A DNA stretch of 64,000 nt from the human T2T-CHM13v2.0 reference genome, Homo sapiens. The translations under genes were made by a program, and so were the position numbers. Within the stretch, counting starts at the first letter, position 1. Every line of letters starts with the position of its first letter. Positions 1 through 64,000 of the stretch are shown in pieces. The notes under the pieces are model-generated. The model was not told where the DNA came from. It searched no databases and saw only the letters and a program-made list of their open reading frames with translations. The stretch lies in the NCBI RefSeq assembly GCF_009914755.1, contig NC_060942.1. One strand, given 5' to 3'.

Positions 1-598
1 TCTTGCCCAAGGTCACACATGGACAGAACATTAAGGCTAGGGTCCCCCCTAATTTCAGTCTGACACCCTTTCTGGGTTTACATCCCCTCCTAATCTTGGG
101 TATGAATTGCAGAACCCTTAAGATTCTAGTATGTAAATGCTCTAATTTCTGAATACCCTATAGAATTACATCAGCCTTTCAAAATAAATTAGATACTCAT
201 GGAGGAGAGTGCTTTGAAGTAAAAAAAAAAAAAAAAAATAGGCCTCAGTCTTTTCCTTGGAGATTCAGGGTCAGAAAACATTAGGGCTATTGCCACAGAT
301 GTGCCAACTATGAGAAGTTCAGCAAATAATTTGCAGTCTAATACAATATCCTTATGGGTTGAATTACTGGTAATGTCTTCATTCTTTTGCTGCTTTATTG
401 GGAAGGAAGAGATTATGAGCATCTTTACTCACCTGGTACTGTTGTTCACATTAGAGCACTGTCCAAACCTTGCAACGTATCCCAAGCAGAAATATGATAT
501 AAAATATCTAAGGCAATTTTCTACAGATAACCATTTCGGGATGTATCTACTTCCCAAACTAATTTAATCTTGGTATAGGGGAAAATGATATTCTAGAT

Positions 599-820
599 CA
601 GGGATAAGCCAACTATGGCTCTCCAGCCAAATCCAGCCCCTGCATGCTTTTGTAGATAAATTTTATTGGAACACCTCATACTCATTGGTTTACATATTGT
701 CTTCAGTCTCTTTTGCTTTACAGTGGCAGAGTTAAGTAATTGCAATAGAGACTGAGTGGACCATAAAGCCTGAAATATTTACTGCCTGTTCCTTTATAGA
801 CAAACATTTGCTAACCCCTA
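599..820 (+). mobile_element. MER58A-like hAT-Charlie non-autonomous DNA transposon
   Basis: Termini CAGGGATAAGCCAAC ... TTTGCTAACCCCT; internal TTTTATTGGAACAC and GCAGAGTTAAGTAATTGC match my recall of MER58A; flanks TTCTAGAT / CTATAGAG resemble a degraded 8-bp hAT TSD. Confidence 0.85.
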
Positions 821-854
821 CTATAGAGTCTTAATTAATATATTAGTATCGTGC

Positions 855-1207
855 TGTATTAGTCCATTTACACACTGTTGATAAAGACATACCTGAGACT
901 GGGAAGAAAAAGAGGTTTAATTGGACTTACACTTCCACATTGCTGGGGAGGCCTGAGAATCATGGTGGGAGGCAAAAGGCAGTTTTTGCATAGTGACAGC
1001 AAGAGAAAATAAGGAAGATGCAAAAGTGGAAACCCCTGATAAAACCATCAGATCTAGTGAAACTTATTCACTACCATGAGAACAGTATGGGGGAAACTGC
1101 CCTCATGATTACATTATCTCCCAACAGGTCCCTCCCACAACCCCTGGGAATTATGGGAGTACAATTCAATATGAGATTTGGTGGGGACACAGAGCCAAAC
1201 CATATCA
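855..1207 (-). mobile_element. THE1-family (ERVL-MaLR) solo LTR
   Basis: TGTATTAGTCCATT ... GCCAAACCATATCA is the reverse complement of a THE1 LTR; perfect 5-bp TSD CGTGC at 850-854 and 1208-1212. Confidence 0.95.
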
Positions 1208-3059
1208 CGTGCTTAATGAAGTTCCAATTTAAACCTCTCATTCAAGATCTATTTGGGCTCTACTTAGGCCTAAGCATAAAAAAACATGGTTAGAAAGCAT
1301 TTTTATTTTTCCAGCAGAGGACCATAGTAAGGTGACACAGCCAATCAACAGTCACTTCAAAATTATCTCGAAGTCCTTAAAAAAAAAAAAAGAAATCTTT
1401 GTGAGCTTTGTAAGTACTCTCAAAATGGACTCAATAACTTTGTAAAGAGTAGTCAGAGCTGTTAAAATACCATAAATCTTGCCCAAATGTGTCTACCCCA
1501 CGCCTTCTTTAATTAAAAGTGGTTCATAGAGGTCTTGCATTATAAGTAGATAGAGAGGTCTGCTCAGTTTTTGACTCCTGAAACTTCTGTTGGGGGGCTC
1601 AGAATTAATTTCATGTTGCTGAGCTAAGCTAAAGTTTAATTTCATGGGCAGCATAGGTGTCCATTCATTTGTAGAATGGCTAAGTAAACTGTGAAGGACT
1701 CTACAGTGATGAGAAGAAATGGACTAGACAAATATTATAGCCACACAGAATGAACTTTAAAATATGGGGCTGAGCAGGGAAGACAGAAACGGAATAATAA
1801 ATTTTGCATAAATCAGCTCATAAAGGAAAGTGCCAATGGGCAATTTGATAGAAACAATATTTACAAATCAAAGGGGGAGGAAATAAATGAAGAGTTAATA
1901 TTTTGAGGATATGTGAGTCTACATGGTCAGCAATGACACTGCCACTGCTCTCTCTTAAAATGATTAAGTAAATGGATATCTAGATCTTCCAGGTTTTTCC
2001 AGGGGCTTAATAGAAAACCTCTAAAGAAGGTAAACCAAATATCAAACATGTCTAGAAATCCAATTCTGTAACCATAGATCTCTCAGGATTCATAACCATG
2101 AGATTTCTTCTACCAACTAGCCTCAATCAGAAAAATAAAGGCATAAAATCTGTCATCATTAATAGTTACCGAATTCATGGTTGTTTCTCTCTATGCCTTC
2201 TTTTTATCTCATCTATGTTTTTCTTCAACTTCTATTTATTTTTCTATCTTCTCTTTTCTTCCTTTTGTTTCCCCTCATTATCTTTGTCAAGCATAAAACA
2301 TTCAAAACATTCAATTATTTAAGGTCCTCTTGTCACTCCTGAAAACACCATCTTTTCGTCCCATCATTTCCTCAGCCCTCTTTCTTCCCACATTAAGGTG
2401 TGGAAATAGAAATACGTCAAAAAACTAAAAATCTCTGGGGAAATATTGAATGACCCACTTTTACGTTTTTCCCACAAAATGAAACACTTCAGGTAGTACG
2501 ATGGAAGGAAGGTTAAACATAGATGGTGTAATTCATTACATGGCTGCCTTCTTTTTGATGTTGGCCATATATTAATTTGGGTAGTTATGGTAACAAATGT
2601 ATGAAATTAAAAACATTTGGTTTACCTGGAAAAGTTAGTAAGAGGTATTTTATAGTTCTATATAAATATGACATTTTAGCCTGGTAGGGAAGTGTAAGTG
2701 TGCCATTGTAATAAGTTTCCATTAGTAAGCTAAATATGTGACAAATACAATTATATTCTTTTATATGCACAAATACACAAATAATTCTTTTTATATTTGT
2801 AACTTATTGACAGATACGAAGAGAAGTAGAGGCTGATAAGGAGCAAAACAAGCTGAAATCTCCTTAGGAGGAATGCAGGACTCAAAAGCAATAGAACTGG
2901 AATTTGTAATGAGGCATTTGTTATTGAAAAGTAATTCTTAATTAATTGATACTAAATATTGTGCATACATATTGGTATGTGAAGAAATGTGTAAAAATTA
3001 GCATTCTTGGAAAACTACCACTAAGTCAGGCACAGTTAGTACTTTTTACATGACACTAT

Positions 3060-3220
3060 GCATAGCTCTGTCACTGCAATCACCATGTTTTATTATAGTT
3101 ACTATCTTCATATTAATTTCCCCACTTCTGTGAATTTTTTTGTGCCATAAAAACTTTCTGCTCTTATGCTTGGTACATAGTAGTTTCTCAGTAAACATTA
3201 CTGAACAATTTAGTAAATGT
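3060..3220 (+). mobile_element. L2 3' end fragment
   Basis: TGCTTGGTACATAGTAGTTTCTCAGTAAACATTACTGAA resembles the L2 terminus; boundaries approximate. Confidence 0.55.
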
Positions 3221-4424
3221 GTGAAACTGCATTAATACCAATACTTTCGTGGGCACAGAGGTACATTTATGAAGAAAATAGATGAACTAATTACTAATAA
3301 TTTTTATATTTTAAAAGTGTCCACTTGAGTCATGTGTTCTTAAATGAGAGGACTTTTCAAAGAATTATACAGGAATGGTATTTTGTTTGTGTGTGTGTTT
3401 TTATTCAGTGGAGAAACATTTCACAATTCATTTTTACAACATAAAAACACAGAAATTTATCTATGTACATTTTCACTGAGAAAAATAATAAGGTTTCCAG
3501 TTCCTTAAATCCTAGTTTGCAAAAGCATTTTACTGTGTAATCTCTCTGTGTTGCATTCCAGTTTACTTGTAGGTTTTCCTTGGAAGGCTAACAGAAATCT
3601 AAACTACCTGCTTTGCTGCCTCCATACACTTTGCTAAGCTGTGTTCTCACAACTCAGGAGATTAAAATTTCAAAAAAAAAAGTAAGACAGTTTCACATGA
3701 AATGACTGTAGTTGATTTTCAAAAATTACAGAGGATCTTCACAGTTGCCAGTGGAAATGAATACTTTAAGAAAAGTGAAAATAGTAAATAAGAATACAAA
3801 TGCAGCATTTGAATGACCTTATCCCAAATATTTTTGAACAGAGAAATGATAAATTTCTTACATATTTCAATGACTTAAATATGGAGAAGTGACACAAGTC
3901 TAAATTGAAACAATGCTTATATAATATACTGCTGTCTCTTCGGATGGGAGAAGCAATGCTCCTCAGTTTCACAGGATTCCTCCTTTCTTTGTCCTAGGTC
4001 AGAACAAGTGCCCTTTCCTACACTTATAACCCTGCCGATGTCAAACCTATTTTCCTTCCTTCCTGCAAGTTTCCTCCTTTCAATTTTCCCAAGAAAATAA
4101 AGAAAGGAAGGAAGGAAGAAAGAAAGAGCAAGTCTTCTGGAATTAAATGCTACATCCACTCCAGAAATATTCAGTATCATTAGTTTTTACCTTGCTTTGA
4201 TCTCAGAGTAATGACTGACCTGAGGATAGCCTTTATACGGAAACCTGTTCACATGCAGTCAGGCACTGAAATTTTGAACATTCCGAAATTGACAGACTCC
4301 TGAACATTATTTTGAATAGGAACACTTATGGACACTATCTGCAGTTCAGGCAGGCCATTGAGTCTTCCAGGCATCTGGGATCAAGCTAACCCTTCAGAAG
4401 TTGTGTCTTTGATAGTTATCAAAG

Positions 4425-4995
4425 AAAGGTAATCTCTGGAATTTGGGAATATGCTATGCTACATGGCAAAGGGACTTTGCAGCTATGACTAAGGTTACAG
4501 ATTTGGAGGTGAAGACATTATTTTGGATTATCTGAGTGGGACTAACTAATCTCGAGTTCTTAAAAGTGAGAATCTTTTCTACCTAAGTTCAGAGAGATGT
4601 GGAGGAAGAAGCAGGAGAAATTTAAAATATGTATGGGAATTGAGATCCGTCATCAAACCTATAACTGTCTTTGAAGATTAAAGAAGAAGGCTACAAGCCA
4701 AGGAATGCAGGCAGCTTGTAGAAGCTGGAAATGGCCCTCAACTGACAGCAAGAAAGCAGAGACGAACAATTGCAAGAAATTGAATTCTGTGAACAATCTG
4801 AGCAATTCAAATGAGCAAGGAAACAGATGCTTCCCTGAGCCCTCAGAAGGGGAATACAGCCCTGGCAACAACTTGACTTAACCCATCAAGACCCAAGTCA
4901 GACTTTTGACCTACAGAGCTATAAGATAACTTTGTGTCTTTTTAAACTTATAAATTCATGCTGGTGTGTTATGACAACAATATAAAACTAATGTG
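4425..4995 (+). mobile_element. MLT1D/E-like MaLR LTR
   Basis: ACATGGCAAAGGGACTTTGCAG, AAGCCAAGGAATGCAGGCAGC, AGACTTTTGACCTACAGA and terminal AAAACTAAT are MLT1 hallmarks. Confidence 0.8.
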
Positions 4996-5192
4996 GCAAC
5001 CCAGGTAACTGTGTTAGGTACTAGACATATAAAATTAATAAGATATTATAGAGAAACAAGCATTTTAACAGTGGAAAATCAGGAAACAAGTTATTAATAA
5101 ATGAATTATTAATAAATAAATGTATTCCATCATTTATTCATTTATTTTGCATTTAATATTTGTTTTCTAACAGTATGTCAAGTGACTTTAGA

Positions 5193-6242
5193 GAGTCTGG
5201 ACCATAATCCGGAAAGACACAATCCCAAATGCCATAATCCAAAATGTTGAAATCTCAAAAGATAAAAATTTCCTAAAGATAAAAATCCCAAAAGTCTAAA
5301 ATCTCTAACTTCTAAAACTCTGAAAATCACAATAATAAGATGGTTGCATCATGTTAGGCCAGCTCTTATGGATTATCTTTGTGCAACTGCCCATAATCTG
5401 TCCCTGTAATACAATTTTACATGCCTAATTTTCTTTCCAGTTTTTCTTTTTCTTTTCTTAGTTATTTTTCAACACCATTTTAAATGGTCAGCATTATTTC
5501 TTATAATTTGCTATGCTATGTATTTTATGTTTGTATCATTTCCAGTACTGGAGGTATAAATTGGGTAAAGACTTTTAGAGAGTCCTAATTTGTTTTATGC
5601 ATATTTTGCAAATTTGACTCCCTGAAAGTACACTATCATAAGGGTTTCTTTGTGTGTTAGCATTGTGCATGTATGGAAAAATGTTAAAGTTTCTCAATAA
5701 GAGAAGAAACGTTCTTTTTGTACCTCTGCATTTGTGAAAGATAAAATTTTTTGAGATCTTGGCTCTTTGGGCAACTGCATATGCAGTGGTGACCTTTTGA
5801 AGTTTTTTTATCCATTTTTGTCAAAAGACTTAGGATGTTTGTCATGGTATTTCAGAGGACCACAACTATAAAGCTGGGTGCACACATTTACCAACCATAG
5901 TGATAAGTGTTTATACATTTCCCTTTTTGACCTATATCTTTAAGAACATGGTTCATCTACTCATATATTATATGCATGGAACTGTCATTAGTATACCTAA
6001 GTGTTTATGCTTTCAAACATATCTATGTCATTATTGCTTATTTTACTGTGTAAAGTGGCATATGAAGTTTTCTGTCATGTTTTTATATGTTTTTCAAATC
6101 TATTAAAATTTAAATAAGTATCTTAATTTTAAAAAATTATGTTTTGCAGAATTATATTTTCAGGATTTTGATCTTACAGGATTTCAACATTTGAGGTTAT
6201 GGCATTCCCGACTGTATCTTTGGGAATTATGATTGGCTTCTC
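5193..6242 (+). mobile_element. Ricksha-like (MULE/MuDR) non-autonomous DNA transposon with long TIRs
   Basis: ~80-bp imperfect terminal inverted repeats (left CATAATCCGGAAAGACACAATCCCAAATGCCATAATCCAAAATGTTGAAATC; right GATTTCAACATTTGAGGTTATGGCATTCCCGACTGTATCTTTGGGAATTATG) plus subterminal AAAATC(C) repeats; family name from recall. Confidence 0.8.
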
Positions 6243-7339
6243 TTGTAGCATGTGAATAACTGCTGAAAAATCAATTCTGATATGGTATAGAGTAGACTAT
6301 GCTAAGATTTCCTAACTAGATTTGTTTGTGTCAACTATAACAGACAGACTAAACCATTATCCCTCCCTTAAAATAAATTTATTTATTCACTTGATGATTT
6401 GTTGATTATATTTTAAAGGTCTATTATTATTAAATAAGTAAGAATATTTTGACACTCTTATGTTTCTCCATCACAATTAAATATAGCTTAATTGTATTAT
6501 GAACTTCCTATTCTGTTAGGTACAAAAGTCTCTCTAGCCAATAACTTTTCTATGATTAACTAATTAGCAAACTATATAAACGGTTTTTTAAAAAAAGTGT
6601 GTACTTTGATAACTTCTGTTTGAACTAGTAAGAATTCAAGCTATAATTTAAAAATAAAACTTTAGTTAGAAATGTTATCTGTGTTAGGGAAATTATAAAA
6701 AAATTCAGCAAATAAGCAAGATATCCCCTCCAGTTATCAAGGTCTTGCTTCTTCCTTCTTGTCGCTCCAGGTCTATTTCTGCATGTTTATTTTTGAGCTG
6801 TCAGTTGGTGTGTAATGGCACAGTCATATGGTTGCTCTTCATTAAAGCATAACTGGGTCCAGCCTGCCCCCTTTCCACATTCAATGCAGTGACCATAAGT
6901 AAGATTCAAGTATGACAATGAACGAAATACCTACATTACAGCTTTTTGTGGGCTAAGAAATTGTTGGGTAAATAATATTGTATTCTTTCAAGAATACTAA
7001 CCCACTATTACAAATATACATATATACAGATTGCTGGGTTTCTCAGCTAATCACAACCTTATATAGATAACACAAGGAGAATAAACTTGTCAAATTGCTT
7101 AAGCATTGAAACCATAAAATGTTTAAAGAAATGTTATTGTACTCTTTCAAATCCAGAATATATCTTCAGAACTCACTTTTCTTTTACTAAAAAAGAGATG
7201 CAAAACATTTGCATTTGGTATATGTCTTTTATAAAAAGGTTGTGGTCGATGGGTTTTCTACTCATTAAAGTCTATATTAATCCCTCGATCTTTTAAAAAC
7301 TTTATTCTTAAGATACAGCATATGTCGTTATAGGGATTA

Positions 7340-9310
7340 ATACATTTTTTATAAATGAATACACCAACATAACTAGCATCTACATGAAAATATAGAAAAA
7401 ATATCATCACCCCAGAAACCTCACTCATCTCCATTCCCAGTCAATAATTAACCATTCTCCCAAACACACAGGTTTTGGCTGTTTTTTATAATCATATAAT
7501 TACAATATAGTACCATAGTATATATTCTCTTGAGTCGGGTATCTTTTGCTCAATCTTAATTTTGTCAGATTAATTCATACTTTTTATGTGGCAACAGTTC
7601 ATTCATTATCATCACTATATACTATTCCATTTTATGAATAAACAACAATTTATGCACTCTGCTGTCCATAAATTAATTTGGGAGCTATTATGAATAAAGC
7701 TGACAGTAACACTTGGTATAAAATATTAACATATTTTGCTGCACATGTGCTCTAATTCCTGACATATGCATATGTTCAGCTCTAGTTGATAGCGCCAACA
7801 TTTAAAAAAAGACTACACCTATTTACCTTCTGAGAGATGTCTGAGAGTTCCTGTTGCTTTACATTTTATCTACATTTAAAAATTTTAATCATTTAGAGAA
7901 GTGTGTAGAGATATGTCATCGTAGTTTTCATTTGCATTTATTTATCATGTTGAGCACAATTTCATATGCTTATCGGACATTTGTATAGCTCCTTTCTGAA
8001 GCGATTTTCCAGTCTTTGTCACTTTTTCTTACTTATGCTGCCTGTCTTTATTGTTTTGTTACAGTTTCTTTATTCATCATGGATGAGAGTACTTTGTTGG
8101 ACATATGTATCTAAAGTATTTTCTCCTAAGATGTAACTTGTCTTTTTATTCTTCAATGGTGTCTTTTGATGAATGGAACATCTCAATTTTTAAAAGAGTA
8201 CAGTTTATAAACTATGTATTTCTTTCATGGTTGGTACTTGTGTCTCATTTAAAACAACTCTGGCAATTACAAAATAAATCAGATGTTCTCACAGGTTTTT
8301 CCCTAAAAGCTTTACATAACTTTAACATTTATATCTGTAAACAGGTAGAACTGGGTTTTATGTACATTGTGAAATAGAAAGTCAAGGTATCTTTTTTAAA
8401 AAAATATTTAGATATCCAATTGATCATGTACTATTTATTGATTCAGCACCATATACTATGTAGTACATCTTTTTACACTGTATTTTGGTGGCATCTTCTT
8501 GTAAATCAAGAGACTATGTTTACATTCTAAGTGTGTTTCTAAAATCTCTATTCTGTCTGTTGTTCTCTTATCTGTCTTTGTACCAATATCACAATTTCTT
8601 ATAATGTGGCCTCATAGTAAGTCTAGGTATCTGGCAGTAATTTCTCAACTTTGTCCATCTTCAAGACCCTTGGCCCTTCACATTTCCTTAGGCATTTTAG
8701 AATCAATGCATCAATTTCCAAAAATTCTGCTTGAATTTTAAGTAGGATTGCATCACACATATAAACCAACTTGGGGAGAGAATGCACATCTTCAAAATAC
8801 TGAATTTCCAATATATAAATTTGGTAGATCATTTATTTAGAAATTATTTGATTTTTCTCAGAAAGGTTTGTAGTTTTCTTCAGAGAAGACTTGTACATCT
8901 TTTGTTAAATATATACCTAGTTAAATATATACCTAGATGTTTAGTTATTCTATTATAAATAGTATCTATTTTAATGTTTTATTTTCTAAATACTTGTGGC
9001 TAGTATATGGAGATACAATTGATTTTTGTTTGTTTTATATCCATTGATTCTCACAAATTCACTTATTAGTTCTTACTGTTTATCTGTAAAGTCCTTTGGG
9101 TTATCTATGTACAAATAATGTTCTCATATAATGACAGCTTTTAAAGCCATCTTTTATCATGTTAAACAAGTTATTTTCTGCTTCCAGTTTGCTGAAAATA
9201 TCATAAATTGGTTTTAAATATCGCTAAGGCTTTGTAATATCAATTGAGATTATTATTTGATCCTTTTCTTCATTTTTCTGTTAATGTGATACATTATATT
9301 TACTGAAAAT
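7340..9310 (-). mobile_element. Old L1M (L1MD/ME-like) fragment, 3' UTR plus part of ORF2
   Basis: Minus ORF 8623-8832 (LPKLVYMCDAILLKIQAEFLEIDALILK) resembles L1 ORF2 [25 protein letters not shown]; a degraded L1 3' UTR lies to the left. Confidence 0.8.
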
Positions 9311-9459
9311 TTTAAAGGCTGGAAATTGCTTACTTTGATTTTGGGTAAGTCAAACATTCCCCTACCCAACATTGCAAGTTATTAATTACCTTTTCACCTG
9401 CTATTTTTCTCCATGGATAATAGAAAAATAACCATTCATTTAAACACAATTAATATGAT

Positions 9460-9635
9460 GACAGAACTAAGATGCAATGGGAATAACAGGTTTCAAAATC
9501 ATTTGTGTACTAGCTGTGTGTTACTGTTATCCTCCATTCATGAGAATAATAAAATCTGCTCCGTCTGCCTAACATGGTGATTATAAAGATAAAATAACTG
9601 GGTAGAAGTGAAAATACACGGTAAGCTATCAAGAA
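9460..9635 (+). mobile_element. MIR SINE fragment
   Basis: ACTAGCTGTGTG, ATGAGAATAATAA and GATTATAAAGATAAAATAA resemble the MIR core and tail. Confidence 0.5.
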
Positions 9636-12600
9636 ATATTATTAAGATAAAGTTTAAATGGTTATTTCTTAATCTATTATGTATTAAAGTTCTATTTAAT
9701 AAAGAAATGTAACTTGAATCTTCTTTCCTAGTATTTTTATTTTCCTTGAACATTAAAGCAAAGTTTGGCTATTAATTTTTCCCAAAGCTATCCAAATTGC
9801 CAAAACTAACAAATGAGAAAGTTTCAAATCAATGAGACTTTAATAAACTGTTGTAATGAATACATCAATGTGTTTATTCTGCTTTCATAAACTCATGACT
9901 GATATTATAAATAAAAATTTAAGGTAAGTAATGAACATAGTCTTTCTTATTTTCAATAAGAAAAAATCATAGTTTTTTATATAGTTTTATTCTAAACAAA
10001 GCTCCGTAAGATGACCCCTCTGACCTAAGGAAGCTCATAATAGTACAACCACAGCCTCAGTCTCCTTCCAGTTCTCCTTACAGGGAAATTGGACTGTAGC
10101 AACATTCTCTGCCCAATTTTGTTAGATAAAGTAACATATTAAATTTCTTCTTTTTATTTTCAACCTTTGTGCTACTTAAGAATTAATGATATAAAATTCA
10201 AAGTAGAAGCGACATGATCATGCTCAATTTAAGCCTACTAGCCATATTTAAAAGATTTCGTCTAAAAATTAATTACAAATTATTTTTTGGTGTTGTCTTT
10301 CTCCTTTTTCTAGCTTTATCAATTTTCATTTATTAGACAGCCTGCTGATAGAATTTCAAAGATAGACTATGTTTTCCTGAAAGATAAAGTGAAGAGCTCA
10401 GCACTAGAAGAGTCTGCAACAGCAGAGTCACACCAGTTATCTACTGCAAGTTTCACTTTGTTAGCTTTCATAGCCAGTTAGCTTTAATGTCAGGTTCATC
10501 ATATGAATTGGGGGAACAAGATCAGCACTTGGGCTCCAATCATCTTCCCTATTATTATCACTCCATTTGTTTTCGTGATTATTCTATACCCTACCACACG
10601 TATTTATGTCCAAGACAAACAGAAGATGATGGGGGAATTCCTGCATTTTCCACAGAGGGAAAACAGGAAAATCAAAAGAGATTCATGCTGATTAAAATGC
10701 ACACCTATAAATAAAATGACTCTAAACTGTTAGCCTAACTTGGCTAATCCCTAGGATTCCTACTCATAAAAACCAAAGATATTTTTGTAAATTTGTTTTT
10801 ACATAAATAAGGTCATGGTCTTTGATTGAGACTTCTCCTTATAAGAAAATTCTTTAGAAGCCAAACTCTAAGAATTTCTTTTTAATTCCCCATGGACTAT
10901 CCAATGACAAAAGAAAACACATGCTCAATTAAGATTAAAAGTCTGCTGAGAGAAAAAAACACAATGAATCATAGTTTAGTTTTCTTGAATAGTAAAACTT
11001 AAAAATATTTATTTTACACTTTTGTGCACATTAAATTATTGACTGAAAATTTTCTGCTAAAAATCAATAATCCTTGATATGTTGAGAAACATTTACCTTT
11101 GAAATAAAAACATGTGTATTTCTTTTGTTGGACTTTATTTATTTTAGTTGGAAAGAGATTTGATGACTTGTGTCATAACATTCCTTAAATAATTTTAGGA
11201 TAAGCTGGGGTTAAAATCTTAAATAAAAACTTTGGAATCAATAAAATAATTTCTGAGGACACTTGATATCTTAAAATGGTCACAGCTACCTACTAGATGA
11301 AATTCATTATCTTGAGATTCAACATCTTGGCAAAGTCTTCATCACTAATTAAAATAGCAATGGAAGAGCACCTGCAATTACTCTGTTTAGGATAAAATTA
11401 CAAGGGTTATAAATCTCCAAGCTTCAGGGCATAAACCGATCACCAGCTGGGGTGAAAAAGAAATGTCTACCTATTGTGTAGTTTTGCAAAATTAGGTACA
11501 TTATATGTTTTACTCCCTCAGAAACATCTGCCACAGACTACTATATGAGAGGCTATTGGACTGCATGCAAGGGACACTACTTTGGCTATGTTATAGAAAT
11601 TACAGGGTTTATATATATAACCTAAAATCCAGGGGCTTGTTAAAAGAATGCTTCACCTTAGTGGTGGTTTAGATTCTTCCCAGGCTAGTGACCAAAGGTC
11701 ATTACAGATGTCAGGTAGAACATGAGTAATTATAGAGTTCAAATTTTGGTGTTAGTCCCTTTGCCATGAAATAGCCAGCATTATTATAGATGCTATTTGG
11801 TAGTTTACACAGGAAAAAAGAAAAAACAGTAAGAATAGAATGCCCATGGACTTTGGACTATCATAGGAGATTGACAAAAAAGAGAAATGAGTGTAGCAAA
11901 TAATGTTCTGAGGCAGCTCCCCTTCCACCCTCATCTTTGCTACCCAAATGAAGAGGTTGGTTTACTTTCAGGACAAACAGATGTAAACCTGCATGAGGAA
12001 AGGACTGGAGGATCCCTTTTCTTTTACTAGGTTGGGTGAGGAGAAAGAATATGGAGGAAGAGGCCAGATGTCAGAGAATGTCTGCAGCACATTCTGCATC
12101 AGCCTTGAGAATGCTGTGCAGGAGAGACCCTGGTAGCCCAAATCACCATACAGAAGTCCGAGAGAATGGGGGGTGGGGAACTTGGGGTCTGTAAGGAAGA
12201 GAACCCAGTAATTGAGAAGGGGAACACTGCAATGGGGATTGGACTTTGTGAATTCAGAATTGGTTCATAATGGTTAATAACTACTTAACAGTTATTACTC
12301 TATTACTAATTAATGGCTAATAGTCCATACTTATTAATCTGTCCCTAAGTTAAAGGAGCCCACAGAAAATCCAAAAGCAGAATATGAGGCAAATAGCTCT
12401 TTTTCACATTCAATTATCTTGTGTTAAATTCTTAAATCACAAACTTTGGCAATATGTAGATTAAATGAAACAGGGCTATAGTTACTTTTTAAAAAATGTT
12501 TAAATTTTTTAAGCTATATTCAAATATTTTATTTAAAGGAAACTCAGCAAAGGCAGAGTCAAATACACTGTTCATTCTTCTAATAGGACAGACCACCTAG

Positions 12601-14183
12601 GAGAAGTGAGAAGTGGAGGGATGAGAGAAAATTAATCTGTTCCATATTTCCAAAGGCCAAAGTTTTTATGTAATGAGCCAAAATAGCAAGGGAAAAAGAA
12701 TGTGGCTGCCTAGTTGTCATTTGAATAATAGAGATTTACAGGTCAAAAAATAGATGAGGTTGGATTGCATGGTTCTGGGGTTGAGCCAGGTAGATTGAAT
12801 AGAGGTAAATTCTTCTCTTGATTACACGATCTCATGTTGCACCAGAGAGAGGAAACTGATATACCAGCATTTCCCTCTCTAAAACAGTTGTCCATCCTGA
12901 GCTTCTTATTAATGCTATTCTTCCTTGCTTGGTTCTTTTCTTCACCAAAAATGTTTAAATTTAACTGAAGTGTTTTAGGGTATTATCTTCGCCATTTACT
13001 CATGTCCCTGATGTTCGTTACTGACTTAGGCCCAACCTTTCATACATGGGTATTGCACTCAGCCTGTAAAATCTTTAGTATAATGGTATCATGTTTCAAC
13101 ATAGCTCTATTTTATTTAACTTGGTTTATCAAAATGTACTATATCCAGAAATTGTTTAGAAGCCTTATTGTAAGAGAATTTTATGAAAAAGTCAATTCTC
13201 ACCATCCTTTTTTCACTATTAGAAATAATAGTGATACCAAGTCTTAAAACTCCTGTTTCTCAAACTAGGATCACTATAATGTTCTGTGAAAAACTTCCAA
13301 GATAGATCTTAATTTTTTTTCAGCCATAGCGTCTACAGTCAAATACTGACTACAGTTTTAGTAATCACCGAACAAAGATTGTATTTTTCTTCATACAGCC
13401 TTAAAAATTTGTCTACTTTACCTGTATGTCTAAATCATACATTTGCATACTTCACCTCCCCCGCCGCCGCCCTGCTACGTTAGCATTCCATTGCTGATAG
13501 TCACTATAGACCATCTATAGTGACCATAGTAGTTCACTATAGACCCCAGATGTGCTCCTGCACATTCTGAGTCCTTTCAAGGAGTTAATCGTTCTGCCTC
13601 AGTCCAGGTCCATTTTTCTCTGAAAGGAATCTGCTAAAATCTATTATTTAGGATAAGTGCATTTCAAGTAGTTACAGTATACATGATGACTCTTTTATTG
13701 CAAATTAGATTATTTTAATTCTTACTAAGTTTATTTTGACTAAATTGATGTCAAATGAAATTTGACAGTTTTTCAACTTGAAACTTTTAAAATAAAAAAT
13801 ATTACCACAAAATATTCCTAATTTTTTCTGATAGTTACTCTTCAAGGAATTGCCACACTGAGCTTAGCCGTCAAGGTAATTATCAGGACCTGTGAATTAT
13901 TAACCTAGAATCTGCTGCACAGATTTACCAACCCAGGAGAGTCTGCAAAGCTGAGCTACTACAGAGGGGGCTTTACCTTTCTAAACCTCAAGCTACCACC
14001 AGGGAAATTTGGGAGATTTGGGTCATAACTGTGGTGGCCAAATCTACTCCCACTTAATGCTTTTAAGAACATATGCTTTGGAAGGAAAACCAAGGTTCCA
14101 AAGAGTAGTTGAAAAGTCTAAGGCAAAGATGTTCTAAATTAATCTTGTAGAAATGAAACTGTGGATAGACAAGGGAGTGGCTT

Positions 14184-25529: not shown

Positions 25530-28164
25530 CTGATCAGTTGGTATTTTTAACAGTAGGGAGAATAAAGGAAATCTCTGATACTGTTTACAAATTTAGTAGT
25601 CAAGTTTGGAGAGGAATCCTCAAACAATCCTATCTGCTTCAAAGTTTATCTGAACTACCCTCCAGTCACCCACTATCTCTGGATGAAGGATTTGGAAGGG
25701 AGGAAGTGAAGCCCACAGAGATATTCTGAGGCAAAGCAGAGGAGGAAAAGGTACCGTCTGCCATCTGATATGGGTGAAACTGGGGCAGTTATGAATTTCA
25801 AGCCAATTCAGACTGATTTAGAGAAAACTTCCAGGCTTGGAATCCAGCTCTCATTAAGTCTGTTTCTAACTTAAGGCAGGAGAAATGTGGATTCAATTTC
25901 TGGCAATGAGCAGGAAGAGGTAGTTTTCTACTTCTTGTTAGAGAACCATTCTTATTAGTTTATCCCATTCCTTTCAGTTACTACACAAACAACATCTCTA
26001 CACTGACATTGTCAATCCTTGGCATCTGCACTGAGTAAAAGTAAATATGATTGTTAAAATGGTAAAGTCATATGTCCCACTTGATAATTTTATAATGCTT
26101 TTAAATTAATTATTAAACAACTGTGAACTAAATTCCTCTAAGAGTTACAGACCCTTTAGAGAAAATTAAAAGAACTGAAGATCAAATTTTGGGACAATTT
26201 GTGGGAAACCTGGAAGAGTTTTATCCAACAGGTAAAAAATGTCTTAATTAAAGCATCCAATTATTCTCTCCAAAAGACTTAGTACCTACTAAGTGCAATA
26301 AAGGCCCTGAATTTCGTGAGGTCTGACTAGAACACTAGAGTAGAGGATGAATCAACCAAGAATCTGGCCCTCATGCAGCTTATTTAGAATCCTTGGCACA
26401 TTAATTTAAAATTGCCTTTTTATTTAATTACTTCCCTTCAAATTACTGAGTCGAGATGTCCATGACTGTGATTGAATTGAAGGTAATAAAGTCCCTAAGG
26501 AAGCTCTGGAAGGCACAATCTCTCTACACGGAGAGAAATCAGTGACTAACATTTTACCCCGCACCAGGAACTGCATCACATAATCTGTCACTGTCCAAAT
26601 ACAATTTTCTTTTTTTGTAAATGAGTCAGTCTCAAACCTCTGATTGCACCATTTCAAATGCAAATAATTCTGTTCCAACTGCCTCTTTACATTAGCTAAA
26701 TGAAGTCATCAGTAACCAAAATTGGAGAAAATCTTAACACAACTGCCGTAAACAACTTTTAAAGTTTTATATCCCATAAGAATGAAACCGTTATGAGATA
26801 GTTAAGATTCATTAAAGATACCCACCCCTGGTATAACTCATATTCAAAAACAATAATACTTTCCCCCATAACCAATAGTGGTCAGAGCAAATTATAATCA
26901 AAGATAGATTTCTTGGAGGGTGATGATACCATTAGATTTAAGGAATTAAAAATACATGAAACTTTTGAGTTAATGAACAGGGTCCTTAACTGCTCATTTA
27001 ATTCAAACAGCTGTTTGTTAATGCCCTAAGCAGTGTCATAAACTGTGAAAATACTGTTGAGTGCAAGACACTAGTTAATGCTATAAAGCAACACATGCTC
27101 TAATATTAAAAGGATTTAATGGGATTAATAGAGAATAAAACATTAACTCCCTATTATGATGTTTTAGAACCCAAGGGCAAATTCTGGCTAAAAAGAACTC
27201 TGGTTCTAAAACCACAAAAAGTAAACTCCAGCACTGTACAGCAAATCATGGCAATTTTATGCCCTTGAAAAAAAGTGGAACCCTGATAAGATCACATCTG
27301 TTCCAATCACATACTGGATAAAATCACTGTTTACTAAAGTCCTAAATAACTAAAAATGTGGAACCCCAACAGGATCCCATCTGTTAATGCTAAAACTTGG
27401 ATATGGTCCCATTAGAAAAATTCCATATAATAATGTTCCAGCAAAAAAAAAATAGTAAAGAATTTGGATTTCATTTCATCAATTTTGTCTATAGACTTAT
27501 ATACTGGTTTTCTGCAAATATACCATTATGTGATCTATAATGCATTTTCTTATGGGTAGTTGCTACAATTTTAACAGATCAGACAAAAGCTGATCCAAAA
27601 TAACAAATTCTAGTCATTTTCTGAGATTCAGGAATTTTAAGTCAATTTTTGTCCATTGTTTTATTCTTTACTTTGCATTGGAGTCTATTTTCATAGAAAA
27701 CTTACTGTTTTATATATTTCATAATATAAAAATTATAGTAATGTTCTTGTAAAATATTTTAGCTATTTGCAAGTACATCAAGAATTTTAATTCTGGATTA
27801 AATATATGTTCACAATTCACAGAGAAACAGATTCATATTTAATGCTCTTTTGGCAGTGTAATATATAACTTGATAGCATAGCTAAATTTCATTTAAGATA
27901 GACTTATGTATTCAGATAGTTGTAGACATAAGTGTAAAGTCATTACCGAAGAGCAAGGATTTCTGGATTAAAAGAAAAAGTTAAGATAGTTTTGGTGAGA
28001 TTGGTGAGATTAAATAATTTAAAATATCTGTAAAAAATAGCAGATTGTAATTTTTGGAATATATCTTTTAACAACTGTAGTATTTTCATTTTCTTAGAAT
28101 ACTATTAAAATGTAGATTTTCAGATTTTTCTTATAAGCAAACATTTATAAAATTTTTGTCCCCA

Positions 28165-28395
28165 TTTTATTGCAACCTTATGTGCTAGGCACTGTACTAA
28201 ATTATTATGTAGTTTGACTTAACATTCACAAAAAATCCATGAGTATGTAGTATTGTTGTAACTATTTTACACATAAGGAAACAAAGCCTCAGAGAGATAA
28301 AATAAATTCCCAAGGTTATTCAGCTAGCATATGATAAACTCAGGTCTAAAAACCAAGAGTGTTAGGTTCCAAGGTCATGTTTAAACACACTGTGC
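28165..28395 (-). mobile_element. MIR, near full length
   Basis: TATGTGCTAGGCACTGTACTAA; ATTTTACACATAAGGAAACAAAGCCTCAGAGAG; CCCAAGGTTATTCAGCTAG. Confidence 0.85.
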
Positions 28396-29484
28396 AGTGC
28401 TGCCCCAGGGGGCATTCTCTTGGTAGAAATATCAAGAAATTAAGACTAATAAAAATCACTGTGTTCACTAATTACCATGGCTGAGATTAATGCAAACATT
28501 CGACCTGGTTTGTCTCTGATATGTTCTACTAGCAAGAAATACGTACTTCCTCTTATCAAGCTTAACAGGCTATCAGACAGGTAGGTGACATAGGCAGGCT
28601 AATATTTTGTCTCCTCTTCAATACGTTTTCTAGACAAACTGTGTATTTCCTTTCCTCAGACAAAAAGGAATTACACAATTTATTACAATTTTCCTTTGCC
28701 CTGGCTGTCAGCAAATTAGAGCATAAATTTAAATATTTATTTAACATTGATTTAGCTGGGATGGGGAAGGCACCAGCAATAAGGCAGGTGCTTCATTCCC
28801 ACTTCACCATCCTATCTCCTTTACAAAACCAAGACAAAATTAAAATGTGCCTATTATATAAGGAGTTGAGTGTGGAGCTGTGAGCTAATGGGAGCCATAT
28901 TTCCAAATTATTTCATTGATGTTTTATTGAATAGAATTTTAATGATAGAATTCATGATGATTAATTTTCTATCTGAAAATATTCAACAGAAAGTTAAAAG
29001 GTCATTTAAACTATCGATTACTGTAGGTGCTCTCAACTTTATTTCTGTATTAAATCAGTTTTCTACATGCAGCACAGCTAAATTATATCAAGATAATGTA
29101 TTGTAAATATAGCTATTAACTAGAAAAAGTTCCATTTTAAAATATTTGAATACTTGTTCGTTATAAACTCATCAAAAGGAAAAATGAAAAAAATCATGCC
29201 CAAACAGAACTATGAAAGTAACAAAATTCAGAACAATAAAAGTGACAATTTCAAAATTACAGTGGTAATATTTTGTTATGGAAAAAGAAAAATTTTATTA
29301 AAAGTATCATATAGTTAATATAATTATCTTAGAATTATGAATATAATGGTTTCTGAAATAATAAAGGCATGATTCTCTGTCTTTAATATACTTACCCACC
29401 AACATTATGCCATTTCTTATAGGATTTAAACATTAAAAGAATATTTGTTGCCCTGAATGATTGTTTCAGAGAAATGAATATTAA

Positions 29485-29650
29485 CTTGGAAGACTTTTAG
29501 CTGTATGTAAACTTCTGGCATTACTTAACCTTACTGAGCTTCAGTTTCCTTAACAGTAAATAATAATATAACATGAAACCACATTAGATTATATGACCTA
29601 GCCATGACAACCACTAAATATAATTCCAGGCCCAAGTCAGGTTATTTACA
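29485..29650 (+). mobile_element. MIR fragment
   Basis: MIR core TTACTTAACCTTACTGAGCTTCAGTTTCCT. Confidence 0.65.
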
Positions 29651-30831
29651 AATATTAACTTTTTATATTTCTAAATACATTTTATGCCTCCTTTTGGGGC
29701 AAAACAGAATTATAAAATACTTCACCTTTTCTTTTTTGTTACGGCTGCCCCAAAATTCAAAGTTATATTGATTGTTTGTTTGTTTCTTTGTTTTTTTTTG
29801 GTGCTACTCATGTAGCTAAGACATCTCTCTTTTTAGAACTGCTCCTAGTCTCATTTTTTAACGACTTTTAACTTCCTGACCTCATCTACACTTTCATTGT
29901 GTAAATGGTCTTTAATGGCTTTATAAAAATATTAGCAGGGTGATAGATGAGTAAAGTGAGTATATTTTTATTGAATTATTCTGTGATAAATAAGTTGTTT
30001 TCTGTGGAAATATCTCCAGGAAGACAAATGAAAAAAAGTTAAGGTGAAATTAATTCTCTGCATATCCTCTTTGAAATGTTTGAGTTACAAACGACTTTTC
30101 AAGAATGTACTAGACATGAAAGAATGTTTTCATGTAATCTAAAAGAGGTTATGCACTATTGAAAGCAAATTCATTGGTCTATTAATTAAACCGTCTTTAA
30201 CTGACAAACATCTATATATTACGTTGTTTTTTCTTTTGGTTAAAGCATTTATCAAGTTTTTTCTTTAAAGACTGGGTTTCAAGTGTTTTATATAATAATA
30301 TTTGCACTTATAAAATTATCCATAGTTTAAATGACTAATATTTATTAACAATCATATTTTAAAAGGTAATTTAAAAGAATCTGCCTATAAACAGCATTCA
30401 TGAAAAATGAGGTGTTGGCTTTTCTTTTCATTTGAAATGGTACTTTTCTCTCAATATATAATATCTGCTTCTTCCTCTTTATTGTTAAGAACAACAAACA
30501 CAATTTTTTCTAAATAGTGTTAATAATATACCATTAACAGAGTAATTCCACAAATAAATCTACAAATAGTATGTAAATAGTGGTGGCTTGCTGGAAAAAT
30601 GCTTTTATAGTTTACTTTCCTATTTCTTTCATTACCAATTGTAATTTGTAATGATGATGTAATAATACAGCAGAATTAAGAAAGAAAACTTTGCAACAGA
30701 TTTCGATTCCCTAACCCTAAAAGTTGTTAAAGGCATTTTAATTTCCCGAGGCAAAAGAGACCATTGTATACAAGATTCTATTTTAAGTCTAACCTTATTA
30801 AAAAATAAAAACAACATTAAAGAAACCTAGT

Positions 30832-30920
30832 CTCTATTTGGAGCAAGTGGAATTTATGTTAGTAACTCCAATTAACTCTAATGGGAGTTACATGAATAAA
30901 TCTCAAAAGCACTGAGAAGA
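30832..30920. repeat. Ancient palindromic repeat, MER135-like
   Basis: Symmetric palindrome ATTTAT-N4-GTAACTCC-A-ATTA-ACTC-TAAT-G-GGAGTTAC-N4-ATAAAT (30852-30901); family name from recall. Confidence 0.6.
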
Positions 30921-31319
30921 AGGAGTTTTGCTATTATAGGGAATTCAGAGAGCTCAGATATGATTTCATTTGAAATGTTGAAATGTTATCGAAAACGTCT
31001 GTGAGAAATGCTCAATAAGCAGAAAAATATTTTATATTTGGCAAAATGACTTTGTATGTTATTATAGAGTTAAATATAAAGAATATTATTAATCTTTTAA
31101 TAGAATTTTTAAAGACGTTTAATTTTTTTCTGATTCTAGTTTAAACTGAGGAATGAAGCCAGGTTTAAGAGAAAATACATAAATTTGATCATGCCTAACT
31201 AGTGTCCTCTAGGTTTTATAGAAAGAAATTAATAACTTTTCAAACTACTGTAAACATATTTATCCCTGAAGGCCTGCTGTGATATATGCGTTAACCTTTT
31301 TCTAAATTGAAACTGTCAC

Positions 31320-31490
31320 TAAATCTTTCTTTAATCAATTTCCACAACAAGCATGTGAGGTATCTATTGTTTTACAAATTTTTTTATATTTCAACGATTA
31401 GAGAGTCTATTAATGACATGCCCAAATTGCCCAGTAAACTCCGTAGACAACTCATGAAGTCTTCTGAGCCCTAATCTCAGGCTCCAAGAA
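31320..31490 (-). mobile_element. MIR fragment
   Basis: CCACAACAAGCATGTGAGGTA ... ATGACATGCCCAA ... TCTTCTGAGCCCTAATCTCAGGCTC. Confidence 0.5.
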
Positions 31491-34400
31491 GCCACATTTC
31501 ACAGGATCATTTTGCTTAGTGTATTTAAATATATGCCTATTTATGAATGGGAGTTTTCAAAGTAGTGATTGCAAGGCTGTATTCTTAGTTGTCTAAAATT
31601 TCTGGGACGTTTTCCTGTAATGATCAGAAAACATTAATTCAATTCTACTTTGGATAAAAGTAAGTAGATATCATATAATGAAATATGATGTCACTAGATT
31701 CAAGATTTTGAGATACACTTCTGGAAAAGAGTAGTTCATATGATGTCGGCAAAGAGGAAAATCATTAAGTAGGCTAAAATGATGATGATTTTGTCCCCTT
31801 AGATGCATGTTAGACTTAAGCTAATCAATTCTGCAGGCAATTACAAAAGAAAAGAAAAAAATTTAAAGAACATGTACAAAATGCTAGAAACTCATAGATC
31901 AAAGTTTGCACCTGAGCGGTAAGTTATCAACAAGAATTATATAATAATTTTAGGTCTCCAGGAATAGTAATTTTAGAACTTATAAATCTATTATTACTTT
32001 TTAATATTCTACTCACACATATGGTTATAAAAATATTCATATTATGCTTAAGGAGTACCTTTTCCATAATTTATGAATGTTCATAGTTGGGGGTTAGGAT
32101 AATTGAAAACTACTTTATGAAGAGATTGTGTCCAACATCTGCTTAGATCGCAGGCTTATTTCAACATGTGACTACAAACAGCAGTTTTAAAAACAGTAAT
32201 TACAAGCTTGCATCCCAAATTATCTCAAATGTTTTGAGAAATTTCATAATAATGATCAAGAAATTTATTGCAATTGAGAAAAATTAATAGTAGCTACAGA
32301 ATGTTCACTATTAGCTACTGAAATATGTAATTTATTCTATCTACATATAAGGGTTACATTTTCATAGCTGAGTTTTAAGAAAATGGCCACTGCTTTCAAA
32401 ACAAGATTTGTATTTTTAAATCCTGTATTAGAAATGACCAAAATGTCCCTTTGTTTCGCCCATCCCATTTTTCCTTCCTTTCTTCTTTCCTTCTAATATT
32501 TATTAAACAGCACATAAGTATCAGATTGTACAATCACTGTTTAGGATAAACACTTGTTCCTAGTTTAATGTACATATGAAAGATTGAGTTTTCACACATA
32601 AGTTTCTCTGTCATTAGCAGAGGAGAAGATACCAGCATGGTCAGATCAATTAGGACTTCTTGGTGGCAAACCAATGAGCAAGTGCTGTTTTTCACAAATG
32701 AACAAAAGATATTGCTTAATTCCTCAGTTCGTAATTTGTAGTGATCTAATTCTGTATTTCATTGGACCTAAAACTAAATTGATATTCCATTAAAATGGAA
32801 TATTAAAAAAGGGAGCAGTATTTCAGAAAAAAATAAAATTAAAATGCATTTTTGTAAATATAAGATTTATCAGTTGCCCTAAATGCTGAATTGAAGTTAT
32901 AATCTTTGTCTAAATATAAATTGAAGTTAAGATGAAGGTGAAAATGTTTAAAATATTTATTAATTTTGTCATTAATAATAAAAAGAGCACCTTGGATTTA
33001 TTGGCACAGTGAAAGTTAAACTTGGAAAAGTCAATTTGCATAGGTAATGTTAAATTTAAAATTTTATTTCATTAAAAATATAATGGTCAAAGTTTTGGTA
33101 AATAAATATGCAAAGCTTAGTAAGATCATTTAGATGGCACACAAAAAAATAATGTATTTTACAAGGAGACATAAAAATATAAATTAAAATCTGTCTGATT
33201 TTTAAGTATCATGCAGCAACGTATCAAAAATCAATTTGATCTATCTAGCACTAGATGTAAAAAAGAAGCTATCCCAGATTTTGCTGATACAAAAGTAACT
33301 ATTATCACACAATTACATAGAATTACATAGAAATATATACAGTTAAGAGAAGAAAGTAAAAGTCACAAAGTGATAACCACCTGTAACTGATCTAGTCTGT
33401 TTCTTTAATGTGATAACTTTCAGATATATGGTATCTTTTTTGCATGTAGCTATCTTTGATTGCATGAGCGGTTTCACCAATGCTATTGAATGAACTTGTT
33501 ATGAACTTTGCATGACTCATTTTAAAAATCTGCCTAATTTCAACAATTTTTGGGTAGCCCACCTAGCTTGCTGATGGGAAGAATAGGGCACTGACCCTGA
33601 CATTTACCCCGTGTGACAGACTGACTCTTGGTCTGCCCTGCAAGGTTTCCCATATCCTTCTTCTGGTAATAGACACAGATTCTTGTTTACAGAGCCTGTG
33701 ATCCAATGTAACTGATTTTTGTTGTCTATTACAGCAAACTTGAAAGATCCCTTTAGAATTTTTATACCAGTCTGTACAAATGACTGTTTTATAAATCTAG
33801 CAAATAAGATCAGAAAACTCACCATGAGGAAGGGGAAAATCTGATCCTGGGTTGTTATTTTGCAGAGCAAGTTCAAGGCAGAGGCTGACCCAGCCTCCGT
33901 GGGACCTTGAGCAGGCAGAGGGGAAATGACTGTGTAGAGCTTAAACAAAAAGAGCTGAGAAGCCAGAGAACTGAATGTTGGCAGAGAACTGACCTACTGT
34001 AGTGTGGAACAAATGTAATGGGGCTTAATATGGTGAAATGACATGTTCCCTTTCTCCCCACGTACCTTGAAAAACTACTACAAGAATAGCAGATCATCAG
34101 ACCAAGTATTGGTGACTGCCTTGATAAGTATGGAGTTAGAAGATGTCTACCTCTGACTTCAGGAATGCTTATTTTCCATAATGACACTATGAGGTAGCAG
34201 AAGCACTGGAGAGCTCTCCAGGGAATGAATCAGACTTCTAATTTCCTCTCTGCAGGGTTAGAATAACTAGAGTTGATTATTTGGCCTAAGTACAAAGCTT
34301 TTGGGAACAAGGGTCAATATTGGACTTAGCAATAGAGCAACAGGGACCCTAGGGACAGAAGAATAATATATGTGTGGCCCACAGGATGAAGACTTGGGGT

Positions 34401-34671
34401 CATATGATTTGACTGTTAAAAGAAGTTTGACCTCATTTTGGAAACAAGCCACACTGTTTAACTCAATTTACAAATTTCAAGTTCAGTAAAATTTAATTTT
34501 ACATTTTTTATTTGGTGCTATCCTATTTTTTCTGAAAATAACTTGGTCTCAATAATCTTGAAGACCTATATTATTGAAGAACATTTTTCACTCTATTTCA
34601 TATAATTTGTTGTAGAAGAGTCAAGAGGCCAGTGAAAAAATGGAAATAAATTTTAAAAATTATCTATGTGA

Positions 34672-34790
34672 TCTATTTATTCATTAATACATAATTGTTA
34701 AGCACCTATTAGGTGCCAAGCTATCTCTTAGGGGTTGAGGCCATAGTGGTGAGCAAGTGAACAAACAGGCAATATCCCTGATCCCATATC
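34672..34790 (-). mobile_element. L2 3' end fragment
   Basis: TTCATTAATACATAATTGTTAAGCACCTATTAGGTGCCAAG. Confidence 0.6.
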
Positions 34791-36409
34791 AATGTAAATA
34801 TAATTTAAGAGGCATAATTAAAGTAACATACTTTTGCTTGGGTCAATTTAAATCAGAAAGAAAGAGTTAAGAGAGTGAGAGCCAGAGAGAAGAAAGACAA
34901 AGAGATCAATCTGGAAGTTTGAAATATTCCTACTTCCACTCCAATGCAAACAAATGATGAAAGAAATCAAAATGTTAGTCTCTCATTGGAACACATTTCA
35001 TTAATTTATTCAGTTCATTCACAAGCATTCATTAAGCATCTATTATGCATTGTCATTGTCATGCAAACACTTTTTAAAAAGCAAGTAATATATTGTTTTT
35101 CTATAGTTTAAACTGATTTCATAAAATATAGTCTAAGGCATAACAAATGATTGTATAAGGAATTAAGTAAAAAAGAATACCCTTAAATAGGTTAATATTA
35201 ATAGTAATGTAAATTTTTATTTTAGCAATTGTGTATTTACACCATTATAAATTTCTACAACTATTAGTTCTACTCTTTGAAGAGAACCTAGTCTGAGCTG
35301 ACGTTTGTTCTATGTCTGCAAAGATTCAAAGCCTTCCCAGGTTTTATCTAAGTAACTTTGTTTTATGTTCTATTTATACTTCATAAATCCATTATAAGCC
35401 CATCTAGAAAAGCAATTATTTCCAGGCATCAACTAATTTACTGGACTTCTTCTCAATGGATATGTGGTTTCTACTTTAGACAACCAATCTCCATAGCAAA
35501 TCAGGTGGATTTAGTTTCTGCATCCCTGTTTATACATAAGCTAAATTAAGAGTGTTACCATCACAGACATAGCTACTGGCCAAATAGAAGGTGCAAGACT
35601 TGGAAGACACAATCACACGGGCAATTAGTGGAAGCCATATCCAGAGCATAGGTCCCCTGTATTTTGCTCCAAGGCTTTTTTCCTATGTAAGGCTACTATT
35701 GAATGGCTCTGTAATTCAATAGTGTAATGGAAAGTGGACAAGGCGAACATTTAGGATATATTCTTTAGCCATTTATTTTTTATGCAAGTCGCTTAATCTC
35801 AAGGAATTTGAAGTTGCACATCTATAATATGAAAATAATAATGCCTAACCTAGTCTCACATGAGTTCAAAAGGGGGAAATTTATGTGAAAGGTATAAAGG
35901 TATTGTCATTTACATCCACCAAACATTATTGGTAAATGTGAAGCCTTGGTGTATAAATGTTATGCTCTGTTATGCTAGCATTCTAAACTTCTGAGAAATA
36001 CACAGTTGCTGAAGATCAGTTACTTAATTCTTTGCATGTCAACTACTTATTAATGTTTATGTATATCTACATGAGAAAGCACAGAAGAACTTTGTATTTG
36101 TATTGTGAGGAAAAAAGAAAAGGGCATCTCCACCTCATGAGGTACAGGTATTACTATTATAGCTTCCAGATGGTCAATCAGCCTGCACCTAGGGAGAAAA
36201 TAACAAGTAGGCCTCACTTCCCAGTCTTTTCGTCAGTGCCGCCTCCATACAACAGTAGTAAGACATAGCTCCTGCTTGGAGGACTGCTTATAGCTGCCTA
36301 GGGAACTAATGAATTTAACAGAAAAGAAAAATGTGATATTCAACTAGTTACCCAATGCACAGCATAGGTAGTAACTGCTTAAGAAGATCAGCTTTAAAAA
36401 ATAATCTTT

Positions 36410-36610
36410 ATTTCTTGCAAATTGTATGTTAAGTGCTATGTCAAGGGCTTTATTTCATTTCATTCATAATTTAATATTGACCCAATTTAAAACATGAGAT
36501 ATCCAAGATTCACAGAAGTCAAACTTGGACAAGTTTATAAAACTAGTGCATATCATCATTTAAACCCAGTTTTGTCTGACTCCAAAGCCCTTCTTCCAAT
36601 CATGGCATGA
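36410..36610 (-). mobile_element. MIR fragment
   Basis: CAGAAGTCAAACTTGGACAAG ... TTTAAACCCAGTTTTGTCTGACTCCAAAGCCC. Confidence 0.7.
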
Positions 36611-36732
36611 TATCAGTTTCACAGGAAGGAGTAGTTAGTTGCCTTGAAGTGGTACAGTCCCCTAATCTTCAATAGGAGATACTGAAAACTTTGAATTTTC
36701 ACAAACAAGACAAAGAAGGGAAGGAATTTCAG

Positions 36733-38987
36733 TGATATGGTTTGGCTGTGTCCCCACCCAAATCATATCGTGAATTGTAACTCCCACAATTCCCACGTGT
36801 CATAACAGGAACTCAGTGGGAGGTAATTGAATTATGGAGACAGGTCTTTCCTGTGCTGTTCTTGTAATAGTGAATGAGTCTCATGAGATCTGATGATTTT
36901 AAAAACGGGAGATTCCATGCACAAGCTCTCTCTTTGCCTGCTGCCATCCATGTAAGACATGACTTGCTCCTCCTTGCCTTCTGTCATGATTGTGAGGCCA
37001 TGTGGAAATTAAATCTCTTTTGCTTCCCAGTCTCTAGTATGTCTTTGTCAGCAGCATGAAAACTAATACAGTAAATTGATACCAGTAGAGTGGGGTGTTG
37101 CTGAAAAGATACCCAAAATGTGGCAGCGACTTTGGAACTGGGTAACAGGCTGAGGTTGGAACAGTTTGGAGGGCTCAGAAGAAGACAAGAAAATATGAGA
37201 AAATTTGGAACTACCTAGAGACTTGTTGAATGGCTTTGACAAAAATGCTGATAGTGATATGAACAATAAATTCCAGGCTGAGGTGGTCTCAGGTGGAGAT
37301 GAGGAACTTGTTGGGAACTGGAGCAAAGGTGACTCTTGCTATGTTTTAGCAAACAGACTGGTGGCATTTTGCCTCTGCCCTAGAGATTTGTGGAACTTTG
37401 AACTTGAGAGAGATGATTTAGGGTATCTGGCAGAAGAAATTTCTAAGCAGCAAAGCATTCAAGAGGTGACTTTGGTGCTGTTAAAGGCATTCAGTTTTAT
37501 AAGGGAAGCAGAGCATAACAGTTTGGAAAAGTTGCAGCCTCACGATGCAAAAAGAAAAACCCATTTTCTGAGGAGAATTTCAAGCCTGCTGCAGAAATTT
37601 GCGTAAGTAACGAGAAGCCAAATGTTAATCCCCAAGACAATGGGGAAAATGTCTCCAGGGCATGTCTCCAGGGCCTCCCATCACAGGCCTGGAGACCTAG
37701 GAAGAAAAAATGGTTTCATGGGCCAGGCTCAGGGTTCCCACGCTGTGCACAGTCTAGGGTCTTGGTGCTCTGTGTCCCAGCTACTCCAGCTGTGACTAAA
37801 AGGGGCCAAGGTACAGCTCCGGCTGTGGCTTCAGAGGGTGCAAGCCTCAAGCCTTGGCAGCTTCCATGTGGTGTTGACCCTTTGGGTGCACAGAAGTCAA
37901 GAGTTGAGGTTTGGGAACCTCTGCCTAGATTTCAGAGGATGTATGGAAACACCTGGATGTTGAGGCAGAAGTTTGCTGCAGGGGCGTGGCTCTCGTGGAG
38001 AGCCTCTGCTAGAGCAGTGCAGAAGGGAAATGTGGGGTCAGAGCCCCCACAATGAGTCCCTACTGGGGCATCACCTAGTGGAGTTGTGAGAAGAGGGCCA
38101 CCATCCTCCAGACCCCAGAATTATAGATCCACCAACAGCTTGAACTGTGTGCCCGGAAAAGACACAGACACTCAACAGCAGCCCATGAAAGCAGTTGGGA
38201 GGGAAGTTGTACCCTGCAAAGCCATAGGGACGGAGCTGCCCAAGATCATGAGAACCCACCTCTTGCATCAGTGTGACCCGGATGTGAGACACAGAGTCAA
38301 AGGAGATCATTTTGGAGCTTTAAGATTTTACTGCCCTGCTGAATTTCAGACTTGCATGGGACCTGTAGCCCCTTTGTTTTGGAAAATTTGTCCCACTAGG
38401 AAAGGCTGTATTTACCCAATGTCTGTACCCCCATTGTATCTAGGGAATAACTAGCTTTTGATTTTACAGGCTTATAGAAGGAAGGGACTTGCCTTGTCTC
38501 AGATGAGACATTGTACTGTGAATTTTGATTAATACCAAAATGAGTTAAGAATTTGGGGCACTGTTGGGAAGGCATGATTGGTTTTGAAATGTCAGGACAT
38601 GAGATTTGGATGTGCCAGGAATGGAATGATATGGTTTTGCTGTGTCCCATCCAAATCTCATCTTGGATTATAACCCTCACAATTCCCAAGTGTCATGGGA
38701 GGAACCCCATAGGAGGTGATTGAGTTATGGGGGTGAGTCTTTCCTGTGCTGTTCTTGTGATAGTCAATGAGTCTCACAAGATCTGATGGTTTTTAATATG
38801 GGAGTTTCCCTGAACAAGCTCTCTCTTTGCCTGTTGCCATCTATGTAAGACATGACTTGCTCCTCCTTGCCTTCCGCCATGATTGTGAGGCCTCCCCAGC
38901 CACGTGGAACTGTAAGTCAATTAAACCTCTTTTTTATTCCTAGTCTGGGGTGTGTCTTTATCAGCAGCATGAAAACAGACTAATACA
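36733..38987 (+). mobile_element. Full-length THE1 (THE1A-C group) MaLR: 5' LTR 36733-37070, internal 37071-38626, 3' LTR 38627-38987
   Basis: Both LTRs run TGATATGG ... CTAATACA; TSD TTCAG (36728-36732) / TCCAG (38988-38992); internal ORF remnant ELPRDLLNGFDKNADSD ... DLGYLAEEISKQQSIQ is typical of THE1-int. Confidence 0.97.
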
Positions 38988-39639
38988 TCCAGAAAGAAGA
39001 AAAGGTATGGGCGATTGAAATTCAGAAAAGCACACAGAAGGGAGACACGGAAACAAATACTTTCTTTGGGGCAGGTGATAGAGATGGGCTACTTATAGTT
39101 AGTTATTGCCTTTTTAGCTATGTTCTGGCCACCAAGATGCCAATGGACATGGTAAAAATGTATCTCTGGCCTAGCCCCCAAACATATTCTGCAAAATCCT
39201 TGACACTCCTTCTTCCTGCAGATCAGAAGCAGAAGAGCTGGCTGGGGAGACCAAGGCCTTGGAAAAGACAAAACCAAAAGCTAAACAGAAACTGAATTTC
39301 TGAAAGAACATACAGAACACTGCTCACTGCTCAAGGTTAGCCATACTGGACATTTTCAGCAAGAAATAAACATTTATTTCCTTATACTTAGTAAAATTTG
39401 GGATATTTTGTTTTAGCTTCTAGAATTATTTATCCAAAGAAACACAAAGAGGAAAGTTCCTCTGGGGAAGAAGTGAAGTTAGGGCATGTTAGACTCTATG
39501 GGTCAACTCCTCCAACATGTTTCCAATCCTCTTCTTCTTTTCCTAGATTAACTTTAGACCTACTTTCCCTTGGAATTAATGCTGATCATGCGACAACATT
39601 CTGTTCAATGAGATGCCAATGTAAGTTTCATGAGCATGT

Positions 39640-39910
39640 CCCTTCCCTATTTCCCCACCTCCCTTCTTCTTGTTTGCAAGAGGATGTGATACCCAAATTT
39701 TCAGCAGCCACATAGTAACTCTGAGGGAAAGGCCAAGAGAATCTCAGAGATGTTAGTCCTAACATTATTGACCCACTGTACCAACCCCAGCAAATGCTCA
39801 CCTACAGACACCTATAAATATATAACAACAAACAAATAAAAGCCTATTCTTTAAACTATAGTTAAATAGGTGTTTGGGTATTTGCAGCTGAACACGACTG
39901 TAATCAAGAC
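39640..39910 (+). mobile_element. Old MLT1 (J-L group) LTR, 3' part
   Basis: GAGGGAAAGGCCAAGAGAATCTCAGAGA ... AAATAAAAGCCTATT ... TATTTGCAGCTGAA. Confidence 0.6.
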
Positions 39911-39926
39911 AAAAGTGGATGAAAAA

Positions 39927-40118
39927 CAGTGTTTCTCAACTGGGGTAATTTTGCCCTTCCCTTACCTCTGCAAAATCCCCAGAGACTTTTTAGTGGTCAC
40001 AACTAGAGGGATGTTACTGGTGTCTAACATGTCTTGCCTGCAATGCACAAGAAAGCCCTTCATGACAAAGGCTTATCCAGCCCGAGATGTCAGTTGTGCC
40101 AAGGATGAGGGATCGCCA
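39927..40118 (+). mobile_element. MER20 hAT-Charlie element
   Basis: CAGTGTTTCTCAACTGGGGTAATTTTGCCC ... TTATCCAGCCCGAGATGTCAGTTGTGCCAAGG. Confidence 0.8.
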
Positions 40119-40602
40119 TACTGCAACATGGAAAGCCCCTCCATGGCATTAGAAAGTGCTATTACTTCTTTTTTATGTCATTCTATGCCACTGTGGAATT
40201 TTGAACAATACAGTATCATGATAGAATAAAATGAGGAAGAGAGAAGAGTAAATGGGTTTTACATAGAATGGATGACTAGAAAAGGAGTAATGGAAAGTAG
40301 CAGTCTAGAGTTCAGATGTCTAAAGCTCAGAAATCCAGTTAAGAGTTTGATTATTAGAAACTGATTGTTGGTGGATGGGGAAATAGGAAGAGAAAATTCA
40401 TGATTTATTAGGAAATAATTTGATAACAGAAAGAAAGAAATAAGTAATATTAACAGAATTCAAGCAGATGTATCAAGACCAGATATTGGGCCTGTAGAAT
40501 GATATTAAACATTTTTATGAAAAAAGCAGGCATTTCACCATTTATTTTAATTTTTGCAAACATATAAACATCCTAAAACAGAGAAAGAAGAATATCTAAA
40601 TA

Positions 40603-40650
40603 TTAGGCTGATGCAAAAGTAATTGCAGTTTTTGCCATTTAAAGTAATGG
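40603..40650. mobile_element. MADE1 mariner MITE, left arm only
   Basis: TA|TTAGGCTGATGCAAAAGTAATTGCAGTTTTTGCCATT. Confidence 0.85.
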
Positions 40651-43600
40651 AAGTAATAGAAAATCTTATTTTCCCCTTATCCCCTGAGCTGCTTGGGAGT
40701 GTTAGAGGGAGTTATACAAGAAATGTCAAGGTATCCATATTTTTTTAACAAAAGCATAATATATTTATCATGTAAAATCTAATGAATAAGTTATTCTCCT
40801 TATTAAAATATCACTATATGCTTCCACGGGTTACAGAAAACATGGCACAAAGAAAAGGGCACAGTATTAAGATTAGAGAAAAGAAAGCAGAATTGTTGAA
40901 AGACTCAGAGAGGGATATAGAAAACCCTTTTCCTCATTAAGAAGCAAAGCAGGCAGCTAGCATTGTGCAGAGTTTATTGGGCAAAACAGTCATCACAAAT
41001 AATATGTTTTAATCGAATTTTGGGAATGAGGATAAATACAGAGTTTGAGACCATCACACTGGAAAGTATCTTTTCAGTGAAGAAGAGCACAAGAATTTTA
41101 TAGAACATACACATAGAAGCATCACAAAACCTAGAAGCAGAATATAAGTAAAAACCAAAGACTATTTTTGTGGTTACATTTGGCTACGTGTTCTCATCAC
41201 ATTGTGAGTTAGGAGGAACTGGAAATTTATAAATGTAGCCCCTGAATATCCTCTGCTGTATCTCTATATTTTTGTTGTAAACAGATTATGACTAAATAAG
41301 TGTTATACAAATGCATAGAGCTATCATTCATGGTGCAGCTTCAACTTTGGTAGGATTCCATTGTTTTCATGAAGTCTGTAGTGAAATAATGTTCCCTAAT
41401 ATTATTATATAGAGATACTTGAAGTGGGTAGACCTTGTGTGAACAACAGATAAGCGTGATGGTTATCAGTATATTACAAAACCAGATTTCAGCAAAGTAG
41501 CAGGCTTGTGGAATATTAGTGTAAAAGTTTCATTCTTTTCTGAGGATATTTGTTCATAAACCTTTATAAAACCAAAGTATTAACATGTTTATCAGAATTT
41601 CTTTCATTCCTTATATTCTCTACATAGAAAAATCTACCACATATTGTAAACCAGGGGATTCTTTTCGCCATAAGCTTAGATCTTGTATTAGGGCTTAGTA
41701 GAAAGGATATCTACTTAGAAATGCTTCTGAGCCAGTTTTACTCATTAAAATAAATATCAATGACTCCTACACAGACTCATAAACATGCCATAAATTTACT
41801 TTACTGCACCACCTTTGAGTTTTTGTTCTAATGTGTGACAAATCCCAATAGATTATATTTTGTAGATGATATTCTTCCCTATCAAAATTATACTATATTG
41901 AAGGCAGAGTTTTATTCAATAAGATAGAGGATTCAAGTTGCTCTCCAACTACCCGCAAGCATCCTGAAAGTTAAATAGCTTGTTTCTCCTCAAATGAAAG
42001 ACTTAACTAAAATAAGCAGTATGAACCATCTCCAACTGTGAACTAATTAAAGACAATTCCCTTTCAAGGTTTTTTCACTAGATGTCATTTGTGATTTTAC
42101 TTTGCTTTCCTTAAATTTGTCCTATTTTACATACCTGCTCCTTCTAGGATTTATTCTTCAATGGCACAATATTTTAATATTGTGACATTGAAATGTCAGC
42201 AACATTATAATGGGTCATACTTTAATATTAAGTTCTTTACAAATTATAAAACAAGTGTTAAAGATATTATAATATTATAGTGCTAGCAGAAGCAGCTCGA
42301 TTCAATGAATAGGTGAGTTTCTCTTTTTTCAAGCCTATTGTCATTATGTCCGGAGAGGAAGAGAATGAAGTGACTGACCACACCCTAAACTATATGCTTG
42401 TTCCCTTCATAATCTCCGTTCCTTATGCACTACTTTCAATTATGTTGCCAAATTTCTAATGTTGAAAAGGCTGGAGGAAATAATTGTAGAAGCAATTTCA
42501 AGAAAAAATCAAATCTAAAATCATATTCGGTTTTAAAATGCCTAAATAACAGAAAAGTCAGCAGAATAAAAATAATTCCTGAAGAAATGTAATGAAAAGA
42601 CTGAAGGAAGAAAATTAGAACTCAACAAACGAGCAGTATTTTTCCTAGAATAACAGTGCCATGAATCACCTGGTGGCCTATTGACCAAGATCACCATTTT
42701 CTTATCACTTCCTATGAAATTTCTTTCGAAGGCTATTAGTAAGTTATTGATAACACAAGGACTAGGCAAATATATTTAAAATAATGCATACGCATTATTT
42801 CTCTCTAACCAACATCCATAGTCTTCCTCCTAGTGTTCAAAGAATCTCCTTATTTTGATGGTCAAGATTTGCAGTTTTATATCTGATAATTATGAGCTTA
42901 ATTTCCAGACATCTAACCATTCTTGATCTAAAATACTTTTTAAAAGGTTTGGACTAATTGTTTCAAGAATTAGTTTGAATTAGTCCATTTCATAGTCTCT
43001 GCCACCTGGTTCCTTTTACCAATCAAAAAATATTTATCACGATTCCATTTATAAACCTTCTTTTCAAATTGGGGTTATTCATTTTTTCTCAAACGCCTTG
43101 TATTTTTAAAACTATGTTTTAAAAAGAGTTTGAATTTTTGCTATTTTCCAGGCTCAGGACAGGAACATTCACGTTTATACAATATCTCCACTAATTTCCC
43201 AACTTGTTATAGTCCTCTTGCTAAGAATATCCTTGTCCTCTTCAATTTTAAGTATGATTTATTGGGTATAGTACACTTGAAATGTTATCTAGTTCATCAT
43301 AAAGCACAATATTGACCCAGAATTTTGCAAAATTTTTAAAATTATAATAGCATTAATGGGAGACATCGGCTGCTTACCAAATATCCATAGGCTCACACAC
43401 ATTTCTCAGCCCCACTGCAATTAGGAAGGGCCCTGAGAATAGTTCTGCACAAATGGGTCATGAACAGAATACACATAAAAAAATTTGAGGCCAAGACACT
43501 AAATGGATGGTGTGTGACCCTTCAGCTTTCTCTTCTACTGTCAAGGAGACCATGAAGGGCATCAGTTGTGATGGTGGAACCAGAAGATGAAAATGAACCA

Positions 43601-44203
43601 GTGCCCTTTGTTACTTTGTGAAAGTGAACTTCCCTGGAGAGTCACAGAGAAACCAGTGGACTTCTGTGGATTAGAAATCAAAAGATATAGTCTTACATCC
43701 TGGAGATTTGGGAAATGTTACAGGAAGCACAACCTAATCTATCCTGATTAATACTATTGATTGATATAAGAAGTGGGTAACGTCTGTTAAAAAACAAACT
43801 AAAAGCCAAAAAACTAACTAAATTAAAATATATGGCATTTGATGAGTGGTCTGGTATAGGCTAGAAAGATCATGATAACTTATACTAAAGATCAACAGCA
43901 GTATCTGATACTGATATTTGATAATGCTACTGCCTGCAATAAGTTGCAGTTTCAATCATGTGAGCAATGAATTCGAAACACTGGAAACTGGAAACTTACA
44001 AGGGTGTGTTGGTTACTGCTAGCTGTGTTTCGCAAAGTATTACAAGAAAGATGATTCAGCAAAGAATACCTCAGTCTGAAAGCAGAAGTTTGGGAAAAAG
44101 TGAGAGATAAAATTGAAAAAGCCTTTGAGAGACAAATCCTGTTAAAACAGCTTGATGGCAAAGATCAGATTCAGAGTGGCTTCCTTGCATATTTTAAAAC
44201 CTA

Positions 44204-44465
44204 TCACTTGGGAGACGAGGTAGGAAGACTGCTGGAGCTCAGGAGTTTGAGACCAGCTTGGGCAACATGGGCAGACCTTGTTTCTGCAAAAAACTTTTAT
44301 AAAAATTTAGCAGGATATGGTGGCATATGGGAAGCTACATGGGAGGCTGAGGCAGAGGATCACTTGAACCCAGAAGGTCGAGGCTGCAGTGAGCCATATT
44401 CATGACACTGCACTCCAGCCTGGGTGACAGAGTGAGACCTTGTCTCAATCAGTCAATCAATAAAC
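44204..44465 (+). mobile_element. AluJ, 5'-truncated
   Basis: GAGCTCAGGAGTTTGAGACCAGC ... GGTCGAGGCTGCAGTGAGCC ... GAGACCTTGTCTC with a (TCAA)n tail. Confidence 0.9.
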
Positions 44466-44938
44466 TATCGTTAATGAAGGTGCCCCAGGGAAAAAGTGAA
44501 ACAAAAGAGACTTTCTGTCTCTGGTATGACACTTTCTGGATAGCTCTCCTTAAATATAGAGAAGCATAAGATATGAGAACAAAGAAATAAAGATTTGAGA
44601 ATAGATCATACTGATGTCTGGGTATGAGTTCAGCAAATAAACTGACCAGTAACAACAGATGGAAAGTCTAATGCGTTTTTAAGACTCAGTCTGAAAAAAT
44701 ACCCGTAAAGTTACATGATTATTTCAGCCTTACAGTCCTTGGACTCCCAACTTTCCACTGGCAAGACCTTAATTAAGAAAACTGTGAAGCCCTGATCCTG
44801 GCATATTCCACAACAGCCTCTTCAGACATGGCTATGGAACATCCTGAAAACCAGAAGAAACTCCCAAAGCCATAAAGAACAATGAACACAACACTAATCC
44901 CAGAGAGCACATTAGGCATTATCTGGTAGCTGATTTCT

Positions 44939-45152
44939 TTTTTTTTTTTTTTTTTTGTAAGGAACAGAAATTTATTTCTTACAGTTCTGGAGGCTGGGAG
45001 TTTCAAATCAAAGTACCAGGAGGTTAGGGCCCAGTCTCTCTGCTTCCAAGATGGTGCCTTAAATGCTGCATCCTCTGGAGGAGAACACCATGTCCTCGGG
45101 TGGCAGAGGGGCAGAAGAGAGAGAACCTACTCCTGCAAGCTTGCCTTTTTAA
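44939..45152 (-). mobile_element. SVA 3' transduction: MST/MLT1A-like LTR fragment (44957-45152) plus second poly(A) (T18, 44939-44956)
   Basis: Lies inside the SVA TSD pair; AGAAATTTATTTCTTACAGTTCTGGAGGCTGGGAG and TTCCAAGATGGTGCC are MST/MLT1A-type LTR motifs; AATAAA on the minus strand at 44976-44971. Confidence 0.9.
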
Positions 45153-46295
45153 TTTTTTTTTTTTTTTTTTTTTTTTTAGTATTTATTGATCATTCTTGGG
45201 TGTTTCTCGGAGAGGGGGATTTGGCAGGGTCATAGGACAATAGTGGAGGGAAGGTCAGCAGATAAACATGTGAACAAGGGTCTCTGGTTTTCCTAGGCAG
45301 AGGACCCTGCGGCCTTCCACAGTGTTTGTGTCCCTGGGTACTTGAGATTAGGGAGTGGTGATGACTCCTAACGAGCATGCTGCCTTCAAGCATCTGTTTA
45401 ACAAAGCACATCTTGCACCACCCTTAATCCATTTAACCCTGAGTGGACACAGCACATGTTTCAGAGAGCACGGGGTTTGGGGCAAGGTTATAGATTAACA
45501 GCATCCCAAGGCACAAGAATTTTTCTTAGTACAGAACAAAATGGAGTCTCCTACGTCTACTTCCCTCTACATAGACACAGCAACAATCTGATTTCTCTAT
45601 CTTTTCCCCACATTTCCCTTTTCTATTCGACAAAACTGCCATTGTCATCATGGCCCGTTCTCAATGAGCTGTTGGGTACACCTCCCAGACGGGGTGGCTG
45701 CCGGGCAGAGGGGCTCCTCACTTCCCAGACGGGGCGGCCAGGCAGAGGCGCCCCCACCTCCCGGACGGGGCGGCGGCCGGGCAGGGGCTGCCCCCCACCT
45801 CCCTCCCGGACGGGGCGGCTGGCCGGGCAGAGGCTGCAATCTCGGCACTTTGGGAGGCCAAGGCAGGCGGCTGGGAGGTGGAGGTTGTAGCGAGCCGAGA
45901 TCATGCCACTGCACTCCAGCCTGGGCAACATTGAGCACTGAGTGAGTGAGACTCCGTCTGCAATCCTGGCACCTCGGGAGGCCGAGGCTGGCAGATCACT
46001 CGCGGTTAGGAGCTGGAGACCAGCCCGGCCAACACAGCCAAACCCCGTCTCCACCAAAAAAATATGAAAACCAGTCAGGCGTGGCGGCGCGTGCCTGCAA
46101 TCCCAGGCACTCGGCAGCCTGAGGCAGGAGAATCAGGCAGGGAGGTTGCAGTGAGCCTAGATGGTGGCAGTACAGTCCAGCTTCGGCTCGGCATCAGAGG
46201 GAGACCGTGGAGAGAGAGGGAGAGGGAGAGGGAGACCGTGGGGAGAGGGAGAGGGAGACCGTGGGGAGAGGGGGAGGGAGAGGGAGAGGGAGAGC
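45153..46295 (-). mobile_element. Full-length SVA (older B/C-like): poly(A) 45153-45177, SINE-R ~45178-45680, VNTR ~45681-45831, Alu-like ~45832-46198, CCCTCT hexamer ~46199-46295
   Basis: All four SVA domains are visible; SINE-R variants GATAAACATGTGAAC, TATAGATTAACAGCATCC and AAAATGGAGTCTCC suggest a pre-D subfamily (recall); 17-bp TSD TCTGGTAGCTGATTTCT at 44922-44938 and 46296-46312. Confidence 0.97.
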
Positions 46296-47005
46296 TCTGG
46301 TAGCTGATTTCTACCATTCTGAAGGCTTGGGGAATCTTTGTAATGTCTACCCACCAAGATTTCAAGATCTCAGAATTCCTATGAATTCTGCTGGATATCT
46401 CCCATTCTTTCCCTTTCTGGAATGTGTTTTTGCTTTTATTGTATCCCATTTCCACAATGAAACACTAGGTGTCATGCGACTGAGGATATGCAGATACCTT
46501 GTCTTCTTATTTCATCTGTCTGAATCTAGAGATTATAGTATAATATGCAGAAACTTAGACTTTGAGCTTAAAGGAAGTGACTTGGTGAGACTTAGTTGGT
46601 TTTTGTTGGGGCATGTCACAATAAGGGAGCAAGAAAACATTTTTGTAACCAGAAGGGTCAACCGTCGCAGTGACAATTGTTTGTCAGTGAATATCCAGGT
46701 GTGGTCCCCTCACCCCAACCCCTGCATGGGCTATTCCCAGCCCCCTTGCTAGGAGCTATGTGTCTGTTTCTGGCCAATGCGCTGTAAACAGAAATGATGT
46801 GTATAACTCCTAGGCTAAAATATTTAAGAGCTAGTTTGCCATCCTTATGGTTCCTTCTCCTGTCAAACTAATTGTGTAGGCCTCCTGTTGGGATGAAGAA
46901 TCACCAAGATGAAAACAACCTGGATCCCCACACATAGGAAATCTTCCCTTGGATCTATAGTGGACATTGTAATACTCTATGGGAAAAATCCACACACTGT
47001 GGAAT

Positions 47006-47086
47006 CCAGAAAGCAAATGGTTAAATACTAACTGACTTAGGGTTTTCTGGAAGCCAGAAAGCAAATGGTTAAATACTAACTGACTT
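47006..47086. repeat. Perfect 33-bp direct repeat with 15-bp spacer
   Basis: CCAGAAAGCAAATGGTTAAATACTAACTGACTT at 47006-47038 and 47054-47086. Confidence 0.95.
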
Positions 47087-47653
47087 GGAATCTAACCAGT
47101 TTTAGCAGTGAGGAGATTAAGAAGAGAGTCAATTTGTACCCCAAATTCCAGAAATGCTCTAAAGGTGAAGGTATCACCCATCTCAGAATGTGGAGCTATG
47201 TGAACAAAAAACAAGAATATTAGGAATTTTCAAAAGAAACTCTGAAGATCCTTGAAGCCTTTCCGTATCCACACAGTAGGAAAGCTAGTTCTCTTCAGCA
47301 GTTTTAGAAATTTGTCATCTACCAACACTATCAGAGATACTCTGACCTTTGCCTCAGACACCAGGCAAAGTTGTCACAGTGAAAATAGAGAGCCACACTG
47401 AAAGTAGAGGAATAAGTGAAGGGCCATATGCTGTATAATGAGGTCTCCATCTCCCTTCCCTCCTCCACCCATTAATATTCCATTATACAATCTCCCCTTT
47501 CCTGCTCCCCACAAACATGTAGCAGATTGAATTATTCTAAATAATTGACTAAACCAAGAAAATTAAACACTATGTATTTGAACATTCTCACAATAACATG
47601 GCTCGCTCTCATTAAACATTCTACAGTGAAGATTAACAGTCAAAAATATACAC

Positions 47654-49066
47654 CCATCATTCTTCACAGAACTAGAAAAAAACAATCCTAAAATTCATAT
47701 GGAACCAAAACATAGCCTACATAGCCAAAGCAAAACAAAGCAAAAAGAACAAATCTGGAGATATCACATTACCTGACTTCAAATTATACTACAGGGCTAT
47801 AGTACCAAAACAGCATGGTACTGGCATAAAAATAGGCATGTAGATCAATGGAAAAGTATAGAGAACCTAGAAATAAAGCCGAATACTTACAGCTAACTGA
47901 TCTTTGACAAAGCATAAAAAACATATCTCGGGGATAGGACACCCTAGTCTATATGGTGCTGGGAAAACTGGGAGGCCACATGTAGAAGAATAAAACTGGA
48001 TCACCATCTCCCACCTTATACAAAAATCAACTCAAGATGGATCAAAGATTTAAATCTAAGACTTAAAACCATACAAATTCTAGACAATAACACTGAAAAA
48101 ACTCTTCCAGGCATTAACTTAGGCAAATAATTCATGACTAAGACTGCAAAACAAATGCAATAAGAACAAAAATAAATAATTGGGACCTAATTAAACTAAA
48201 AAGCTTCTGCACAGTAAAATACATAATCAACAGAATAAACAGACAATCTTGTGGGAGAAAATATTAGCAAACTATGCATCTGAGAAAGGACTAATATCCG
48301 GCATCTACGAGGAACACAAATCAGCAAGAAAAGAAAACTCATCAAAAAGTGGTCAAAGGACATGAATAGCCAATTATCAAAAGAAGATATGCAAACAGCC
48401 AACAAACATATGAAAAAATGTTCAACATCACGAGATGTTGGTGTGGATGTGGTGAAAAGGGAACACTTTTACACTGCTGGTGAGAATGTAAACTAGTACA
48501 ACCACTATGGAAAACAGTATGGAGAAGCTTTAAGGAACTCCATTCAATTCAGCATTCAATCCAGCACTACTGGGTATCTACCCAAAGAAAAAGAAGACAT
48601 ATGAAAAAGACATATGCACACGGATGGTTTATAGCAGCACATTTCACAATTGTAAAGATATGGAACCAAGCTAAGTGCCTATCAACCATACACCATAGAA
48701 TACTACTCGGGCATAAATAGGAATGAAATAATGTCTTTTGCAGCAACTTGGATGGAGTTGGAGGCCATTATTCTAGGTGAAATAACTCAGAAATGGAAAA
48801 TCAAATGTATGTTCTCACTTATAAGTGGGAGTTAAGCTATGAGGATGCAAAGGCATAAGAATGATATAATGAACTTTGGGGACTTGGGGAGGCTGGAAGA
48901 GGGTGAGAGATAAAAGACTATGTATTGAGTACAGTGTACACTGCTTGGGTGATTTTGGAGCACCAAATCTCAGAAATCACCACCAAAGAACTTATCCATG
49001 TAACAAAATACCACCTGTACCCCATAAACTATTGAAACATAAATAGCAATAAATAAATAAATAAAT
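47654..49066 (+). mobile_element. L1PB1-like 5'-truncated LINE-1 with internal deletions
   Basis: ORF2 remnants; 3' UTR AAGCTATGAGGATGCAAAGGCATAAGAATGATATAATG ... CTCAGAAATCACCACCAAAGAACTTATCCATGTAAC; (AATA)n tail. Confidence 0.9.
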
Positions 49067-49439
49067 TCTTGAAAAATAACAAAAAATTAGGTGGGTGTGG
49101 TGGCGAGCACCTGAAAAAAATACATATCTACAGTCTTCAAATATTATTTAAGTACTTTTTACCATCAGAGTTGTAAGTTACTTGATACTGCAAAAATACT
49201 TCTAACTCAAAAAAGAGAACTAAAACAAATGCGGAAAAGCTTAAATACAAACAAGACTTTGCAGAAAACATAAAAAAGCAAACGAAGTTATAGTTAACAT
49301 TCTCAAAGAGAAAAGAGTTCTAAAAATACAACAGTTCTCTTAGAAATGTAAATGAGAATATTTTCTCAAATCAACAAAGAGGATGAAAAACAATGTTGAA
49401 GGCATCATCCAAAAAGTAAACCAAAAGTTTATAATAGAA

Positions 49440-49690
49440 AGTAATCAACTGAGGAAAGTTATCACCCCAAGAAAACTGTTTCTCATTTCTGTATCTGTCA
49501 AATCGGGATAATAATATTAACACCAACGACAATAATGTCCTATTAAACATGGTACAGTGAATACCCAGCTCATGTAGTTGTCATTAGGATTAACTTAGTG
49601 AAGAGAGTTAGTAAAGGGACTTAGAACCATGACTGGAATAAAGAAAACACTCAGTAAGTATCAGAATTTGGTATCAACAACAATATTATT
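49440..49690 (+). mobile_element. MIR
   Basis: CTGTTTCTCATTTCTGTATCTGTCAAATCGGGATAATAATA ... CTTAGAACCATGACTGG ... CACTCAGTAAGTAT. Confidence 0.6.
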
Positions 49691-50119
49691 ATGGTGAAAA
49701 ATACATATTCCAACAACAGGAGAAAAAGTAAAAGGGATAGAGAGCAGATTAAAAAGAAATTACGTATAAAGTATGTCTCCAAACTAAGAGTGTGTATCTC
49801 AAGATCTGAACTATCCACCCAGCATTCAACACAATTATTGAAAATAGATGCAGGCCAAAAGCAATTTCACAACACTAGGAGTAATGGGAAGATCTTAAAG
49901 TTTTCGGAGAGGAGAAGGAGGAAAGGAGTGAAGAGATAAATATATACAATGATTAGTAACTGGATGACATCTGAATTTTTAGTGGCTAGGCGACAAATGG
50001 AAACCAGAAAATAAAGGCCTACAATTTTGAGAGCAAATGCTCACTATTCTATAACTCTACACCCAGGGCATTATCAATCAAGATGAAATATAAACCAAAA
50101 TCATTTTCAAATACGCAAA

Positions 50120-50557
50120 GTGGGAATCTTTACAAAAATGGTCATAATATTTTGCAGTTTCTCCTATCCCTTGAATCTGGGCTTAAGCATGTGACTTTCT
50201 TTGAATAATGAGACACTAGCAAGCATGACACAAGCAGAGAGGCTCAAAAAGTGGCTGTGCACTGGGGCTTGACCTCTTGTGCCACTGGAAACCCAGAGCT
50301 CGCCAGGAAGGAGCCAAGGCTAGACTCCAAGGATGAAAGATCAAAAGATCATGTAAGGGAATGGGGCCACAACCATCTCAGCCATCCAGCTGAAGTCCCA
50401 AATATGTGAATGAGGCCATCCTAGATTCTCTCATCCCAGCCAAGCTAGCCAGAGCACAAGAACCACAACAGCTGACTCCACAGAATTGAACTAACAGTTG
50501 TTTTAAGTCATTAAGTGTTGGAGTGGACTGCTACACAGCAAAAGTGGACTGCTATAC
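50120..50557 (+). mobile_element. MLT1F/G-like LTR
   Basis: CCTTGAATCTGGGCT ... TGTGACTT ... ATGTGAATGAGGCCATCCTAG ... GTTGTTTTAAGTCATTAAGT ... TGCTACACAGCAA. Confidence 0.8.
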
Positions 50558-51869
50558 CCTCATCTTTTCTCAGGAAGCCTCTGGAGAATGTACACCTCCA
50601 GGCAGAAAAAAGAAGATATAGTTGGTTCCAGGAAGCAGTTGATCCAATGCTAGGAAGTGGCAAAGAGAATGCCTTGACATACTTTGAAGTTAGACACGAG
50701 ACAGTAGCTAAGCAGCAAAAATGAGCAACAAGTCAGACTGGAGCAGAAAAGAGACTATAGGAAGGCACTGTCGAAGAAAAAACACAAGCAGAAATGAAGT
50801 CATTTTAGACTTGTGAAAAAAAAAAACAGGCAAAGAAACACAAAGAGGCAATTACTAACTCCAGGGAAGCAGAATTACATAAGAAATGGAAAATTTTCAT
50901 GCTACATGCTTTAAATCAGTTGTGAGTGACAATTATATATATATATATATATAACATATATTATATATTATATATATTAGCTTAACACAGTAAGAAATGC
51001 CAAGAGTGTGCAGTAGAAAGCTGTTATTTGAAATACGACATTAAATATTTTACAGTAGCTGCCTTTAGGGAGGGCCAAGGAGGATTATGAAAGAGTGAGG
51101 CAGAGGGCTCCTGATCTTGGAGTAGAGTTTAATGTTTTAACTTATGTAACTACTGTATTTTGGAAAATAGAAAATTAAAATTGAAAATAGGCAAAGCATT
51201 GAAGCAACAAATACACAGGGAAAGAACCTCTTACTAAACTTTTATCTCTTATGTCTCTCATATCTTATATCTATGTTTGTATCTATGTATCTTATATATT
51301 ATGTCTATACTTATTTCTTTGAAAAGCTCTGGCCAAATACTTATCAACAAATTGCAAAGATTTAAACATTTTCAACCTTGAGTTATCTCTCATAATAATT
51401 ACAAAAATAAATAGAAGCATAACAGGCATTACAAAGAATTTTGTCACAGTGTTTCATAAGAACAAAACAATTTAGAAGTCACATAAAAATACAAGAATTA
51501 GAAACAAGCAATCATATATTTATACAGTAAATGTTCTTCAATAAAATAATTATACTTTTGAAGAGTAATGCCATAAGGATAGGCTAATTTAAAATATAAG
51601 TAAACAGAGAAAAATGGAAAATAATATATCCAGTATTATACAAAATTTGTAAATAATATATATATATGGTATGCATATATAAAAGTTACATGGAAAGATG
51701 ATTTCATTGTTATTTTGTCTACTTTTTAGATTATCAGCAATGATTTTGTATCACTATATATAACGAGAAAAGACGTAATATTGGTTTACTATTCAACTTA
51801 AAATATTTTAAAAATTTTGTGTCTTTATGAAACTGTAATTTCATAGAAAAACCTTAAAATATAATGGAA

Positions 51870-53390
51870 ATGAGTTCAGTTTCTGGTAATGACATAGTAG
51901 CTTCTTGTAGATTGAAATTATAATCTGTGCACACAATATGAAAACAAAATATATGAAGGCACTGGAGAGTGACCAAAAGTAGGCAGAACCTGGAGGAGGT
52001 TCTTAAAAGAAGGAGACCCCAGGGAGAGAGATTCTTGTTGACTCAGCTTTTTCTTGGAAGACACCTAGCAGTCAGAACAAAAATCAACGGACTTCAGAGA
52101 AAAATAAGAGTGTCTGGAGTCGGTATAATGTCCAAAAATATCACAAATTGTGACTCATAGACAAGATAAAATTTACTCAGTGAACACTGACTCCAAGGTG
52201 ATCTGGGGTAATGAAATTTCAGAGAAGGACTTTAAAGCAGCTGTTATAAATACAGTCAAGGAATTAAGAAAGAGATGGAAATAATGAGTGAAAAAATAAG
52301 AAATTTTAGTAGAGAACAACAATATAAATATGGAATTAAAGACATAATCATGTATACATATAATAAAACATATAAATAATGCAAATGAAGTAAATACTTC
52401 AATTAAGAGTTTTACTAATTACAAAATTTACTGCATGTCACCTATATGAGATGAACTTTATATATAAAGATACAGAGAGATAAAGTAAAAGGATGCAAGG
52501 TACACCACATACCATGCAGATGTCAGTGTAAAGAATTCAATGTGTTTCTAAAATATCAGACAAAACTTGCATTAAGACATGGAATATTATCAGTGATAAA
52601 GGTCATTTTATAAAGGGTCGATTGGTTAAAAAGATATAACAGTCATAAATATGTATAAATATCTAACAAAGCTTCAATACACATGGAGCAAAAGCCAACA
52701 GAACTAAACAAATCTATAATCATAGTGGGAGATTTCAACACCTCTTGTCCAGTAATTGATAGAATACCAAAAAAATCATGAAGTTTATAGAAGTTGTAGA
52801 AAAGAACAATTATCTTAACATAATTGAGATTATAGATTTTGTGTCTAACAATTGCAGAATATACATCCTTTTCAAATGCAAAAGAACTTCACCTAAATAG
52901 ACAATAAATTATAATATAAGCTCCAGTAAATTACAAAAATGAATTTGTACAACGTATGTTCTCTGACCAACATAGACTTCATTGTAAACCAATGACACTA
53001 AGATATCGAGAAAATCCTTAAATATTTGTGAATTAAAGAACACATTTCTAAATATCTCATGGGTTAAAAAAAGAAACTGAATGGGAAATTTGAACATTTA
53101 CGGTAGAATGAAAATAAAAAGATAAAAATATTAAAATATGTGTGATATACCTAAAGCTATGCTTAGATAATACCTTATAACATATTTGCTTTTATTAGGA
53201 GAAACAAGGTTTAAAATCAGTTATCTAAATTTTTACTTTAAGAAGCTAGACAAAGAAACTTAACTGAAAGTAAGTAGAATTAGGAAAATCAGAGTAGAAA
53301 TCAATCAAATTAAAAACAGAGAGTAATCATGAAAATCTCAGGTGCATTACTTTCTGGTGGTCTAATTTAAAATGAGAAAAAAAGAAAAAG
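51870..53390 (+). mobile_element. Old L1M fragment including degraded endonuclease-region sequence
   Basis: ATAATCATAGTGGGAGATTTCAACAC (IIVGDFN-like), GCAGAATATACATCCTTTTCAAATGCA and TATGTTCTCTGACC are L1 ORF2 EN-domain motifs. Confidence 0.75.
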
Positions 53391-53872
53391 ATCAGTTGCA
53401 AATATCTAGTTTTTAAAATTAATTATCTTGAATATTAGGCATCTCAGGCAATTTTTTTGTCAAACACTTCTTCGGACCTACTTGATGGTTGACTTTTCTT
53501 ATAAGAGCTTAAAGAGAGGATGATCTGTATTGTGGAAGAAAAGTAGAGAAGGAGACAGGACATAGCTCATGTTTGCATTAGGGCCAGGAACACATACTAG
53601 CAGACCCAGACATGGAAATGATACAGAAACATAAAGTCCTACATTACTGGGGGTATTTCATGGTGGTTAAATGACTGAAAAAGTTGGTGATTCATACTTA
53701 ATTGTATATACAAAATGAATGTTATCAGGGGCTACCCCTACTGAAAATGAGGGAGTTTAACTTAAAAATGGTCAGAACATTTCAAGAGAAATCTTTAGTA
53801 AAAAAAAAAAAGCAGGTTACTGTAGTTATCTTTGAGGATACAGAGCATGTTGACAGATGTCTGGCCAGCTAG

Positions 53873-54228
<356 letters not shown>

Positions 54229-56414
54229 TCACCCATAAAGGAAAAAAAAAACTCCCAGGTAGCAAAAATAATAGGCATTGTAAAAGGAAAGAAGTATTTC
54301 TCACTAACCTGTTTGTGATTTTAATTCTGCATGACACTTCTGGGCTGTTCCAAAGCAAACTTACAGTCAATTCTTTCTTAACAAGAGCTCTTATTTTCTC
54401 CATTTCTCCTATCATTTTTGCTTCCTAATCCTCCCTCTCAAAAAAAAAAAAAAAAAAAAAAGAGAAAATAAAAGCAAAAGAAGAAGTACTGAATTGTTTC
54501 AGATGCTGTAATTAAAATACAAAGATTTTGGCAAGAGCTGGAGTTGTGGGGAGAGGGATGGAAAAGATTTCCACTACGAGAGTTTCTGATCTTGCTAATA
54601 GATGTACGTACCAGAGACAGAAATAAGCTAAACAAGGTTTCCAGTTTCCCTGCTCCTATAGCAATGCCTGGTATTCAGTTGGCAAAAAAATTAGCCTTGG
54701 CTCATAAAATCTAATTCCAGGAAATATTGTTACCATTTTATCTCTACATTTATCTTAGAAAGGAGGAAGATAGGTTAAAACTTTGTATCCAACATACAAT
54801 GGATTCAGAACAGTCTACATATAATTTTTTAAGTGGGTTCAATAAATCAATATGATGGCTAAGTACTTTCTTTGGTTTTAAACATGTCTGGAAATGCTCC
54901 TTTCATTATTCCCAATTTTCTGATAACTGGATGAATAAATAAAAATGTTTCAAAGAGTACCAGAATACAGTAGTATTTCTTTCCTCTCAGATACATTTTT
55001 AATATCTGTGATTGATCTTCCAAATTAAACCTAGAAATACTTCTGCCTTTGACTTTCCAGTCATACACATTGAAATGTGATTTACTGCCTCTTAGTTTCC
55101 TAGATACAAGCAATTACATTGCTTGCATTTAGGACTATTTTAAGTGAAGTGCTGATAAAACCAGTTAAGTCTTCCCAGACCTAAGCAGTTATTAGGTTCT
55201 ATGCTTTCTGTAACCCTTCTTTTAAATGAACTAATATGATTTTGTTCTCATGAAATAGTTTGGAATGATATTAATACAGACCAAAATGTTAGAAAATATT
55301 AAATGTATTTTAAGTCACTTTTAATATTATAAAACATCAGCACAATTTTTCTCTTTTATAAAAAACAATCTAACAGTAATGTGGTTTTAAAAAAATACAC
55401 AGACATAGTATTTTACCTCCTTGCTGTTGACCTTAACACAAAACCTTTCTGGGGGACCAGTATAACATTCCTATTCTTGAGTCATTACTCTGACTTTCAG
55501 TAGCATCCTATATTGATTTTAAGATCTCGCTTATGGCTTTTTAGGCATTTCATGGTTTAAATATTCTATACCTTTCAGATTGATTACTTCTATATTATCT
55601 GTCACTTTTTTATTGTTAGAGCAGGGGCCGCTTTCTGCTCTGTTGTCACAAATGGATTCCCATGAGGCTAACACTTGTCATGCATCTTGCCAACAGAAAT
55701 TGCTACTCCTTGAAGTAAGTAATTTGGAACCTCTTACAGCTTTTTAAAACGTAGGTGTAACTTTTTCTTTTCCACTGGATTTGGAATGCTCACTTATCTG
55801 AGGGTTTGTTCTTAGACTAACTGGAATGATTTTGGAGAAGCTTTTGTAAACACTAGATACATGAGCTTCTTGATAGTAGTGTTTATCTACTTCCCCTTCC
55901 TAAAAGTGTGTCAAACAAGCATTTTCTGGAATGCAACAGCTGTTTAAATTGCTTTCTTATCACTGATCTCAAGACTTTCCTAATATTATTTCTGTGCCTT
56001 CCCTAAAGGGGATGACTGTTTCTTCAAGATGTAGTCTAATTTGCCAAAGTTCTCAGTGATCTAATTGGTATATCTTCCTTTTTCCCTAAGAAAGCTATGA
56101 AAATACTTGTAGCCCCAGAATTTCCACAGAAAACGTCTACCTTCAATCTACAGTTAGTACAAAAATCATTGTTAATTGTAAATTTGATATCTGTACTTTA
56201 TTTCCATAGAATTATCTAAAAATTAAAATTTTAAATTCATGTACTCTAAAATATCAGTTTAAAATGCATCGTAATTTTGCAATTTAAAAAAACTAAAATT
56301 TTTATAAACAATATGCATTATAATTTAAAAAGGGAAAATTTTAGACCAATTTATATTTTAGTGCCAAATACTGTCATAATTCCTATAAGTTAAATATCAT
56401 TACTATAAACATTC

Positions 56415-56580
56415 ACAGAATTGCAGAATGTGGTATCTGAAGGGCCTTTCAAGATCATCTAATCCAAATTCTTTATTTCAAAGACAATGATTTGTTTAAG
56501 GTTAAATATTTAGTGAAAGGAGTAGGAATTACAATGTTATTTTTTGTATGTTATGACAAGCCAATTTTCTCTACACTAAA
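56415..56580 (-). mobile_element. MIR3/MIRc fragment
   Basis: GAAGGGCCTTTCAAGATCATCTAATCCAAATTC. Confidence 0.55.
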
Positions 56581-57131
56581 GTGTCTGCCTCAGAATTTTT
56601 TCCAAGTTATTGCCAGAGTGAAGATAATAAATTGGAAGAAAAATTTAAAAATAAAACTTGTATTTATGGAAGACCCAGGCTTACCTCCCATTTTAAAGGT
56701 ACGTTAGTTATTAAAAATACATCATTTGAATGCAGTAGGTTTATGGGCTGACAATTTGACAGTATTTACTCTTATAATTGGATGAGGACAGCCTCGTTGT
56801 CATATAAAAATTTTTAATACTATGCATAATAGAACTCACTTTTTCATAAGAAAAATGTTCTTATGAATAAACAACAGATTCTGCAATACGGAATAATAGA
56901 GGCCATGTGATTAATTTATTATGGGTCACAGTTATACATTTTTGGGCCATTTTCTGGCATATGTAATTAACGGCAAAAGTGTAAAAACTGATTGTAACAA
57001 TAAATAATTTCCCAGATGTTTGCATTTGTGGAAGATCATGTCATATAATTCCTCTTTCTAGAAAATTACTGGGAGGAAAAAAATGTAAAATCTTTATGAA
57101 AGTGGCCTAGTGCCATTTTGTTGAACATTAT

Positions 57132-57574
57132 GGTATGATTTTGCTGATGCAGCTGTAACAACTACCACAAAGTAAGTGGCTCCAATCAATACAAATGTAT
57201 TCTCTTACAGTTCCAAAGATCAGAAGTCAGAAAGAAATCTTATGGGGCTAAAATCAAGAGGTTAGCAGAGCTAGTTCCTTCTGGAGGCTCCAGGAAAAGA
57301 ATTTGCTTTCTTGGCTAGTAGCCCCAAATCACGTCTCACTTTCCATTATCATGTCACCTTTTTCCTTCTGTTGTCAAATCTCTGTGCCTCTCTCTTATAA
57401 GGACATTTGTTATTACATTTTGGGCCTGCTCAAATAGATCCGGGTAATCCCCTTATTTCAAAATCCTTAATTTAATCACATCTTTAGAGTCCTTTTTTCC
57501 AAGTAAGATTACATTCACAGGTTCTGGTGATTAGGATGTAGATATCTTAGGGCACCATTATTTAGTCTACCAGA
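57132..57574 (-). mobile_element. MLT1C-like solo LTR
   Basis: GCTGTAACAACTACCACAAA ... TTCCTTCTGGAGGCTCCAGG ... CTTATAAGGACA ... CCTTAATTTAATCACATC ... CATTATTTAGTCTACCA. Confidence 0.85.
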
Positions 57575-59511
57575 ATTAATACTAATTTTAAGACATATGT
57601 TTGTTCTCATTTAAATAGTATCTATCTGGAGGTAGAAATAAACAGGTTTTTAAATACTTAAATTATCTTTTTGGGTAGTTATTTAACTCTAACCTATACA
57701 GAAAACTTCTAACAGGACAGATGACCCCTTGACTTAGTAACAATAGCATTCCTATCAATCATCAGAGTAAGAAAGTGGTTATATTACAAAAACTGCCTTT
57801 AATTATCTCTTTTCAAAGATGTAAGGATTTAGAGTTCCTCTAAGGAAGAAGACAAAGCCCAAAGAAATAATTCAAGAGAGGAAAGCATTGGAATATGGCC
57901 CTCAGGAAAGCTACTTACTTCCATGTTTCTGTACAATTGAGTTTCTGCTTCAATGACTCAAGATAGCTGGGAGGGAAACATCCATTCCAAAGATCTAATT
58001 CTGGCATATAACTTATATGAAATTAAAATTTATTATTCATCTTCTACGACAGTCTTGGTAAATGAATGGTATTGAATTATATTTTCTTGAATTGAAATAT
58101 ACACTTGAATTTGTGTTCACAGATGTCCTCTTTTAATTTACTTGACATATATGTCTTTTTAGCCACGTTTTTGGTAAATAATCTGTGTGATTCAATTTAA
58201 AATGCCTATACTGCAAACCACTACAAGTATTATTTATTTTATCTTGTAATTTTATATTCAAGTATTCACATGACTCTCAATCTTGCCTTAGATAAGTAGA
58301 ATTTTCAAAGTGTAAACACTTGGTCAATATTCTCTAATGTTCTCCTTTAGTCATAGGACACAGGTCAATAGCAAAGGTATTTCTCTCGATACTCTGTCCA
58401 TCAAGAAAGCAGGGTGCTTTGGTTCTGGGCTCGGGGTTTATTTCCTAGTTAAAGGTCAACATCATTGCTCACAGAACAAAATCCTTATTTACTACCATTC
58501 CTGGATCTGGTTCCAGTCAAAGAAGCATCTTGGTTTAAGTGTTTCTGTTTTATAGGAGTCTGAGTCTTCAGCCACTATTCATGGTCTTGGAGACTTGAAT
58601 GATATTTTCCAAGCTTTGGCGAGTAACCACACTACTTCCTCCTCACATACCTTATGCTTTCTAAATACCCATCCACTTGACTCTTCATTACATTTTCCAA
58701 AAAATTACCCTGATTAATTCTACCCTTTCTAGATTGCCAAATGCCAAATAGGAAAGAGAATGGCAACAATGTCCCCAAAATATGTAACTTTGGAAAATCT
58801 ATTTTATTTCACACATAAGTAAACAAATTCTCAAAATAGCATTTCTAAAATTAAAAAATAGATCAACTGTTCTAGCCTTGTACATATGATTTAAAAGAGC
58901 AGAATTTTAACCTCAAGCTACTGAGAGGTATAAAAGAATAGAGAGCAACAAGAAGAATGGAATTCCAGGAAAAAAGAATAGTGGAGTTAAATTATCTATA
59001 GACCTTGGAAAATCAAAGATCTGCTTAGGAAATGCTTCAGAACACTGAAAGCCTATTTTTAAAAGTATGCAAAGCATTTTACCCATTTCCTGTGCCCAAT
59101 TTCCACTTCATATTTCCAAGGCTATCACATGAACACCGAGACTAATGAAAACTACATGTGTGGAGTAGAGAAAATGGGTGACACATTCTATCAGGATTTA
59201 GTTCTACACAATATATGAAAAGGCCATTCTCTGTCCCATAACTTTCCAACTTTTTCTTACGAGGCTAACAATCTCTCCTTTACTGACAGCCTTCCTATTC
59301 ATATTTTATAGATATATATTGGATTCCCACCAGGCTTGTTTGCAATTTGAATTGCCTCAAAACTTTCCTATGGGCAAGGGTTGGCAGGAATCCTCTCTCG
59401 ATCTTATTTAAAGAGCAGAGGTTTAGAATTCTCCTAAATGGATAGAGTTATCCTATCCATTCACAATTACCTTCAGGTTTTCTGGAGACTTACTATAAAT
59501 AAGAATTTGTT

Positions 59512-60140
59512 TCCAGCTTCATCCATGTCCCTACACAGGACATGAACTCATCATTTTTTATGGCTGCGTAGTATTCCATGGTGTATATGTGCCACATTTT
59601 CTTAATCTAGTCTATCATTGTTGGACATTTGGGTTGGTTCCAAGTCTTTGCTATTGTGAATAGTGCCACAATAAACATATGTGTGCATGTGTCTTTATAG
59701 CAGCATGATTTATAATCCTTTGGGTATATACCCAGTAATGGGATTGCTGGGTCAAATGGTATTTCTAGTTCTAGATCCCTGGGGAATCGCCACACTGACT
59801 TCCACAATGGTTGAACTAGTTTACAGTCCCACCAACAGTGTAAAAGCTGGAAACCATCATTCTCAGCAAACTATCGCAAGGACAGAAAACCAAACACCGC
59901 ATGTTCTCACTCATAGGTGGGAACTGAACAATGAGAACACATGGACACAGGAAAGGGAACATCACACACCGGGGCCTATTGTGGGGTGAGGGGAGAGGGG
60001 AGGGATAGCATTAGGAGATATATCTAATGTTAAATGACGAGTTAATGGGTGCAGCACACCAACACGGCACATGTATACATATGTAACTAACCTGCACGTT
60101 GTGCACATGTACCCTAAAACTTAAAGTATAATTTAAAAAA
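59512..60140 (+). mobile_element. L1PA4-like insertion with 5' inversion (inverted 59512-59846, direct 59844-60140)
   Basis: Minus-strand ORF2 piece ([25 protein letters not shown]) is joined to a plus-strand 3' end with poly(A); TSD AA(G/T)AATTTGTT at 59501-59511 and 60141-60151. Confidence 0.93.
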
Positions 60141-60219
60141 AATAATTTGTTAAAGTTCATTTGTAATAACTATCAATCTGAACTACAAATCTAGCTGAAA
60201 TATTCTCAACATAATTTTA

Positions 60220-61043
60220 TGTTTTTATTACTTTTTTAAACTATTATTTTAGGTTCAGGGTTACATGTACAGGTTTGTTATACAGGTAAACTCATGTCAC
60301 AGAGGTTTGTTGTACACATTTCATCACCCAGATATTAAGCCTAGTACCTATTAGTTATTTTTTCTGATCCTCTCCCTCCTCCAAACATCCACCCTCAAGC
60401 AGGCCCTAATGTCTGTTGTTCCTCTTTTTGTGTCCATGAGTTATCACCATTTAGCTCCCATTTATAAGTGAGAACACGAGGTATTTAGTTTTCTGTTCCT
60501 GCATTAGTTTGCCAAGGATGATGGCCTCCAGCTCTGTCCATGTTCCCGCAAAAGACATGATGCCATTCTTTTTTATGGATGCATAGTATTCCATGCTGTA
60601 TATGTACCGTATTTTATTTATCTAATGTATCACTGATGGGTATGCAGGTTGATTGCATGTTTTTTTCTATTGTGAATAGTGCTGCAATGAATGTTCGTGT
60701 GTATGTGTCTTTAGGGTAGACGGATTTATATTCCCTTGGATATAAACTCAGTAATGGGATTGGTAGGTCGAATGGTAGTTCTGTTTTTAGCTCTTTGAGG
60801 AATTGCCATACTGCTTTCCACAGGCTGAACTAATTTACACTCCCACCAGCGGTGTATAAACGTTCCCTTTTCTCCACAACCTCGCCAGTATCTGTTATTT
60901 TTTGACTTTTTAATAATTGCCATTCTGACTGGTATGAGATGGTATCTCACTGTCGTTTTTGATTTGCGTTTCTCCAATGATCAGTGATATTGAGCGTTTT
61001 TTTCATATGCTTTTTGGCCACATGCATATCTTCTTTTGAAAAG
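60220..61043 (-). mobile_element. L1PA13-like 5'-truncated LINE-1
   Basis: Reverse 3' UTR and ORF2 end ([25 protein letters not shown]); perfect 12-bp TSD AACATAATTTTA at 60208-60219 and 61044-61055. Confidence 0.93.
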
Positions 61044-61862
61044 AACATAATTTTAAATAATACCTTTTCAATGTTAAATTTTCAGAAGTCAAGTTAAAAT
61101 ATATAAACATATAGTCTGCCAACACTCAATGACTAAGCCAGGGCACATGTGATTTGTACATACAGTCCCAATTCTACAACACAAGTCTCATTTAAATAGA
61201 TGCTTTTTACTATTTCTAAAGCAACAATGATAATAACATAGAAAATAGAGAACCATGGCCCTAGTATAAATGATGGAATCAGAATTCATTTTTCTCATAA
61301 AATTATTATCTATATACTTATCAGCTATTACTAAAAAGTCAAGTACCTGATAAAAAGAATCAACTGCTTTAGATAAGATTTCATATGCAATAAATCAATT
61401 CTGCTCTTCAGTACCCCCTTTTTCTAAGAACTTTGACTTTACTAAATTGCTATAGCTATTCTATAATAAAATAATTTGCATTTGACATGAAAATAATATT
61501 TACTAGTCATGAAACTTTGGCAGCCAAAACTAATCACATCAATTAAAAGATACTAAACAAGCAAAATAATTCTTTGGTGTCAGAATGTTGTTTCAGTAAG
61601 TTTTAGTTAAGTCTTATACTATTTAAAAGAGTGTTACTGTGCAGCAATAATTTTTCCAATCATATTGCATAAAATCAATTGCATCTGTGGAAAGTTAAAT
61701 GCGAAAATATATTTGAAATAATATAGTAACTTTATATCAGAACATGTATAACTGCAATTCAATCCATGGCTGATATTTGCCACACCCTGCTTCCACTTGG
61801 TTTATAGAAATATCTGTGAACTAAACTGAGTATCCTACATAAGTCAAATTTGCTTACATTAA

Positions 61863-62222
<360 letters not shown>

Positions 62223-62896
62223 TAGTATTCTTAAAAATTATTAAGAAACGCAAAAGGCTTTTGATTGTATAGGTTGTATCTACTGATAATTACCATTTTG
62301 GAAATGAAAACTGAGAAATTAGAAAATATGTATTAATTCATTATAAATAGCAATAATAAATAACATATTTTTTGTGCAAAATAACTATCTTCCCTAGCAA
62401 AAAAAAAAAATGGTGGTAAGAAGGGCAGTGTTTAACATTTTTCAAATTTCTTTAATATCTGGGTTAATTAAAAAAGAGATGGATTCTCTTATCTGCTTCT
62501 AAATTGGGTATATTGCCATTTGTTATTTTGGTTATAGTATTTGGAGAAAATCCAGCCTCAGATATGTAGCCGGAAATGGGAGGGTATTTTCAGATAATTG
62601 TGGATATTTTTCTTTGATACTACACCCCAACTCAGCAAGAGGTAGTTTTTGAAATATTATTTACAGTTTGGACTCAGAAGTCATATCAATAAACCTTTTA
62701 TACCTTGTTGAATTAAAATCCACTGGTAATATCATGCATTGGTCATTTTGGTGTATTAGTTTGTGGAGTTATGCAGGTCTTCCAAATACTGATAAATGCA
62801 TTATGTCATTTAAAAATCCCATTTGTTAATATCATGCTTATCTTTTTAGAAAAGTCTGTACATTTTGGAAGGACGTCAAGCTCTCAATAGCACGTA

Positions 62897-63330
62897 CAAT
62901 ACTTTTGATACACTTGTGGTTTGAATCTGCAGATGTGAAAGTTTCTTTATCCAAGACAATGCAAAAATAATATGAATTAAAACAAAAACAAAGACAAAAA
63001 AAAACAGCTGAGTGCAGTGCACATGCCTGTAGTCTGAGCTGCCCCAGAGTCTGAGGTGGGCAAATCACTTGGGCCCAGAAGTCCAGCCTGGACAACAGAG
63101 CATTACCCTATCTCTAAACAACAAACCCAATCTAGTATAACAACAATTTACACAGTGTTTACATTGTATTAGGTATTAGAAGTAATCTAGAGATTATTTA
63201 AGGATTCAGGAGGATGTGTGTAGACTATATGCAAATACTATGCCATTGTATGTTGGGAACTTGCATCCTCAGGTTTTGGTATCTGCAGGGGTCCTAGAAC
63301 CAATCCCCCTTGGACACTGAAGGATGACTG
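62897..63330 (-). mobile_element. MER2 Tigger element, interrupted by an Alu monomer
   Basis: TTTACATTGTATTAGGTATTAGAAGTAATCTAGAGAT ... GGGGTCCTAGAACCAATCCCC ... GGATGACTG. Confidence 0.85.
63005..63128 (+). mobile_element. FLAM-like Alu monomer
   Basis: GCTGAGTGCAGTGCACATGCCTGTAGT ... CCAGCCTGGACAACAGAG ... TCTCTAAA. Confidence 0.7.
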
Positions 63331-63686
63331 AATAAGTTCTACAAAATTCTAATTTTCATTTGAAAGCTCAAATGTTTTATGGACAATAAATATTATAACT
63401 TGTTTTATTTGAAGTGACAGGCCCATTTTGTTCATTTTCAAGCAAATGTATGTCAAATGGTTTAGTCTGAATAATCACAGTTTGCCTGTCAATTGTTAAG
63501 TAAAAATGATGTTTTATTTAAAAAAAAGGCTAGTTCAATTCACAGCTCCAAATATCACACAAGTGCTTTTCCTAGAGACAGCTTACTTTGATGTGCAGCA
63601 GAACTGTTTTAAATGTACTTCACAATTCATCACAAAGAATATGTACTAAAGTGTTGAGATTTAATGCAATTAATATCAATTTTATT

Positions 63687-63731
63687 TTACTTTCAATGGA
63701 AAAAAAAGCAATTATTTTTGCACCAACCTAA
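63687..63731. mobile_element. MADE1 mariner MITE, right arm only
   Basis: TTACTTTCAATGGAAAAAAAAGCAATTATTTTTGCACCAACCTAA|TA. Confidence 0.8.
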
Positions 63732-64000
63732 TATTTACAACAACAACTAAACTCTTAATTACAGTTCACCATACAAGTGCCTGGCAGTGAGAAACACAGT
63801 GAGTACTTTTGGCACCACTGCCTTGGTTTATATTAAGGTATCAGCAGTTGTATCCACCATTGTTTTTACACCATGAGCACAAATGTCAACAGAGTGAAAA
63901 AGACAGATATCTTACTACTATTTGAAAATAGTTTATAGGTCCTTCCTCTCCCCCTCTTTCTTCTGGAAAGGGTCTTATGGATCCCCAAGGGCTTATAGAT

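What the first reader, a model, noticed from the sequence alone, without database searches (positions are those of the whole stretch)
44922..46312. SVA-mediated 3' transduction that used a MaLR LTR poly(A) signal
Seen: a perfect 17-bp TSD (TCTGGTAGCTGATTTCT, 44922-44938 and 46296-46312) encloses the SVA plus ~195 bp beyond its own poly(A) and a second poly(A) (T18). The extra piece is an MST/MLT1A-type LTR fragment in the SVA's orientation, with AATAAA (44976-44971) 14 nt before the second tail. Established: SVAs can read through their weak poly(A) site and transduce 3' flanks. Inference: the source SVA sits inside a MaLR LTR elsewhere in the genome, and its transcript ended at that LTR's poly(A) site. 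The fragment is therefore a barcode for the parent and any sibling copies.
Basis: partly seen in the sequence, partly recalled or inferred. Interest (0 to 1): 0.8.

Follow-up and report, generated by a model that had tools for sequence, protein, structure and literature searches.

The report
SVA carrying chr5 LTR flank; parent missing
This is an ordinary jumping-gene insertion (an SVA) that dragged along about 200 bases of a chromosome 5 LTR, and its only unusual point is that the parent SVA is absent from chromosome 5 in this genome.

Summary
A minus-strand, full-length SVA with a short VNTR is followed by A25, a 196-bp LTR fragment with AATAAA, and A18. A perfect 17-bp target-site duplication encloses the whole.

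The fragment has one near-identical match in this genome, at C5:77012817-77013012, with 1 mismatch. All other scored matches are 73-83% identical.

At chr5 the LTR runs on about 55 nt past the cleavage point with no poly(A). AATAAA sits at the same position in 19 of 28 paralogs, so it is the LTR family's own signal.

There is no SVA at chr5. The homology ends in the A-rich tail of an old Alu, at a TTTT/AA-type site. No SINE-R or VNTR match lies within 10 kb upstream. No sibling copy exists.

Best reading (0.8): a classic 3' transduction from a chr5 source SVA allele that is absent from this assembly, either lost or rare. Rival (about 0.12): a reverse-transcriptase template switch from an LTR-terminated chr5 RNA onto an SVA RNA tail.

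This is a known kind of event and the interest is low.

The parts
44922..44938 (.). Target-site duplication, the copy next to the terminal poly(A)
   Evidence: 17/17 identical to 46296-46312 (D7). Only 2 matches in the window against 0.03 expected.
44939..44956 (-). Terminal poly(A) of the whole insertion (T18 on the + strand)
   Evidence: Read directly. It is absent at the chr5 source, where the LTR continues.
44971..44976 (-). AATAAA poly(A) signal of the transduced LTR, 14-17 nt before the cleavage point
   Evidence: The hexamer is AATAAA at the homologous column in 19 of 28 paralogous LTR copies.
44957..45152 (-). Transduced fragment, the 3' part of a chr5 LTR. Homology extends to 45158.
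   Evidence: Matches G000:C5:77012817-77013012 at 99%, the only near-identical hit; the rest are 73-83%. Alignment shows 1 mismatch, at 44981. 26 of 28 paralogs share the chr18 base, so the chr5 base is the derived one.
45153..45177 (-). Internal A25: the SVA's own A-tail, whose last 6 A may instead come from the chr5 target site
   Evidence: TRF finds a pure T run of 25. chr5 shares TTTTTT after TTAA.
45178..45678 (-). SINE-R domain with the SVA's own AATAAA
   Evidence: 96-97% identical to other SVAs; 2514 first-look candidates, 40 scored. 91% identical to named SVA_D/E/F copies.
45679..45837 (-). Short VNTR, about 3-4 units of 37-40 nt
   Evidence: TRF: period 37, 3.2 copies. 38 of 39 other top full-length rows break at query 254-283 (window 45813-45842), mostly at 45832-45837, where their VNTRs go on.
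45838..46195 (-). Alu-like domain
   Evidence: (D4) and 40: 89% match to the 5' part of the named SVA_D on chr10.
46196..46295 (-). CCCTCT-type hexamer region with an extra 5' G abutting the TSD (full-length 5' end)
   Evidence: TRF period 6/23, sequence read. Untemplated 5' G is described for SVAs in PMC4859970 (passages).
46296..46312 (.). Target-site duplication, the copy next to the SVA 5' end

Best explanation
This is one L1-mediated retrotransposition event. A full-length SVA RNA read through its own AATAAA and continued about 200 nt into the flank of its parent copy. It was cleaved and polyadenylated at the native poly(A) site of an LTR in which that parent sat.

The parent sat on chr5 (T2T C5:~77.013 Mb, minus strand). 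It had inserted into the A-rich tail of an old Alu that itself lies inside the LTR. That parental SVA allele is not present in this assembly. It either never reached fixation and was lost, or it survives only as a rare allele.

Shown: the anatomy, the single chr5 origin, the direction chr5 to chr18, the use of the LTR's own signal, and the absence of an SVA at chr5. Inferred: that an SVA once sat at chr5.
For: 1. **One event.** One perfect 17-bp TSD encloses the SVA, A25, the LTR piece and A18. The SVA alone has no TSD of its own.
2. **L1 endonuclease-type target.** In element orientation the target reads GT/AGAAAT, i.e. 5'-TTCT/AC on the nicked strand. This fits the YYYY/R pattern described in PMC4859970.
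3. **Single origin.** The piece matches one other locus at 201/202. Every other scored match of the 40 scored (828 candidates) is at most 83% identical. It therefore cannot be an old resident LTR at chr18.
4. **Direction.** At chr5 the LTR continues about 55 nt to its ...GGACTAATACA end without a poly(A). Its 5' part lies beyond the Alu.
5. **Native signal.** AATAAA is the family's own signal, present in 19 of 28 paralogs.
6. **Insertion-site junction.** The chr5 junction reads ATT/AAAAAATTAAAAAGG, i.e. TTTT/AA, as expected for the insertion site of a source element.
7. **An A-tract separates the SVA from the piece**, as in read-through transductions.
8. **Precedent.** In PMC12593883 (passages and Table S8 read), 16% of transduction-bearing SVAs had no source SVA at the traced origin. 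[quoted passage not shown]
Against: - The defining expectation, an SVA directly upstream of the piece at the source locus, was tested and is not met in this assembly.
- No sibling with the same barcode or the same SVA body exists here to prove that a chr5 SVA lineage existed. Only 40 best candidates were scored in each search.
- The junction in an A6 run is equally what a microhomology-guided template switch would give.
- Other human assemblies and ape genomes could not be searched.
Confidence: 0.8

Rival explanations
1. Template-switch chimera. L1 reverse transcriptase first primed on a polyadenylated chr5 RNA that ended at the LTR's poly(A) site. It copied about 200 nt up to the A6 run of the Alu tail, then jumped onto the poly(A) tail of an unrelated SVA RNA and copied it to its cap. 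Under this reading no SVA ever sat at chr5.
For: - There is no SVA at or within 10 kb upstream of the chr5 origin, and there are no siblings.
- The junction lies in an A/T-only run. PMC4859970 says U6-chimera junctions are typically T-rich.
- PMC12593883 proposes one SVA-CKS1B chimera made this way.
Against: - Such cases are rare: 1 proposed among 217 transduction-bearing SVAs in PMC12593883. That case was inferred from the absence of a poly(A) between the parts, whereas here A25 separates them.
- It needs an independent minus-strand Pol II transcript across this spot. By my recalled gene map (not a tool result) the site lies in an intron of the plus-strand gene IQGAP2, about GRCh38 chr5:76.48 Mb. 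That coordinate comes from the +530 kb offset measured.
- The missing source is also expected under read-through, in 16% of cases.
Confidence: 0.12
2. Two separate insertions at chr18. Either an older LTR fragment or retrocopy was later hit by an SVA at its edge, or the SVA landed next to a resident LTR.
For: None beyond the adjacency itself.
Against: - The 17-bp TSD flanks the composite. The SVA alone has no duplicated flank.
- The fragment is 201/202 identical to chr5, while family copies differ by 17-27%.
- The fragment ends in A18 exactly 14-17 nt after AATAAA.
- The left flank is single-copy in the genome, 1 candidate and 1 match, itself, so this is not a duplicated block.
Confidence: 0.02

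Closest known systems
SVA 3' transduction: read-through of the SVA poly(A) signal to a downstream signal (Ostertag 2003 and Xing 2006 as cited in PMC12593883 and PMC4859970; I read passages of those two papers only)
   Same: - SVA, then an internal A-tract, then a unique flank, then AATAAA, then a second poly(A), all inside one TSD.
- The flank maps to one other locus.
- The 196-202 bp length is within the reported range (3' transduction median 258 bp; PMC12593883).
   Different: The traced origin carries no SVA in this assembly. This puts it with the reported minority whose source was 'lost or at low allele frequency'.
SVA-CKS1B template-switch chimera (PMC12593883) and U6/L1 chimeras (PMC4859970)
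   Same: Two RNAs' worth of sequence inside one TSD, with a junction in an A/T-rich run.
   Different: Here a 25-nt A-tract lies between the parts. The 3' part also starts at a perfect endonuclease-type site. The CKS1B case was called because no poly(A) separated the parts.
SVA subfamilies D, E and F (named copies located through the TSDs of PMC12593883 Table S8)
   Same: The same domain order, and alignable over the whole SINE-R.
   Different: - SINE-R is only 90.5-91.1% identical to the three named copies, against 94.0-97.6% to its 20 nearest unnamed rows (19 distinct SVAs).
- It shares 12 of the 13 group-specific columns with those neighbours.
- It therefore belongs to another subfamily, probably an older one (A-C by recall). 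I could not name it.

Membership tests
L1-mediated (TPRT) insertion | Target-site duplication flanking the insert | tested here: met
   17/17 bp. 2 matches in the window against 0.03 expected.
L1-mediated (TPRT) insertion | 3' poly(A) tail abutting the TSD, and an endonuclease-type target (YYYY/RR-like) | tested here: met
   A18 at 44939-44956. The target reads TTCT/AC. The pattern is as described in PMC4859970.
SVA retrotransposon | Hexamer, Alu-like, VNTR and SINE-R domains in order, with a terminal AATAAA | tested here: met
   Alignment to named SVA_D/E/F copies.
SVA 3' transduction | Non-SVA sequence between the SVA A-tail and a second poly(A), inside the TSD, preceded by a poly(A) signal | tested here: met
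   44957-45152, with AATAAA at 44971-44976.
SVA 3' transduction | The transduced sequence maps to a unique origin that continues without a poly(A) | tested here: met
   C5:77012817-77013012, 1 mismatch. The LTR continues about 55 nt.
SVA 3' transduction | A full-length SVA lies directly upstream of the origin in the same orientation | tested here: not met
   No SVA at the junction. Only Alu-type matches (71-92%, SVA query positions 96-467) in C5:77011317-77022999 and C5:76993000-77002999. This is one assembly only; C5:77003000-77011316 was not fetched.
SVA 3' transduction | The source element's TSD is recognisable at the start of the transduced piece | not testable with these tools
   It needs the filled source allele. 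Only the candidate site ATT/AAAAAATTAAAAAGG can be named.
   No repeat library was available. The name rests on recall.
   828 first-look candidates, 38 of 38 scored paralogs at 73-83%. Family homology is bounded at L002 ~2060 and ~1449. AATAAA in 19 of 28 copies, about 75 nt from the shared ...GACTAAGACA end.
Template-switch chimera | No poly(A) between the two RNA-derived parts (the criterion used in PMC12593883) | tested here: not met
   A25 lies between the parts. A jump onto a poly(A) tail would, however, also leave an A-tract, so this is weak evidence.

The most novel reading that the evidence does not exclude
The chr18 element may be the only surviving descendant, a molecular fossil, of an SVA of a pre-D subfamily that once sat in an Alu tail at chr5:~77.01 Mb (T2T). 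In the boldest version that source still segregates at low frequency in humans as an unrecognised, transduction-competent old-subfamily SVA. Alternatively the element is a true template-switch chimera with an LTR-terminated antisense RNA.
Probability: 0.12. Interest if true: 0.35.

Novelty: new member of a known kind. Interest (0 to 1): 0.15.

Why it matters
It matters little beyond bookkeeping. SVA 3' transductions are a textbook phenomenon and are catalogued genome-wide.

**What this case adds**
- A clean, fully traced example that uses an LTR's own poly(A) site.
- Evidence that the parent allele is not in T2T-CHM13. This illustrates that source elements are often lost.
- A precise chr5 site to genotype in pangenomes.

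**Practical note.** The SVA lies in sense orientation in a CCDC178 intron, since the gene is on the minus strand by the hub's table. It places two sense AATAAA signals there. No effect on the transcript was tested.

Tried and rejected
**Tool and paper dead ends**
- Xing 2006 (PMC1693794), Damert 2009 (PMC2775593) and Hancks & Kazazian 2010 (PMC2945828) are not held. I therefore could not check whether this chr18 element is already in their lists.
- Supplement 1 of PMC12593883 holds neither a 20-nt motif of the transduced piece (either strand) nor 'CCDC178'. Its Table S8 of 55 sources has none at 5q13-q14. That dataset covers only offspring absent from GRCh38.
- A search for 'SVA' plus 'CCDC178' found 5 papers (4 listed); the 4 listed are unrelated by title and abstract.
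- The NAR 2023 supplement (a PDF) was listed but not read.

**Checks that gave nothing**
- *Paralogous empty site for chr18:* the left flank is single-copy, so none exists.

**Subfamily naming**
- Only D, E and F copies could be located, through published TSDs.
- The element is none of these. A, B or C could not be told apart.

**Dating is inconclusive**
- There is 1 difference in 202 bp between chr5 and chr18, 0 in the TSD pair, and both tails are pure. This looks young.
- The SINE-R has 5 private substitutions and a 2-bp deletion in 502 bp.
- It has lost at least as many CpGs as its relatives (69 against 27 summed over 20 rows). This looks old.
- By my own Poisson estimate, anything from recent to about 10 My is compatible.

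Full report
**1. Observation**

TCTGGTAGCTGATTTCT stands at 44922-44938 and 46296-46312 (family D7). These are the only two matches in the 64-kb window even at two mismatches. The expected number is 0.03, and 0 of 100 shuffles reach two.

Between the two copies, read on the minus strand, lie the following:
- an extra G and about 100 nt of CCCTCT-type hexamers (46295-46196)
- an Alu-like part (to about 45838)
- a very short VNTR (45837-45679; period 37, 3.2 copies)
- a SINE-R ending in AATAAATACT (45678-45178)
- a pure A25 (45177-45153)
- 196 nt of non-SVA sequence (45152-44957) containing AATAAA (44976-44971)
- a pure A18 (44956-44939)

The SVA alone has no duplicated flank. The target reads 5'-TTCT/AC on the nicked strand, a YYYY/R site of the kind listed for L1-mediated insertions in PMC4859970 (passages). 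The same review describes untemplated 5' G on full-length SVAs.

**2. Where the extra piece comes from**

I searched the window's own genome with 44957-45152. There were 828 first-look candidates, and 40 were scored.
- One hit was the window itself.
- One was a 99% match over all 196 bases, at C5:77012817-77013012.
- The remaining 38 were 73-83% identical.

The pairwise alignment shows one mismatch, at window 44981. Identity runs on through TTAA and six T into the 'SVA tail', and through three T at the other end. The cleavage point is therefore 14-17 nt after AATAAA.

At the mismatch, 26 of 28 paralogous copies carry the chr18 base and none carries the chr5 base. The one change therefore happened on chr5, and the chr18 copy is unchanged.

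A fragment that is 201/202 identical to one locus, in a family whose copies differ by about 20%, cannot be an old resident of chr18.

**3. Anatomy of the chr5 locus (L002)**

The repeat is in the same (minus) sense. Family homology is bounded at L002 ~2060 and ~1449, where it ends in ...GGACTAATACA. A 5'-truncated sense Alu (~1924-1697) interrupts the unit.
- **Downstream.** The LTR continues about 55 nt beyond the point where chr18 has its A18, with no poly(A). The direction is therefore chr5 to chr18.
- **Poly(A) signal.** The hexamer at the homologous column is AATAAA in 19 of 28 paralogs (L003-L030). The other nine show one- or few-base variants. This is the family's own signal, with a U5-like end after it.
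- **Naming.** The name MaLR/MST/MLT1 is recalled. No repeat library was available to test it.
- **Upstream.** In sense orientation the homology stops inside the Alu's degenerate A-tail: ...AAAATT/AAAAAATTAAAAAGGCAAGC. That is a perfect TTTT/AA endonuclease site on the other strand.

**4. The parent is not there**

Directly upstream of the piece at chr5 there is Alu, not SVA. I ran BLAST of the whole chr18 SVA against three chr5 loci (L002, L066, L067), which together cover two spans:
- C5:77011317-77022999 (L002 and L067), the 10 kb upstream in sense orientation
- C5:76993000-77002999 (L066)

It gave only Alu-type matches to the Alu-like part (SVA query positions 96-467, 71-92% identity). Nothing matched the VNTR or SINE-R. 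C5:77003000-77011316, which is downstream in sense orientation, was not fetched.

There are also no siblings.
- No third copy of the barcode exists.
- The best other SINE-R is 97.2% identical by BLAST.
- Of 39 other top-scoring junction rows, 38 break where the short VNTR meets the Alu-like part. The single exception is an 88% match on chr11.

Each of these searches scored only the best 40 of about 2500 candidates. A true sibling would have ranked first.

**5. What kind of SVA it is**

I located three named copies in this genome through the TSDs printed in Table S8 of PMC12593883: SVA_D (chr10), SVA_E (chr2) and SVA_F (chr9).
- The window's SINE-R is 91.1, 90.5 and 90.5% identical to them. They are 94-95% identical to each other.
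- It is 94.0-97.6% identical to its 20 nearest unnamed rows. These are 19 distinct elements, because L032 and L050 are the same SVA. Two of 22 rows were dropped because they aligned over fewer than 490 bp.
- At 13 columns D, E and F agree while at least 16 of the 20 neighbours differ. The window sides with the neighbours at 12 of these.

So it belongs to another subfamily, probably an older one. 'A-C' is recall, and I could not name it.

Against the 20 rows it has 5 private substitutions and one private 2-bp deletion in 502 bp. It has lost at least as many CpGs as they have (summed 69 against 27).

Age is unresolved. The body looks old. The transduced piece (1 change in 2 x 202 bp), the TSD pair (0 in 34 bp) and the pure tails look young. 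By my own Poisson estimate, anything from recent to about 10 My fits.

**6. Mechanism**

Best reading (0.8):
- A chr5 SVA sat in the Alu tail inside the LTR.
- It was transcribed through its own AATAAA for about 200 nt and was polyadenylated at the LTR's native site.
- L1 proteins inserted that RNA at chr18.
- The chr5 allele is absent from this assembly.

This situation is in print. In PMC12593883 (abstract, passages and Table S8 read), 84% of transduction-bearing non-reference SVAs were traced to 55 sources. [quoted passage not shown] If the element is millions of years old, loss is likelier than a still-segregating allele.

Rival (about 0.12): a template switch from an LTR-terminated chr5 RNA onto the poly(A) tail of an SVA RNA.
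- *For it.* It explains the empty chr5 site and the junction in an A-run.
- *Rarity.* Such events are rare. The same paper proposes one among 217, inferred from the lack of a poly(A) between the parts, whereas here there is A25.
- *Transcript needed.* It requires an independent minus-strand transcript.
- *Gene context.* Using the +530 kb offset between T2T and GRCh38 measured at an SVA_F on chr5, the site is near GRCh38 chr5:76.48 Mb. From memory, not from any tool, this lies in an intron of the plus-strand gene IQGAP2.

Rejected outright:
- Two independent insertions, or a resident LTR, are excluded by the TSD and the 201/202 identity.
- A duplicated block is excluded because the left flank is single-copy.

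**7. Comparison and verdict**

This is a member of the well-described class of SVA 3' transductions. It fails one membership row in this assembly, namely an SVA at the source, in a way the literature already documents. It is not a new kind of thing.

I found no printed mention of this particular element. The genome-wide catalogues most likely to list it (Xing 2006, Damert 2009) were not held.

The element lies in sense orientation in a CCDC178 intron, going by the hub's table. No effect on the gene was tested.

Interest is low.

Noticed in passing
L002:2225-2580 (C5:~77013541-77013896): A second LTR-like repeat of the same general type and orientation, with its own AATAAA-like 'agaaatttatttctc' on the + strand. 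It lies about 170 bp beyond the 5' end of the source LTR. The two could be LTRs of one old element or two solo LTRs.
   Followed up: no
window 44957-45138: The hub's list of NCBI-masked stretches starts at 45139. The transduced LTR fragment is therefore left unmasked, although it belongs to a family with at least 828 first-look matches in the genome.
   Followed up: partly
L056 (C2:~194168600, SVA_E of Table S8): Its SINE-R shows a run of A-to-G differences private to it at alignment positions 9, 11, 20, 22 and 68. This looks like a clustered, editing-like pattern.
   Followed up: no
G000:C5:142604866-142607895: The two TSD copies of the SVA_F listed at GRCh38 chr5:142074661-142077352 (2.69 kb) lie 3.0 kb apart in this assembly. 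This suggests a VNTR or hexamer length difference between the two references.
   Followed up: no
G000:C10:81402342 and G000:C2:194168591: For the SVA_D (chr10) and SVA_E (chr2) sources of Table S8, only one exact copy of the published TSD is found in this genome. The second copy must differ by at least one base or be shorter than printed.
   Followed up: no
G000:C11:79739108-79739444: This is the only other SVA whose VNTR is short enough to align across the whole SINE-R/VNTR/Alu-like junction query, at 88% identity. It is another short-VNTR SVA and not a sibling.
   Followed up: no
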